Assembly (NCBI RefSeq): GCF_988243305.1
Contig: NZ_OZ547136.1
Direction: 5' to 3' (one strand)
Length of the DNA stretch: 64,000 nucleotides
The notes beneath the pieces are model-generated. The model ran no database searches and was not told where the DNA came from. It was given only the letters and a program-made list of their open reading frames with translations. Every line of letters begins with the position of its first letter. The stretch's first letter is position 1. Shown here one piece after another: positions 1-64,000 of this stretch. The translations under genes and the position numbers were made by a program.

Positions 1-109
1 CCTGAAGAAGAAAACCAACCCAGGTTACTCCGCAATTGGTCGTCTGAAAGGCCTGGCCGAAGTTCGCGGTGTCGAACTGGCGATCCAGCGCGCTTTCTTT
101 AGCCGTTAA
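1..109 (+). CDS. uxuA: Mannonate dehydratase UxuA, 3' end (5' end outside window)
   Basis: The frame starting at nt 2 reads [35 protein letters not shown] and stops at TAA 107-109. It sits directly upstream of uxuB, as in the E. coli uxuAB operon. The sequence matches my recollection of the UxuA C-terminus. Confidence 0.8.
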
Positions 110-189
110 TATCCACCGGCATGGCTGCGCGCCGTGCCGGTTCCTTCTTCCTTGCCGTCACTCTCTGAAGACGGATTCTGGAGTTTACG

Positions 190-1650
190 ATGACTACTAT
201 TGTTGACAGCAATCTGCCGGTTGCCCGCCCGTCATGGGATCATTCTCGTCTGGAATCACGCATTGTGCATCTCGGTTGCGGGGCGTTTCACCGCGCGCAC
301 CAGGCGCTGTATACCCATCATCTGCTGGAAAGCACCGACAGCGACTGGGGTATCTGCGAAGTTAACCTGATGCCAGGTAACGACCGCGTGCTGATCGAAA
401 ACCTGAAAAAACAGCAACTGCTGTACACCGTGGCGGAAAAAGGCGCAGAAAGCACCGAGCTGAAAATTATCGGTTCGATGAAAGAAGCGCTGCATCCGGA
501 AATCGACGGCTGCGAAGGTATTCTCAACGCGATGGCGCGTCCGCAGACGGCGATTGTCTCCCTGACGGTCACAGAGAAAGGTTATTGTGCCGATGCGGCA
601 AGCGGTCAGTTGGATCTCAATAACCCGCTGATCAAGCACGATCTGGAAAACCCGACTGCGCCGAAGTCCGCGATTGGTTACATCGTCGAAGCCTTGCGTC
701 TGCGTCGTGAAAAAGGGCTGAAAGCGTTTACGGTGATGTCCTGCGACAACGTGCGTGAAAACGGTCATGTGGCGAAGGTCGCGGTTCTGGGGCTGGCTCA
801 GGCGCGTGATCCACAGCTGGCGGCATGGATTGAAGAGAACGTCACCTTCCCGTGCACCATGGTTGACCGCATCGTTCCGGCGGCGACGGCAGAAACCTTA
901 CAGGAAATTGCTGACCAGCTGGGTGTTTACGACCCATGCGCCATTGCCTGCGAACCGTTCCGTCAGTGGGTGATTGAAGATAACTTCGTTAATGGTCGTC
1001 CGGACTGGGATAAAGTGGGCGCACAGTTCGTTGCAGACGTTGTGCCGTTCGAAATGATGAAACTGCGTATGCTGAACGGCAGCCACTCTTTCCTGGCGTA
1101 CCTCGGTTACCTCGGCGGCTATGAAACCATTGCCGACACCATGACTAACCCGGATTATCGCAAAGCGGCCTTCGCCCTGATGATGCAGGAACAAGCGCCA
1201 ACGCTGTCGATGCCGGAAGGTACAGACCTGAACGCCTATGCGACGCTGCTGATCGAGCGTTTCAGTAACCCGTCTCTGCGTCACCGTACCTGGCAGATTG
1301 CGATGGACGGCAGCCAGAAGTTACCGCAGCGTCTGCTGGATCCGGTGCGTCTGCACCTGCAAAACGGCGGTAGCTGGCGTCACCTGGCGCTGGGCGTGGC
1401 TGGCTGGATGCGTTACACCCAGGGCGTGGATGAGCAGGGTAAAGCTATTGACGTGGTCGACCCGATGCTGGCGGAGTTCCAGAAGATCAACGCGCAGTAT
1501 CAGGGCGCAGACCGCGTGAAAGCGCTGCTGGGCCTGAGCGGTATCTTTGCCGATGATCTGCCGCAGAATGCCGACTTTGTTGGCGCGGTGACGGCGGCAT
1601 ATCAGCAGCTGTGCGAACGCGGTGCGCGCGAGTGTGTGGCTGCGCTGTAA
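190..1650 (+). CDS. uxuB: D-mannonate oxidoreductase (fructuronate reductase family)
   Basis: 486-aa ORF with an N-terminal Rossmann GxGxF motif (HLGCGAFHRAH). Length and the uxuA-uxuB-uxuR context are as in K-12. Confidence 0.93.
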   Translation: MTTIVDSNLPVARPSWDHSRLESRIVHLGCGAFHRAHQALYTHHLLESTDSDWGICEVNLMPGNDRVLIENLKKQQLLYTVAEKGAESTELKIIGSMKEALHPEIDGCEGILNAMARPQTAIVSLTVTEKGYCADAASGQLDLNNPLIKHDLENPTAPKSAIGYIVEALRLRREKGLKAFTVMSCDNVRENGHVAKVAVLGLAQARDPQLAAWIEENVTFPCTMVDRIVPAATAETLQEIADQLGVYDPCAIACEPFRQWVIEDNFVNGRPDWDKVGAQFVADVVPFEMMKLRMLNGSHSFLAYLGYLGGYETIADTMTNPDYRKAAFALMMQEQAPTLSMPEGTDLNAYATLLIERFSNPSLRHRTWQIAMDGSQKLPQRLLDPVRLHLQNGGSWRHLALGVAGWMRYTQGVDEQGKAIDVVDPMLAEFQKINAQYQGADRVKALLGLSGIFADDLPQNADFVGAVTAAYQQLCERGARECVAAL

Positions 1651-1673
1651 CTAACTGATTACCCTACAGACTT

Positions 1674-1720
1674 ACTGGTCAATCAAACGCATATTTGGTT
1701 GACCAGTTTTCGTTTTTTTG
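1674..1720 (+). terminator. Rho-independent terminator after uxuB
   Basis: The 9-bp stem actggtcaa (1674-1682) pairs with ttgaccagt (1699-1707). It is followed by the T-rich tract tttcgttttttt. Confidence 0.7.
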
Positions 1721-1789
1721 CCCACCTGTACGTGCCAACTTCCAGTGCTAATGGTATAGTTTGAGATTAACGGGTGCCGTAAAATTGCC

Positions 1790-1830
1790 CGTTGTAGGCC
1801 GGATAAGGCATTCACGCCGCATCCGGCAAA
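1790..1830. repeat. REP (repetitive extragenic palindrome) element
   Basis: The sequence tgtaggccggataaggcattcacgccgcatccggca is a canonical E. coli REP palindrome (GCCGGATAAGGC...GCATCCGGC) in the uxuB-uxuR intergenic region. Confidence 0.8.
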
Positions 1831-1863
1831 ATTTGATTAACCGCACCTAACGGACACAACACC

Positions 1864-2637
1864 ATGAAATCTGCCACCTCTGCGCAAAGACCTTACCAGG
1901 AAGTCGGGGCGATGATCCGCGATCTGATCATAAAGACGCCGTACAATCCTGGCGAACGGCTGCCGCCGGAGCGTGAAATTGCAGAAATGCTTGATGTCAC
2001 GCGGACGGTGGTACGTGAAGCGCTGATCATGCTGGAGATCAAAGGGCTGGTGGAAGTGCGCCGGGGTGCCGGTATTTATGTTCTTGATAGCTCAGACAGC
2101 CAGAACACAGACAGTCCGGATGCCAACGTCTGCAATGATGCCGGTCCTTTTGAGCTGTTACAGGCGCGTCAGTTACTGGAAAGTAACATCGCGGAATTTG
2201 CCGCCCTGCAGGCTACCCGCGAAGATATCGTCAAAATGCGTCAGGCATTGCAACTGGAAGAGCGTGAGCTTGCTTCCAGCGCGCCGGGCAGCAGCGAAAG
2301 TGGTGACATGCAGTTCCATCTCGCCATTGCCGAAGCGACGCATAACAGCATGCTGGTGGAGCTATTCCGTCAGTCCTGGCAGTGGCGGGAAAACAATCCG
2401 ATGTGGATCCAGTTGCACAGCCATCTGGATGACAGCCTGTATCGCAAAGAGTGGTTGGGCGATCACAAACAGATCCTCGCCGCGTTAATCAAAAAAGATG
2501 CCCGTGCGGCGAAGCTGGCAATGTGGCAGCATCTGGAAAACGTTAAGCAACGTCTGCTGGAATTCTCGAACGTTGACGATATTTATTTTGACGGCTATCT
2601 GTTTGATTCATGGCCGTTGGATAAAGTCGACGCCTGA
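1864..2637 (+). CDS. uxuR: GntR/FadR-family repressor of hexuronate genes
   Basis: 257-aa ORF. It has an N-terminal GntR winged helix (LPPEREIAEMLDVTRTVVREALIMLEIKGLVEVRRGAGIYV) and an FCD-type C-terminal domain. The position is as in K-12. Confidence 0.93.
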   Translation: MKSATSAQRPYQEVGAMIRDLIIKTPYNPGERLPPEREIAEMLDVTRTVVREALIMLEIKGLVEVRRGAGIYVLDSSDSQNTDSPDANVCNDAGPFELLQARQLLESNIAEFAALQATREDIVKMRQALQLEERELASSAPGSSESGDMQFHLAIAEATHNSMLVELFRQSWQWRENNPMWIQLHSHLDDSLYRKEWLGDHKQILAALIKKDARAAKLAMWQHLENVKQRLLEFSNVDDIYFDGYLFDSWPLDKVDA

Positions 2638-2648
2638 CTGATTATGAT

Positions 2649-2681
2649 AAGCGCAAGGGTAAACGTTCCTTGCGCTTTCTT
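2649..2681 (+). terminator. Rho-independent terminator after uxuR
   Basis: The stem aagcgcaagg (2649-2658) pairs with ccttgcgctt (2668-2677) around a 9-nt loop. The hairpin is followed by tctt. Confidence 0.65.
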
Positions 2682-2777
2682 AAATTAAGAAGTCGCAATG
2701 AGTATTACTTTGTAAATTGCAGGGTATTGTTTAAATATCTGTATAACCTGAATGTTAGTACTCATTCTTCTCAGTAG

Positions 2778-3608
2778 TCATTTACCAATATAATTCCATT
2801 CACCATTTTTTAATTCAAACAGTTCTGGAAGAGATGACGGTTGCAGAGTCATGCGTTTGAGTGGCGCATCTTCATCACCGGGGATAACTTTATATCCCAT
2901 TTTTGCATGGATCTCCGCGGTACCTGGATAGGCTTCTATACCAATTATTGGGTCATTTCCCATTCCAATATTAGCATTAAGTAATGCGGCAAGGGCGAAT
3001 CCGGAAGAATTTGCTACCCCGGTTACCGTCATTATCTGATCAATATAGATATCAATTCTTGGCTGCTCATTGGTCCATCTTTTTGCCTGAGAAGCTGGAA
3101 GGGTTGAAATATATCCTATCGTGGTTCCGGCATAACCAGGAACATTGCAACCAGGGCCTAATGTTATTTCATGAACTGTATAGTCCTCAACAGGATCGAA
3201 AGGGCTCTTCATAAATAAATTTAGCCGTAAACCTTCTGCTAACTCTGTGGCAGCATGCGCCTTTTTACATATACCACCATATATTTCGTCTAAAGCTGAG
3301 GTGATTTTCAAGTTTCGATAGAGCATACGCCCTGTTGTTGTAATACCATTGAATTCGCTGCATGTTTCTGTTACATAATTAAATGGCCAGGACTGTTTGC
3401 CAATATTAAGTTTTCTAATTTCGACAACGCTTTTTCCATCGTAATTATGGTTATTGCCACGAGTAAGAGGCAGAAGATAGATATTTTCCGTATCCATGCG
3501 TGCATATTCATATCGACGTGTTAACTCATTGTCGACTTTTGGGTGATGAAGGAAGTGATTATTTGTATTGAATTGGTTATTAGCGGCATTGCTTAATGGC
3601 ATAGACAT
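2778..3608 (-). CDS. yjiC: Uncharacterised protein YjiC
   Basis: 276-aa ORF in an AT-rich context. Length and position (between uxuR and iraD) match K-12 yjiC. I cannot assign a function from the sequence. Confidence 0.8.
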   Translation of the reverse strand: MSMPLSNAANNQFNTNNHFLHHPKVDNELTRRYEYARMDTENIYLLPLTRGNNHNYDGKSVVEIRKLNIGKQSWPFNYVTETCSEFNGITTTGRMLYRNLKITSALDEIYGGICKKAHAATELAEGLRLNLFMKSPFDPVEDYTVHEITLGPGCNVPGYAGTTIGYISTLPASQAKRWTNEQPRIDIYIDQIMTVTGVANSSGFALAALLNANIGMGNDPIIGIEAYPGTAEIHAKMGYKVIPGDEDAPLKRMTLQPSSLPELFELKNGEWNYIGK

Positions 3609-4200
3609 AATAGTTACCTTTTATGAGTATTTCAATGATGTTTAGAAAAATAGATAAATTTTTCTGTAGTAAAAAGAGAAGTAAACAAATGACATGCATG
3701 TTTCTGTTGTAGTGATATCAACTCTACACGGTGATATTAAAGGGTGGGAAACACTATAAAGTATCAAAAAACGCTCATTTAAAATTATTTGCATGCAATT
3801 TAAAAGCATATCTTATTACTAATTGGAATTTGATGTTGCTATATTGATGTCTATATTAATAATGCCTGTGAATGGTATTTTTGATGTATTTGATATGTTA
3901 TCAATTTATATTATTTACAAACTAATTGTTTCAAATAATACATGGCTGATTATGCGAAGATAAATAATTGCTTTCCGGGATTATGTAGCGACGGTGACAA
4001 GTATTTTCATCTACGTAACTATTCGGAATATTCAGAATATACTAGCAGTTTTTTTTTGAGTTTGATGATTTTTATCAAATCATGACTTTTTTCCTGAAAA
4101 GTCAGTAGATATTCATAGGCAAGTAAGGTTTTATACTTTGCTGACAGGATTCAGGCCTGTCTCAGACTGACATGGATGTAATGAACAAAAGGGAATGGCT

Positions 4201-4284
4201 ATGGAAAATGAGCATCAATACAGTGGTGCCCGGTGTTCAGGGCAAGCCGCATATGTTGCTAAACGTCAGGAGTGCGCAAAATGA
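4201..4284 (+). CDS. idlP: iraD leader peptide (27-aa uORF translationally coupled to iraD)
   Basis: Read by hand; the ORF is too short for the ORF track. It encodes [27 protein letters not shown] and is preceded by an aggga Shine-Dalgarno. Its TGA (4282-4284) overlaps the iraD ATG (4281-4283) as aATGAtg. This matches the published idlP-iraD coupling and CsrA model. Confidence 0.75.
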
Positions 4285-4673
4285 TGCGCCAATCACTTCA
4301 GGCTGTTTTACCTGAAATTTCAGGCAATAAAACGTCATCGCTGCGTAAATCGGTATGCAGCGATCTCCTCACTCTTTTTAATTCTCCTCATTCGGCATTA
4401 CCGTCATTACTTGTTTCAGGCATGCCCGAGTGGCAAGTGCATAACCAGAGCGACAAACATCTTCAGAGCTGGTATTGCCGTCAGCTGCGTTCTGCACTGT
4501 TATTTCATGAGCCACGGATTGCGGCGTTGCAGGTCAATTTGAAAGAAGCGTACAGCCACACGCTGGCGATCAGCCTTGAGATAATGCTGTACCACGACGA
4601 TGAACCGCTAACGTTTGATCTGGTCTGGGATAATGGCGGTTGGCGTAGTGCGACGCTGGAGAATGTCAGCTAA
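4281..4673 (+). CDS. iraD: RpoS anti-adaptor IraD (GPW/gp25-like fold)
   Basis: The ORF track gives a GTG start at 4272. The ATG at 4281 gives 130 aa ([17 protein letters not shown]...), as in K-12 IraD. The gene converges on hypT with an 8-nt overlap. Confidence 0.9.
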
Positions 4674-5577
4674 GCACAATCTCCAGCTCGCGCAGTTCAC
4701 GCCAGAAGCGTTCGGCAACGGGATTCATACGGGTGTTCATCCGGTATGCGTAGGCCTGAATCGGGATCACCAGTTCGTCCCGATTAAGCACAACGAGCTG
4801 CCCGCTGCGAATTTCTTGTTGGATGGCGTACTCCGGCAGCCAGGCAATCCCACAGCCGTCGAGGGCAACCTGCTTTAATAGCTCGCTCATCGAAGAGACA
4901 AAAAAGGTGCTGAAACTTAACTCGCTGTGGCGCGTCAGGGTGCGATTAATCAATCGCCCCATGTAGGAGTTGCGGCTGTAATTCAGTAACGGAAAGTGTG
5001 GCTGCGCGAGGTTAAACAGTGCTTCTCCGTGTTCGTCACTGGCGCAGACGGGGAATAATTGAGATTCAAATAAGCGAATGTGGTCAAACGGCGCTTCCAG
5101 CAAATCTTCGTCGTGAAAGGAAAAAATACAGTCACTTTGCCCTTCACGCAGTTTATCGACCGCTTCATCGACATCAATGGCTTCAATCGCCCAGGTAAAG
5201 AACGGCGGCATCTGGCTGATAATGGACGGTAACAGGCCGAGGGAAAGAGAGTGTGCAGCGGCTATCTTGATTTTACGTTGCGCGTAATCGCTGCCGCCAC
5301 GCAGCTCTGCCAGGTTGCTTTCTAACTGTTGCAACAGATGGCGGATCTGCGAATGGAAGATTTTCCCTTGTTCCGAGAGTTGCAGCGGCGTCACCTGGCG
5401 GTTAAACAATTCAACGCCAATCGCCTGTTCCAGTGCACGGATGCGGCGGCTGAATGCCGGTTGTGAGACGTTGCGACTGACTGCTGCCTGGGAAAAGTTG
5501 CGGCATTTTTCCAGGGTCAGAAAATCATAAAGCCATTTTGTTTCAATATTATGCAAAACCGCACCACAGTCATCCAT
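4666..5577 (-). CDS. hypT: LysR-family hypochlorite-responsive regulator
   Basis: 303-aa ORF with an N-terminal LysR HTH ([31 protein letters not shown]). Length and position are as K-12 yjiE/hypT. Confidence 0.9.
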
Positions 5578-5641
5578 TACGTTTTACTCTGTCAGCCGCC
5601 CTTGCGGGCATTCTACGTCCATTCGGGCGGCTGACAACCGT

Positions 5642-6814
5642 TTAAGCCATTTCAAACGTTCCTTTCACGCAGGCTTTGCCGTCTTTGACCATCAGTTTGC
5701 CGCGAGCGTATACCTGCTCAATGCGCAATTCTGGCGTCATGACCAGTAAGTCTGCGTCATTGCCTGGCAGAATTTCGCCTTTCCCGCTCAGGTTAAGGAA
5801 ACCGGCTACGCTACTGGTGAGCGGGCGCAGGGCATCGCTGATACTGAAATCATAGTCTTTGACCAGCACCTGCACGGTTTCCAGCAACGTTTCAAAACCT
5901 GCAACACCGATATGGGTTAAATTCCCTTCGTCATCGAAGAACGGCTGGCTACCGTTGCCGTCGGAGCTGAGGGTGACGCGTGCCAGCGGAATACCGGCCT
6001 GAACGGCGCGGGCAATACCTTCGGCAGGGGCAACCGGTTCGTCAATGCTGCTGGTGATGTCGATAGTGCCGCCTTTGCGCGCGAACTCCAGCGCCTGCTC
6101 AAACAACGGTACGTTGCGGTTAACGTGGGTCGGCAGCAGCTTGCTGATCGGCACATCGCAGTTTTCCAGCAGGTCATAGACAGGCTGTAACGCCTTTTTA
6201 CTGTCGCCCATGTGGAACACGGTGACGCCAGGTTTACCGCCGAGCAAACCGCCAACGCGGGATTCTGCCGCCATATTAGCCAGGTGATAAACGTCCGGTG
6301 CGGCAGAACGGTGATCAGAGATGGCGCATTTCACGCCAATCACACGATCGATAATCGCCACGTCTTTTTCCACGGAACCCGTAATAGTGCGGGAAGGGAC
6401 ATGATAAGCGCCGGTCAGCATCCAGGCGCTGATGCCTTCTTCATTGAGCGCACGGGTCTTGGCGAGCAGGGATTCCGGGTGACGAGAGATAGAGTCAGTG
6501 CCGAGCAGACCAACCACTGACGTGACGCCCGCTTCCGTCAGACGACTTAACGCCACTTCCGGCGTGCGCGTCGTGGGACCTGCTTCACCGCCACCGCCAA
6601 TTAAATGAACGTGTTGATCAATAAAACCTGGGCAGAGGATCTGCCCGCTGAGATCGACAACCGTGCAGTCCGGTACAATATCAGAAGGGATATTACTGGC
6701 AACGGCGATAATTTTGCCGTTAGCGACGAGGACATCGCAAACTCCCCGATCTTCCGGCGCATACAAATGCGCTCCCTGCAGCAGGGTAAAACCGGCTGCG
6801 GTATAATCAATCAT
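5642..6814 (-). CDS. iadA: Isoaspartyl dipeptidase (amidohydrolase superfamily)
   Basis: 390-aa ORF with the metal-binding motif GFIDQHVHLIGGGGEAG. It is the first gene of the iadA-yjiG-yjiH operon, as in K-12. Confidence 0.92.
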   Translation of the reverse strand: MIDYTAAGFTLLQGAHLYAPEDRGVCDVLVANGKIIAVASNIPSDIVPDCTVVDLSGQILCPGFIDQHVHLIGGGGEAGPTTRTPEVALSRLTEAGVTSVVGLLGTDSISRHPESLLAKTRALNEEGISAWMLTGAYHVPSRTITGSVEKDVAIIDRVIGVKCAISDHRSAAPDVYHLANMAAESRVGGLLGGKPGVTVFHMGDSKKALQPVYDLLENCDVPISKLLPTHVNRNVPLFEQALEFARKGGTIDITSSIDEPVAPAEGIARAVQAGIPLARVTLSSDGNGSQPFFDDEGNLTHIGVAGFETLLETVQVLVKDYDFSISDALRPLTSSVAGFLNLSGKGEILPGNDADLLVMTPELRIEQVYARGKLMVKDGKACVKGTFEMA

Positions 6815-6826
6815 GGTAACTCCTTG

Positions 6827-7288
6827 TTAAACAATAAGCTGCATAACCCAGATCGACAGCAATGCGTTAATCACGCAGACCGTAATGATATGCGGGTAAT
6901 ATTTGGCATTCACTTCGGCTGTCCCCAGGCAGCGACCGACATTTTGCACCGGGTTGCCCATTAAATACATCGCGGGCAGTAAAACGGTGACATCGTGACC
7001 GGTTAATGCGCCAGCGGTTGCCAGACTGGCGGCAACACCGACTGCGCCACCCATACTCATTAATGCGGCTAAAAGGACGGTTGCCGCTTCACCTGGCAAT
7101 CCCCACAGCGCCATTACCGGTTCACAGATATGCCCCACCCAGTCGAGCAGGCCGGTAATTTTCAGCGCCTGAATGATGACAAACGCCATCACCACGTTTG
7201 GTAGCAGGTTGGTGGTGGCGATAGTAAAGCCACGGCGCGCGCCATCGATAAACATATCCATGACGTTTTTGCGGACCTGAGTTGTCAT
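6827..7288 (-). CDS. yjiG: Inner-membrane protein YjiG (SpmB/nucleoside-recognition family)
   Basis: 153-aa hydrophobic ORF. It overlaps the yjiH stop by 4 nt (7285-7288), indicating translational coupling. Confidence 0.88.
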   Translation of the reverse strand: MTTQVRKNVMDMFIDGARRGFTIATTNLLPNVVMAFVIIQALKITGLLDWVGHICEPVMALWGLPGEAATVLLAALMSMGGAVGVAASLATAGALTGHDVTVLLPAMYLMGNPVQNVGRCLGTAEVNAKYYPHIITVCVINALLSIWVMQLIV

Positions 7289-7968
7289 GCTTGCGCTCCT
7301 TGCGTTGGGTTGCGACGTTCTTCGAAGTTAAGCCAGACGCGCAAAATGTTGGCTCCGACAAATTTAAACACCAGGATGACTGCTAAAGGTACGATTACGG
7401 ACGTGCCCAGAAAGGCAAACACCGCGACGCCGGAAGAGAAGTAGTTGGTGATGATGGCGCTACCACTGGTTTGATATGCGGCGAAAATCACTTTATCGCG
7501 TTCGGTAATTTCACCTTCCTGCGCCAGCTCTTTGGTCATACCGGCGGCGGCATCAGTGTTTTGCAGGTTAGCGATCAGCGCCAGCGAGCAGATCCCTGGA
7601 ATACCCAACAACGGTTTTAGCACAGGTGTCATTAACTGCTGCGCGGCGCGTAATCCACCAAGACCATCGGTAATTGAAATAATCCCCAGAGAGAGAATGA
7701 CTGACGGTGCCAGCTCCAGCGCAAAGAGAAAGCCATCTTTAGCCCCCGCGCCACCCGCGCCGCGAAACGAGGTGGTGGCTCCGTTCGCACCAGGCAGTTG
7801 CCCAAACGATCCGTTCAGCACGGAAAAATCAAAAACGCGCCACCAACTGTCTGTCCCGGAAAAAACACCGGAAAAAAAGATTATGGTGAGAAAAAAAGCC
7901 AGATACCCTTTAATGCCCACTTTTTCTGTCGCCAGCTCCCCGGCTACAGCATCCCCTTGTTGTGTCAT
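7285..7968 (-). CDS. yjiH: Inner-membrane protein YjiH
   Basis: The track ORF is 231 aa. The internal start MTQQGDAVAGE gives 227 aa, as I recall for K-12. The protein is polytopic and hydrophobic. Confidence 0.85.
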   Translation of the reverse strand: MTQQGDAVAGELATEKVGIKGYLAFFLTIIFFSGVFSGTDSWWRVFDFSVLNGSFGQLPGANGATTSFRGAGGAGAKDGFLFALELAPSVILSLGIISITDGLGGLRAAQQLMTPVLKPLLGIPGICSLALIANLQNTDAAAGMTKELAQEGEITERDKVIFAAYQTSGSAIITNYFSSGVAVFAFLGTSVIVPLAVILVFKFVGANILRVWLNFEERRNPTQGAQA

Positions 7969-8217
7969 AACAATCCCCATTGTTTTTTTGTGTTTGTGTG
8001 TTGCTTGAGCCAGGAAAATTCCTGGAGCTGAAAAACCTTATCAGCCATGTGGGTATGGGGAAAATGCAAGTATGTTTCTGGCTATGCGTTTTTTGCATAG
8101 CGGAAAAATTACGCTGTGGGGAAAAGGTTCTGCGCAGGATTGAGTTGCAGTAAATTCATAAACCCAGTGACAATGACATCAGTAAATTAAAGCAGAAAAT
8201 CCAGGGACGAAAACGAG

Positions 8218-8802
8218 ATGGCAAAGTACAACGAAAAAGAGCTGGCGGATACGAGCAAGTTTTTAAGTTTTGTCCTCCGACACAAACCGGAGGCGATTGG
8301 TATCGTACTGGACCGTGAAGGATGGGCGGATATCGATAAGCTCATACTTTGTGCCCAAAAATCGGGCAAGCGGTTAACCCGTGCATTGCTGGATACCGTT
8401 GTCGCCACCAGCGATAAAAAGCGTTTTAGTTATTCCAGTGATGGTAGGTGCATTCGCGCGGTTCAGGGGCATTCGACTTCGCAGGTCGCCATTTCCTTTG
8501 CCGAAAAAACACCGCCACAGTTTCTTTACCACGGTACGGCAAGCCGTTTCCTTGACGAGATAAAAAAACAGGGGCTGATTGCAGGGGTGCGTCACTACGT
8601 ACATCTCTCTGCTGATGAAGCAACGGCACGCAAAGTGGGAGCAAGACACGGATCGCCGGTTATTTTAACCGTCAAAGCACAGGAAATGGCGAAACGAGGC
8701 CTCCCTTTCTGGCAAGCGGAAAACGGGGTCTGGCTGACATCAACGGTTGCTGTTGAGTTTCTTGAGTGGCCGTTCATGCCGGCTGGGGTACAAAAACAAT
8801 AA
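8218..8802 (+). CDS. kptA: RNA 2'-phosphotransferase (Tpt1/KptA)
   Basis: 194-aa ORF with Tpt1 motifs ([25 protein letters not shown]). It appears about 10 aa longer at the C-terminus than I recall for K-12 (184 aa). Confidence 0.9.
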
Positions 8803-8825
8803 ATTCAATATATTGCAGGGGTTAT

Positions 8826-8856
8826 ATAGGCCTGATAAGCGCAGCGCATCAGGTAA
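8826..8856. repeat. REP element
   Basis: The sequence ggcctgataagcgcagcgcatcaggtaatg is a REP-type palindrome downstream of kptA. Confidence 0.7.
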
Positions 8857-8922
8857 TGTAGCGTTTGTTATCAGTCGGAAAGGATACCCTCGCACAAGGG
8901 TATCCTTAATAACCTACTAAAA

Positions 8923-19457: not shown

Positions 19458-19461
<4 letters not shown>
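19195..19461 (-). CDS. DUF3343-like small protein (putative Se/S-carrier-like fold)
   Basis: 88-aa ORF (MKEFLFLFHSTVGVIQTRKALQAAGMTFRVSDIPRDLRGGCGLCIW...) with the F-x-ST...A...L...G...P.P....CG pattern typical of DUF3343. Its ATG overlaps the yjiL stop as ATGA (19458-19461). Confidence 0.65.
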
Positions 19462-21386
<1,925 letters not shown>

Positions 21387-21501
21387 GATTTTCCTTCCCC
21401 GTACCACGGGAGATAATGAAAAGAGGCCACATTATTACCATTCTTTTAGTGTGGTTTATTTGATCTCTCTCGCGGTTAGCCACTTAGTTTTTCATGGATT
21501 T

Positions 21502-22782
21502 CTAAAAATTGCCGAGGGGGAACAAGGCCGGGAGCTGCGAAAGCAAATACAAAATTAGCCCAATACAACCGCCAACCAGCGTACCGTTGACACGGATAAA
21601 CTGCAGATCTTTGCCGATATTTAACTCGATTTGCCGCGACATATCCTGCGCATCCCAGCTTTTTACCGTATCGCTGATATGTCGCGTCAGGAATGCGGAA
21701 AACTCAGGCGCGACGCGGTGCGCGGCTTGTTCCAGATGACCATTTAACGACGCCCGCAAGGCATCATCGGCAATTAACGTTTCGCCAAACCATTGACCCG
21801 CCCGCGCGATACGTTCTTTCACACGAGAATCTTCACTGTTGATATCCGCTTTCAGCCATTCCCGTAAATCTCCCCACAATTCACTGAGATAGCGGTTAAA
21901 AGCTTCGTCTTCTTTCAGATAGCTTTTTACGGCATCGGCTCGCGCTGCCATTTCAGGATCGTTTTTCAACTTGTCGATCAGGGCAAAGGTGGCGCGATCA
22001 AACGCATGGCGGATCTGATGCGCACGATCGCTGCTGATATCATCAAGCAAAGAATTCACCGCGTCAGAAACCAACTCCGCGCTATGTTCGCCCAGCCATT
22101 CAGTGGGCAAAATTTTGGCTTTCAGTGGATGCTCGCTCTCCAGCCAGCGAACAATTTGCTGGGCGATAAACTTGCGCGATTTATCGCGCTGGAGAAGGGC
22201 GATCAACTGTGCGATCAGCGTATCCAGCAGCACCTGATGACGATCGTTTTTGGTCATACTCTCCAGCATCAACGCACTGGTGCCAGAAAGATCAACCTTA
22301 TCAATCGCCCGGTGGACCGCGCGCTTAAGCAGGCGCTGAATACGCGCATCATCGGTCAGTTCAAGAAAACCGCTCATGATCTGCAACAGATGCTGACCAA
22401 CGCGGCGGGCGTTTTCTGGCTGACTAAACCAGTTGCCAATCAACAACGCCGGTTCGTGACGTCGAATCAATGCCACCAGCGATTGGGTATCGAGAAATTT
22501 TTCCTGCACGAACTGACCGAGATTTTCGCCAATCCGGTCTTTATTACGCGGGATAATCGCCGTATGACGAGAAATGATCGGAATCGGCACGCGGCGAAAC
22601 AGCGCCACCACCGCAAACCAGTCCGCCAGCGCGCCGACCATCGCCGCTTCAGCAATCGCCTTCACGCCGCTCACCCAAAAATTGGGCGGCAAAAACAGCG
22701 TAACGACAAAGGTAGCAGCGGCGATAAGCAGTAAAGAGAGCGCCAACATTTTGGCGCGTCTGAGTTCAATGAGTTTATTCAT
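21502..22782 (-). CDS. yjiN: DUF445-family membrane protein YjiN
   Basis: The track ORF is 470 aa. The internal start [19 protein letters not shown] gives 426 aa, the length I recall for K-12. Confidence 0.82.
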
Positions 22783-22822
22783 AACGTTAAGAATAGAGCC
22801 TGACGGCAGGATCGCGCAAAAA

Positions 22823-24055
22823 TCACCGCTCCTCCGCCAGCTCGGCAGCCTGATGTTGGCGCACGCGATTAAGCAATCCGGCCAGGGTGAAAACGACGAT
22901 AACGCCTGCCACAACGGCTAACAGATGAAACTGCAAGCGACCGCCGTTAAACCACAGCCAGCGGCCGATTTCGACCGAGACAGACATCACCATCAGGATC
23001 ACCATATTCAGCGATGCGGAGACGGTCCCTTTCGGTAAGTTATTGGAAAACAGCGTAAAGCGGAATAAGGTCGGGAAAATCAAACCAATCCCGAAAGCAT
23101 ACAGACTGGTGCCCAGCACCGACCACAGCCAGACGTGCGGCGACAGCAGATTGCCGATAATCAACAGCGCGAGGCCGACCAGTTGAAGGGGTACGGCACG
23201 CCACATAAACCGCGGTTCGGTCGGATCTTTAACGAAACGCGCCACGATGGCATTCGCGACAATCACCGCGCCGAACACCGGAACCTGTGTCCAGGCGAAC
23301 TGCGAAGTTGTTAAGCCGCCCGCGTCGATCAGGATCACCGGCGAGACAGCCACCCAACTCATCATGGGGATATAGCTTAAAGAGATGGTTGCTGCGCCAA
23401 AGAGGAACAGCCGATTGCAAAAGACATTACGAAAATCGCGCAAGACGCTTTTGGCGCTAAATGGAACCGCGCCGCGCTTCACCGTCTCTGGCATCGCCAG
23501 CAGTAAGCCAACAAATGAGATAAAACCCATAACCGCAATGATGGCAAAAAGGACTTTCCAGTGCACAAAGTGCATCAGAGCTGCGCCGGAAAGCGGGCCG
23601 ATAATCGGCGCAATCAGTACGATGGAGGTGATAATCGCCATCAACTTGATCCCTTTTGTCTGTCCGAACGCCTCCTGCACCGTGACATAACCAACGGTGG
23701 CAATAAAACAGATACTGGTGCCCTGAATTGCACGCGCGATAAGAAATTGTGTCATTGACGTGGTGAACATTGTCGCGGCGCAGGCAAGGGTAAAAATTAA
23801 CGCCCCGGTAATCAGCACCGGCCTGCGGCCAATCCTGTCGGAAAGCGGCCCCAGCAGCCACTGCAATGCCATGCCTCCAGCGAGATAGAGACTGACGGCA
23901 GCCGGAGCCAGACTGACATCGGCATTAAAATCACGGACCACATTAATGATCCCAGGCTGGATCAGATCCGTCGACAGGTACGCAGCAAAATCATACAAAA
24001 TCAACGCCATCGGGAAAAACAGCGTGGCGGCATGGCGGGCAAAAAAACGTGGCAT
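22823..24055 (-). CDS. mdtM: MFS multidrug efflux pump MdtM
   Basis: The 413-aa ORF becomes 410 aa from [15 protein letters not shown]. It is a 12-TM MFS protein with the motif [11 protein letters not shown]. The position is as in K-12. Confidence 0.9.
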
Positions 24056-24521
24056 AACAAACAACTCCTTGTCCGGAGAACCCCAATGGGGAAAACGAAA
24101 TTCAATACCGTCGGTAATGACGAAAGGCAGGCGAGAAGGACAAATGTACTGAATTTCATGTAATCAACCACACTGCCTGTGAACACACAGACAGAGAAAT
24201 ACCTTCTGACTCCAGGTCAGAATGTATAACGATTACAAATAGTCATCAGCACATTACACCTCTTGAATTGATGGGTTGCATAGAAAATATACACCTTAAG
24301 TGTAATTAAAATTTGCAGTTAATCAAAAGAGTGCGGTGGAAAGGGGAATATCTGCCGGGTACAGGAAATGTAAAACGCGAGCCTGTTTCCGGAAAAATGT
24401 ATCGTTTGCAGAGGAACAAAAATAGCCTGGAAAGCGCCTCGGGGAACGAGAAATTGCCGGGTGAGAATGGTTTTGTTAGTCGCTACAGTCGGGCCATCTT
24501 ATCTACAGGTGACGGATCGCC

Positions 24522-25479
24522 ATGACAAACTTCACAACCAGCACGCCGCATGACGCATTATTTAAATCCTTTCTCACGCACCCTGACACCGCGCGGGATT
24601 TTATGGAGATCCACTTACCCAAAGATTTACGTGAACTGTGCGATCTCGACAGCTTAAAACTGGAATCCGCAAGCTTCGTCGATGAAAAATTGCGGGCGCT
24701 ACACTCCGATATTCTGTGGTCGGTAAAGACCCGTGAAGGTGATGGTTATATTTACGTAGTGATTGAACATCAGAGCCGCGAGGATATCCATATGGCCTTT
24801 CGCCTGATGCGATATTCCATGGCGGTGATGCAGCGCCATATCGAGCATGATAAACGCCGGCCGCTACCGCTGGTCATCCCGATGCTGTTTTATCACGGTA
24901 GCCGTAGTCCTTATCCCTGGTCTTTGTGCTGGCTGGACGAATTTGCCGACCCGACTACTGCACGGAAGCTTTATACTGCAGCGTTCCCGCTGGTGGATGT
25001 CACTGTCGTGCCGGACGACGAGATTGTGCAGCACCGCAAAGTCGCCCTGTTGGAGTTGATCCAAAAGCATATTCGCCAGCGCGATCTAATGGGACTTACT
25101 TGATCAACTGGCAGTATTACTGGTTACAGGGTGCGCTAATGACAGCCAGATAACCGCGCTGTTAAATTACATTTTACTGACTGGCGATGAAGCGCGTTTT
25201 AAAGAGTTTATCAGCGAACTAACCAGTCGAATGCCACAACAAAGGGAGCGAATAATGACGATTGCAGAGCGAATTCATAATGATGGATGGCTGTTGGGAA
25301 GGGAGAGGGGGAGGAAAGAAGGGAAAGTAGAAGGGGAACGGAGCCTCCTCCGATTGTTGTTGCAGAATGGGGCCGATCCTGAATGGATACAACGATATAC
25401 CGGACTTTCGGCAGAGCAAATGCAGGCATTAGATCAGCCCTTGCCTGAAAGCAAGCGTGATCCATGGATCGAGTACTAA
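24522..25479 (+). pseudogene. rpnD: Recombination-promoting nuclease RpnD (PD-(D/E)XK, transposase_31 family), split by a frameshift
   Basis: The N-terminal 193 aa ([26 protein letters not shown]...VIEHQS) stop at 25103. The reading frame continues without a stop in another frame from ~25100 ([63 protein letters not shown]...) to 25479. The shift point is ggacttacttgatcaa, near 25092-25105. This corresponds to K-12 yjiP/yjiQ. Confidence 0.8.
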
Positions 25480-25506
25480 TCAGAGACGGATGACAAACGC
25501 AAAGCA

Positions 25507-25607
25507 GCCTGGTGCGCTACGCTTATCAAGTCTACATAACCCATTAAATATATTGAACTTTAAAGATTTTGTAGACCTGGTAAGGCGTTCACGCCGCATC
25601 CGGCATG
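25507..25607. repeat. BIME-like pair of REP elements
   Basis: One REP is gcctggtgcgctacgcttatcaagtctac (25507-25535). The second, in inverted orientation, is gtagacctggtaaggcgttcacgccgcatccggcatg (25571-25607). Confidence 0.75.
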
Positions 25608-25721
25608 AACGAAGCGCATTTTGCCTAAGCCATGCCGGAACGTGGCGATGTCGCTATAAAGATAAAACGAGTTACAGGCGATTCGTGAGAGTAAATCAGG
25701 GGGCTCGGCACTAATTCGAAT

Positions 25722-27134
25722 TTATTCCATTGCCCGATACACGGCCTCGCCAATTTGCTTCAGTGCTTCGCGATAGGTTTCGCTGAGCGGCAAAGCGCAG
25801 TTGATGCGCAGACAATTACGGTATTTGCCGGAAGCTGAGAAAATCGAGCCTGCCGCCACCTGGATTTTCATGCGGTACAGCTGCCGCGCGACGCAGACCA
25901 TATCGACCTGTTCAGGCAATTCTATCCACAGTAAAAATCCGCCTTTCGGGCGCGTAATACAGATTTCGCAGGGAAAATATTCCCGTATCCAGCAGGTATA
26001 AAGCGCCAAATTGCGCTGATAGATCTGCCGCATCCGCCGGATATGGCGATGATAGTGACCTTCCAGCACAAACGTTGCCGCCGCCATTTGCGTGGACGGT
26101 ACATTAAAGCTGCTGATGGCGTATTTCATATGCATCAGTTTATCGTGATAACGCCCCGGTGCGACCCAACCCACGCGCAGGCCAGGTGCAATACTTTTAC
26201 TGAATGAGCTGCACAACAGCACTCGCCCGTCGATATCCCAGGAATGAATGGTCCGCGGGCGCGGATACTCCGTTGCCAGTTCGCCGTAGACATCATCTTC
26301 AAAAATCACAATATCATGACGCTGAGCGAGAGAGAGAACGGCCCGTTTGCGCGCGTCCGGCATAATAAATCCCAGCGGATTATTACAGTTTGGCACCAGA
26401 ATGATGCCTTTAATCGGCCACTGTTCCAGCGCCAGTTCCAGCGCTTCAACGCTGATGCCTGTTTCTGGATCGGTTGGGATTTCAATCACTTTCACGCCCA
26501 TGCCACGCAGCATCTGCATCGAACCGTAATAACAGGGGGATTCGACCGCGACAATATCGCCCGGTTTACACACCGCCATTAACGCCAGCGACATCGAGTT
26601 ATGGCAGCCGCTGGTGATGATGATGTCATCGGCAGTGACCACCGAGCCGCTGTCGAGCATCAGGCGGGCAATCTGCTCTCGCAACACTCGCTGACCGGCT
26701 AACAAGTCATAACCGAGAACGGTTTGCAGATTATGCTGCACCACCCGGCTTAGCTCCCGCCACAGCGGTTTCAGGCTGGGCGTTTCGACATCCGGCGTGC
26801 TTTTACTTAACGGAACAATGGAACTGTCGCTATGCGCCTCCAGCATATCCAGCACCTGATCCCACTGGGTAATTTCCACCGGGCGCTGCACCGGACGCGT
26901 CATCGGCGGCACTGGCGGCTGGGCTTTACGTTGTGCGACAAAATAACCCGAACGCGGCTGTGGGGTGATGAGCTTCATCGTCTCCAGCGTCTGATACGCC
27001 TGCTGCACGGTGCTGATGCTGACGCCGTGCTCCTGACTTAAGCTGCGCACCGACGGCAATTTCTCCCCGTGACGATACAGCCCCTGCTCAATCCGCTCGG
27101 CAAGCAGAGTCGCCAGATGTTGATAACGCGTCAT
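25722..27134 (-). CDS. yjiR: MocR-type regulator (GntR HTH fused to PLP aminotransferase-like domain)
   Basis: 470-aa ORF. It has an N-terminal GntR HTH (LPSVRSLSQEHGVSISTVQQAYQTLE) and a fold-type-I aminotransferase-like C-terminus (SFSKSIAPGLRVGW). Confidence 0.9.
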   Translation of the reverse strand: MTRYQHLATLLAERIEQGLYRHGEKLPSVRSLSQEHGVSISTVQQAYQTLETMKLITPQPRSGYFVAQRKAQPPVPPMTRPVQRPVEITQWDQVLDMLEAHSDSSIVPLSKSTPDVETPSLKPLWRELSRVVQHNLQTVLGYDLLAGQRVLREQIARLMLDSGSVVTADDIIITSGCHNSMSLALMAVCKPGDIVAVESPCYYGSMQMLRGMGVKVIEIPTDPETGISVEALELALEQWPIKGIILVPNCNNPLGFIMPDARKRAVLSLAQRHDIVIFEDDVYGELATEYPRPRTIHSWDIDGRVLLCSSFSKSIAPGLRVGWVAPGRYHDKLMHMKYAISSFNVPSTQMAAATFVLEGHYHRHIRRMRQIYQRNLALYTCWIREYFPCEICITRPKGGFLLWIELPEQVDMVCVARQLYRMKIQVAAGSIFSASGKYRNCLRINCALPLSETYREALKQIGEAVYRAME

Positions 27135-27310
27135 GCTGTATTCCTTATGTGGACCATACAGAGAGAAAAACCGGTACAGATGAGGCTAAAAAACCGGATG
27201 CAGATGCTGTTTTAACCTGTCTGTATGTTAAATAAAACTAATATTTGCATCTGTATTGTGAACTGCCAGAAGACGGATGATGAAGCCTCTGAAAGATGAG
27301 GAGGCAGCAG

Positions 27311-27475
27311 ATGGAATTTCACGAAAACAAAGCCAAAACGCCGTTTATCAGACTTGTGCAACTCTGGCAGGCGGTGAGGCGTTGGCGGCGGCAAATGCAG
27401 GCCCGGCGGGTGTTACAGCAGATGAGTGATGAGCGGTTGAGGGATATTGGGTTACGCAGGGAGGATGTGGAGTGA
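27311..27475 (+). CDS. yjiS: DUF1127 small protein YjiS
   Basis: Read by hand; at 54 aa it is below the ORF-track cutoff. It encodes MEFHENKAKTPFIRLVQLWQAVRRWRRQMQARRVLQQMSDERLRDIGLRREDVE and stops at TGA 27473-27475. It carries the DUF1127 signature ...L..MSD..L.DIG..R.D. Confidence 0.8.
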   Translation: MEFHENKAKTPFIRLVQLWQAVRRWRRQMQARRVLQQMSDERLRDIGLRREDVE

Positions 27476-27512
27476 TAGAGGATGTTGAGAATAAATCAGG
27501 ATATTAACTTTT

Positions 27513-27546
27513 TATATGTACCCAGGAAGAAACCAGGGTACATATA
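27513..27546. terminator. Strong hairpin between convergent yjiS and the AT-rich membrane gene (bidirectional terminator / island junction)
   Basis: The arm tatatgtacccagg (27513-27526) pairs with ccagggtacatata (27533-27546), giving 13 of 14 bp paired. The loop is aagaaa and the flanks are T/A-rich. Confidence 0.6.
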
Positions 27547-27550
27547 GATA

Positions 27551-28264
27551 TTAGTTGAATTTAATATCAGCAATCAATTTTTTGATATAATCTTCTGGTT
27601 TCATCTTTGTTTTTTCTTTTATTTGCTGATAAGTTTCTTTCTTAATGTTGATTTCAATTGTTTTATTTTTATTGATAATGCACGCAATTGGTAATAGTAG
27701 CAATAATGTAATAATTATAATTATAAGAATTATTTTTGAATTTCCATGTGAGTCCGATTCCTTCATTTTTTGGAATATTCTTCTCATGACTGGATTAACT
27801 GCTGAAGAAAACATAATCATAATGATAAAAACAGCCAAAAAATCTAATGTATATTTTGCGTAGTAACTTTCAGTATTCATCTCAAAAAACAGCAACCACG
27901 CCAGAGCACAAAACAATGTCATGCCAAAACATATAAATGAAATAATAAAGCCAATTTGTTGCGTTCTTTTATCTAGTTCAGAGAGAAATTTCTCACCAAC
28001 TCTTTGACCTTTATAAGGTGAAATAAGTGTGTGGGCGGCATTGAAAAATACATTTGTGCAAATCAAAACAAAGAATATATTGATTGGCATAAATCCTATA
28101 AGTGTATAAAAGAAGAAGTCTTGTTGAAGATAGTACGGTAATTGATTATCAACTTCCATTAACAATGTAAATATAAAACCGAAAGAAACATAAAAAAACA
28201 AACCTTCTTCACGTAATTTTTTAATGTATTTTTTGAATTTAAAATCTTTAATCATCTTCAGCAT
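27551..28264 (-). CDS. Orphan polytopic membrane protein (about 5 TM), very AT-rich, function unknown
   Basis: - The ORF is 237 aa with a good Shine-Dalgarno (aggaa, 5 nt before the ATG).
- The N-terminus is Lys-rich (MLKMIKDFKFKKYIKKLREE).
- Hydrophobic segments include FFYVSFGFIFTLLM, FFFYTLIGFMPINIFFVLICTNVFF, IGFIISFICFGMTLFCALAWLLFF, LDFLAVFIIMIMFSSAV and IILIIIIITLLLLLPIACII.
- The C-terminal tail is charged.
- I recognise no family motif. Confidence 0.7.
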   Translation of the reverse strand: MLKMIKDFKFKKYIKKLREEGLFFYVSFGFIFTLLMEVDNQLPYYLQQDFFFYTLIGFMPINIFFVLICTNVFFNAAHTLISPYKGQRVGEKFLSELDKRTQQIGFIISFICFGMTLFCALAWLLFFEMNTESYYAKYTLDFLAVFIIMIMFSSAVNPVMRRIFQKMKESDSHGNSKIILIIIIITLLLLLPIACIINKNKTIEINIKKETYQQIKEKTKMKPEDYIKKLIADIKFN

Positions 28265-28290
28265 AGCTATTCCTAATTGTAAACAATATG

Positions 28291-28316
28291 GCCGGGGTAG
28301 AAAGTGCGACCCCGGC
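28291..28316 (-). other. GC-rich hairpin between the hsdR stop and the membrane-protein gene
   Basis: The arm gccggggt (28291-28298) pairs with accccggc (28309-28316). No clear U-tract follows on the minus strand, so it could be an attenuating or stabilising hairpin rather than a full terminator. Confidence 0.5.
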
Positions 28317-28328
28317 TATCAACGTGTT

Positions 28329-31300
28329 TTATGTTGGCAAAGCAATTTTCCCCGTGAGCATATCAAACATCAGATAAGCAAAGCCCTTTGCCCGAACTGG
28401 ATCGGATAAATATTGCAACATAAATTCTTGCCGAGCGTCATTACTGTCCATTACAGCATTATCAACTGCCTGGAGGAAATCACCAAGAATCGCTTGTTCT
28501 GGCGGATTGTTTTTAATTTGTGTCATAACATTTTCATTTTCAGTTATTTTGTTATACACCGAAAAAGCATTGCTGATCATATCTTTCTCGGTCAAATGGT
28601 CGCTAATGAATAATTCATTCATCCGAGAAAGCACCTGCGATAAAAATTCCTCTTTTTTATCTTTCGCTTTTGCCGTACCAATATCATTACTTGCATCCAG
28701 CGTATAGTCAGGCGTTTCTTCCTGTAAACGTAAATCTTGCTCATGGATTTTCGATAAACGATAGTGACTCATCTCTACATTACTGAGATCAATTTCATCC
28801 TCTTCCAGACGTTGCTCATGCAGCAGCGGACGCAGATGACGGGCAAACAGGCTTAGCTTTTCCAGATCTTTGTCATCGTATTCGACGATCTGCGACATAA
28901 ATTCGTAAAAGCGAACAAAGCTGCCGAGATCTTTTTTGAATATTTCCAGACGATCTTTTTCCTGCTTACAGGCTTTAAAACTGTTTTCCGCATTAGTGAT
29001 TAACACCGTATCGCCCGTTTTTTTGGTGCGCTCGAACATCTCTTTGGCGGTCAGATAAGCGTCTATCGCCATCAGATAACGCTTTTTCCAGCGTTCTACC
29101 GCCGGTTTGCATATATTACTGATCGCTGCATTCGATTTATTTTTGATGAAGAATGCCTCGCAGAACTGCTCGACTTCATGCCACTGAAAGATCTGCGTGG
29201 CGCGCAGTTTTTCAAACAGATCGAAAACCTGCTGCGGATCGCTGACATCGGTCAGTTCCGCCGTCTGGAAATAGGGCTGGAACGCGCCGAGGATCTCGTC
29301 CGGATCGTTATAAAAATCGAGAACAAAAGTGCCTGATTCCGCTTTGCCCGGATAGGTGCGATTCAGGCGGGAGAGCGTCTGCACGCACTCGACGCCGCCG
29401 AGGGCTTTATCCACGTACATCGCGCACAGTTTCGGCTGGTCAAAACCGGTCTGGAATTTATTGGCGACCAACATGACCTGATAATCATCGCTGTCGAAGG
29501 CTTTGCGCATATCCCGCCCTTTCAGGCCGGGGTTCATGTTTATTTCAGTAAATTTCTGGTTTAACAATGCCAGGCTGTTATGGTCGCCTTCCTGGAATTC
29601 AACTTCCCCGGAAAACGCCACCATCGCGCTGATTTTCTGGTAATTGTTCTCGCTAATGTATTTATCAAACGCCAGCTTGTAGCGTACAGCGGCTTTGCGT
29701 GAACTGGTGACCACCATCGCTTTAGCCTGGCCGCCAAGCAGGTGCATCACATGTTTGCGGAAGTGCTCCACAATCACCTTCACCTTCTGCGAGATATTGT
29801 GGTCGTGCAGTGTCACCCACTGGTTGAGCTTAATCTTCGCCCGTTTGCTATCGACTTCGCGGTCTTTGTCTTCCAGCTTTTGCAGCAACTGATACGCCAC
29901 TTTGTAGTTGGTGTAGTTTTTCAGCACGTCGAGGATAAAGCCTTCTTCGATTGCCTGGCGCATGGAGTAGACGTGGAAGGCCTCAGGTTTATTGGTTTTT
30001 GACGCCGGTTCATCGGGACGTGGACGGCGACCAAAAAGTTCGAGGGTTTTGGATTTTGGCGTGGCGGTAAAGGCGTAGTAGTTCAGGTTACTGCTGCCTT
30101 TCCGGGCGGCAATGGTCGCATCCAGAATATCTTCTGACGACAGCACCACGTCATTATCCATTTCTTCGCTCATCAGCACTTCTTTAAGCTGACGGGCGGT
30201 GGAACCGCTCTGCGAGGAGTGCGCTTCGTCGGCAATCACCGCATATTTACGCTGCTTCAGGCTGACGCTGTTTTCGATTGCTTTCAGTACGAATGGGAAC
30301 GTCTGGATGGTGACAATAATGATCGGCTGCGAGTTTTCCAGCGCGCTGGCCAGCTTTTCCGATTTGGAGCCGTCGCCCTCTTTGTTATTGATGCGCCCGA
30401 CCACGCCGTCGGCGTGTTCGAACTGCCAGATGGTGTCCTGAAGCTGGTCGTCCAGCACCGTGCGGTCCGTCACCACGATAATGGAGTGGAACTGTTTTTC
30501 CCCGTTCACGTCGTACAGACGAGAAAGCTGGTGGGCGGTCCAGGCAATGGAGTTCGATTTACCGGAACCGGCGCTGTGCTGGATCAGGTATTTATGGCCG
30601 GTTCCTTCAATCGTCGCGGCCTCCAGCAGTTTGTTGACCACATCCCACTGATGATAACGCGGGAAAATCAGGCTCTCTTTCTTCGCTTTCAGCCCGTTCC
30701 ACTCCTCTTTTTCTTCAATATGCAAATGGACAAAACTGGCGAGGATTTTTAATAAGTTGTCCGGCAGCAGCACTTCATTCCACAGATAATCTGTGGCGTA
30801 GCGGTGGGTATCTTCGGGGATCTCGTTGCCTGCGCCGCCGTCTTTGGTGCCTTTGTTAAACGGCAGGAAGAAGGTGCTGTCACCCGCGAGTTTGGTGGTC
30901 ATAAAGACGTCATACTGGCTGACGGCAAAATGCACCAGCGCGCCGCGCTTAAAGGTCAGCAGCGGTTCCGGTTTATTGGTGGCGGGATCTTTCGGCAGGC
31001 GGGTCTTTTTGTACTGCGCAATGGCGTTCTGCACCGCCTGTTTGAATTCGGATTTCAGCTCCAGCGTGGCAATTGGCAGGCCGTTGATAAACAGCACCAG
31101 GTCGATGCGCCATTTTTTGGCTTTCACGCCCGTTTCTGCAAAGACGCTATTTGAGGCATACGGGCTGTAGACCAGTTCCGGCACGATACGGCAGATATTC
31201 TGCTGATAGCGCGCCAGCGTTTCCGGGTTGAGATTATGTTCCGGTTTAAACTGACACAGCGAAAAACGGGCATTGCGGATTTTCAGTCCGTGGCGAAGTA

Positions 31301-31592
31301 CGCCGAGCGTACCCCAGGTGCGCGACTGGATGTCGGTGGCGTTGCTGTCGGCTTTTTTTAACTGCGCAACCAGCGCGTCGAGGAAATGGCGCTCGGTGTC
31401 GTTGGGGTAAACGCGGGCGAATTTCTCCCACTCCTGTGGTTGGGTGATTTGTACAAAGAGCAGGGCGTCTTGTGCGTATAGCGCACGTTCACGATCGTAG
31501 CCGTCGCCTTTGCCGACAATCCAGCCTTTTGCTGCCATCTGCGCGATGATGTCGTTTTGTAGGTTGACCTCTTTTGCAATGTCGTTGCTCAT
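28329..31592 (-). CDS. hsdR: Type I restriction enzyme R subunit (HsdR)
   Basis: 1087-aa ORF. The N-terminal PD-(D/E)XK nuclease motif is WRIDLVLFINGLPIATLELK. The SF2 helicase motif I is QHSAGSGKSNSIAW and the DEAH box is VIADEAHSSQ. The start overlaps the hsdS stop by 4 nt. Confidence 0.93.
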   Translation of the reverse strand: MSNDIAKEVNLQNDIIAQMAAKGWIVGKGDGYDRERALYAQDALLFVQITQPQEWEKFARVYPNDTERHFLDALVAQLKKADSNATDIQSRTWGTLGVLRHGLKIRNARFSLCQFKPEHNLNPETLARYQQNICRIVPELVYSPYASNSVFAETGVKAKKWRIDLVLFINGLPIATLELKSEFKQAVQNAIAQYKKTRLPKDPATNKPEPLLTFKRGALVHFAVSQYDVFMTTKLAGDSTFFLPFNKGTKDGGAGNEIPEDTHRYATDYLWNEVLLPDNLLKILASFVHLHIEEKEEWNGLKAKKESLIFPRYHQWDVVNKLLEAATIEGTGHKYLIQHSAGSGKSNSIAWTAHQLSRLYDVNGEKQFHSIIVVTDRTVLDDQLQDTIWQFEHADGVVGRINNKEGDGSKSEKLASALENSQPIIIVTIQTFPFVLKAIENSVSLKQRKYAVIADEAHSSQSGSTARQLKEVLMSEEMDNDVVLSSEDILDATIAARKGSSNLNYYAFTATPKSKTLELFGRRPRPDEPASKTNKPEAFHVYSMRQAIEEGFILDVLKNYTNYKVAYQLLQKLEDKDREVDSKRAKIKLNQWVTLHDHNISQKVKVIVEHFRKHVMHLLGGQAKAMVVTSSRKAAVRYKLAFDKYISENNYQKISAMVAFSGEVEFQEGDHNSLALLNQKFTEINMNPGLKGRDMRKAFDSDDYQVMLVANKFQTGFDQPKLCAMYVDKALGGVECVQTLSRLNRTYPGKAESGTFVLDFYNDPDEILGAFQPYFQTAELTDVSDPQQVFDLFEKLRATQIFQWHEVEQFCEAFFIKNKSNAAISNICKPAVERWKKRYLMAIDAYLTAKEMFERTKKTGDTVLITNAENSFKACKQEKDRLEIFKKDLGSFVRFYEFMSQIVEYDDKDLEKLSLFARHLRPLLHEQRLEEDEIDLSNVEMSHYRLSKIHEQDLRLQEETPDYTLDASNDIGTAKAKDKKEEFLSQVLSRMNELFISDHLTEKDMISNAFSVYNKITENENVMTQIKNNPPEQAILGDFLQAVDNAVMDSNDARQEFMLQYLSDPVRAKGFAYLMFDMLTGKIALPT

Positions 31593-32992
31593 GCGCTGGC
31601 CTCCGTGGGTGTTTCTGCTTTGGGGATGGGGGCGGTCCAGTTGCGTAGGTCGATTTTTCCGGTGACGGCAGCGGAGATAAGGGCGGTGCGGCGTTCCTGG
31701 ATTAGCATTATTGCTTGATTGGTTTTAAATATTATGAGATCAATTTGTGCGCATTTTTCATTCAAGGCGTTGACGATTGATTGTGCTTCACCCAATGGGG
31801 GAAATATAAACTTGGTTGTTTTAAAGTCACCTAATGAAACTCTTTTTCTTGTTCCCTCAATACTAATGTTATTAATGGTTTGTCGCCCAAAATTTGAGTT
31901 CAATAGATATGCTATGAAATGTGCATTGAAGGTTTTTTTATTAACTCTTACTCTCATAACATCTTGCGTTATGACAGCATCTGGTTCATTTTTAGGATAA
32001 ACGCACGCTTCTCCTGGGGGATCTCCGACTTTTGAAAAAATCACATCATTTGAGGATAATTTACATATTTCAAGCTGTTGGGCTTTTTGATGAGTAACAT
32101 ATACAGTACTTTTTCTGTTATAACCTGTCGCTTTTATATCTCGAATGTATACGACAGGTACCCCTTCTTCTTTCAATTCACTTGCTAGTAAATCACTTCC
32201 AAATGGCCCATTTACGAAGCATCCTTTAGTTTCATCACCAGTATTGGCTAATTTACTCTTAAACCAGTGGGAGGGTGCTTCGCCTAATCCTGTTAAACCA
32301 GAATCTTTCATCGGCACATCAGGATTTAGCCCTTTGGTCACCGCATGGCTAATCACTGCCTGACGTTTTTCTTTAAGTAGTTCAATGAGTTGTTGTTGTT
32401 TCTCGATCAGGTCATCGATTTTTGCTGTTTCATGATCAAGGAAAAGTGCAATCTTAGAAGATTCATCATTACGAGGTTTTGGGCATTGTATATCGCCTAA
32501 AAGTTCAAGGTTTAAACCGTCTCGTAAATCACCGCCAGCCATGTTACGTATATTCTGATAATTAGAAATGAGCCACCAAAATATATAGCGAGATTGATTC
32601 TTTTTATACAATACAATGGCCGCCATGGATTGGTTACAAGTGGTATTAATACCAAGTTGTGCAACCATACCTTTGGTTTTTCCCTGCCCAGCTAAAGCGA
32701 CAACAAGTGCCCCTTTTGGTATCCACTTGGCACTACTATTTTCAAGTGCAGCGTTAGATATATATGTGGATGGCTCGACTATATAACCTTGATTTACTGC
32801 TCCAGAACTAATCCAGGGAACTGTACCATTCTCCCAATAATCAATAACATTTTTGGAGGGAGTTCCTCCTGCAAAAATATTGGATAGCCACCTCAGCTTA
32901 GTTTTTTTCCAGTTTAGTGGTAATTCATTACACCACTCCATCCCAGAATCCCTATACTCCGGATACGCCTGATATTTATTTAACCCCGCCAT
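31589..32992 (-). CDS. hsdS: Type I R-M specificity subunit (HsdS), two target-recognition domains
   Basis: 467-aa ORF. Two variable TRDs are separated by a conserved helical spacer (IALFLDHETAKIDDLIEKQQQLIELLKEKRQAVISHAVTKGL), with a matching C-terminal helix (LIQERRTALISAAVTGKIDLRNW). The ATG shares one base with the hsdM stop (TGATG). Confidence 0.92.
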   Translation of the reverse strand: MAGLNKYQAYPEYRDSGMEWCNELPLNWKKTKLRWLSNIFAGGTPSKNVIDYWENGTVPWISSGAVNQGYIVEPSTYISNAALENSSAKWIPKGALVVALAGQGKTKGMVAQLGINTTCNQSMAAIVLYKKNQSRYIFWWLISNYQNIRNMAGGDLRDGLNLELLGDIQCPKPRNDESSKIALFLDHETAKIDDLIEKQQQLIELLKEKRQAVISHAVTKGLNPDVPMKDSGLTGLGEAPSHWFKSKLANTGDETKGCFVNGPFGSDLLASELKEEGVPVVYIRDIKATGYNRKSTVYVTHQKAQQLEICKLSSNDVIFSKVGDPPGEACVYPKNEPDAVITQDVMRVRVNKKTFNAHFIAYLLNSNFGRQTINNISIEGTRKRVSLGDFKTTKFIFPPLGEAQSIVNALNEKCAQIDLIIFKTNQAIMLIQERRTALISAAVTGKIDLRNWTAPIPKAETPTEASA

Positions 32993-35346
32993 CAGGAATG
33001 TACCTCCTGCAACAGTTTCATAATCTCAGCGCTTACCGCATCCAAATCAGCATCAATCTCCTCCAACGGTCGCGGCGGTGTATAAACATAAAAATGACGA
33101 TTAAACGGAATTTCATACCCCACAATCCCGATATCCCCATCTTTCGCATCGCGTTTATCGGCATTGATCCACGCATCCGCAACATGCGGCAATACTTCCG
33201 CTTTGAAGTAATCCTCGATCAACTCGTTGGTAGATACCGCCGGATTTAACGGCACATTCTCGTTATCACGCAGGTCGCCATCCGATTCAAACTCCACAAC
33301 CTTTCCGTGGTACTCAAACGCGCCGTACAGCGGTTGGGGCGCTTCTTTCAGAACCTTGCTGATTACCGGCTCGGCGTCCGGGTTTTTGCGGGTGATAGCA
33401 TCGATAAACTGCTTGTTCTCTTTCGCATCCAGCTTCACGCCTGCGGTTCTGAGCGCCTCTTTCAGCGTCAACTGGAACTGATTAAAGTCATTGCTAACAG
33501 TCTCTTTGCCACCCGCCAGCATCCTCATCGCTGCCTGAATACGCCGCGCTTTTTCCATTAACCCGCGCTGGGCCAGCCATAATTTGCTGTCGAGCAGATC
33601 TTTAATTTGCTTCTCTTTCAGCTCGCTAAAATCGGCTTTAAGAATGGCGCGGGCTTCACTTTCTACCGCTGTTAAGTCGCCGTAATTACCGTCCTGCCAC
33701 TGGAAAGCAAAGGCGTCATACAGTTGCGCCATCGGCGCGTTAAACGGCTTCGGCGCAAAGCGCAATGTGGCAATGGCGTCATCACTTATCTGAGCCGACA
33801 GGCGTAACGGGCGCTCAACGGTGATGCGACGATAGCCAAACTCGGTGCTGTGAAAGACTTTGCTGGCAAAGGTTTTTGCCGCCTCGGTTTTGGTTGTTGC
33901 GGGCTGGCGTCCCCGGCTGGATTTTTGTTCGGGTGCTTTCTCCAGGCCTAACGCCGCAAGCGTAGTGGTGGCAACGGGTTCGAAATCGCCAAACGTGCGG
34001 GTGATTAAACCAATATCCTCCTCCCCGAGAATATTACGTTTTGATCCCAGCGATTTACGCATCTTTCCGCACAGGTTGCTGCCGTCGATTAGCTGGACTT
34101 TACCTTTGCGTTCTGGCGCTTTTTTGTTAGACAGCACCCAAACATAGGTAGCGATACCGGTGTTGTAAAACATATCGGTGGGCAGGGCGATAATGCCTTC
34201 CAGCAAATCCGCTTCCAGAATGTAGCGGCGGATCTCGCTTTCACCGCTGCCTGCGCCGCCGGTGAATAACGGCGAACCATTAAGAATGATGCCGATCCGT
34301 CCGCCACCGCTTTTGGCATCGCGCATTTTGCTGATCAGATGCAGCAGAAACAGCAACGAACCGTCGGAGACTCGGGGCAGGCCGGGGCCAAAGCGACCAT
34401 CAGCACCTTTGAGTTTGTGCTCGTTGTTGATGTCGGTTTCTATCTTTTTCCAGTCCACGCCGAAAGGTGGATTAGAGAGCATGTAATCGAATTTTTCTGC
34501 GGGGAGCTGATCGTTGGAAAGGGTGTTGCCGAGTTTGATAAGGCTGACATCCTGGCCCTTAATCAGCATGTCGGCTTTGCAGATGGCGTAGGATTCCGGG
34601 TTTAACTCCTGACCAAACGCGCGCATCACGGCATTGGGGTTTTGTTTGTGGACGTACTCCATGCCGGAGGAGAGAAAGCCGCCGGTTCCCGCCGTTGGGT
34701 CGTAAATGGTGCGAATGATACCGTCTTTATTGAGTGCATCATCATCATCGAAAAACACCAGCGAGGTGGTCAGATTGACGATATCACGCGGGGTAAAGTG
34801 CTCCCCGGCGGTTTCGTTAGAACTCTCGGCAAAACGTCGGATCAGCTCCTCAAATACCAGCCCCATATCGTGGTTGGTGACGTGCTCCGGGTATAAATCT
34901 GCTTTAGCGAATATTTGCACCACTTTGAACAGTAAGTTTGCATCCGCCAGCTGTCCGACAAACTCGCTGAACTTGAAGTGTTCGAAAATTTCGCGGGCAT
35001 CCGAAGAGAACGACTGGATGTAGTTTTCCAGGTTGTCCTGTATGCCATTTTGCCCCATTTTGCTGAGATCCATCGCTGAGGCATTGAAGAACGTGAGGCC
35101 ATTAGTCGCCCGCAGGATCATTTTCTCCTGGGCTTCCTCCGGCAGTTTCATGGCTTTTACTTTTTGCGCCTCGGTAATGACCGCGTCTTTCGTTGTTTCG
35201 AGTACGCATTCCAGACGACGCAAAAGGGTAAAAGGAAGAATAATTCGTCCATATTGTGATTGTTTAAAATCGCCGCGTAACAGGTCGGCGACAGACCACA
35301 GGAAGGCTGCAATCTGGCTGAAATTAGTTGATGACATAAAAAGCAT
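32992..35346 (-). CDS. hsdM: Type I R-M N6-adenine methyltransferase subunit (HsdM), unusually long (784 aa)
   Basis: The HsdM N-terminal domain reads [38 protein letters not shown]. The AdoMet motif is [12 protein letters not shown] and the catalytic motif IV is LSNPPFG. About 250-300 extra residues lie between the MTase core and a conserved-looking C-terminal tail ([33 protein letters not shown]). Confidence 0.9.
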
Positions 35347-35621
35347 TCCTTGCCCTGAAAAAGAGGGGGATATTCAATGTGAAGTGAATGCTTTGTTATA
35401 TCAAACTATTGCTGTGATGATCAAAAACACGATCATTTTCAATACGTTATAAATATGAATTGGAAATATTAATTGTTCTAATGAATGCGTGTTGAGGTGT
35501 TTCTTAATATATTTTGATTTATCCTGGAATGGTATTTTTGCAGAAACAAAGACGCTAACTTTTATTTTTTATTCGCAGCATAATGACGCCGTTTGCCAGT
35601 GCAATTTGACAGGAGTCATTC

Positions 35622-37721
35622 ATGAAAGCCACCGAAGCCCGATTACTCGATTTTCTAAAACGCTCTCAGCAATTCGTTATTCCCATTTATCAGCGTACTT
35701 ATTCATGGTCAGAGGAACAGTGCCGCCAGCTCTGGGACGATGTAATACGTGCCGGGCAGCGTGATGATATCCCGGCGCATTTTATCGGCTCGGTGGTGTA
35801 TATCGAACAGGGCCTATATCAGGTTTCGGGGATCTCTCCCTTACTGGTGATTGACGGTCAGCAACGCCTGACAACGGCGATGTTATTGCTGGAAGCGTTG
35901 TCCAGACACCTTGGCGATGACGAGGTGATGGATGGTTTCTCCGCCATGAAATTACGAAACTATTATCTGCTCAATCCGTATGAATCGGGCGAGCGTGGAT
36001 TTAAGTTACTGCTTACGCAAACGGACAGAGAGAGCCTGCTGGCATTGATTAGACAAAAACCGCTGGCAGAAAATTGCTCTCTACGCGTGAAAGAGAATTT
36101 TGAGTTTTTCCATGAGCAAATAGGCAAACTCCACGGCAATTTCACCGCGTTATGTCAGGGCCTTTCCAAACTGCTGATTGTGGATGTCGCCTTGAATCGC
36201 GGTCAGGATAATCCGCAACTAATCTTTGAAAGCATGAACTCAACAGGAAAAGCGCTGAGTCAGGCGGATCTAGTACGCAACTATGTTCTGATGGGGCTGG
36301 AGCCAGAACATCAAAGCCAACTGTACGACGATTACTGGCGGCCCATGGAGCTGGCGTTTGGTCAGAAGGGATACACTGACTATTTCGACAGTTTTATGCG
36401 TAATTACCTGACGGTAAAAACAGGTGAGATTCCGCGAATTGGTGATGTCTATGAAGCCTTTAAACGCTATGCGCGAAAACCTGGCGTAATAGATAGCGGG
36501 ATGGAGGCGCTGGTTGCGGATATTCGTACCTATGCGGATTATTTTTGTGCGATGGCGCTGGATAGCGAAAAAGACAAAATATTAAAGATGGCGTTTCAGG
36601 ATCTACGTGAGCTGAAAGTCGATGCCGCCTGGCCGTTCCTGTTGGTGCTTTATCACGACTATAAACAGGGAATTCTTTCTGCCGCGGATTTTTTAAGTGC
36701 CACGCGTTTAATTGAGTCGTATATCTTCCGGCGCGCAGTCTGTGCCATTCCCACTAACTCATTTACTAAAACCTTCGCCACGTTTTACAAAGTGCTGGAT
36801 AAAGAGCGTTATCTGGAGAGCATTGCGGCACATTTGCTGGAACTGCCTTCCTACCGTCGTTTCCCGGATGATGATGAATTTCAACGTGAACTGAAAACTC
36901 GCGACCTCTACAACTTCCGTAATCGCAGCTATTGGCTACGTAGATTTGAAAACCACGATCGTAAAGAACGGGCCTATGTTGACACTTATACGATTGAACA
37001 TATCATGCCGCAGAACCCTAATTTATCGGCGAAGTGGCGCGATGACCTTGGTCCGGAATGGAAGCGAATCCATAAAAAGTGGCTCCATACGTTGGGTAAT
37101 TTAACGTTAACTGGCTATAACTCAAGCTACAGCGACCGTCCATTTGCGAAGAAGCGAGATATAAAAGGTGGCTTTAAGGAAAGTCCATTACGCCTGAACA
37201 CGGGGTTAGGGCAATGTGAAATATGGGATCGTGCAGCGATACAAAAGAGAGCGGAACGTCTGTCCGAGCTGGCAATAGACGTCTGGGCGATCCCCAAACT
37301 TTCGGAAGACGTGTTGGCTCGTTATCGCACCGTCGTTGAACGAGGAACGGGATATGTCCTTGCTGATTTCCCGCAACTTGAAGAAGGTACGCACATCCGC
37401 GTACTTTTTGACAGCCTTTCTGATGCCGTTATGACGCTGGACGCTGGGGTTACGCGAGAAATATTGAAGCTCTATGTTGCCTTCAAAGCGGAGACGAATT
37501 TTGTTGATGTGGTGCCGCAAAAAAGTCGCTTACGTTTATCACTAAATATGCCATTCCATGAACTGGTTGACCCAAAATGTATGGCTAAAGATGTCACAGA
37601 TATAGGCCGTTGGGGCAATGGCGATGTTGAAATAGGTTTCAGCGATCTTTCTGAGCTTCCTTATGTGATGGGATTAATTCGTCAGGCATTTGAAAAGCAG
37701 ATGGATAACGCGATGGTTTAA
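35622..37721 (+). CDS. GmrSD/BrxU/SspE-like type IV restriction-type protein (DUF262 ParB-like NTPase + DUF1524 His-Me nuclease + extra C-terminal domain)
   Basis: - The ORF is 699 aa with a caggag Shine-Dalgarno.
- The DUF262 signatures are FVIPIYQRTYSWSEEQCRQLWDD and VIDGQQRLTT.
- The DUF1524 signatures are YTIEHIMPQNP and HTLGNLTLTGYNSSYSDRPF.
- About 150 aa of C-terminal extension is unassigned.
- The gene is divergent from hsdM. Confidence 0.85.
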   Translation: MKATEARLLDFLKRSQQFVIPIYQRTYSWSEEQCRQLWDDVIRAGQRDDIPAHFIGSVVYIEQGLYQVSGISPLLVIDGQQRLTTAMLLLEALSRHLGDDEVMDGFSAMKLRNYYLLNPYESGERGFKLLLTQTDRESLLALIRQKPLAENCSLRVKENFEFFHEQIGKLHGNFTALCQGLSKLLIVDVALNRGQDNPQLIFESMNSTGKALSQADLVRNYVLMGLEPEHQSQLYDDYWRPMELAFGQKGYTDYFDSFMRNYLTVKTGEIPRIGDVYEAFKRYARKPGVIDSGMEALVADIRTYADYFCAMALDSEKDKILKMAFQDLRELKVDAAWPFLLVLYHDYKQGILSAADFLSATRLIESYIFRRAVCAIPTNSFTKTFATFYKVLDKERYLESIAAHLLELPSYRRFPDDDEFQRELKTRDLYNFRNRSYWLRRFENHDRKERAYVDTYTIEHIMPQNPNLSAKWRDDLGPEWKRIHKKWLHTLGNLTLTGYNSSYSDRPFAKKRDIKGGFKESPLRLNTGLGQCEIWDRAAIQKRAERLSELAIDVWAIPKLSEDVLARYRTVVERGTGYVLADFPQLEEGTHIRVLFDSLSDAVMTLDAGVTREILKLYVAFKAETNFVDVVPQKSRLRLSLNMPFHELVDPKCMAKDVTDIGRWGNGDVEIGFSDLSELPYVMGLIRQAFEKQMDNAMV

Positions 37722-37764
37722 TATGGAATAATATCCTCTTTACCATGCAATCAAGGATCCTCTA

Positions 37765-38499
37765 ATGACAACCAAACTACTGGACCTGAGCTGGAATGCA
37801 AATGCCATCCCGGCGATGCAAATTGTCGGTACGCGCGCGGCCTTGTTTACCTTCAAAACGCATATGGCAGGGTTTGTCTGGGATGCCGCGCAACTGGAAA
37901 ATAACCCCTATACCTTTGTTGAAGTTAAAACGCTGCTCGATGGCGTCACCGTTGGCGGGCATAAGGTCAGTGATACTGAGCAGGTGTTGAACCTGGCAGA
38001 TAGCGCAAAAAAACTGATTGAACTTGTGCAATCCGGGCGTTTCGATCTTGATAAGAAAACGTTCACGTTGCTTAACGGCATTATTGCGCGTAATGAGGCG
38101 CTGGAGTGGGGCGTTTTTCGCGGCGAAGGTGATGAGTTACATTACAATGCGCGCGTTCACCTCGGCGAGTTGGGCACCCATTTCCCACCAGCCACAGAAG
38201 CAGGTGCACCTGAACTGAATCGAATATTCGCCGCAGGTGTGGCACAAATAAAAGAGATGCCACCGTTCGAAGGGGCGCTGGCAATGTTTTTATTTGGTGC
38301 TTATTTTCAGTTTTTCTTTGATGGCAACAAGCGTACCAGTCGCCATATGATGAACGGCTGGTTAATGCGCCACGGTTACAATCCCATTAGTGTACCCGCA
38401 GCTCGTGCGCTGGAGTTCAACAGCAAAATGGTGCGCTTTTATCACAGCAAAGATGCCAGTGAAATGATGGCATTTTTGGTGGATTGCTATCAGGTTTGA
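37765..38499 (+). CDS. Fic/Doc (Fido) superfamily protein with a degenerate, Doc-like core motif
   Basis: - The ORF is 244 aa with an aagga Shine-Dalgarno, 43 nt after the upstream GmrSD-like gene.
- A Fic-type N-terminal helix region is present (LENNPYTFVEVKTLLDGVTVGGHKVSDTEQVLNLADSAKKL).
- The core motif is QFFFDGNKRTSR (aa 182-193, nt 38308-38343), versus the canonical Fic HxFx(D/E)GNGRxxR and the Doc HxFx(D/N)(A/G)NKR. Confidence 0.75.
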   Translation: MTTKLLDLSWNANAIPAMQIVGTRAALFTFKTHMAGFVWDAAQLENNPYTFVEVKTLLDGVTVGGHKVSDTEQVLNLADSAKKLIELVQSGRFDLDKKTFTLLNGIIARNEALEWGVFRGEGDELHYNARVHLGELGTHFPPATEAGAPELNRIFAAGVAQIKEMPPFEGALAMFLFGAYFQFFFDGNKRTSRHMMNGWLMRHGYNPISVPAARALEFNSKMVRFYHSKDASEMMAFLVDCYQV

Positions 38500-38564
38500 A
38501 TAAGTGCTGGATGGTGTCCCAATGCTGCCATCCAGCCCCTTCATATCAACTTCCCTATCTTTTC

Positions 38565-38651
38565 CTAAAACGTGATGCTATTTCCAACATTCGAATCATC
38601 AGTGCACGAAAAGCAGATCGTAAAGAGAGGAATCGCTATGAGCATGGTTAA
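38565..38651 (+). pseudogene. brnT: 5'-truncated remnant of a BrnT (DUF497) toxin gene
   Basis: Read by hand in the frame of nt 38592. It encodes ...LKRDAISNIRIISARKADRKERNRYEHG and stops at TAA 38649-38651. IRIISARKA..KER..YE is the conserved BrnT C-terminus. Only about 30 of roughly 90 codons remain. The remnant overlaps the brnA-like start by 14 nt, as in intact brnTA operons. Confidence 0.65.
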
Positions 38652-38940
38652 ACATAAACGAGGGACCTCCTCTACACTCGATGTGCAGCATGAGGCCGAA
38701 TTGAAGGCGCTGGCGAATAAATTCGACGAAGAGATTGATTACAGCGATATCCCACCTTCCAGCGATGAGCAATGGTCTAACGCAGAACGCGGTAAGTTTT
38801 ATCGGCCATTGAAAACCCAGGCTTCGGTGCGTATTGATGCTGATGTGATGGAATGGCTGAAGCGACCTGGTAAAGGCTATCAAACTCGCCTGAACGCAAT
38901 TTTACGTGAAGCGATGCTGCGCGATCAGAACAAAAAATAA
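38638..38940 (+). CDS. brnA: BrnA-like antitoxin (DUF4415/RHH family), apparently orphaned
   Basis: 100 aa from MSMVKHKRG, with an agagagg Shine-Dalgarno; the track start at 38572 was rejected. The motif IDYSDIPPSSDEQWSNAERGKFYRPLKTQASVRIDADVMEWLKRPGKGYQTRLNAILREAM is typical of BrnA/DUF4415. Confidence 0.75.
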   Translation: MSMVKHKRGTSSTLDVQHEAELKALANKFDEEIDYSDIPPSSDEQWSNAERGKFYRPLKTQASVRIDADVMEWLKRPGKGYQTRLNAILREAMLRDQNKK

Positions 38941-38944
38941 TTCA

Positions 38945-38962
38945 GGCCGCCACATGGCGGCC
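38945..38962. terminator. Short GC hairpin between convergent brnA-like and yjiA
   Basis: The arm ggccgcc (38945-38951) pairs with ggcggcc (38956-38962) around the loop acat. Confidence 0.45.
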
Positions 38963-38973
38963 ATCATCCAAAA

Positions 38974-39930
38974 TTACTTCCTCAACCCCGCAAACGCCGC
39001 CCGAATCTCATCCTCCGGCAGCTGAATCCCGATAAACACCATCGTGCTATGCGGTTTTTCATCGCCCCACGGCCTGTCCCAGTCGGCGCTGTAGAGGCGC
39101 TGGACGCCCTGGAACAGCAGGCGGTTAGGTTCGCCGTCAATCCACAGCATCCCTTTGTAACGCAGCAGTTTATCTGCCGATTCCAGCAGCAGGTTTTCCA
39201 TCACGCGGGAAACTTCGCTGATATCTACCGGGTAATCCAGTTCCACCACAATCGACGAAATATCGTTTTGTTTATCCGCGATAAAGTGGAAACGCGGTTT
39301 GGTGCTGACGACGTTTTCTTCCAGCATAAAACCGTTGGTGTTGAACAACAGGCCCAGGTCGATGTCGCCGTGGGTGACGGTGTAGACCGGCGCGCGGGCG
39401 TTGATGCGTGCCAGACGTTCACGCAGTTTCTCTGCTTCGCCTGCGACGTCGGTTTTAGTCAGCAGAATACGGTCGGCGTAGCCAACCTGGGACTGGGCGA
39501 TGGTGAACTGGTTCATCTGCTCATCGGCATGTACCGCATCCACCAGCGCAATCACGCCGTCCAGCAGGTAGCGCTGGCATAAAATCTCATGGGAGAAAAA
39601 GGTCTGAATAATCGGGCCAGGATCGGCCATGCCGGTGCATTCAATGACCAGACGGTCGAACTGAATATTGCCCTTGTCGAGATTGTCCAGCAGGTCGAGT
39701 AGCGCGTCCTCCAGCTCGTTGGAGCGCGAACAGCAGATGCAGCCGTTGGTCAGCGTTTTGATCTGCGTGGCGCGGTCGCCAATCAGTTGATCATCAACGG
39801 AGACTTCGCCGAATTCGTTTTCAATCACGGCAATCTTGTAGCCGTGTTGTTCGTTAAGAATATGGCGCAGCAGGGTAGTTTTGCCCGCGCCTAAAAAACC
39901 GGTGAGTAGGGTCACTGCAATCGGGTTCAT
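38974..39930 (-). CDS. yjiA: COG0523 metal-binding GTPase YjiA
   Basis: The track ORF is 346 aa. The start MNPIAVTLLTGFLGAGKTTLL gives 318 aa. It has a P-loop and the GCICCS metal motif. The position is as in K-12. Confidence 0.92.
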   Translation of the reverse strand: MNPIAVTLLTGFLGAGKTTLLRHILNEQHGYKIAVIENEFGEVSVDDQLIGDRATQIKTLTNGCICCSRSNELEDALLDLLDNLDKGNIQFDRLVIECTGMADPGPIIQTFFSHEILCQRYLLDGVIALVDAVHADEQMNQFTIAQSQVGYADRILLTKTDVAGEAEKLRERLARINARAPVYTVTHGDIDLGLLFNTNGFMLEENVVSTKPRFHFIADKQNDISSIVVELDYPVDISEVSRVMENLLLESADKLLRYKGMLWIDGEPNRLLFQGVQRLYSADWDRPWGDEKPHSTMVFIGIQLPEDEIRAAFAGLRK

Positions 39931-39940
39931 GCTCTCTCCA

Positions 39941-40144
39941 TTAACAACAGCGCATACCGCCTTTACCATCGCCGCCGTAGCGCGCGTTCTGGCGTTCGCG
40001 GAAGAATTCTTCATAGCTCATGTACGGCTTGTCGGGATGGTTGGTCTTCATATGCTCGACGTAGTTGTCGTAGTCTGGAATGCCAATCAACATCTTCGCC
40101 GCCTGGCCGAGATATTTTTTTGCCTGTCCTAAGTTACCAAACAT
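39941..40144 (-). CDS. yjiX: YbdD/YjiX-family small protein
   Basis: 67-aa ORF ([52 protein letters not shown]...). It lies immediately downstream of btsT, as in K-12. Confidence 0.9.
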
Positions 40145-40193
40145 AGTTCACTCTGATAAGAACAAAGCCCCGCCGAAGCGGGGCTAAACACGG

Positions 40194-42344
40194 TTAGTGG
40201 TGCGAAGAGATCTTCACGCCGCCTTCCGGGATTGGAACGTACGGTGTTTCTTTGTCAGTACGTTTGTCGCTGTTACGCACCGCAAGCCAGGTTTTGAAAC
40301 CATAGAAGATGATGCTGTACACCACGATCAGGAACAGAATACTCAGACCTGCGTTGGTGTAGTTATTCACAACGATGTGGTTCATGTTGGCAATCTGCTG
40401 CGCCGTCAGGTCAGTACCGTTAGCAATCTTCTCTTTGTACTGGCTTGCCATGTAGAAGAAGCCTTCCATCTGCGGGTTGGTACTGAACAGTTTCAGGCCC
40501 AGCGCCCAGGTGGTGCAGATAAGCAGCCATACAGCCGGAACAACAGTTACCCAGATGTATTGGGTGCGCTTCATCTTAATCAGCACAACGGTACCCAGTA
40601 CCAGCGCCACGGCGGCCAGCATCTGGTTGGAGATACCGAACAGCGGCCACAGGCTCTTAACGCCGCCCAGCGGATCGACCACGCCCTGATACAGCAGGTA
40701 GCCCCACAGACCCACACAGCCCGCAGTACCGATGATACCAGCAACCAGAGAGTCGGTTTTTTTCAGGAACGGGATGAAGTTACCCAGCAGGTCTTGCAGC
40801 ATAAAGCGGCCAGAACGGGTACCCGCATCCAGCGCGGTCAGGATGAACAGGGCTTCGAACAGAATACCGAAGTGATACCAGAAGCCCATGTCAGCCATCG
40901 GCAGTACTTTGTGGAACACGTGAGCGATACCTACCGCCAGCGTTGGCGCACCACCTGCACGGTTCAGGACAGAAGGCTCACCAATGTCTTTCGCGGTTTG
41001 CAGGATCTGCTCTGGCGAAATCACGAAGCCCCAGGAGCTGACGGTCGCTGCCGCGTGTGCGGTAACGTCTTTCAGCTGCGCCATGATGATCGGCGCGTTC
41101 TCGCCACCCATTTCATGCAGGTTAGGCATGGTGATGCCAAGGCCAGCAGGCGGGGTATTCATCGCGAAGTAAAGACCCGGTTCGATGATGGACGCAGCAA
41201 CCAGCGCCATAATCGCCACGAAGGACTCCATCAGCATTGCGCCGTAGCCAATGAAACGCGCGTCGGTTTCATTAGCCAGCAGTTTCGGTGTCGTACCGGA
41301 AGAGATCAGTGCGTGGAAGCCAGATACCGCACCACAGGCGATGGTGATGAACAGGAACGGGAACAGAGCGCCTTTCCACAGCGGGCCAGTACCGTCAATG
41401 TACTGGGTCATCGCAGGCATTTTCAGTTCCGGGTTCAGCACCACGATACCCAGCGCCAGGCCGACGATAACGCCGATTTTCAGGAAGGTTGCCAGATAGT
41501 CGCGCGGTGCGAGGATCAGCCACACTGGCAGCAGTGCGGAAACAAACGCATAGCCAATCAGCGCGAAGGTAATGGTGGTGTCTTTAAAGGTCAGTGCCGG
41601 ACCCCAGTACGGATCGTGAGCAATCACGCCACCGAAGTAGATAGAGGCAACCAGCAGCACGATACCAATGACAGAGACTTCACCCACACGCCCCGGACGG
41701 ATAAAGCGCATGTAGATACCCATAAACAGCGCAATCGGTACGGTTGAGCAAACGGTGAAGACACCCCACGGACTTTCGGCCAGGGCTTTAACCACAATCA
41801 GCGCCAGGACGGCGAGGATGATGATCATGATTAAGAAACAGCCAAACAGCGCGATAGTCCCCGGTACTGGTCCCATCTCTTCTTTGATCATCTCACCGAG
41901 AGATGCGCCGTTACGGCGAGAGGAGATAAACAGCACCATAAAGTCCTGTACCGCACCGGCCAGCACGACCCCCGCCAGCAGCCACAGCGTGCCAGGCAGG
42001 TAGCCCATCTGCGCGGCGAGAACCGGACCCACCAGCGGACCAGCACCGGCGATAGCGGCGAAGTGGTGACCAAACAACACGTAACGGTTGGTCGGAACAT
42101 AGTTCAGACCGTCGTTGTTAATAACCGCAGGCGTCGCTCGCGTGGGGTCGAGTTTCATTACCTTCTGGGCGATGTACAGACTGTAGTAGCGATAAGCCAC
42201 CAGATACACCGACACAGAGGCGACCACGATCCACAGGGCACTGACGTGCTCCCCCCGACGTAATGCAACTACCGCGAGGCAGAATGCACCGATGATTCCG
42301 AGAATCACCCAGGGTATGTGCTTGAATAGTTTTTTCGTATCCAT
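40194..42344 (-). CDS. btsT: CstA-family pyruvate/H+ symporter BtsT (YjiY)
   Basis: The 721-aa ORF becomes 716 aa from MDTKKLFKHIPWVILG. It is polytopic and belongs to the CstA family. The position is as in K-12. Confidence 0.92.
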   Translation of the reverse strand: MDTKKLFKHIPWVILGIIGAFCLAVVALRRGEHVSALWIVVASVSVYLVAYRYYSLYIAQKVMKLDPTRATPAVINNDGLNYVPTNRYVLFGHHFAAIAGAGPLVGPVLAAQMGYLPGTLWLLAGVVLAGAVQDFMVLFISSRRNGASLGEMIKEEMGPVPGTIALFGCFLIMIIILAVLALIVVKALAESPWGVFTVCSTVPIALFMGIYMRFIRPGRVGEVSVIGIVLLVASIYFGGVIAHDPYWGPALTFKDTTITFALIGYAFVSALLPVWLILAPRDYLATFLKIGVIVGLALGIVVLNPELKMPAMTQYIDGTGPLWKGALFPFLFITIACGAVSGFHALISSGTTPKLLANETDARFIGYGAMLMESFVAIMALVAASIIEPGLYFAMNTPPAGLGITMPNLHEMGGENAPIIMAQLKDVTAHAAATVSSWGFVISPEQILQTAKDIGEPSVLNRAGGAPTLAVGIAHVFHKVLPMADMGFWYHFGILFEALFILTALDAGTRSGRFMLQDLLGNFIPFLKKTDSLVAGIIGTAGCVGLWGYLLYQGVVDPLGGVKSLWPLFGISNQMLAAVALVLGTVVLIKMKRTQYIWVTVVPAVWLLICTTWALGLKLFSTNPQMEGFFYMASQYKEKIANGTDLTAQQIANMNHIVVNNYTNAGLSILFLIVVYSIIFYGFKTWLAVRNSDKRTDKETPYVPIPEGGVKISSHH

Positions 42345-42623
42345 AGTAAAACCTGGCATTTTACTCGTCGTCTTTTGGCTTACAGGTGCGGCAGCTGCGT
42401 TCGTTCACCCCTGTCACTTACTGTTGTAAGCTCCCGGGGATTCACTCACTTGCTGCCTTCCTGCAAACCAAAATCCATAGAGTAATTTGTTAATCATAGG
42501 CCGAAGCCGTTCTAGGTTTGCGTTGCGTTTGAGGAGGTAAATTGACCGCTATCCTGCAGTGATGTTGCCAGAGATACGCGCGCGTAAAGTAAGGTAAATA
42601 ACTGAGTGGTTATTTTAGGGATG

Positions 42624-42651
42624 TAAGCGGTCAGGAATGGCGGTGAGCGGT
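42624..42651 (-). promoter_or_regulatory. Putative BtsR (YehT) operator: direct repeat ACCGCT(C/T)A upstream of btsT
   Basis: On the minus strand, accgctca (42644-42651) and accgctta (42624-42631) are separated by 12 nt. This resembles the published YehT motif ACC[G/T]CT[C/T]A direct repeat in the yjiY promoter. Confidence 0.55.
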
Positions 42652-42694
42652 TGGGCAAGAATTATTCATCGGGTGGATATGTGATTGAGATCAC

Positions 42695-42730
42695 AATAAA
42701 AATGCCCCTTCGACGAATGCGTGAAGGGGC
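42695..42730 (-). terminator. Rho-independent terminator after hpaC (left edge of the hpa block)
   Basis: The arm gccccttc (42704-42711) pairs with gaaggggc (42723-42730). On the minus strand the hairpin is followed by atttttatt. Confidence 0.7.
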
Positions 42731-42736
42731 TGGAGC

Positions 42737-43249
42737 TTAAATCGCAGCTTCCATTTCCAGCATCACCGGATGGAAACGGCGTTTAAAGTAGATAAGTCCG
42801 TGACCTTCTGCACTGAGGATGATGTTTTTAATCTCCACCAGATACACCAGATGTGTGCCAATTGCCTGCACATCGCGGATCTCACCTTCAAGACTGGCCA
42901 GCGAACCTTTTAGCACCGGCTGCGCCAGCGGACCTTTTTGCCAGCATGAGAGGCTAAAACGCTCTTCCATCGCCATGCCTGTCATGCCCGCGAAGTGGCG
43001 TGCCATCAGTTCCTGCTCATGGTTGAGGACGTTGACGCACAACTTGCCGTTGCCCTGAAAAACCGGGTTCATCGCACTGTTGGCGTTAATGCACACCATC
43101 AGCGACGGTGGTGTATCCGTGACCGAGCAGACAGCCGTTGCCGTAATCCCGCATTGTCCGGCGTCGCCCTCGGTGGTGATAATATTTACCGCTGCCGACA
43201 GGCTGGCCATTGCGTCACGAAAGCGCAGGCGTTGTTCATCTAATTGCAT
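42737..43249 (-). CDS. hpaC: 4-hydroxyphenylacetate 3-monooxygenase, flavin reductase component
   Basis: 170-aa ORF of the flavin-reductase family (NIITTEGDAGQCGITATAVCSVTDTPPSLMVCIN). It lies downstream of hpaB. Confidence 0.92.
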   Translation of the reverse strand: MQLDEQRLRFRDAMASLSAAVNIITTEGDAGQCGITATAVCSVTDTPPSLMVCINANSAMNPVFQGNGKLCVNVLNHEQELMARHFAGMTGMAMEERFSLSCWQKGPLAQPVLKGSLASLEGEIRDVQAIGTHLVYLVEIKNIILSAEGHGLIYFKRRFHPVMLEMEAAI

Positions 43250-43266
43250 CTTAACCTCCTGCTGCG

Positions 43267-44829
43267 TTATTTCAGCAGCTTATCCAGCATGTTGATATCG
43301 TCGTTGTTGTGCAGGTGCGGCACAGTCCAGCCGTTCTGGTCGTATTCCGACAGGCAGCGATCAACCATCGCCATCATCTTGTCCATATTGCCGGAGCTTT
43401 GTGCCTGGCGCAGACACTGCAGGCGAATCTCATCCTGGCTACCGGAGTAGTTGATTTCATACAGTTCGTGACGACCACCAAATTCGCTGCCAATAGCATC
43501 CCACATCAGTTTGAGGATCTTGATGCGCTGGACGTGATCCATACCGTTCGAACCGCGCACATACTTCGCCAGATACTGGTCGATCTGCGGATTGTTCAGG
43601 TCACGGGCACTGGAAGGGAGATAGATCAGGCCACTGGTAACGTTGCGTTCGATAATGTTTTTGATCTTCGCGTAGGCCATTGGTGCCAGTACGCGATAGG
43701 TTTGCAGTGCGGCATGATCCGGTAAATAAGCCCCGTTGACCCACGGCGTCGCTTCTGAACACATCGAGTCACTCAATGCCCAGAAGGTGTTGCGCCACGC
43801 CACCACTTCACCGAGATCGGCCTGCACACCACGGAACTCCAGGGTGCCGGTACATTCGAGTGATTTTTTCAGCAGTGCCGTAATGAAGTCGAGTTTCACT
43901 GCCAGGCGCACACAGGCTTGCAGCGGATACATACGGGCGAAACCGCCTTCCATCGTCCAGCGACGGCAGCGATCAAAATCGCGGTAGATCAGCACGTTTT
44001 CCCATGGGATCAGCACGTTATCCATCACCAGAATCGCATCGTTCTCATCGAAGCGGCTGGAGAGCGGGTAGTCGTACGGCGAGCCGGTAGCACCCGCGAC
44101 CATCTCATAAGAGGCGCGGGAGATTAATTTCACGCCATCGGCATCCATTGGCGCAACGAACATCAGTGCGAAGTCCGGGTTTTCGCCCATCACTTGTGCC
44201 GAGCCGAAGCCAATCATGTTGTAGTGAGTCAGCGCCGAGTTGGTGGCAACCACTTTCGCACCGCTGACGATAATCCCGGCGTCAATCTCTTTTTCCAGCT
44301 TGATGTAAACGTCTTTCACTTTATCGGTCGGCAAATGACGATCAATCGGTGGGTTAACAATCGCGTGGTTAAAGTAGAGGCCAGTTTCCTGAATACGGGT
44401 GTACCAGTTACGGGCGTTCTGCTCGAACTGACCGTAAAAGCCCGGATTCGCGCCCAGTGCGCAACCGAAAGCAGCCTTGTAGTCTGGGGTACGGCCCATC
44501 CAGCCATAGCTCAGGCGTGACCACTCAGCGATGGCGTCGCGTTGCTGGCGCAGGTCGTCGGCACTTTTCGCCACGCGGAAGAATTTATGGGTATAGCCGC
44601 CGCTGCCGGTGTCGGTGTTCCAACACAGAGAGTCCTGCATCTCCGGTTTGTGCAGCGCGTCGTACAGTTGGGCAACAGACGCTGCCGCATTACGAAATGC
44701 CGGATGAGTGGTGACGTCTTTCACTCGCTCGCCATAGATATAGATCTCGCGACCATCCTGCAGGCTTTTCAGATACTCTTCCCCGGTGAACGGACGTTGG
44801 GTACTGGCGCGGAAATCTTCTGGTTTCAT
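43267..44829 (-). CDS. hpaB: 4-hydroxyphenylacetate 3-monooxygenase, oxygenase component
   Basis: 520-aa ORF of the HpaB family (MKPEDFRASTQRPFTGEEYLKSLQDGREIYIYGERVKDVTTHPAFRN). Confidence 0.93.
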   Translation of the reverse strand: MKPEDFRASTQRPFTGEEYLKSLQDGREIYIYGERVKDVTTHPAFRNAAASVAQLYDALHKPEMQDSLCWNTDTGSGGYTHKFFRVAKSADDLRQQRDAIAEWSRLSYGWMGRTPDYKAAFGCALGANPGFYGQFEQNARNWYTRIQETGLYFNHAIVNPPIDRHLPTDKVKDVYIKLEKEIDAGIIVSGAKVVATNSALTHYNMIGFGSAQVMGENPDFALMFVAPMDADGVKLISRASYEMVAGATGSPYDYPLSSRFDENDAILVMDNVLIPWENVLIYRDFDRCRRWTMEGGFARMYPLQACVRLAVKLDFITALLKKSLECTGTLEFRGVQADLGEVVAWRNTFWALSDSMCSEATPWVNGAYLPDHAALQTYRVLAPMAYAKIKNIIERNVTSGLIYLPSSARDLNNPQIDQYLAKYVRGSNGMDHVQRIKILKLMWDAIGSEFGGRHELYEINYSGSQDEIRLQCLRQAQSSGNMDKMMAMVDRCLSEYDQNGWTVPHLHNNDDINMLDKLLK

Positions 44830-45055
44830 GTCGACCTCTACAGTATTAATCGGAATACGATTGTTAATTTTGTGTGTTGTTTTTGTTATTCAATTGAATC
44901 GTTGAACGCGGTTGTCGGGAAGAGACGTTTCAGGCGAACGTTGGTACTTTTCGCCAGCAAGGTGGAGTTAAATAGTAAACTGCGATCGTGATCAACTTAC
45001 AGTAAGGCAAATCATAATATTCCCCGCTAACAAGGGCTAACGGGGACGGAATTGT

Positions 45056-45994
45056 TTATGGGGCGAATGGAATGGTAATCGTCATATTTTCATGACCAAC
45101 GACGATAGGGCCTGAATAGTTTTTCTGTGCTTCTTGCTTCCATGTTTCATCCGGAACGGTGATTGGTACCAGGTGGCTAAGGATGAGTTTTTTCACTTTT
45201 GCTTCATTGGCAATTTTGCCTACATCCTCAATAGTCGTATGGTGAGAAGCAATGGCTTTTGCCAGTGTTTTACCATTGCCAATACTGTCTGCCAGCTTAG
45301 CGACGGAGGGCTCATGTACGGCCTCATGCACAAGTATATCAGCGCCTTCTGAGAAAGTTGCCAGTGGGGGAAAGTACGAGGTATCTCCTGAGAAGACAAT
45401 TCGCTTGCCTTGTGTGTCGAAGCGATAAGCAAAAGCCTCACCGTCAGGGAAAGGAGAATGAGGAACCTTTAATGCAGTCACGGTCACGGTATCATCTTTA
45501 TAAACTACGCCTTCACCAACATCTTGAGCTGTAACGAGCTTGCGAGGATCGGGTTTTCCTTCTTCTTCCATACGCAGTGTGATGTCCCGATCGAAGACCT
45601 GCCAACTGGCAGCGGTCATGGCTCGGGTACCTGGCGGACCGAACACATGAATATTTTTGTCCTGCAGACCGCTAGCCCATGCATTCATTAAGACTGAGGG
45701 ATAGTCCAGAATATGATCACTGTGTAAATGGGTGAGTAAAATATTATCAATCTGGCGCAGTGGAATATTATTTTTTACCAGTTGTAAGCTGGCCCCGTAA
45801 CCAGCATCAATTAACCATGTTTTATTGCCAATAATAAGTGCCGTTGCCATCGGCAAACGGTCAGCTTTTAATAAAGAAGGGCCACCTTTCGTTCCAAGTA
45901 GTACAATTTTCATTTCTTGCAGTTCGGAGGCGTAGGTGAATGCCACTGGCGCAATCAGGCACGCCACAAATAGTGAGCGTAAAGATATTTTCAT
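45056..45994 (-). CDS. Secreted metallo-beta-lactamase-fold hydrolase (function unknown)
   Basis: 312 aa from MKISLRSLFVACLIAPVAFTYA, a Sec signal peptide; the track start at 46051 would overlap hpaA. The MBL motif is LLTHLHSDHILDY, followed by later His/Asp ligands (HEAVH, SHL). The gene is visibly more AT-rich than the flanking hpa genes. Confidence 0.8.
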   Translation of the reverse strand: MKISLRSLFVACLIAPVAFTYASELQEMKIVLLGTKGGPSLLKADRLPMATALIIGNKTWLIDAGYGASLQLVKNNIPLRQIDNILLTHLHSDHILDYPSVLMNAWASGLQDKNIHVFGPPGTRAMTAASWQVFDRDITLRMEEEGKPDPRKLVTAQDVGEGVVYKDDTVTVTALKVPHSPFPDGEAFAYRFDTQGKRIVFSGDTSYFPPLATFSEGADILVHEAVHEPSVAKLADSIGNGKTLAKAIASHHTTIEDVGKIANEAKVKKLILSHLVPITVPDETWKQEAQKNYSGPIVVGHENMTITIPFAP

Positions 45995-46020
45995 GTCGAG
46001 TCTCTCAGGTTGATAAATGG

Positions 46021-46914
46021 TCAGCGACCACGGAATTGTGTTGGTGAGCAACCCATCATTCGGTTGAAAAAACGGGCGAAATAGGCGGGATCTTTGTAGC
46101 CAAGATCAAGGGCAATCTGGTTGATGCTTTGCTCGCTATAGAGCAGAAGCCGTCTGGCTTCCCGGCTCATTCGTTCGAAAATCAATCTCTTCGGCGATTG
46201 ATTGGCAAAACGTCGGCATAGCTCGGTAAGCCGTGATTCACTCATACCGAGCATTGCTGCATATTCAGGGACCATTAAATGTTGGCGATAATTTTCGTCA
46301 ATCAGCCGATTAAACTTCTGGAATAAACACATCTCGCCGCGCACGCTGCATGTTGAAATATCATTTGGTGGTGCTTCACGCAGTAGGATTGTAAAAATAC
46401 TTTGCGCCAGTGATTGCAATAGAATTTCCCGTCCTGGCTTATTTTGTTGAAACTCCAGGGATATTATCGGCCAATAATGATTTAATGCCGCCAGTGTATG
46501 TTCCATTCCCTCCAGCGACAGACAGATACCTTGTAGCATTGCGGCATCTCCACTACCAGGCCAGAGCTTTTCTACCAGGGGCCAAATTAACTCCTGACGT
46601 ACGGTCAGAACATGCCCGTCGCTATCAGGCTCAGTAAAGAAAGTATGTGGCACCGATGGTGGTGTTAGTACAAAAAGCGGTGCGCGCACAGAATAGAAGT
46701 GCTCATCCAGCTGTAAAGTAATGCGTCCAGTGACCAGATAATGGAGTTGAAAATATCTATCGTGCCAGTGAGGGCGCATATCGCGTCCAAAGAAATTCGC
46801 TAACCTGGCAAATGTTTCATAATGCACATCTTCACCAGCGTAGCGGGCATCATATTCCCGGACCAAATCAATATTTTCATAACCATGTTCAAAGATAGCT
46901 TCACTGGACATCAT
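46021..46914 (-). CDS. hpaA: AraC/XylS-family activator of hpaBC
   Basis: 297-aa ORF with a cupin-like N-terminus and a C-terminal AraC HTH (INQIALDLGYKDPAYFARFFNRMMGCSPTQFR). It lies within the hpa cluster. Confidence 0.9.
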   Translation of the reverse strand: MMSSEAIFEHGYENIDLVREYDARYAGEDVHYETFARLANFFGRDMRPHWHDRYFQLHYLVTGRITLQLDEHFYSVRAPLFVLTPPSVPHTFFTEPDSDGHVLTVRQELIWPLVEKLWPGSGDAAMLQGICLSLEGMEHTLAALNHYWPIISLEFQQNKPGREILLQSLAQSIFTILLREAPPNDISTCSVRGEMCLFQKFNRLIDENYRQHLMVPEYAAMLGMSESRLTELCRRFANQSPKRLIFERMSREARRLLLYSEQSINQIALDLGYKDPAYFARFFNRMMGCSPTQFRGR

Positions 46915-46920
46915 GACTCC

Positions 46921-48288
46921 TTATTGCGGTTTTGGTGCGATAAGTTCAGATGAAAGAGAGTGTTCCCGACTCCCCATAGGAATTCGGGTCATGACTAACG
47001 CGCCCAGTACCAGTAATCCTGCTACAAACCACAAACCTGAGCTAAAACTGCCGGTTGCATCTTTCAAAATACCGATAAGTAATGGACTGACTGCTGAACC
47101 TACATTACCGACAGCATTGATGACAGCCATCGCAACGGCACGCGATTGCAAGCTTATTACTTGATCCGGTGTCGTCCAAAAGATAGCCATTGCGGTAAAT
47201 GATCCCATTGAGGCCATAATGATGCCGCTCAGTTGAATGAGGCTGTGATCAGTCGCAGAAGCGAGTAACCATCCGGCAGCGGCAAACAGGTAGGGAAGAA
47301 TCGTATGCTTTTTGCGTTCTTTAAGACGGTCGGAACGACGACTCCACCAGATCATGCCAAAAATTGTGCAGAATTGGGGGATGGCCGCCAGCAAACCAAT
47401 CATGATGTTGCTACTGCCAGTATTGAAACTCTGTAGGATTTGCGGCGTCCAGATATTAATCGCACTCAGAGTATTGGTCAGGCAAAAATAAGCAAGTGTA
47501 TATAGCATGATGGCTGGGGTCAGGACTTCACGTAAGGTTGAGCGTGGAACAGATGCATGGGCAAATGCACTCTCTTGTTCACGGAGAATCATCGTTTTTA
47601 AAGCCTGTTTTTCGTTTTCATCAAGCCAGGTCGCCTGGTCTGGTGTATCGTTGAGATAAAACCAGGTGACGACACCAAGAATGACCGATGGCAGACCTTC
47701 CAGCAAAAAGAGCCATTGCCAGCCTTTTAGATTCCACAGTCCATCCAAGGCCAGAATGTAGCCTGAAAGGATCGATCCCAGCATCATAGTGACTGGCATC
47801 GCTATCATAAATAAGGCATTGGCTCTGGCCCGATGATATGCCGGGAACCACCAGGTCAGATAAACCAAAATACCAGGTAAAAAACCCGCCTCAGCAATAC
47901 CAACCAGCATACGCAGTAGATAGAGTGTTTCGGGGCTTGTTGCAAACATTGTGCAGGTGGAAGCAACTCCCCAGACCACCATGATCCCAGCGATCCATCG
48001 ACGAGCGCCAATTTTCGCTAACATCATATTACTGGGGATCCCGCACATGACGTACGTGACATAAAAGAGTGTCGCGGCGAGGCCAAACATTGTGGACGTC
48101 AGGCCAAGATCCTTGCCCATTGTCAGTCCGGCAAATCCTATATTGATGCGATCAAGAAACGAAAAAACAAACAGAATAAAAAGAAAAATGATTAGGCGAC
48201 GAAATAATTTATTAATGACACGATGTTCAATTTCAACAGTTTTATTATCTTTATATTGCAGGGTAGAGGTCGTCATGATGCGCTCCAC
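46921..48288 (-). CDS. hpaX: MFS 4-hydroxyphenylacetate permease
   Basis: 455-aa 12-TM MFS ORF between hpaI and hpaA. An alternative start is Met5, at 48276. Confidence 0.88.
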   Translation of the reverse strand: MERIMTTSTLQYKDNKTVEIEHRVINKLFRRLIIFLFILFVFSFLDRINIGFAGLTMGKDLGLTSTMFGLAATLFYVTYVMCGIPSNMMLAKIGARRWIAGIMVVWGVASTCTMFATSPETLYLLRMLVGIAEAGFLPGILVYLTWWFPAYHRARANALFMIAMPVTMMLGSILSGYILALDGLWNLKGWQWLFLLEGLPSVILGVVTWFYLNDTPDQATWLDENEKQALKTMILREQESAFAHASVPRSTLREVLTPAIMLYTLAYFCLTNTLSAINIWTPQILQSFNTGSSNIMIGLLAAIPQFCTIFGMIWWSRRSDRLKERKKHTILPYLFAAAGWLLASATDHSLIQLSGIIMASMGSFTAMAIFWTTPDQVISLQSRAVAMAVINAVGNVGSAVSPLLIGILKDATGSFSSGLWFVAGLLVLGALVMTRIPMGSREHSLSSELIAPKPQ

Positions 48289-48297
48289 ATCGTACGT

Positions 48298-49101
48298 TTA
48301 GTAGACAGAGTTGTTGTTTTGCTTCGCCATCGAAATAGAAGAACTATTACCAAACCGTGCTGCCAGCGCTTCGGCGGCGCGGGCGAGCAGGGTGGTGTCA
48401 ACGCCGACGGCGACAAATAGCGCGCCCAGTTCCAGGTAGTGTTTTGCCAGTTGCTCATTGGCGATCAGGATACCCGGCGCCTTACCCGCTTCGCGGATCT
48501 GCACGATCGCCTGCTCAATCGCGGCCTGCACTTCCGGGTGTTGCGGATTACCGGCATAACCCATATCGGCGCTCAGATCCGCCGGGCCGATAAACACGCC
48601 GTCGACGCCTTCCACGTCCAGAATCTGCGGTAAGTTCTTCATTGCCTCACGCGTTTCGATCTGCACCAGTACGCACATTTGATCGTTGGCTTTTTGCAGG
48701 TAATCCGGAATACGGTTCCAGCGCGAGGCGCGTGCCAGCGCACTGCCCACACCGCGAATACCGGCGGGGGGATAACGGGTGGCGCGTACCGCTTCACGGG
48801 CTTCGTCGGCGTTTTGTACCATCGGCACCAGTAAGGTTTGTGTGCCGACGTCCAGCAGTTGTTTGATTTGCACCGGATCGTTCCACGATGGGCGTATCAC
48901 CGGCTGGCTGGGGTAGGGCGCAATCGCCTGTAGCTGGGTGAGCACGGTTTGCACGTTATTCGGCGCGTGCTCACCGTCGATCAATAACCAGTCGAATCCT
49001 GCTCCGGCCAGTAACTCTGCGCTGTAGCTGCTACTCAGCCCCAGCCATAATCCGATCTGCGGGCGGCCTGCTTTCAGCGCCGCTTTAAAACTGTTTTCCA
49101 T
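48298..49101 (-). CDS. hpaI: 2,4-dihydroxyhept-2-ene-1,7-dioate aldolase
   Basis: 267 aa from [22 protein letters not shown]. The track ORF's 47-aa N-terminal extension overlaps hpaH and was rejected. It is a class II (HpcH/HpaI) aldolase. Confidence 0.9.
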
Positions 49102-49111
49102 CGTTCTCTCC

Positions 49112-49915
49112 TTAAACAAAGCGGCAGCTAATGGAGCCCATGTTGCCGTAATCGACGTGGAAGGTGTCGCCCTTACGCGCCGGAACCGGGCGGGTGAACG
49201 AACCGCCGAGAATGATTTGCCCGGCTTCCAGTTGTACGTCATACGGTGCGAGTTTGTTCGCCAGCCAGGCTACGCCGTTTGCCGGATGATTCAGCACACC
49301 AGCGGCGACGCCGGTTTCTTCAATCACGCCATTGCGATACATCAGGGCGGAGATCCAGCGCAGATCCAACTCATCGGGCTTAATGGGACGACCGCCGAGG
49401 ATCACCCCGGCGTTGGCGGCGTTATCGGAAATGGTGTCGAACACTTTGCGCGGGCGCTGGGTTTCCGGATCGATGTTGTGGCAGCGAGCGTCGATCAGCT
49501 CCAGCGCCGGGATCACATAATCCGTGGCGTTGTAGACGTCGAACAGCGTGCAGTTTGGTCCACGCAGCGGTTTTGCCAGCACGAAAGCCAGCTCCACTTC
49601 AATGCGCGGCACGATAAAGCGATCGGTCGGGATATCGCTGCCATCGTGGAAGAACATGTCATCCAGCAGGGCACCGTAATCCGGTTCGCTGATTTGCGAG
49701 CTGGCCTGCATCGCTTTCGAGGTCAGGCCGATTTTGTGGCCTTTCAGCGTACGGCCTTCGGCAATTTTCAGGCGGACCCATTCGCGCTGCACCGCGTAAG
49801 CGTCTTCGATGGTGATCTCCGGGTAATCCAGCGAGATCGCGCGGATCTGTTCGCGCTGTTTTTCTGCCTGATCCAGACGCTGGGCGATCAGGGTGTGGGT
49901 GTGTTTATCGAACAT
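49112..49915 (-). CDS. hpaH: 2-oxo-hept-3-ene-1,7-dioate hydratase
   Basis: 267 aa from [20 protein letters not shown]. It belongs to the FAH/hydratase family and sits in the hpa cluster order. Confidence 0.9.
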
Positions 49916-49982
49916 GGCGATATCCTGTGGCATTGCCGGATGCGGCTGCGCCTTATCATCCGGCCTGGAAGCTGGTACAAAT

Positions 49983-50363
49983 TTATTTAAACAACGCGTG
50001 TACGTTGTTCTGTTTGAAATTCAACGTCGGGTGCAGCTCTGCAATCTCAAATGAAAGCGCCAGGTAACGGCTCTCCATCAGTGAGGCGAAGTGCGTTTTA
50101 ATCAGATCAAACAGCATTTCGCCTACTTCCTGACGGCTTTCCAGACTGCGCCCGCTGCCGATTTTTAGCGTCATATGCACAAAGGCGTAATCGTGCTTGC
50201 CATCAGCCATTTGCCAGGTATCGATCCAGTGCGCCCGGCTACGTATTCCCCCAAGCGGAAAAATCCCCGTCGCCGCCAGTGCAGTGTTAACACTGGCAAA
50301 CAGCTCAGGTAAGCGGGCTTCTTGACGAATATTTTCAGTACATTCCACGATAAAGTGCGGCAT
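49983..50363 (-). CDS. hpaF: 5-carboxymethyl-2-hydroxymuconate isomerase
   Basis: 126-aa ORF starting [12 protein letters not shown], i.e. the tautomerase-superfamily N-terminal Pro1. Confidence 0.9.
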
Positions 50364-50372
50364 GGTGGTTCC

Positions 50373-51224
50373 TTACGCGGGAAGCGGGAAAACAGCGTTA
50401 ACCTGACCGGTGCCAGAGCTTGGGAACAGCTCGGTGATAAACTCTACCTTGCCGTCGTATTTATCCCAGCCGAGCATCCCCAGCAGCATCACCGTGTCGT
50501 GCATATTGCCTTCGCCGTAGCAGTAGTCAGCGTACTCCGGCAGCATATTGCAGAACTCTTTGAACTGGCCTTCGCGCCACAACTTCACCACGCGCTCGTC
50601 CATCTGGCGGTCGAACTCGCGGGTGTAGCTGTTCATCCCTTCTTCCGCACGCTGATCGTCAATAAAGCGGTGCGATAATGAACCGCTGGCAAGGACCGCC
50701 ACGGTGCCGTCGTACTGTTCGATCGCTTTCAGAATCGCTTCGCCCAGCTTGCGGCTGTCGGCAAAATCATGAACGGTACAGAATGCGGAGATGGAGACCA
50801 CTTTGAAGTGCTTGTCTTCATTCATGTAGCGCATTGGCACCAGCGTGCCGTATTCCAGTTTCAGGCTGGGAATGTTGTGCGCTTTTGCCCGCACGCCGAG
50901 CTTTAAGGCTTCATCGGCAATTAGCTGCCCCAACTCCGGGTTGCCCTCGTAGTTGTAGGTCATGTCACGAATAAAATGCGGCAGCTCGTTACTGGTGTAG
51001 ACGCCTTCAAAATGGTCTGCACAGTTGATGTGATAAGCACTGTTGACCAGCCAGTGAGTATCGAAAACGATAATGGTATCGACGCCCATTTCCCGGCAAC
51101 GCTTGCTGATCTCTTTATGCCCGTCGATCGCGCCCTGGCGGCAACCGTGGTTTTTCCCTGGCAGTTCAGAGAGATACATCGACGGTACGTGCGTGATCTT
51201 GGCGGCTAACGCTAACTTACCCAT
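50373..51224 (-). CDS. hpaD: Homoprotocatechuate 2,3-dioxygenase
   Basis: 283-aa ORF of the LigB-type extradiol dioxygenase family, in the hpa cluster order. Confidence 0.9.
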   Translation of the reverse strand: MGKLALAAKITHVPSMYLSELPGKNHGCRQGAIDGHKEISKRCREMGVDTIIVFDTHWLVNSAYHINCADHFEGVYTSNELPHFIRDMTYNYEGNPELGQLIADEALKLGVRAKAHNIPSLKLEYGTLVPMRYMNEDKHFKVVSISAFCTVHDFADSRKLGEAILKAIEQYDGTVAVLASGSLSHRFIDDQRAEEGMNSYTREFDRQMDERVVKLWREGQFKEFCNMLPEYADYCYGEGNMHDTVMLLGMLGWDKYDGKVEFITELFPSSGTGQVNAVFPLPA

Positions 51225-51225
51225 A

Positions 51226-52692
51226 TCAGACTCCCCATTTCGGAATTGGATGGTCGCCCATGGAAATGCAGACGTTCTTCATTTCCGCGAACACTTCGAA
51301 GCTGTACTCACCGCCTTCACGCCCGGTGCCGGAGGCTTTTACGCCGCCAAATGGCTGGCGCAGGTCACGCACGTTCTGGGTGTTGACGAACACCATGCCA
51401 GCTTCAATGCCACGCGCCAGGCGTAACACTTTGCTGACATCCTGTGTCCAGATGTACGACGCGAGGCCGTACTCCACGTCGTTTGCCAGACGTAAGCCTT
51501 CGGCTTCGTCTTTAAACGGCAGCAGGCAGGCGACCGGCCCGAAAATCTCTTCCTGGGCGACTCGCATACGGTTATCAACGTCTGCCAGCACGGTTGGGCG
51601 CAGGAAGTTGCCGCCTTTCAGGTGCGCAGGCAGGTCGGACGGTTTATCCGGACCGCCCGCCAGCAGGGTTGCGCCTTCTTCAATGCCGAGACGAATATAG
51701 CCGGAGACTTTTTCCCAGTGTTGCTGGCTGATAAGCGCCCCAACCTGGGTATTCGGATCGTTCGGATCGCCCACGCGCAGACGGTTGGCGCGTTCGGCAA
51801 AGCGTTTAACGAATTCCGGGTAGATGCTTTGCTGAATAAAGATGCGCGAACCGGCGGTGCAGCGCTCGCCGTTGATCGAGAAGATGGTGAACAGGGCAGC
51901 GTCCAGCGCGCGTTCAATATCGGCATCTTCAAAAATCAGCACCGGCGATTTACCGCCCAGTTCCATGGAGTATTTTTTCAGCCCGGCGTTTTTCATGATG
52001 TTGCGCCCGGTGGCCGTACCGCCGGTGAACGACACGGCACGTACGTCATGATGACGAACCAGCGCATCGCCTGCGGTTGCGCCGTAGCCCTGTACCACGT
52101 TCAGCACGCCCGCCGGAATACCGGCTTCCAGCGCCAGCTCACCCAGGCGGTCAGCGGTCAGCGGGGAGAGTTCCGACATTTTCAACACCGCGGTATTGCC
52201 CAGCGCCAGACACGGCGCGACCTTCCATGTGGCGGTCATAAACGGCACGTTCCACGGCGATACCAGCGCACAAACGCCTACCGGTTGCACCAGCGTGTAG
52301 TTGAGCATCTTGTCGTCAACCGGATAGGTCTTGCCGTTCATCTGCTGGCAGACTTCCGCGAAAAATTCAAAGTTGTGAGAAGCGCGTGGGATCAATACAT
52401 TTTTGGTCTGATGGATCGGCAGGCCCGTGTCCGCGGTTTCCATCGCGGCGATCTCAGGCACGTTCTGGTCGATCAGATCGCCCAGACGGCGCATCAGGCG
52501 CGCACGCTCTTTCATCGGCAGATTGGCCCATTTCGGGAACGCCTCTTTCGCTGCCGCTACCGCCTGATTGATCTCCGCTTCACCGCCGGAGGCCACATCT
52601 GCCAGCACTTCACCCGTTGCCGGATTGGTGGTCTGGAAGTAGTCGTTACCTGCAACATTTTTGCCGTTGATCCAATGATTTACTTTTTTCAT
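51226..52692 (-). CDS. hpaE: 5-carboxymethyl-2-hydroxymuconate semialdehyde dehydrogenase
   Basis: 488-aa aldehyde dehydrogenase with the motifs ELGGKSP and the catalytic Cys region FSINGERCTAGSR. It overlaps the hpaG stop by 4 nt. Confidence 0.92.
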   Translation of the reverse strand: MKKVNHWINGKNVAGNDYFQTTNPATGEVLADVASGGEAEINQAVAAAKEAFPKWANLPMKERARLMRRLGDLIDQNVPEIAAMETADTGLPIHQTKNVLIPRASHNFEFFAEVCQQMNGKTYPVDDKMLNYTLVQPVGVCALVSPWNVPFMTATWKVAPCLALGNTAVLKMSELSPLTADRLGELALEAGIPAGVLNVVQGYGATAGDALVRHHDVRAVSFTGGTATGRNIMKNAGLKKYSMELGGKSPVLIFEDADIERALDAALFTIFSINGERCTAGSRIFIQQSIYPEFVKRFAERANRLRVGDPNDPNTQVGALISQQHWEKVSGYIRLGIEEGATLLAGGPDKPSDLPAHLKGGNFLRPTVLADVDNRMRVAQEEIFGPVACLLPFKDEAEGLRLANDVEYGLASYIWTQDVSKVLRLARGIEAGMVFVNTQNVRDLRQPFGGVKASGTGREGGEYSFEVFAEMKNVCISMGDHPIPKWGV

Positions 52693-53978
52693 TTCGCTGT
52701 TTCCTCACTCACAATTCGGTTCACCAGGCGGCCCACGCCTTCTACTTCCACCACTACTTCATCGCCAGGCACCACGTCAGATAAGCCTTTTGGTGTGCCG
52801 GTGGCGATCATGTCGCCCGGATTCAGGGTCATAAATTCGCTTAAGTAGGCGATCAGGAAGGGCACGCTGAAGATCAGATCGGCGGTGGTGCCTTGCTGGC
52901 GTAACTCGCCGTTGACGAAGGTGCGAAGGGTCAGATTATGCGGGGCCGGGATCGCCTCTTTCGGCACGATGGTTGAAAGCATCGGCGTCAGTCCGTCGCG
53001 GCTTTTTACCCGCAGGTTAGGGCGGTAGTAGTTTTCCAGATAGTCGCGAATGGCGTAGTCGTTACACACGGTGTAGCCCGCGACATAATCCATGGCATCG
53101 GCTTCGCTGACGTTACGCGCCTGCTTGCCAATAACTACCACCAGCTCCGCTTCGTAGTGCATGTATTCAATATTGTTCGGGCGCACGGAGGTCTGGTTAT
53201 CGCCAGTGAGGGTATTCGGCGCTTTCAGGAACACCAGCGGTTCTTCCGGTGGCTTAAATTCCAGTTCGCTGGCGTGGTCGGCGTAGTTCAGGCCGAGGGC
53301 AAACAGCGTGCCGTGCGGGTGTGGCTGCGTTGGGAAGCTCTTGCGCGTGGTCACTTCACGTTCGTCCACTACCGGATTTTCCAGTGGCGGGAAACCTTCT
53401 GCGAGAACACGCACGCGATCGCCTGGCTGTATTTCCACGCGCGCCTGTGGCGTGCCGAGCAGAATGGCATCGCCTGGATTCAGCGTGGCAAATTCGCTCA
53501 GGGCGCTCAGCAACTGTGCGGCGTTACGTTGTAAATCGGCGGTATTCCAGTGATCGGCAGGACGCCCGTTGATCTCGGTATAGATAGTCAGATTATCGAC
53601 ATTGCTGAGAGCCACGGTTTCGCCAATGGGGCAGAATCCATCACGACATTTTGCTTTGATTGCCGGGCGGTAAAAGCTCTCTTCCGGCAGGCTGACGTCG
53701 TTAGCCAGCGCATATCCGGCGATGTACTCTGCCGCATCTTCTTCACGTACTTTCGTCGCCGTTTTCCCCACCATCAACGCAACAGTCGCACCGCTCAGTA
53801 CCTTTTCACCCTGTGGAAAGGGAATCCGTTCACCGCAACCAATCACCGTATTGCGCGGTTTAATAAACCAGACCGCAGTTTTAGGCGGGGTTTTGTAGGG
53901 GGATTGCTGGAACGCTTCCTGCCATGCATCAAGCTGGCTGCGATGGTTCAACGCTACGGCGAAGATAGTGCCTTTCAT
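52689..53978 (-). CDS. hpaG: Bifunctional 5-oxopent-3-ene-1,2,5-tricarboxylate decarboxylase / 2-hydroxyhepta-2,4-diene-1,7-dioate isomerase
   Basis: 429 aa from MKGTIFAVALN, comprising two tandem FAH-fold domains. It is the first gene of the meta-cleavage operon. Confidence 0.9.
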   Translation of the reverse strand: MKGTIFAVALNHRSQLDAWQEAFQQSPYKTPPKTAVWFIKPRNTVIGCGERIPFPQGEKVLSGATVALMVGKTATKVREEDAAEYIAGYALANDVSLPEESFYRPAIKAKCRDGFCPIGETVALSNVDNLTIYTEINGRPADHWNTADLQRNAAQLLSALSEFATLNPGDAILLGTPQARVEIQPGDRVRVLAEGFPPLENPVVDEREVTTRKSFPTQPHPHGTLFALGLNYADHASELEFKPPEEPLVFLKAPNTLTGDNQTSVRPNNIEYMHYEAELVVVIGKQARNVSEADAMDYVAGYTVCNDYAIRDYLENYYRPNLRVKSRDGLTPMLSTIVPKEAIPAPHNLTLRTFVNGELRQQGTTADLIFSVPFLIAYLSEFMTLNPGDMIATGTPKGLSDVVPGDEVVVEVEGVGRLVNRIVSEETAK

Positions 53979-54003
53979 TACCACTCCTCGGATTCGATCA
54001 TCT

Positions 54004-54027
54004 TAATCATTAATATGTTAATGATTA
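54004..54027. promoter_or_regulatory. Perfect 10-bp inverted repeat in the hpaG-hpaR divergent region (candidate HpaR operator)
   Basis: The arms are taatcattaa (54004-54013) and ttaatgatta (54018-54027), separated by tatg, about 26 nt upstream of the hpaG ATG. The MarR-type HpaR is known to bind palindromic operators at the Pg promoter. Confidence 0.5.
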
Positions 54028-54249
54028 CTTTTATTCCCGATTGCGTAGTTTGGCAAAAGTAAGTGATGTAAATGTGATCTAATTAACAAACTATTTACAT
54101 TTGCAGGTAATAAAATACTAAATATCAGTAAGTTAATAAAGTATGCTCAATTTTGATAAAATGAGGAATTGCGGGGATAGCTCAGTCCCGGTAACGTGAT
54201 GATTAACTGTTTCTATATTAATGATTTTGAATTTTTCAGGGGAAAGATA

Positions 54250-54696
54250 ATGCACGACTCACTAACCATTGCGTTGCTCCAGGCGCGAGAAGCGGCGATG
54301 AGTTATTTTCGCCCAATCGTTAAACGGCATAATTTGACTGAGCAACAGTGGCGCATCGTGCGTATTCTGGCGGAAAGCCCATCAATGGATTTTCACGATC
54401 TGGCGTATCGCGCCTGCATTTTGCGCCCAAGCCTGACCGGGATCCTCACGCGGATGGAACGCGACGGTTTAGTGTTGCGATTAAAGCCGATCAATGATCA
54501 GCGGAAGCTCTATATCTCGCTGACCAAAGAGGGGCAGGCGCTGTATAACCGCGCTCAGACACAGATTGAAGAGGCCTATCGGCAGATTGAAGCTCAGTTT
54601 ACTGCCGAGAAAATGCAACAGTTAACCCATCTGTTAGAGGAATTTATTGCTCTGGGTAATTCCCGACAAGAAGACATCCCGGGCGATAATGAATAA
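54250..54696 (+). CDS. hpaR: MarR-family repressor of the hpa meta operon
   Basis: 148 aa from MHDSLTIALLQAREAAMSYF, with a gggga Shine-Dalgarno. It has a MarR winged helix (LTEQQWRIVRILAESPSMDFHDLAYRACILRPSLTGILTRMERDGLV). Confidence 0.88.
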   Translation: MHDSLTIALLQAREAAMSYFRPIVKRHNLTEQQWRIVRILAESPSMDFHDLAYRACILRPSLTGILTRMERDGLVLRLKPINDQRKLYISLTKEGQALYNRAQTQIEEAYRQIEAQFTAEKMQQLTHLLEEFIALGNSRQEDIPGDNE

Positions 54697-54814
54697 CTTT
54701 TTAATATCTGATAACCAGCGCCTGGTTTTTCCATGGATGGCGGGTTACACCTTTTCATAAAGTTTTTCCTTTCCAGGCCGAAAATCTTGCATCGGTCCAC
54801 AGGAAAGAGAAACC

Positions 54815-56479
54815 ATGTTAAAACGTATCAAAATTGTGACCAGCTTACTGCTGGTTTTGGCCGTTTTTGGCCTTTTACAACTGACATCAGGCGGTCTGTT
54901 CTTTAATGCCTTAAAGAATGACAAAGAAAATTTCACTGTTTTACAAACCATTCGCCAGCAGCAATCCACGCTGAATGGCAGCTGGGTCGCGTTGTTGCAG
55001 ACGCGTAACACCCTCAACCGCGCGGGTATCCGCTACATGATGGATCAGAATAATATTGGTAGCGGTTCAACCGTTGCTGAGCTGATGCAGAGTGCCAGTA
55101 TTTCGCTGAAACAGGCGGAAAAAAACTGGGCGGATTACGAAGCGTTGCCGCGTGACCCGCATCAGAGCACCGCCGCAGCGGCAGAGATCAAACGTAATTA
55201 CGATATTTATCACAATGCGCTGGCGGAGCTGATCCAACTGTTAGGTGCAGGCAAAATCAACGAGTTCTTTGATCAGCCAACCCAGGGATATCAGGACGGT
55301 TTCGAGAAGCAGTATGTGGCTTACATGGAGCAAAACGATCGGCTCTATGATATCGCCGTCAGCGATAATAATGCCTCCTACAGCCAGGCGATGTGGATCC
55401 TGGTGGGCGTGATGATCGTCGTACTGGCAGTCATCTTCGCCGTCTGGTTCGGTATTAAAGCCTCGTTGGTAGCGCCAATGAATCGCCTGATTGACAGCAT
55501 TCGTCATATTGCAGGCGGCGATCTGGTGAAACCGATTGAGGTGGATGGCTCTAATGAGATGGGGCAACTGGCAGAGAGTTTGCGCCATATGCAGGGAGAG
55601 CTGATGCGAACCGTCGGTGATGTGCGCAACGGGGCCAATGCCATCTATAGCGGTGCCAGCGAAATCGCCACCGGCAATAACGATCTCTCTTCGCGCACCG
55701 AGCAACAGGCCGCTTCGCTGGAAGAGACGGCAGCCAGCATGGAGCAACTGACCGCAACGGTGAAACAGAACGCCGAGAATGCGCGTCAGGCCAGCCATCT
55801 GGCGTTAAGTGCTTCTGAAACGGCGCAACGCGGCGGCAAAGTGGTGGATAACGTAGTACAGACCATGCGCGATATCTCCACCAGTTCGCAGAAAATCGCC
55901 GATATTATCAGCGTAATTGACGGCATTGCCTTCCAGACCAATATTCTGGCTTTGAACGCGGCGGTTGAGGCTGCGCGTGCGGGTGAGCAAGGGCGCGGTT
56001 TTGCGGTGGTCGCGGGAGAAGTGCGTAATCTGGCCCAGCGCAGCGCCCAGGCGGCTCGTGAAATTAAAAGCCTGATTGAAGACTCGGTGGGGAAAGTGGA
56101 TGTTGGCTCTACGCTGGTCGAAAGCGCCGGGGAAACAATGGCGGAGATTGTCAGTGCCGTGACCCGCGTGACGGACATTATGGGCGAAATTGCTTCTGCT
56201 TCTGATGAGCAGAGCCGTGGTATCGATCAGGTTGGATTAGCGGTTGCTGAGATGGACCGGGTAACTCAACAGAACGCCGCGCTGGTGGAAGAATCTGCCG
56301 CCGCCGCTGCCGCGCTGGAAGAGCAGGCCAGTCGCCTGACCGAAGCTGTGGCAGTGTTCCGGATTCAGCAACAGCAGCAACAGCAGCGTGAAACATCGGC
56401 TGTAGTAAAAACCGTGACGCCAGCTACGCCGCGTAAAATGGCCGTGGCAGATAGCGGCGAGAACTGGGAAACGTTTTAA
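54815..56479 (+). CDS. tsr: Serine chemoreceptor Tsr (MCP-I)
   Basis: 554-aa ORF with two TM segments, a HAMP domain, the highly conserved MCP signalling hairpin ([25 protein letters not shown]...[36 protein letters not shown]) and the C-terminal NWETF pentapeptide. Confidence 0.93.
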
Positions 56480-56490
56480 TCGCCATAAAA

Positions 56491-56520
56491 ATGCCCGATA
56501 AGCAAAATGTTATCGGGCAT
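56491..56520. terminator. Bidirectional terminator hairpin between tsr and lgoT
   Basis: The arm atgcccgataa (56491-56501) pairs with ttatcgggcat (56510-56520). The flanks are A/T-rich. Confidence 0.7.
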
Positions 56521-56527
56521 AGGGAGT

Positions 56528-57889
56528 TTAATCTTTACGCGGGTCGTTGATCGGCTGACGAACCAGGAAGATGTACGCCAGTGCCCCCGCTGCGGTGACG
56601 CAACCGCAGATGATTAGTGCCAGACGGAATGAGTGGGTGGTATCAACAATAAAACCAGTAATGATCGGCGCGAAAGAGGCGCAGATGAAGCTGGCAAAGT
56701 TCTGGATACTGCCCACCGACGCCGTCATGCGAGAAGCAACTGCGACGTGGATCAAGCCCCAGCAGGATGTTCCGGCAAAGTGAATACAAAACAGTGCCAT
56801 GCCAATCAGCAGAACCGCTGTCATGGATGTTGTCGCTTGCGGTACGACCAGCGTAAAGGCGGCAGAACAGAACATCCCGGCAATAATGCAGATCTTACGG
56901 CTTTTAATCGGAGCCATTCCCCCTTTGACCAGCCAGTCGGTAACGTAACCGTTGACCAGCATCCCGGCAGCCCCAAACAGGAAAGGGATAGCCGCCATCA
57001 ATCCTGTGCTTTTTAAATCCAGGTTATAGGCTGTTTGCAGGTAACCAGGAAGCCAGGCCAGATACAGCCACGCAGTGTAGTTGATGCCACTGAATCCGAG
57101 CATCATTCCCCACATTGTGCGGTTACGGAACAGGCTGCGCCATTCGGCAAAACTGAGCGGATCTCGGCGGGCATTGACGCTACCTGCATTGAGATAAGCT
57201 TGTTCAACGGCAGTCAGTTCTACGTGCTCGCGGTTGCGATAGAGCATATACCAGCCGATGGCGAGAAAAATCCCCAGTACACCAATGGTAATAAACATCC
57301 CGCGCCAGCCCATCACCAGCATCATCGCCGCCAGAATCGGTGGGCTTACGGCAACGCCAATGGTAGAAGCTGCGTTGAAGAAGCCCATCGGGCGTCCGCG
57401 CTCTTTGATGTTGAACCAGTCGTTAATGACTTTTACACCGCATGGGTTCATCGGCGCTTCACCAATCCCCATACCGATACGCACCAACACGAACTGCGTA
57501 AAGCTGTGCACCATGCCAGACATGGCCTGGAACAGTGACCAGAAGAACATCCCCAGTCCCAGCATCAGGCGTGGGCCTTTACGATCCAATAGTGGGCCGC
57601 AAGGAAGTTGCGCAATCCCGTAAGCGAGTGAAAACACGGAGAGCAAAGCGCCGATTTCGGTGGCACTTAATCCCAATTCTTCACGAATCGTTAAATTTGC
57701 TACCGACAGCGAACTGCGGTCGAGATAATTGATTACCGCCGCAAAAAATAATAACAACATGGCGGTGGTTTGAATGCGTTTAATTCGGGTACTGCGTTGA
57801 ACTAATCCATCTGGTGGCACGGGAATATCTGCCGACGAAGATGGAGTAAATGAAGAACGCGGATCGAGGGTGATATTTTCTTTTTCCAC
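56528..57889 (-). CDS. lgoT: MFS L-galactonate transporter (YjjL)
   Basis: 453-aa MFS ORF. Length and position are as in K-12. Confidence 0.88.
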   Translation of the reverse strand: MEKENITLDPRSSFTPSSSADIPVPPDGLVQRSTRIKRIQTTAMLLLFFAAVINYLDRSSLSVANLTIREELGLSATEIGALLSVFSLAYGIAQLPCGPLLDRKGPRLMLGLGMFFWSLFQAMSGMVHSFTQFVLVRIGMGIGEAPMNPCGVKVINDWFNIKERGRPMGFFNAASTIGVAVSPPILAAMMLVMGWRGMFITIGVLGIFLAIGWYMLYRNREHVELTAVEQAYLNAGSVNARRDPLSFAEWRSLFRNRTMWGMMLGFSGINYTAWLYLAWLPGYLQTAYNLDLKSTGLMAAIPFLFGAAGMLVNGYVTDWLVKGGMAPIKSRKICIIAGMFCSAAFTLVVPQATTSMTAVLLIGMALFCIHFAGTSCWGLIHVAVASRMTASVGSIQNFASFICASFAPIITGFIVDTTHSFRLALIICGCVTAAGALAYIFLVRQPINDPRKD

Positions 57890-58103
57890 GCCGGACTCCT
57901 GTATTTATAATTTTAATTGTTTACGTAATTGTGCATTACGCAAGGTTGACATTAACGGCAGGTTAAAGTTTTAGGACTTTACTACCGCTCACAAAAACAT
58001 TTTTAGTCGACTGATTGTGAGCATAGGTAAGCGGGAATTTCCCGGTATTTATCTTTTGATAAAACCGTGCACCCGCTAATAGTTTGCTGTTTTTAATCCG
58101 TAC

Positions 58104-59018
58104 TTAATGAGCATAACGCGTGTTCTCATTAATGGATCGAATCATTGATTGTTTAGCTGAATTCAAATGGTTACGGAGCGCAAGGGTGGCATCAAGGTCA
58201 CTGCGGCAAATCAGAGCGCTGAGAATGGTCATATGCTCATCGACGGCAATGATATTGCGCTGTTTAAGATCGCTTTCGTCCCATTGATAGTGAAAATGAA
58301 AGATGACTGAGATGATCTCAAGCGATTGATCAAAAAAGATATTGTCGGCAGCTGAAAGCAGTAAGGAGTGAAAATCTCTGTCAAGTTGCGAGAACATGCG
58401 AAAGCTATTGCCGATGTTGTCACGCAGTAGCCGATGACGTTCGAGCATGGTTTTCGCCTGCAGCCAGCGGGGATCATGATCAGGCAGGTTGAGAAAGTGC
58501 TGAAGTGAATGAGTTTCGAGCATTTCGCGTAGCTCAAACAGCTGCTCAGCGTAGGATTGATCGAATTGCTTCATGCTCCACTGGCCGCGCTTTTCGCTTT
58601 GAATAAGATTATAACGGCCGAATTTTAAAAGATATTCTCTTACTACAACCGGGCTGACACCCGCGGCCCGAGCCAGTTGCAGTTCAGAAAAAGTTTCCCC
58701 AGGGCGTAACTGACGCTGGTTTATCATCGTGAAAAAAGCCTGCTCAAACACTTTGTTTTGTTCACTCATTGAAGCGGTAGTACAGGCGAAACCGTCATCA
58801 TGGTCAGGTTTACGCGCAATAACATAGTCGTTTCCAACCTGCGTTAAGACGCCGCATTCGCGTAAGTGGCTGAGAATATGACGCACTGTAGTGCGGCTGA
58901 TGTTGTACATTTCCGCCAACGCACTTTGCGATGGAAGTGGGGAAGGGATATGACCCCGCGCCATATCATCAATGACCTGGTTAATCACATTGTGGCGTAA
59001 ATTTTGTGAACGACTCAT
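58104..59018 (-). CDS. lgoR: GntR-type regulator of L-galactonate catabolism (YjjM)
   Basis: 304-aa ORF with two GntR-like HTH segments (LPSQSALAEMYNISRTTVRHILSHL and FSELQLARAAGVSPVVVREYLLKF). It is divergent from lgoD. Confidence 0.88.
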   Translation of the reverse strand: MSRSQNLRHNVINQVIDDMARGHIPSPLPSQSALAEMYNISRTTVRHILSHLRECGVLTQVGNDYVIARKPDHDDGFACTTASMSEQNKVFEQAFFTMINQRQLRPGETFSELQLARAAGVSPVVVREYLLKFGRYNLIQSEKRGQWSMKQFDQSYAEQLFELREMLETHSLQHFLNLPDHDPRWLQAKTMLERHRLLRDNIGNSFRMFSQLDRDFHSLLLSAADNIFFDQSLEIISVIFHFHYQWDESDLKQRNIIAVDEHMTILSALICRSDLDATLALRNHLNSAKQSMIRSINENTRYAH

Positions 59019-59156
59019 ATTTTCCTCCTTGTGAGTCCATTAAAACCCGATTTAAAACATTTTTATGCGTGTGTTTTCACAAAACAGATTTTCCGTTCCG
59101 CTGCCATTTTTCATTTTCATTGATATCTAAGGCAACAAAAAATGGAGAGCCGAATC

Positions 59157-60179
59157 ATGTCTACGATGAATGTTTTAATTTGCCAGCAGCCGAAAGAATT
59201 AGTCTGGAAACAACGCGAGATACCTATTCCGGGTGACAATGAAGCATTAATAAAAATTAAGTCTGTCGGGATTTGCGGTACCGATATTCATGCCTGGGGT
59301 GGAAATCAACCATTTTTTAGTTATCCACGGGTTTTAGGCCATGAAATATGTGGGGAGATTGTTGGGCTGGGTAAAAATATTGCAAATCTTAAAAATGGAC
59401 AGCAAGTAGCGGTGATCCCTTATGTTGCCTGTCAGCAATGCCCGGCGTGTAAAAGCGGGCGTACCAATTGCTGTGAAAAAATTTCAGTCATTGGCGTGCA
59501 TCAGGATGGCGGTTTTAGTGAGTATTTGAGCGTGCCGGTGGCGAACATTTTGCCCGCAGACGGTATTGACCCGCAGGCGGCAGCATTGATTGAACCTTTC
59601 GCTATTAGCGCTCATGCGGTGCGTCGCGCAGCCATGGCTCCCGGCGAGCAGGTGCTGGTGGTCGGGGCGGGGCCAATCGGTCTGGGCGCGGCGGCAATCG
59701 CTAAAGCCGATGGCGCACAGGTAGTGGTGGCGGATACCAGTCCGGCGCGCCGTGAACATGTGGCAACGCGTCTGGAGTTGCCCGTGCTGGACCCGTCAGC
59801 CGAAGATTTTGACGCGCAGCTGCGGGCGCAGTTTGGTGGTTCGCTGGCGCAGAAAGTGATCGACGCGACAGGTAATCAACATGCGATGAATAACACCGTG
59901 AATCTGATTCGTCACGGCGGCACGGTGGTATTTGTCGGTCTGTTTAAAGGTGAGTTGCAGTTCTCCGATCCAGAATTCCATAAAAAAGAAACGACGATGA
60001 TGGGTAGCCGCAACGCCACGCCGGAAGATTTCGCTAAAGTCGGTCGACTGATGGCGGAAGGGAAAATCACTGCCGACATGATGTTAACCCATCGCTACCC
60101 GTTCGCCACGCTGGCAGAAACCTACGAGCGTGATGTGATTAACAATCGTGAGTTGATTAAGGGTGTAATTACTTTCTGA
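59157..60179 (+). CDS. lgoD: L-galactonate-5-dehydrogenase (Zn-dependent MDR family, YjjN)
   Basis: 340 aa from MSTMNVLICQQPKEL. It has the Zn-ADH motifs GICGTDIH and GHE, and a Rossmann motif VVGAGPIGL. Confidence 0.9.
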   Translation: MSTMNVLICQQPKELVWKQREIPIPGDNEALIKIKSVGICGTDIHAWGGNQPFFSYPRVLGHEICGEIVGLGKNIANLKNGQQVAVIPYVACQQCPACKSGRTNCCEKISVIGVHQDGGFSEYLSVPVANILPADGIDPQAAALIEPFAISAHAVRRAAMAPGEQVLVVGAGPIGLGAAAIAKADGAQVVVADTSPARREHVATRLELPVLDPSAEDFDAQLRAQFGGSLAQKVIDATGNQHAMNNTVNLIRHGGTVVFVGLFKGELQFSDPEFHKKETTMMGSRNATPEDFAKVGRLMAEGKITADMMLTHRYPFATLAETYERDVINNRELIKGVITF

Positions 60180-60316
60180 TAAGGCGAGATTATTAAAGTT
60201 GCCATGCAGCGTCCGGGGAAGTGTTGGGCGCTGTTTTTTTTGTTTCTTAATAGTGTGTTGTAAGCCGGAGAAGGCGTGTAGGTCGCACCTTATGCGACCT
60301 ACACATCAGTCAGGAA

Positions 60317-64000: not shown

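Follow-up and report, generated by a model that had tools for sequence, protein, structure and literature searches.

A 237-aa ORF of very low GC content follows hsdR on the same strand in the stretch of 64,000 nucleotides analysed here (the window), and an earlier note, made from the sequence alone, had proposed it as a possible fourth gene of a restriction-modification (R-M) operon. What kind of gene is this ORF, and is it a part of the restriction operon or a neighbour of it?

The ORF between yjiS and hsdR

The genes of the locus were arranged in the order yjiR-yjiS-ORF-hsdR-hsdS-hsdM-GmrSD-Fic-BrnA-yjiA-btsT. The locus is the immigration control region (ICR) of E. coli, which extends from yjiS to yjiA, both known framework genes of the ICR (PMC3874165); the ICR literature that we found treats other cassettes. 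That the ORF lies in a defence-gene hot spot stands. On the minus strand, hsdM (32992 to 35346), hsdS (31589 to 32992), and hsdR (28329 to 31592; 1087 aa), all recognised by Pfam and PADLOC matches, form a type I cassette, and hsdR is the upstream neighbour of the ORF (27551 to 28264, minus strand). On its other side the ORF converges with yjiS (DUF1127; 27311 to 27475, plus strand; coordinates taken over from the annotated syntenic locus L001). A strong hairpin between the two convergent genes (27513 to 27546) was terminator-like for both, with a centroid energy of -18.8 kcal/mol and z=-4.8, and none of 200 shuffles folded as well.

The ORF is a real gene. Its stop-free run of 238 codons was about twice the longest run obtained from any of 2000 shuffles of the 714 nt (mean longest 51, maximum 115). 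The dN/dS of seven alleles ranged from 0.17 to 0.39 and was well under 1 in all 21 allele pairs; it was 3-5 times that of the neighbouring genes, and constraint on the ORF was 4-fold weaker than on hsdR and hsdM. Of the 30 E. coli copies sampled, 29 carried a CDS annotation and about 97% kept the full-length frame, and homologues in four other genera kept it at 20-42% identity. Truncated or frameshifted alleles were frequent: E. coli A20 and S. diarizonae had such copies, as did several of the Salmonella clusters. The ATG start was preceded by the Shine-Dalgarno sequence AGGAA (28270-28274, minus strand), with the ATG 5 nt further on; both elements were invariant in the allele comparison within Escherichia, and the Shine-Dalgarno was unchanged in 8 alleles. 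The position of the ORF, its strand, the 64-nt spacer behind hsdR, and the good ribosome-binding site were thus verified as first described. The absence of an obvious promoter was borne out as well, since a minus-strand search from 27100 to 28700 gave no sigma-70-like promoter.

The STM4522 family and its positions

Using tblastn, the ORF was matched to STM4522 of Salmonella Infantis/LT2 with 37% identity over 93% coverage (E=4e-26), and phmmer with the ORF retrieved the proteins P0010, P0011, and P0013 at E=2e-38 to 2e-19. Membership in the STM4522-type family was supported by full-length similarity, by the position at the yjiS edge, and by shared architecture and low GC. The LT2 protein (233 aa, annotated as an 'inner membrane protein') is like the ORF product in length class, in its five hydrophobic segments and K.KPE.YI hairpin, and in the very low GC of its gene, which has the same ICR-edge position and orientation, convergent with yjiS. 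It differs in its upstream neighbour, which is symE past a type IA hsdR-M-S instead of the hsdR of an M-S-R cassette. In the Salmonella locus L018, STM4522 lay between symE and the convergent yjiS, and L020 and L023 were alike. By this comparison of sequence and position, the ORF was shown to be the Escherichia positional orthologue of STM4522.

Convergence with yjiS was observed in the window, L001, L018, L019, L020, and L023. In Pseudocitrobacter (L007) the order was hsdRMS-symE-ORF, as in Salmonella, and the position was kept with yjiS absent. In a further enteric contig (L003), an intact ORF was located between a C-terminal remnant of Mrr (80% identity, E=9e-27) and the same aldehyde dehydrogenase (90% identity); here hsdRMS-symE was deleted and yjiS was absent, and the position of the ORF was again kept. 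In S. diarizonae (L019) the order was yjiA-AraC-LysE-symE-frameshifted ORF-yjiS, with no hsd genes. Another locus, L022, was considered as a Salmonella case lacking hsd and was discarded, the gap there being a run of Ns. The gene keeps the yjiS-proximal edge of the ICR while the adjacent restriction cassette is exchanged, deleted, or absent.

More distant relatives in Enterobacter (20-25% identity; P0015, phmmer E=7e-7) were located between a gene of unknown function or a GFA gene and mmuP/mmuM-tauABCD, that is, in housekeeping surroundings. The earlier note had asked whether homologues recur beside R-M or other defence genes; they do so in the defence hot spot of four genera, but the Enterobacter relatives among housekeeping genes are in part what that note had said would speak against its reading. 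A conserved symE-ORF module was also considered and rejected, as the gene of about 148 aa located 5' of the Enterobacter homologues was unrelated to SymE.

The family is confined to Enterobacteriaceae. In Salmonella the gene is common, with thousands of sequences and large clusters (1398 and 772 member sequences, 2626 index blocks), versus a presence in only 2% of complete E. coli genomes. A scan of GTDB species representatives returned nothing with an Escherichia-centred alignment and one locus with a Salmonella-centred alignment. No homologue was found by tblastn in plasmids, and the sole match in a 'phages' collection was a bacterial (Salmonella) genome contig, with none in phage genomes; a plasmid or phage origin of the ORF was rejected on these grounds. 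A full-text literature search retrieved no paper naming STM4522. We also noted that yjiS is a conserved neighbour of the family in both Escherichia and Salmonella. YjiS is a peripheral inner-membrane protein, and the paper describing it does not discuss an STM4522-type product (PMC11707872). YjiS was considered as a partner of the ORF product and set aside: the co-immunoprecipitation partners in the same paper omit the product of the neighbouring gene, and about 69% of E. coli match the yjiS flank as opposed to the 2% that have the ORF. The map of the ICR thereby gains a conserved, uncharacterised resident at its yjiS edge, around which restriction cassettes swap.

The ORF had a GC content of 27.2% and a GC3 of 27.3%, as compared to 50.1% and 61.6% for the whole hsdR gene. 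The earlier note had described the composition as unlike that of the R-M genes and had taken the AT-richness to suggest separate acquisition. The difference was confirmed against hsdR as a whole, but not against its final ~700 nt (28329-29028), which were equally AT-rich (GC3 0.275 versus 0.616 for whole hsdR); the AT-rich block starts within hsdR, with no compositional break at the junction with the ORF. Moreover, GC3 was 0.23-0.36 in every family member of all genera, so that AT-richness is a trait of the whole STM4522-type family, and the dS of the ORF was equal or similar to that of hsdR. Because low GC is common to the family and the dS values agree, the composition is no sign of an acquisition separate from the cassette, and the separate acquisition proposed in the earlier note is not borne out. 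That GC3 is held at 23-36% in genomes of 50-55% GC, across genera that have diverged to 20-40% identity in protein, is unusual.

Linkage of the ORF to the hsdMSR cassette

The 64-nt spacer between hsdR and the ORF contained a GC hairpin (28291 to 28316, minus strand) with an 8-bp stem and a 10-nt loop, GCCGGGGT-10 nt-ACCCCGGC. The hairpin had been described as lacking a U-tract; it was found at exactly this position, but it was followed by CAUAUUGUUU, which amounts to a U-rich, although interrupted, tail. It missed the criteria of a terminator scan, the fold of its region was not significant (z=-1.4), and there was no covariation in its stem, as the changes across alleles were all uncompensated. 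The hairpin is at best a weak or leaky terminator. Since no promoter was predicted for the ORF itself and this weak hairpin was all that separated it from hsdR, transcription of the ORF by read-through from hsdR is plausible from the layout of the spacer. In every one of the other genera, a different hairpin separated the gene from its upstream neighbour. With a 64-nt gap, a shared strand, and no predicted promoter, the ORF in the window may well belong to the hsdR transcript.

The ORF was present in 114 of 5426 E. coli genomes, as was this hsdR, and the co-occurrence fits linkage. Within Escherichia, the ORF was always accompanied by this cassette (114/114 genomes, plus E. fergusonii), and because it never occurred without the cassette there, a lineage-specific functional coupling may exist. 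Co-occurrence with the same hsd family was found within Escherichia only and did not extend across lineages, and a sister hsdR, 79% identical, in the tRNA-Ile island of E. coli was followed by McrBC, not by the ORF. Orthologues kept their place beside a type IA hsdRMS-symE, beside an Mrr remnant, or beside no hsd genes at all, which speaks against the proposal of a fourth gene of the R-M operon. Judged from the arrangement of these loci, the ORF was shown to be independent of this hsdR family. Its place is fixed whichever restriction system adjoins, and it is therefore a neighbour, not a demonstrated part, of the restriction operon. For annotation, adjacency to hsdR at this locus is no evidence of a function in the operon, and the appropriate name for the gene product is STM4522-family inner-membrane protein rather than R-M accessory.

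The classic type I 'fourth gene' lies inside the type I R-M locus EcoprrI and encodes the anticodon nuclease PrrC, a soluble ATPase/nuclease that binds to its R-M enzyme and moves together with it. The ORF is similar to prrC as an extra same-strand gene in or adjoining hsd genes and as a candidate abortive-infection partner. However, its product is a membrane protein without a nuclease or NTPase motif, and its orthologues are not tied to any one hsd family.

The predicted protein and its possible roles

The protein had a Lys-rich N-terminus, five hydrophobic segments, and a charged tail of 40 aa, as first noted, the first segment being marginal in Escherichia alleles on the Kyte-Doolittle scale. 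The five segments were conserved across the family, with loops alternately rich, poor, rich, poor, and rich in K/R. From hydropathy and the positive-inside rule only, five TM helices with a cytoplasmic N-terminus were predicted. The best-conserved parts were TM1, loop 1-2, TM3, and the tail hairpin, and the conserved motifs LPYYLQQ, YY.KY, and the C-terminal K.KPE.YI all fell on the predicted periplasmic face. No catalytic-looking constellation was found among the conserved residues of the family. The C-terminal helix-turn-helix hairpin containing K.KPE.YI (residues 209-233; 27566 to 27640, minus strand) was the best-predicted and among the most conserved parts, with a mean BLOSUM62 column score of 2.40 versus 1.17 overall and with P223 and E224 invariant. 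The AF2 model was all-helical and of moderate quality only (pLDDT 68, pTM 0.54); its best confidence was reached in helices 209-219 and 223-232 of the tail (pLDDT ~80).

The protein is an orphan without an assignable family, and the earlier note's remark that it carries no recognisable family motif held in all searches: no curated family in Pfam, PADLOC, NCBIfam, or PHROGs matched it above threshold, and the fold searches gave no match above threshold. In Foldseek, the best match of the AF2 model (pLDDT 68) was at E=1.2 against PDB and at E=0.6, with no structural match, against the viral library BFVD; a sequence profile search of PDB returned one match only (E=0.04). Several sub-threshold Pfam candidates were rejected. 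MscS_TM (PF12794) and DUF898 (PF05987) reached 20.2 and 20.0 bits against a gathering threshold of 28 bits, in 2 and 3 of 12 family members respectively; being sub-threshold and inconsistent across the 12 members, these matches look compositional, reflecting TM segments. Gaa1, Cation_ATPase_C, and Frag1 gave scattered sub-threshold matches in at most 4 of the 12. SieB (PF14163) matched P0013 (19.1 bits) and P0018 (14.8 bits), a near-identical pair among the 12, below its gathering threshold of 26 bits, whereas the window ORF and the Salmonella protein gave no match. The PADLOC-DB 2.0 defence HMMs gave no match for the ORF at E<=0.1 and a single match, at E=0.12, for the 12 members. The suggestion of an abortive-infection or superinfection-exclusion effector of this R-M system was therefore not sustained, with no PADLOC match and SieB matches restricted to two related members below threshold. 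The ORF product does share with SieB and T4 Imm a small size, an AT-rich gene, a polytopic inner-membrane character, and the absence of enzymatic motifs, along with a sporadic distribution in a defence region; it differs in not being prophage-borne and in having no homologues in phage genomes and no BFVD match, and the sub-threshold match to Pfam SieB was confined to 2 of the 12 family members.

The 40 residues of the tail also resembled a ribbon-helix-helix protein (CopG/Arc/MetJ) in that an alternating hydrophobic strand is followed by two helices with a short turn between them, but the turn is M-K-P, not G-x-S/T/N. For six diverse tails, no match to RHH or SHOCT Pfam families was found at E<=10, and the positive-inside topology places the tail in the periplasm. 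An RHH tail is less likely on both counts but is kept as a possible alternative, in that the beta-alpha-alpha pattern of this Lys-rich tail also fits a cytoplasmic ribbon-helix-helix.

Taken together, the ORF is likely a gene that stands alone and encodes a small, polytopic protein of the inner membrane; in Escherichia it is the positional orthologue of STM4522, the uncharacterised 'inner membrane protein' of Salmonella. In E. coli it would be inherited together with the GmrSD/hsdM-S-R cassette, and this co-inheritance ties it to the cassette by position, not by a functional dependence that has been shown. It would probably be expressed by read-through of the weak hairpin past hsdR. DNA of 27% GC is a typical target of H-NS, and expression is therefore probably low. 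The product would most likely have a non-enzymatic role in binding or scaffolding on the outer side of the inner membrane, as suggested by the lack of catalytic-looking residues and by the conserved motifs on the predicted periplasmic face, and its task would most likely be related to the envelope rather than to DNA restriction. The gene may also have a defence role of its own, because it resides in a defence hot spot in four genera, often directly past the SymE toxin gene.

Such a role was weighed as an explanation in itself, in which the protein acts in the ICR independently of R-M and, through its periplasmic face, blocks the entry of phage DNA or protects against a membrane-targeting toxin, similar to superinfection-exclusion proteins or to immunity proteins against pore-forming bacteriocins. 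Residence in the hot spot of Escherichia, Salmonella, Pseudocitrobacter, and the fourth enteric contig agrees with it, as do the sporadic distribution (2% of the E. coli genomes and a single species representative in GTDB), the frequent truncated and frameshifted alleles, the constraint relaxed relative to hsdR and hsdM, the AT-rich gene, and the periplasmic location predicted for the conserved motifs. Nevertheless, neither PADLOC nor PHROG profiles matched, SieB scored 15-19 bits (cut-off 26) in two near-identical members only, phage genomes and plasmids contained no homologue, BFVD provided no match, and the Enterobacter relatives reside in a housekeeping neighbourhood. We regard this explanation as rather unlikely. 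Its extended form is a little more doubtful still: the STM4522 family would be a single-gene determinant of defence or exclusion, autonomous and so far unrecognised, that marks the yjiS edge of the ICR in Salmonella and Escherichia. Its five-TM protein would use the conserved periplasmic loops and the C-terminal hairpin to stop a phage genome from entering or to block a membrane-targeting toxin, and the gene would have been kept AT-rich and silenced by H-NS as its expression is costly.

That the ORF is a genuine fourth member of the hsdM-S-R operon, encoding an abortive-infection or regulatory membrane effector coupled to the type I enzyme, is very improbable. The shared strand, the 64-nt gap, the good Shine-Dalgarno, and the lack of a predicted promoter would all be expected of such a gene, and so would the perfect co-occurrence with the cassette in E. 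coli and E. fergusonii and a dS close to that of hsdR. Against it, orthologues occur past symE, beside another type I family, or with no R-M genes next to them, the 79%-identical sister hsdR lacks the ORF, constraint is 4-fold weaker than on hsdR and hsdM, the spacer hairpin has changed by uncompensated substitutions only, and a different hairpin precedes the gene in every other genus. We give even less credence to a decaying relic, a hitch-hiking remnant without present function in E. coli that is silenced by H-NS and close to pseudogenisation. The dN/dS of 3-5 times that of the neighbours, the truncated or frameshifted copies named above, and the lack of a predicted promoter could be read in this way, but dN/dS remained well under 1 in 21/21 pairs, the full-length frame was kept in ~97% of sampled E. 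coli copies and across genera, and the Shine-Dalgarno and ATG did not vary. If a defence or envelope role of the stand-alone gene is true, Salmonella, in which the gene is common, would offer an easy system for testing it.

Position and expression signals of the gene downstream of hsdR

The 237-aa ORF (27551-28264, minus strand, ATG start) lies 64 nt past the end of hsdR (28329-31592, minus strand; Pfam HSDR_N, ResIII/SWI2_SNF2, and T1R_D3), with an AGGAA Shine-Dalgarno sequence (28270-28274, minus strand) 5 nt ahead of the ATG, which confirmed the position reported in the earlier note. The minus-strand hairpin in the hsdR-ORF spacer (GCCGGGGT-N10-ACCCCGGC, 28291-28316) had been described as lacking a U-tract. 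The tail that follows it, CAUAUUGUUU, is an interrupted-U rather than a U-free sequence, but a consensus scan of 27100-28700 called no terminators and no minus-strand promoters. The spacer fold was no better than that of shuffled sequence (z=-1.4). Each genus carried a different hairpin between the stop codon of the upstream gene and the Shine-Dalgarno sequence, and all substitutions in the Escherichia hairpin were uncompensated (E. fergusonii had three, all in the 5' arm, and A20 and AR_0089 had one each), so covariation support for a conserved RNA structure was not found there. The ORF and yjiS are convergent, and the strong hairpin between them (27513-27546; -18.8 kcal/mol, z=-4.8, 0/200 shuffles as stable) is probably a terminator common to both. 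Since no promoter was predicted, read-through from hsdR would be the simplest route of ORF expression in E. coli; a shared transcript would not by itself make the ORF a functional part of the restriction-modification (R-M) system. Two promoter-like plus-strand sites were located antisense within the ORF (27688-27715 and 27795-27823), a number not above shuffles (mean 5.8). AT-rich DNA is expected to contain such sites, which could cause spurious transcription within the gene.

Selection and base composition

When the 714 nt of the ORF were shuffled 2000 times, the longest run without a stop codon had a mean of 51 codons and a maximum of 115, compared with 238 observed; the length of the ORF is thus far beyond chance. 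Seven alleles (five E. coli, one E. fergusonii, and one metagenomic) were compared in 21 pairs, and dN/dS was 0.17-0.39 in all 21, versus 0.054-0.087 for hsdR and 0.046-0.097 for hsdM, indicating purifying selection about 4 times more relaxed than that on the R-M genes. The Shine-Dalgarno sequence and ATG were unchanged in 8/8 alleles. The ORF is a real gene. Decay was also seen: the reading frame was lost in strain A20, which in addition carries frameshifts in hsdS and GmrSD, and truncated clusters of the family were found.

The contrast in composition with the R-M genes was borne out, with 27.2% GC (GC3 27.3%) in the ORF against 50.1% (GC3 61.6%) in hsdR. The separate acquisition read from this contrast did not hold. 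Every family member was AT-rich (GC 0.26-0.34, GC3 0.23-0.36) in loci of 47-55% GC, so low GC is a long-standing property of the family and no sign of acquisition apart from the cassette. The dS of the ORF (0.05-0.24) matched that of hsdR (0.09-0.27), indicating that the ORF shared the history of the cassette rather than arriving separately. The AT-rich block of the window begins inside hsdR, ahead of the ORF: the last ~700 nt of hsdR (28329-29028) had a GC of 0.40 and a GC3 of 0.275, versus 0.616 for the whole gene. hsdS was likewise AT-rich (GC3 0.325). GC3 amelioration was not seen among family members (metagenomic contig L003, Pseudocitrobacter, the distant Enterobacter-type loci L010 and L011, Salmonella Infantis, and the window): GC3 kept to the same range in genomes of 50-55% GC despite protein divergence to 20-42% identity. 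A further AT-rich stretch (18000-19250, GC 0.31-0.35) lies upstream of the yji genes.

Homologues and their neighbours

The window comes from E. coli: its btsT and those of E. coli strains share 99.5% identity. The locus is the immigration control region, where yjiS and yjiA form the published framework that brackets alternative restriction cassettes (PMC3874165). The ORF was present in 114 of 5426 complete E. coli genomes, and the same number carried this hsdR (95-99% identity). The order GmrSD/hsdM-S-R/ORF/yjiS was found in every E. coli allele inspected, and also in E. fergusonii. Two further E. coli genomes had a sister hsdR of 79% nucleotide identity. In H80, the one of these that was inspected (locus L006; E. 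coli GDSC2227PM), the sister hsdM-hsdS-hsdR cassette (5676-15913 of L006) lay in a tRNA-Ile island, and 30 nt past hsdR came a McrBC-like pair instead of the ORF. The pair consists of a same-strand AAA ATPase and a McrC-family gene, making this locus a candidate combined type I and McrBC-like operon.

Outside Escherichia, the adjoining genes differed. In Salmonella Infantis SARB27, a 37%-identical homologue, equated with LT2 STM4522 in the notes of the record, had symE (STM4523) on one side and convergent yjiS (STM4521) on the other, with mrr and type IA hsdR-hsdM-hsdS genes lying upstream; two further loci (L020 and L023) had the same arrangement. Pseudocitrobacter faecalis had the order btsT-yjiX-yjiA-mrr-hsdR-hsdM-hsdS-symE-homologue, followed by a convergent aldehyde dehydrogenase. 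In metagenomic contig L003, that aldehyde dehydrogenase (90% identity) again lay downstream. Nothing preceded the intact homologue there except REP-like repeats and the final 49 codons of an mrr gene, with 80% identity to the Mrr of Salmonella (E=9e-27); the entire hsdRMS-symE block is deleted here and the homologue survives. In S. enterica subsp. diarizonae, the region carried no hsd genes and had the order yjiA-AraC-LysE-symE-homologue (frameshifted)-yjiS. In one Salmonella assembly (L022, 6762-8911), N runs fell exactly at the expected hsd site, leaving presence or absence of hsd unreadable. The most distant relatives (20-25% identity), in Enterobacter bugandensis and a genome labelled Pantoea agglomerans, had on one side a 148-aa gene, in some cases accompanied by a GFA-family gene, and on the other mmuP/mmuM-tauABCD, an ordinary chromosomal neighbourhood. 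Distant Enterobacter members overlapped the GFA-family (PF04828) gene by 4 nt (L008 1385-2484, L010 9645-10744), suggesting translational coupling; in locus L011, the GFA gene was missing from an otherwise identical neighbourhood. This comparison indicated that the constant element is a place at the yjiS edge of the immigration control region, and that the adjoining restriction system is variable or absent.

The ORF had no match above threshold in Pfam, PADLOC, NCBIfam, or PHROGs, in agreement with the orphan status assigned to it. Scanning 12 family members gave scattered sub-threshold matches, spread over 13 unrelated membrane families of which none was hit by more than 4 members, and essentially no PADLOC matches. 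SieB matches, which would have favoured superinfection exclusion, scored 15-19 bits, below the 26-bit cut-off, in only two Pseudocitrobacter-type sequences, and were rejected. Exhaustive phmmer over 1.84 billion representatives returned only 10 proteins. Word-seeded searches recovered Escherichia sequences at least 86% identical and a handful of 20-42%-identical Enterobacteriaceae relatives, and Salmonella seeds recovered large Salmonella clusters (1398 and 772 members, 2626 index blocks) named 'Inner membrane protein' in UniRef. Homologues on plasmids or in phage genomes were not found. Salmonella STM4522 is the closest relative; no paper naming it turned up in a full-text literature search, and the YjiS paper treats flanking genes only as polar-effect artefacts (PMC11707872).

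The Lys-rich N-terminus, five hydrophobic segments, and charged 40-residue tail of the protein were all confirmed. Hydropathy gave five segments across the family, with K/R counts alternating from the N-terminus (7-9) through successive loops (1, 5-8, 1-2, and 2-5); by the positive-inside rule, an N-in, C-out topology is predicted. AF2 with a 12-sequence alignment gave an all-helical model (pLDDT 68, pTM 0.54). Conservation peaked in TM1, loop 1-2 (LPYYLQQ), TM3, and a C-terminal helical hairpin (K.KPE.YI), and was lowest in the predicted cytoplasmic loops and TM4/5. The invariant or near-invariant positions were hydrophobic, Gly, Cys, Tyr, Gln, Lys, and a Pro-Glu pair, and no catalytic-looking set was found among them. 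This pattern favours a non-enzymatic membrane protein whose working surface would face the periplasm. A ribbon-helix-helix tail, suggested by a strand-helix-turn-helix pattern, would be a less likely alternative: it was supported by no profile, and the predicted topology speaks against it.

The earlier note had proposed a fourth gene of the R-M operon, possibly an abortive-infection or superinfection-exclusion effector. The classical fourth gene of a type I locus is PrrC in EcoprrI, a soluble nuclease that accompanies its R-M partner. Unlike PrrC, the ORF was not tied to an R-M partner in the co-occurrence test: homologues in the immigration control region do lie in a defence hot spot, but the R-M neighbour varies or is absent and the distant relatives lie elsewhere. 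Superinfection-exclusion or immunity-type membrane proteins may offer a functional analogy, membership not being demonstrated. The proposal stands at best in part, as to orphan status, defence-island site, and possible co-transcription, and not as to functional coupling or separate acquisition. The ORF belongs to the STM4522 family as an uncharacterised conserved hypothetical gene and had been annotated before; it gives a useful annotation correction and a modestly interesting gene rather than a new system.

Other features of the restriction region

The C-terminal ~230 aa of HsdR had no Pfam domain, and residues 1003-1082 matched PADLOC candidate PDC-S15 (E=1e-6); this AT-rich part, also present in the sister hsdR, resembles a module from another source fused onto hsdR. 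HsdM (784 aa, 3 residues longer than the 781 aa of other Escherichia alleles) had a ~320-aa C-terminal extension without a Pfam domain (32992-33960, the 3' third of hsdM). Ahead of yjiA lies a GmrSD-Fic-BrnA stretch (35622-38940). Its type IV enzyme GmrSD has 699 aa and an extra C-terminal DUF5655 domain (PADLOC PDC-S18-like); after it come a Fic-family gene (37765-38499) and, at 38572-38940, a BrnA-antitoxin-like ORF. GmrSD was split or pseudogenised in strain GF60. An Rpn/YhgA-like (Transposase_31) gene flanks the region in Escherichia, Salmonella, and Pseudocitrobacter, and is truncated in the window (24522-25103; 193 aa versus ~314 aa elsewhere).

Follow-up and report, generated by a model that had tools for sequence, protein, structure and literature searches.

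An operon for a Type I restriction-modification system occupies the minus strand at positions 28329-35346 of the 64,000-nucleotide stretch of DNA analysed here (hereafter, the window). In a preliminary description its HsdM was taken for an unusual methylase subunit lengthened by an inserted domain, which raises the question of whether the operon encodes a departure from the classical enzymes or an ordinary member of a Type I family. The analysis strongly favors the second answer: this is an ordinary, intact Type I operon from a widespread family that normally has the M-S-R gene order, coupled junctions in enteric bacteria and an HsdM of ~780 aa, the extra residues being the family's own module and the most likely assignment being Type IE.

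Gene organization and transcription

Three open reading frames were found in the order hsdM-hsdS-hsdR, all on the minus strand, as had been described. The first, hsdM (32992-35346), has 784 codons when read from its first ATG at 35346. An RBS-like AAGGA is located 8 nt upstream of the second in-frame ATG at 35337, and HsdM homologues from E. coli in the database all have 781 aa. Because of these two observations the second ATG is probably the true start, so that the length of 784 aa given initially holds for the first ATG only and the likely product (32992-35337) has 781 aa. The hsdS gene (31589-32992) codes for a specificity subunit of 467 aa and hsdR (28329-31592) for a restriction/translocase subunit of 1087 aa.

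Both junctions could be read directly from the DNA. The hsdM stop and the hsdS start have one base in common in TGATG (32990-32994, minus strand; CATCA on the plus strand), and the hsdS stop and the hsdR start have four bases in common in ATGA (31589-31592, minus strand; TCAT on the plus strand). Start/stop overlaps of these kinds are frequent in operons. The hsdS/hsdR overlap leaves no intergenic room for a separate hsdR promoter, and a consensus promoter scan gave no sign of one inside hsdS.

The same scan detected no promoter-like site in the hsdM upstream region. In the promoter/terminator scan promoter-like sites were fewer than in shuffled sequence, and since the shuffled sequence scored more sites, the scan is uninformative on transcription. 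The AT-rich intergenic stretch that separates hsdM from a divergent GmrSD-like gene (35347-35621) is the presumed site of the operon promoter, which we place upstream of hsdM; hsdM, hsdS and hsdR would then probably be transcribed as one unit. Without a promoter of its own for hsdR, a newly acquired copy of the operon would need post-translational control to spare the host.

Subunits of the enzyme

A Type I system is made up of three separate subunits: HsdM, a gamma-class N6-adenine methylase with an HsdM_N domain; HsdS, with two target recognition domains (TRDs) and conserved helices; and HsdR, a PD-(D/E)xK nuclease joined to an SF2 motor. Each of the three was matched by Pfam, NCBIfam and PADLOC models, and their motifs were located. 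In HsdM, an HsdM_N domain (34909-35313, minus strand; aa 12-146; Pfam PF12161, E 6.7e-27) is followed by the N6_Mtase catalytic domain (33973-34875, minus strand; aa 158-458; Pfam PF02384, E 7.7e-58), which aligns with the solved HsdM structures 7vru, 3lkd and 7bst. The AdoMet motif DPTAGTGGF (34675-34701, minus strand), the NPPFG motif (34459-34473, minus strand) and the 11-residue motif of the C-terminal tail, all three named in the preliminary description, are indeed there, at aa 216-224, 292-296 and 743-753 of the 784-aa numbering, respectively.

HsdS is matched by Pfam Methylase_S in two stretches. Its two TRDs are variable, and its conserved regions are a central one (32327-32452, minus strand) and a C-terminal one (31643-31711, minus strand). 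HsdR is matched by Pfam HSDR_N, SWI2_SNF2/ResIII and a T1R_D3-like domain, and by TIGR00348. It contains, all on the minus strand, a PD-(D/E)xK-type IDLV...ELK motif (31053-31106), a Walker A motif AGSGKS (30555-30572), a DEAH motif (30219-30230) and QTLSRLNR (29358-29381).

The mechanism that we propose for these subunits is that of the classical Type I enzymes. The methylase would be an assembly of two HsdM subunits with a single HsdS; the HsdS TRDs would specify a bipartite target, and each half of that target would receive N6-methyladenine. Addition of two HsdR would convert the methylase into a translocase-nuclease driven by ATP, which would cut unmethylated DNA at a distance from the site. 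As the motifs are intact, the operon is expected to be active in restriction and modification.

Spread of the long HsdM

A database search returned more than 8000 HsdM homologues, and the best 120 of them are all 767-1021 aa long. Proteins of 780-787 aa with ~81% identity occur throughout Enterobacterales. The PADLOC MTase_I model PDLC03029 spans HsdM residues 2-780 with a score of 931 bits, and 12 of the 18 PADLOC MTase_I models listed for HsdM are more than 600 positions long. Thus, what had been regarded as an unusual HsdM with an insertion is a family-wide trait, and the assumption that HsdM always has about 500-530 aa has to be corrected. The possibility named at the outset as a refutation, a common long form that had been characterized before, is largely borne out because long HsdM is common in an already catalogued family; the exception is the C-terminal module, for which there is no domain model or structure.

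In a scan with a five-sequence alignment at least 591 species genomes were found to code for the module; they come from many phyla, including Proteobacteria, Planctomycetota, Verrucomicrobiota and Gemmatimonadota. In every related locus where all three genes were found, M, S and R follow in this order on one strand. The TGATG hsdM/hsdS junction recurs in K. pneumoniae and other enterobacterial loci, and the ATGA hsdS/hsdR junction in the related loci L001-L005, L008-L010, L012, L013 and L022; both overlaps are found in Klebsiella and other enterics. For annotation, the operon of the window is a routine case: it adds an allele to a common Type I family, and the defence island in which it sits is well known.

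Relation to named Type I families

The plasmid-borne EcoR124I (Type IC) shares the M-S-R gene order with the window's operon. Its hsdR, however, has its own promoter, whereas hsdR in the window overlaps hsdS by 4 nt. Both HsdM and HsdR of EcoR124I are detectably related to those encoded in the window, yet its HsdM (520 aa) lacks the module and matches over the catalytic domain only (E 2.5e-25), and the likeness between the two HsdR proteins is limited to about 65 residues (E 8e-11).

EcoKI (Type IA) of E. coli K-12 occupies the same chromosomal slot and follows the same overall enzyme logic. Its hsdM and hsdS also overlap by 1 nt and are translationally coupled, but its gene order is R-M-S, and its hsdR has a promoter to itself (PMC3510504). 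The preliminary description had set EcoKI apart on the same grounds, in agreement with that source and with the location of the operon between yjiA and yjiR/mdtM. EcoKI HsdM (529 aa) is without the C-terminal module and resembles the HsdM of the window over the catalytic domain only, with E 1.4e-11 over aa 157-404, and the order here is M-S-R.

Type IE, with KpnBI of Klebsiella pneumoniae GM236 as the prototype, is the probable though not proven assignment. KpnBI, like the operon in the window, is enterobacterial, and its unusually long hsdM overlaps hsdS by 1 nt; Chin et al. reportedly gave, in NAR in 2004, 2631 coding bases for KpnBI hsdM and 1 nt for the overlap. In the homologous locus of K. 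pneumoniae the maximal hsdM ORF has 877 codons, i.e., 2631 coding bases, an ORF that needs an upstream TTG beside a remnant of an IS3-type transposase. The assignment rests on the length of 2631 bases reported for KpnBI hsdM, and we keep it at probable.

The Klebsiella operon has the same gene order and the same overlaps as that of the window, with 81% identity in HsdM and 84% in HsdR. Between the two HsdS proteins the conserved regions, central as well as C-terminal, are nearly identical while the TRDs diverge, which looks like the pattern expected of exchangeable subunits. Because the TRDs are different, the recognition sequence of the window's system should differ from that of the KpnBI-like Klebsiella operon. 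The latter is located next to McrBC-like genes, while the operon of the window is part of the immigration control region of E. coli. Type IE enzymes have seven bp between the two methylated adenines (Table 1, PMC12707154). For Type ID the spacing is six. Some authors define a Type I family in silico by >90% identity (PMC5399793), and the 81% HsdM identity to the Klebsiella homologue is below that cut-off, as is the whole 81-84% range, which refers to the Klebsiella operon.

The alternative that holds up best, although we think it improbable, is that the family was never given a letter, being neither ID nor IE and present only as putative systems in REBASE-derived collections. The long-HsdM family is not named in the literature searched, the source annotation of the protein reads only "type I restriction-modification system subunit M", the names of cluster members of the HsdM homologues include no REBASE name, and Loenen et al. 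state in their review that further Type I families undoubtedly exist. Against this stands the Klebsiella ORF, which has exactly the 2631 bases reported for KpnBI, comes from the species of the prototype and likewise overlaps hsdS by 1 nt.

Type ID (StySBLI, EcoR9I and KpnAI), an enteric family that is chromosomal and has been reported from the immigration control region, is a still less likely assignment. [quoted passage not shown] Among the accompanying genes the review names GmrSD, brnAT and rpn, all of which flank the operon of the window. Type IA is clearly out, the match to EcoKI HsdM (E 1e-11) being confined to the catalytic domain. The Type ID methylase, however, is probably ~540 aa long and has no close relative in the list of HsdM homologues. 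The methylases of S. xylosus hsdMSR systems are reported to be 50% identical to M.StySBLI (PMC10030836), and a 780-aa StySBLI HsdM with a 300-aa module is hard to reconcile with this figure. S. Enteritidis has a StySBLI-like system, yet the best 120 homologues (at least 80% identity) include no S. enterica subsp. enterica cluster; Salmonella is represented among them by a single subsp. salamae cluster, on 3 contigs. The length reported for KpnBI hsdM, which equals that of the Klebsiella homologue exactly, likewise speaks for Type IE and not for Type ID.

The C-terminal module of HsdM

The HsdM of the window has ~300 residues that classical HsdM subunits lack, as the preliminary description had recognized. 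Pfam finds no domain on aa 459-784, so that the extra length follows the catalytic domain and precedes the terminal helix. The region was originally put at aa 470-720; its position between these two elements stands, but its span is wider, about aa 459-760.

The region begins with a basic linker (33850-33972, minus strand; aa 459-499) that is predicted to be disordered and whose core, RGRQ at 33904-33915 (minus strand), resembles an AT-hook. In the model of the C-terminal part pLDDT falls below 50 at aa 460-486. The net charge of the linker is +4, while the methylase and the segments past aa 652 are net negative. The linker is visibly conserved: related loci yielded 78 linker stretches, of which 56 have an RGRQ or RGRP core.

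The structured module follows (33067-33849, minus strand; aa 500-760). A model built on 108 diverse sequences gives the C-terminal ~300 residues a confident predicted fold (pLDDT 90), whereas a full-length HsdM model from 29 close homologues reached a pLDDT of 40 and was unusable. The predicted parts are a beta hairpin within a 14-residue segment, a helical bundle and a small beta subdomain; a conserved segment contains LRDxENVPL, EVLPHVxDAWI and a further 11-residue stretch. The terminal helix (32995-33066, minus strand; aa 761-784) corresponds to helix 322-344 of the model. In classical HsdM subunits, as in the EcoKI and EcoR124I architecture, the C-terminal helices pack against the conserved HsdS helices, and by analogy the terminal helix of the window's HsdM presumably does the same. 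The whole would thus be built as a basic disordered linker with an RGRQ core, a compact helical/beta domain and a terminal helix presumably lying on HsdS.

No structural relative of the module was found among solved structures, and no sequence relative among PDB sequences, whether the region was used alone or as a five-sequence profile. No Pfam or NCBIfam family was found for the C-terminal region at E values up to 10. The literature search returned no relevant description of a long HsdM or of an AT-hook in HsdM. The uncatalogued part of the protein is thus the C-terminal module, which is without a Pfam or NCBIfam model or a solved relative. Detailed structural models of Type I enzymes, to our knowledge, all come from families without such a module.

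Among relatives the size of the module varies by degrees, while its core, to which the terminal helix belongs, stays constant, so the module did not arise by one insertion event. In all full-length proteins checked it has the same place, after HsdM_N and N6_Mtase. Shorter matches begin or end within the module and look like fragments. Its identity co-varies with that of HsdR across the family. A fused mobile or accessory gene was considered and rejected, the module being internal to HsdM at a constant position, with a core that is constant while the size varies.

These properties make it quite unlikely that the region is a separately acquired accessory domain, such as a sensor or a second defence function, and that the enzyme goes beyond classical Type I. 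A module with no known fold relative or domain model leaves room for a new activity, and long-HsdM loci often hold other defence genes between hsdM, hsdS and hsdR. Yet searches of the module detected neither a catalytic-looking motif nor a known family, and its fixed position, the fragment-like nature of the shorter matches, the graded sizes and the tracking of HsdR all argue against acquisition as a separate unit.

We do not think, therefore, that the family's own module brings a new enzymatic activity. We infer that it adds contacts to DNA and/or HsdR, with HsdR co-evolving. More tentatively, the module and the KSNRGRQ/P linker might form an undescribed DNA-contacting and/or HsdR-docking element that alters closure of M2S1 or recruitment of the motor, in which case the mechanism of assembly, or of restriction control, would be unlike that in EcoKI and EcoR124I. 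What the analysis brings out is a C-terminal domain without a catalogue entry, and with it a conserved basic linker, in a Type I family (probably Type IE) that is large and spread widely across phyla. An M2S1 or R2M2S1 structure from the long-HsdM family would bear on whether Type I enzymes clamp DNA, or dock HsdR, in a single manner or in several.

Genomic setting and alleles in E. coli

The operon belongs to the immigration control region of E. coli, with yjiA on one side and yjiR/mdtM on the other, and is flanked by GmrSD, brnAT and rpn genes. The neighbouring rpn gene is frameshifted in the window.

Proteins 98-100% identical to those of the operon are present in many other E. coli strains. 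It is very unlikely that the operon is decaying, no longer restricting or reduced to methylase function: although the rpn frameshift means that the island is not wholly intact and the promoter scan located no expression signal, all three ORFs are full length with intact catalytic motifs, and the near-identical proteins of other strains likewise point to an intact system.

At this locus the hsdM gene of the window is carried by 116 of 5426 complete E. coli genomes, 38 of which, strain C4 (NZ_CP010121) among them, have the whole hsdS in common with it. In the listed examples from the remaining hsdM-bearing genomes, only the first half of hsdS or short conserved stretches are shared. The hsdS alleles of these E. 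coli genomes show swapping of TRDs.

The hsdMSR operon and its junctions

Three minus-strand ORFs, hsdM (32992-35346), hsdS (31589-32992) and hsdR (28329-31592), were found exactly where the preliminary description had placed them. The coupled junctions also read as described there: the hsdM stop and the hsdS start share one base (coding strand TCC TGA TG), and hsdS and hsdR overlap by four bases (GC ATG A). Pfam searches revealed HsdM_N (aa 12-146) and N6_Mtase (aa 158-458) in HsdM, two Methylase_S domains in HsdS, and HSDR_N, SWI2_SNF2/ResIII and T1R_D3-like domains in HsdR. Motifs are intact, with DPTAGTGGF and NPPFG both present in HsdM, as previously noted, and a PD-(D/E)xK-type IDLV...ELK, Walker A AGSGKS, DEAH and QTLSRLNR in HsdR. 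No Pfam family covered HsdM aa 459-784; thus, the extra length of HsdM is real and lies, as had been proposed, between the catalytic domain and the C-terminus.

The earlier length of 784 aa holds for the ORF read from its first ATG. However, this ATG overlaps a Shine-Dalgarno-like AAGGA, while a second ATG (35337) is located 8 nt downstream of AAGGA and yields 781 aa, as in all close homologues in the databases. We therefore take the second ATG as the likely hsdM start.

A long HsdM is a trait of the family

The long HsdM had been interpreted as an insertion in one gene, on the assumption that HsdM has a length of about 500-530 aa. This is true only of the classical IA, IB and IC prototypes; both the length and the M-S-R coupling are ordinary for the whole family to which the window system belongs. 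More than 8000 HsdM homologues were retrieved from 5.8 billion proteins. Among the best 120, nearly all are 780-787 aa long, with about 81% identity or more, and they come from many different Enterobacterales (among them Salmonella salamae, Citrobacter, Klebsiella, Serratia, Yersinia, Pectobacterium, Xenorhabdus and Pantoea). Across 29 of these 120, conservation in the extra region equals that in the remainder of the protein. The PADLOC MTase_I model PDLC03029 matches HsdM residues 2-780 with 931 bits, and 12 of the 18 MTase_I models listed for HsdM exceed 600 positions. When the extra region alone was used as a query, 679 proteins were found among 1.84 billion cluster representatives, and all ten near-full-length matches checked carry HsdM_N and N6_Mtase with the region at the same place behind them. 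When one genome per species was scanned, at least 591 genomes proved to encode it, distributed over Gammaproteobacteria, Alphaproteobacteria, Desulfuromonadota, Myxococcota, Planctomycetota, Verrucomicrobiota (including Akkermansia) and Gemmatimonadota. The window system is a new hsdS allele and host within a known, common kind of Type I system. What remains of interest in the operon is the uncatalogued C-terminal module of HsdM, a structured region of about 300 residues, and the AT-hook-like linker that precedes it.

Two related loci, from Shewanella schlegeliana and Kistimonas asteriae, contain two HsdM-like linker regions each, with an HsdM tblastn span of nearly 6 kb, which points to a tandem pair of hsdM genes, both of this family, in each.

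The C-terminal module and the linker

Structure prediction for full-length HsdM was unusable (pLDDT 40). A model of only the C-terminal 345 residues, for which 108 diverse sequences were used, reached pLDDT 90 and pTM 0.77. In this model, the methylase domain ends in a helix, after which the chain is disordered (pLDDT below 50 at aa 460-486). Next come a beta hairpin ([14 protein letters not shown]) and a helical bundle, then a small beta subdomain, then a helix and a strand that bear LRDxENVPL, EVLPHVxDAWI and [11 protein letters not shown], and finally a long terminal helix. The module had no structural relative in a viral structure library, no match of its sequence profile among PDB sequences and no Pfam or NCBIfam family even at E 10. 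In shorter relatives, whose HsdM has 655-700 aa, the hairpin, the conserved C-terminal segment, the terminal helix and part of the bundle are retained, but there is no linker, no beta subdomain and none of the first helices. The module therefore consists of a constant core with optional additions, which argues against a single insertion event.

The linker consensus across related loci is roughly LDKPxExKSNRGRQSxxxKxExxKTFASKIF, and, judged by its sequence, the linker is conserved far beyond the needs of a spacer. Its core, KS(N/S)RGR(Q/P), lies in the predicted-disordered stretch of HsdM in the window and in related loci L005-L071. RGRQ occurs in 49 of the 78 stretches recovered from related loci of several phyla, and the core of a canonical AT-hook, RGRP, in 7. 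The window linker reads SSRGRQP (aa 476-482), with the core at 33904-33915 (aa 478-481). The net charge of the linker is +4; for the methylase and for the segments beyond aa 652 it is negative. We interpret the linker as a probable minor-groove or partner-binding peptide. No description of this core in HsdM was found in the literature searched.

Assignment to a Type I family

The maximal hsdM ORF of the K. pneumoniae homologue, 877 codons from a TTG at 8728, comprises 2631 coding bases. KpnBI, which reportedly became the Type IE prototype for resembling no other family, is reported to have hsdM and hsdS genes of 2631 and 1344 bp, respectively, sharing one base. Since the exact length, the species and the overlap agree with KpnBI, this family is likely, though by no means certainly, Type IE. 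Three K. pneumoniae assemblies carry an IS3-type transposase gene whose end lies just upstream of hsdM (7947-8822 and 8728-9000 of the locus) and supplies the in-frame upstream extension that lengthens the maximal ORF to 877 codons. Because the extension runs into the transposase gene end, the real K. pneumoniae HsdM should be 786 aa, and an IS3-derived extension could explain an over-long published KpnBI hsdM.

The main alternative, less probable than Type IE, is Type ID, the StySBLI family; a 2025 EcoSal review gives only IA, IB and ID for the immigration control region. However, M.StySBLI was reported to be 50% identical to staphylococcal HsdMs, and S. Enteritidis has a StySBLI-like system, yet no S. 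enterica subsp. enterica cluster occurs among the best 120 homologues. Types IA and IC were rejected, as EcoKI and EcoR124I HsdM match over the catalytic domain only and EcoR124I HsdR over only 65 residues.

HsdS variation

The window and K. pneumoniae operons share 81% identity in HsdM and 84% in HsdR, compared to 32% overall in HsdS, where the conserved central and C-terminal helices are almost alike and both target recognition domains (TRDs) differ. The whole hsdS is common to 38 of the 116 E. coli genomes carrying this hsdM; among the others, the examples listed match it only in TRD1, its first half, or in short conserved stretches. At the sequence level this is the textbook pattern of specificity change via TRD exchange.

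Gene order and proposed mechanism

When the three proteins were compared with 84 related loci by tblastn, all loci in which M, S and R were each detected had them in this order and on the same strand. Three K. pneumoniae assemblies and eight other loci (E. coli M7424, six other Enterobacterales and one Moraxellaceae genome) show junction spacings equivalent to the 1-nt and 4-nt overlaps. Outside enterics the order is kept, although M and S, or S and R, are often separated by one to three additional genes. In ten non-enteric loci defence or toxin-antitoxin genes lie inside the operon (among them YhcG/DUF1016 nuclease, DUF5655 proteins, Fic, DUF6088 with AbiEii, Abi_2, GmrSD_N and SF2 helicase); GmrSD, DUF5655 and Fic also flank the E. 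coli operon.

By analogy with the established mechanism of EcoKI and EcoR124I, an M2S1 methylase would modify a bipartite target, and an R2M2S1 complex would translocate and then cut unmodified DNA. The HsdM terminal helix may pack on the conserved helices of HsdS, and one may speculate that module and linker add contacts with DNA or HsdR. Across the family, HsdR identity tracks HsdM identity, an observation compatible at least with co-evolution of the two partners.

There is nothing special about the 1-nt hsdM/hsdS overlap, which EcoKI shares (PMC3510504). In EcoKI, however, hsdR precedes hsdM and has its own promoter, whereas in the window hsdR follows hsdS and is coupled to it. The hsdS/hsdR overlap leaves no intergenic room for a separate hsdR promoter, and a promoter scan gave no evidence of an internal one. 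Restriction alleviation on entering a new host would thus have to be post-translational; we know of no study of it in this HsdM family.

Chromosomal setting

The best E. coli match is strain M7424 (98.9% DNA identity), annotated in the order yjiA, BrnA antitoxin, Fic, GmrSD-domain protein, hsdM, hsdS, hsdR, hypothetical, yjiS, yjiR, Rpn-family gene, mdtM. This bears out the earlier placement of the operon in the slot of EcoKI in K-12, the immigration control region. This hsdM is present in 116 of 5426 complete E. coli genomes, always chromosomal and in single copy.

Upstream of hsdM, on the plus strand, are genes for a 699-aa GmrSD-type Type IV restriction protein with C-terminal DUF5655 (35622-37721), a Fic-family protein (37765-38499) and a BrnA-like antitoxin (38572-38940). 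The GmrSD and Fic pair also adjoins the same hsdM family in Enterobacteriaceae bacterium G50. A 237-aa ORF (27551-28264, minus strand) follows hsdR after 65 nt, in DNA with about 31% G+C; it is hydrophobic and multi-pass as judged by eye and had no convincing family match. It occurs in the M7424 locus, is absent from the remaining related loci, and may represent a passenger or accessory gene transcribed together with hsdMSR. Compared with the intact 318-aa version in M7424, an Rpn-family recombination-promoting nuclease gene (24522-25479, plus strand) has one additional base at about 25099, which breaks it into ORFs of 193 and 82 aa; it is probably a pseudogene in this strain.

Follow-up and report, generated by a model that had tools for sequence, protein, structure and literature searches.

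Next to yjiA in Escherichia coli, a restriction-gene cassette is followed by the last codons of a brnT toxin gene and an intact brnA antitoxin gene, which raises the questions of how the toxin was lost, whether the truncation marks the border of the defence island and whether the orphan antitoxin is kept for a function. The DNA analyzed, a stretch of 64 kb (64,000 nucleotides) referred to here as the window, was found to be the E. coli immigration control region (ICR), a hypervariable defence island that yjiA and yjiN/yjiS delimit (PMC12707154, PMC2481252), of which yjiA is an anchor gene (PMC12707154) and in which cassettes are exchanged between the two anchors (PMC12707154, PMC2481252). Variable defence genes lie between the same anchors in the window. 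The PGAP gene order of strain SK1144, one of the genomes with the deletion junction described below, is yjiS, a hypothetical gene, hsdR/S/M, GmrSD, Fic, brnA and yjiA-yjiX-btsT, in agreement with the ORF map of the window; hsdR/S/M is a type I restriction-modification system and GmrSD a type IV restriction enzyme. The GmrSD gene (35622–37721) is co-oriented with brnA and is followed by a plus-strand ORF of 244 aa (37765–38499), which closes the GmrSD-Fic cassette and borders the brnTA module on its left. This Fic-like gene matched the Pfam Fic family with E = 2.8e-4 and 22.1 bits, slightly under the 24-bit cut-off, and is named 'Fic family protein' by PGAP in strains C4 and SK1144. A stable plus-strand hairpin lies 3' of it, at approximately 38506–38536 (−19.1 kcal/mol, z = −4.2); it has no U-tract and the terminator scan made no call there, so that it is not a canonical intrinsic terminator. 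A second, GC-rich hairpin, located by the terminator scan at 38945–38962 between the convergent brnA and yjiA, reads as the terminator of the minus-strand yjiA and as part of the brnTA module; it is missing from genomes without brnA, whose homology with the window stops at the yjiA stop codon. The right-hand anchor yjiA itself, recognized as an ORF and through the PGAP annotation of homologous loci, occupies 38974–39930 on the minus strand. The homology with strain E2348/69, which has no brnTA, ends exactly at the yjiA stop codon, which places the conserved island border at 38973/38974 and makes brnTA itself part of the island cargo. An Rfam search of 38300–39100 with a permissive E-value returned no match.

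Similarity to the toxin is confined to a short stub. The intact E. coli BrnT of ST131 has 95 aa (brnT, 288 nt), and a tblastn search of the whole window with this protein recovered residues 76–95 at 38589–38648, with 100% identity (E = 3e-9), and no other BrnT similarity in the 64 kb. Codons 76–95 and the stop codon form a plus-strand pseudogene stub at 38589–38651, which corresponds without a mismatch to nt 226–288 of the ST131 gene, establishing its descent from brnT, and which is 95–100% identical to the remaining sampled genomes over its 63 nt. Its frame, closed by the TAA at 38649–38651, encodes ...IRIISARKADRKERNRYEHG*. The Pfam BrnT_toxin profile (PF04365/DUF497) matched the 62-aa frame at positions 58–77 of 77 with E = 0.0011 and 19.7 bits, below the gathering score of 34.5 bits because the stub is a fragment. 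Both searches agree with the first-pass annotation, which had described a brnT gene cut at its 5' end and had proposed the profile search as a check; its statement that the frame stays open back to 38463, overlapping the hairpin that follows the Fic-like gene, is likewise correct. The similarity was expected to begin near 38550 and about one third of the gene to survive, and these two estimates have to be revised, as DNA homology begins at 38589–38591 and 20 of the 95 codons (21%) are left. The N-terminal part (residues 1–75, MPMEFEWD...KHG...) is not found in the window, its coding DNA sitting in the deletion described below.

The open frame upstream of the stub could suggest that a functional BrnT is encoded through another frame or start, or that a chimeric ORF has become a new small toxin. 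Within this frame, which extends back to 38463 without a stop codon, a TTG start at 38484 gives a 55-aa ORF (38484–38651) that ends in the BrnT C-terminus. The 35 residues preceding that C-terminus are, however, the 3' end of the Fic-like gene, the hairpin and a non-coding flank, all read out of context; the residues LKRDAISN, for instance, are non-BrnT and arise by chance from an in-frame reading of the native non-coding flank upstream of brnT (38567–38590). Neither the tblastn match, limited to residues 76–95 anywhere in the window, nor the sub-threshold Pfam match, limited to the end of the profile, leaves room for an overlooked full-length BrnT, and the truncation stands. Among the loci inspected, PGAP annotates nothing but the 63-nt pseudogene, in GF43, as 'BrnT family toxin, incomplete, missing N-terminus', and a BrnT feature is listed under the junction match in strain N3. 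A toxin hidden at this position is accordingly given next to no credence. The 20-codon stub, without the entire N-terminal part of the RNase fold, would be incapable of toxin activity, and its combination with an orphan brnA is known in kind, the stub being already annotated by PGAP.

The antitoxin gene is intact, as had been stated from the sequence. The plus-strand ORF (38638–38940; ATG at 38638, TAA ending at 38940) encodes 100 aa that match Pfam BrnA_antitoxin (PF14384) over profile positions 1–68 of 68 with E = 1.8e-17 and 63.9 bits (cut-off 26.1), and a good Shine-Dalgarno sequence, AGGA, lies 6 nt 5' of the ATG. No NCBIfam model matched either BrnA or the brnT stub. The start of brnA overlaps the 3' end of the stub by 14 nt in the toxin-first order, and the 14-nt overlap of the ST131 operon confirms the earlier comparison with intact brnTA operons. 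Residues 14–57 of BrnA align to the antitoxin chain of PDB 7vd7 (E = 3.6e-16), which indicates by homology that the toxin-binding segment is present. The ORF is intact in nine of nine sampled genomes carrying the deletion. Position 29, which falls within the segment aligned to 7vd7, is F in the window and S in the 7vd7 antitoxin and in most E. coli alleles. This substitution, S29F, is a private non-synonymous change of deletion genomes (the window and strain C4) and hints at relaxed rather than maintained constraint on BrnA. The sampled brnA alleles at intact brnTA-yjiA loci differ from the window by 2.0–3.6% at the DNA level, and 13 brnA alleles contain 16 synonymous and 4 non-synonymous variable sites. 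Much of this polymorphism also occurs among the small number of sampled haplotypes with an intact brnT, as would be expected from recombination. Given this sharing and the recombined flanks, the 16/4 counts are no measure of selection after the deletion, and brnA dN/dS was rejected as a sign of it.

The event that removed the toxin could be reconstructed from genomes that retain the ancestral arrangement. In seven E. coli genomes (PapRG-06-5, A30, GF4-3, 33F4, 32F4, 33E and OkiPb01695), the same GmrSD-Fic cassette directly precedes an intact brnT-brnA-yjiA. The search that gave these seven genomes also gave 115 records at 80–90% identity. Alignment of the window with PapRG-06-5, A30 and ST131 showed one clean, contiguous gap of 290 bp, so that the comparison with intact brnTA-yjiA genomes proposed in the first-pass annotation maps the lesion exactly. 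The junction lies at 38589–38590, at a 2-bp microhomology (AT) common to both ends of the deletion. The deletion lies wholly within the brnTA module, having removed the 64 bp directly upstream of brnT, with a consensus TATAAT box and two TGTATATACA palindromes, and brnT codons 1–75. To the left of the breakpoint, 24 bp of the distal brnT upstream flank, AAACGTGATGCTATTTCCAACAT, are retained at 38567–38590 on the plus strand, as seen in the alignment. This flank is identical in ST131, PapRG-06-5 and A30 and conserved in E. albertii, Citrobacter and Klebsiella; in ST131 the left neighbour of brnTA is an IS1, yet the flank is present. The native flank kept left of the gap identifies the event as a deletion internal to the module, and its presence puts the junction between the Fic cassette and brnTA at approximately 38560–38567, about 25–30 bp left of the deletion breakpoint. 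In most E. coli genomes, similarity to the PapRG flank begins only at the counterpart of window position 38560.

These observations bear directly on the first interpretation of the locus, in which the arrival or replacement of the defence cassette cut brnT and the truncation point was the right-hand recombination scar of the island. The stub does lie only about 25–30 bp from the divergence point of the Fic-type and IS1-type left flanks, and the ICR is known for the exchange of cassettes between its anchors (PMC12707154, PMC2481252). The same cassette is nevertheless followed by an intact brnTA in the seven ancestral genomes, the 24 bp of native upstream flank survive left of the breakpoint, the missing DNA is a single 290-bp block internal to brnTA, and the border common to brnTA-less genomes is the yjiA stop codon. 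A recombination scar is therefore a very improbable explanation, and the claim was abandoned.

The deletion junction was found in exactly 108 of 5426 complete E. coli genomes, counted as those in which a 56-nt junction-spanning query is fully covered. A 100-nt junction query gave 115 genomes, the same 108 plus the seven ancestral ones, and overcounts because in the ancestral genomes its two halves were joined over the intervening 290 bp. Sequence divergence around the deletion reaches about 6% on the Fic side and is 2–4% in brnA, which implies either an old deletion or its transfer between backgrounds through recombination. Diverged flanks together with an intact brnA in all nine sampled deletion genomes could reflect long retention of brnA.

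Loss of the toxin from this operon is not restricted to the 290-bp deletion. A brnA adjoining yjiA is present in 2111 of the 5426 complete genomes (approximately 39%), with a full-length brnT in 1781 and a partial brnT in 330 of these; after subtraction of the 108, about 220 carry other truncations. Sampled cases of the latter showed an independent internal deletion that keeps nt 1–103 of brnT and leaves brnA intact (for example, CS18F). The brnTA-yjiA synteny also occurs in E. albertii, several Citrobacter, Pseudescherichia, Pluralibacter and some Enterobacter. In a survey of one genome per species, a full-length brnT match was obtained at 80 species loci, most of which had the same overlap geometry, with that match ending 11 nt into brnA. 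At about 16 of 79 species loci, brnA occurs without an intact brnT, mostly through different internal brnT deletions, a frequency biased upward since the species sample was ascertained through BrnA; nine of the 16 toxin-less loci keep an operator-like palindrome within 330 nt upstream of brnA. Toxin-less brnA genes in E. coli and in other species show that toxin-first decay recurs. The standard expectation for toxin-antitoxin (TA) loci is that the toxin can go first and the antitoxin cannot, and the recurrent loss of brnT with brnA kept fits this expectation. No paper on brnTA at yjiA in E. coli was found in a literature search.

The 64 bp lost upstream of brnT probably contained the regulatory region of the operon. 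All 35 species loci examined have the TGTATATACA palindrome no more than 110 nt upstream of brnT (one copy, two mismatches allowed); it was seen as two tandem copies in most of them, and is kept even where the upstream region is otherwise unrelated, as in Enterobacter, Xenorhabdus and Erwinia. Judging from this conservation, the palindromes are probable operators for the ribbon-helix-helix domain of BrnA, overlapping the promoter. Binding through this C-terminal domain, and autoregulation, would then depend on a candidate operator that is conserved elsewhere and deleted here. No copy of TGTATATACA, with up to two mismatches, was found in the 64-kb window. A sigma-70 scan of 37600–39100 detected no promoter-like site; the same scan also misses the plus-strand brnTA promoter at an intact locus (L010) and so cannot place the promoter, for which the conserved TATAAT and the palindromes were used instead. 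With promoter and operator assigned by conservation, brnA would be left without either of its native control elements. With the toxin truncated and the 64 bp upstream lost, the locus does not have the two intact partners and the autoregulated promoter of a functional type II TA module. Read-through from the co-oriented GmrSD-Fic genes, across the hairpin without a U-tract, would be the one evident way of expressing brnA, and could yield substantial BrnA.

This route of expression leaves room for a selected function, in which the orphan BrnA, expressed through read-through, is maintained either for anti-addiction or immunity against BrnT brought in by incoming DNA or for the regulation of other genes through its ribbon-helix-helix domain. 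The intact ORF and good Shine-Dalgarno sequence in nine of nine sampled deletion genomes on diverged backgrounds, the orientation of brnA in line with the upstream genes across a hairpin lacking a U-tract, and the recurrence of orphan brnA in many species are in favour of such a role, and the idea of anti-addiction by orphan antitoxins has been proposed in the literature, although it is called undemonstrated for them (PMC7354431). The targets, however, are scarce. In module-carrying E. coli genomes, brnT-like DNA occupies one place per genome, and no second brnT was found at the DNA level, the exception being a single genome in which a further place lies on a record labelled as plasmid. A cognate BrnT (≥90% identical) was present on four of 72,556 plasmids; another Escherichia plasmid match, among the matches listed, is about 45% identical to BrnT. 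The sole BrnT match in the phage collection was a Salmonella genome contig, no genuine phage record. A cognate toxin circulating on the mobile elements of the host is thus hardly in evidence, and an anti-addiction role is unsupported, with few possible targets and nothing positive in its favour. Regulation of neighbouring genes is equally unsupported, the window offering no operator-like palindrome on which BrnA could act and the native promoter region having been deleted; the private S29F also hints at relaxed constraint. Maintenance of BrnA by selection is consequently considered unlikely. Of the possibilities first offered for the orphan, that of a simple relic stands as the most likely, and the anti-addiction and neighbour-gene regulator roles gained no positive evidence: BrnA is most likely without a selected function, a relic awaiting loss.

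A related and more specific proposal is that brnTA at the yjiA border served as an addiction module stabilising the ICR cassette, and that a toxin-less brnA transcribed by GmrSD-Fic read-through is kept as immunity. Were this true, cells bearing brnA would accept or lose ICR cassettes with an intact brnTA by recombination without being poisoned, and the repeated disappearance of brnT, with brnA kept, from E. coli and at least 12 other enterobacterial species would be selected and not neutral decay. This proposal is regarded as a long shot.

The relic interpretation is also in keeping with what is known of related systems. The type II TA system BrnT/BrnA, with its prototype in Brucella abortus (PDB 3u97; PF04365, PF14384), is likewise toxin-first, with the antitoxin start overlapping the 3' end of the toxin gene, and the intact E. 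coli BrnT matches 3u97 (E = 1.6e-4). Unlike the prototype, the window keeps 20 of 95 toxin codons and has lost the upstream promoter/operator region, and it is no longer a TA system. The toxin of PDB 7vd7, whose chains are labelled 'toxin' and 'antitoxin', is very similar to the intact E. coli BrnT (E = 4.1e-52), whereas the window has no toxin partner; a literature search found 7vd7 mentioned in no relevant paper. The intact brnTA-yjiA loci (ST131 and Nissle 1917, as well as E. albertii, Citrobacter and others) share the locus and the brnA-hairpin-yjiA arrangement with the window, and differ from it in their full 288-nt brnT and in the upstream TATAAT and palindromes. Most orphan antitoxins are described in reviews as degraded TA loci (PMC7354431; survey TASmania, PMC6504116), and a high percentage of the orphan antitoxins surveyed in Klebsiella were considered likely to have degraded from intact systems (PMC7354431). 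The degraded loci of these surveys (PMC6504116, PMC7354431) similarly have an antitoxin beside a recognisable toxin remnant, and nothing essential differs here, except that in the window the exact deletion and the ancestral state can be reconstructed. The chromosomal ccdA of Erwinia chrysanthemi is, like BrnA, a chromosomal antitoxin able in principle to neutralise an incoming cognate toxin; in its case, plasmids commonly carry the cognate toxin and neutralisation has been demonstrated (cited in PMC7354431). In contrast to the ccdA case, plasmids and phages almost entirely lack a cognate BrnT, and the expression of the orphan brnA is doubtful.

Taken together, the locus is, in all likelihood, a decaying type II TA module in which brnTA lost its toxin by the 290-bp deletion and brnA is a relic. 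The starting point was a brnT-brnA operon directly adjoining yjiA, as now seen in approximately 39% of E. coli and in several other Enterobacteriaceae, which in one lineage lay beside a restriction cassette, GmrSD-Fic. The 64 bp upstream and brnT codons 1–75 were then lost in one 290-bp deletion at a 2-bp microhomology. If the palindromes are BrnA operators, the same event would have removed the native promoter and the autoregulation of the operon. From then on, the promoter-less brnA would be transcribed solely by read-through from GmrSD-Fic, and its survival beside a presumably non-toxic stub may be explained by toxin-first loss being the only viable order of decay.

The consequences for annotation are that the stub should be recorded as a brnT pseudogene and brnA as an orphan antitoxin without its own promoter, and that the truncation point is unfit as an island border. 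Beyond annotation the finding is of little importance. It nevertheless provides a clean, datable example of a chromosomal TA module decaying by loss of the toxin first, for which seven genomes preserve the ancestral state, and identifies brnTA as a long-standing neighbour of yjiA in the Enterobacteriaceae, whose conserved double palindrome is a likely BrnA operator and may be useful for studies of BrnTA regulation.

The palindrome TGTATATACA was found upstream of brnT in all 35 species loci (one genome per species; one copy within 110 nt of brnT, two mismatches allowed), mostly as two tandem copies with a T-run between them. It lies approximately 25–45 nt 5' of the brnT ATG in the homologous loci L001, L010 (intact brnTA), L011 and L014–L072. 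Given its conservation, this palindrome is likely the BrnA operator, and no description of it was found in the literature searched. The region that holds it is missing from the window, where the deletion point falls between 38590 and 38591. A second conserved element upstream of brnT, AAAYGTGAWGYTWTTTCCAAC (38567–38588), outlived the deletion and is common to the brnTA loci of Escherichia, Citrobacter, Klebsiella and Raoultella. It does not match a −35 box normally spaced from the TATAAT.

An intact brnA was also found beside many independent brnT deletions, both in E. coli (L003:3889–4307 of strain CS18F, plus about 220 other genomes) and in the species loci L020, L033, L038, L039, L040, L046, L047, L049 and L057. 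The end points of these deletions vary, with the E. coli type, as in CS18F, retaining brnT nt 1–103. Roughly half of the species loci without an intact brnT retain the upstream palindromes, and their orphan brnA genes are therefore probably still expressed and autoregulated, unlike that of the window (38638–38940).

The GmrSD protein of the window (35622–37721) comprises two GmrSD domains and a C-terminal DUF5655 (E = 5.9e-11), and matches the PADLOC model Orf5 (PDLC02693) with an E-value of 1.5e-214. Its homolog is split or annotated as a pseudogene in several genomes that share the brnT deletion of the window (L005, L006 and L013; strains GF43, Z142-6 and A37, respectively); therefore, decay in this cassette extends beyond brnT. 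The Fic-like gene (37765–38499) follows GmrSD in nearly all inspected loci of the cassette; in strain A30, IS1 rather than GmrSD lies upstream of it. Its predicted product scored slightly under the Pfam Fic cut-off (22.1 vs. 24 bits) and carries QFFFDGNKRTSR (encoded at about 38320–38355) in place of the Fic/Doc motif HxFx(D/E)GN(G/K)R, so that a glutamine occupies the position of the catalytic histidine.

A 64-bp stretch matching the 3' terminus of the Fic-like gene at 81% identity was detected in strain E2348/69 (L004:4001–4063) and in 49 further genomes. There it occupies an unannotated part of another variant of the immigration control region (ICR), with a type I R-subunit pseudogene on one side and a gene for a 3'-5' exonuclease on the other, and is a further cassette remnant within the ICR patchwork. 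When window positions 37890–39690 were compared with L002 and L005–L013, one identical 290-bp deletion junction was found on differing Fic-side flanks (up to 44 differences in 700 nt) and beside differing brnA alleles (up to 11 in 303 nt). This combination points to extensive recombination in the DNA flanking the junction and agrees with the description of the ICR as a 'bastion of polymorphism'.
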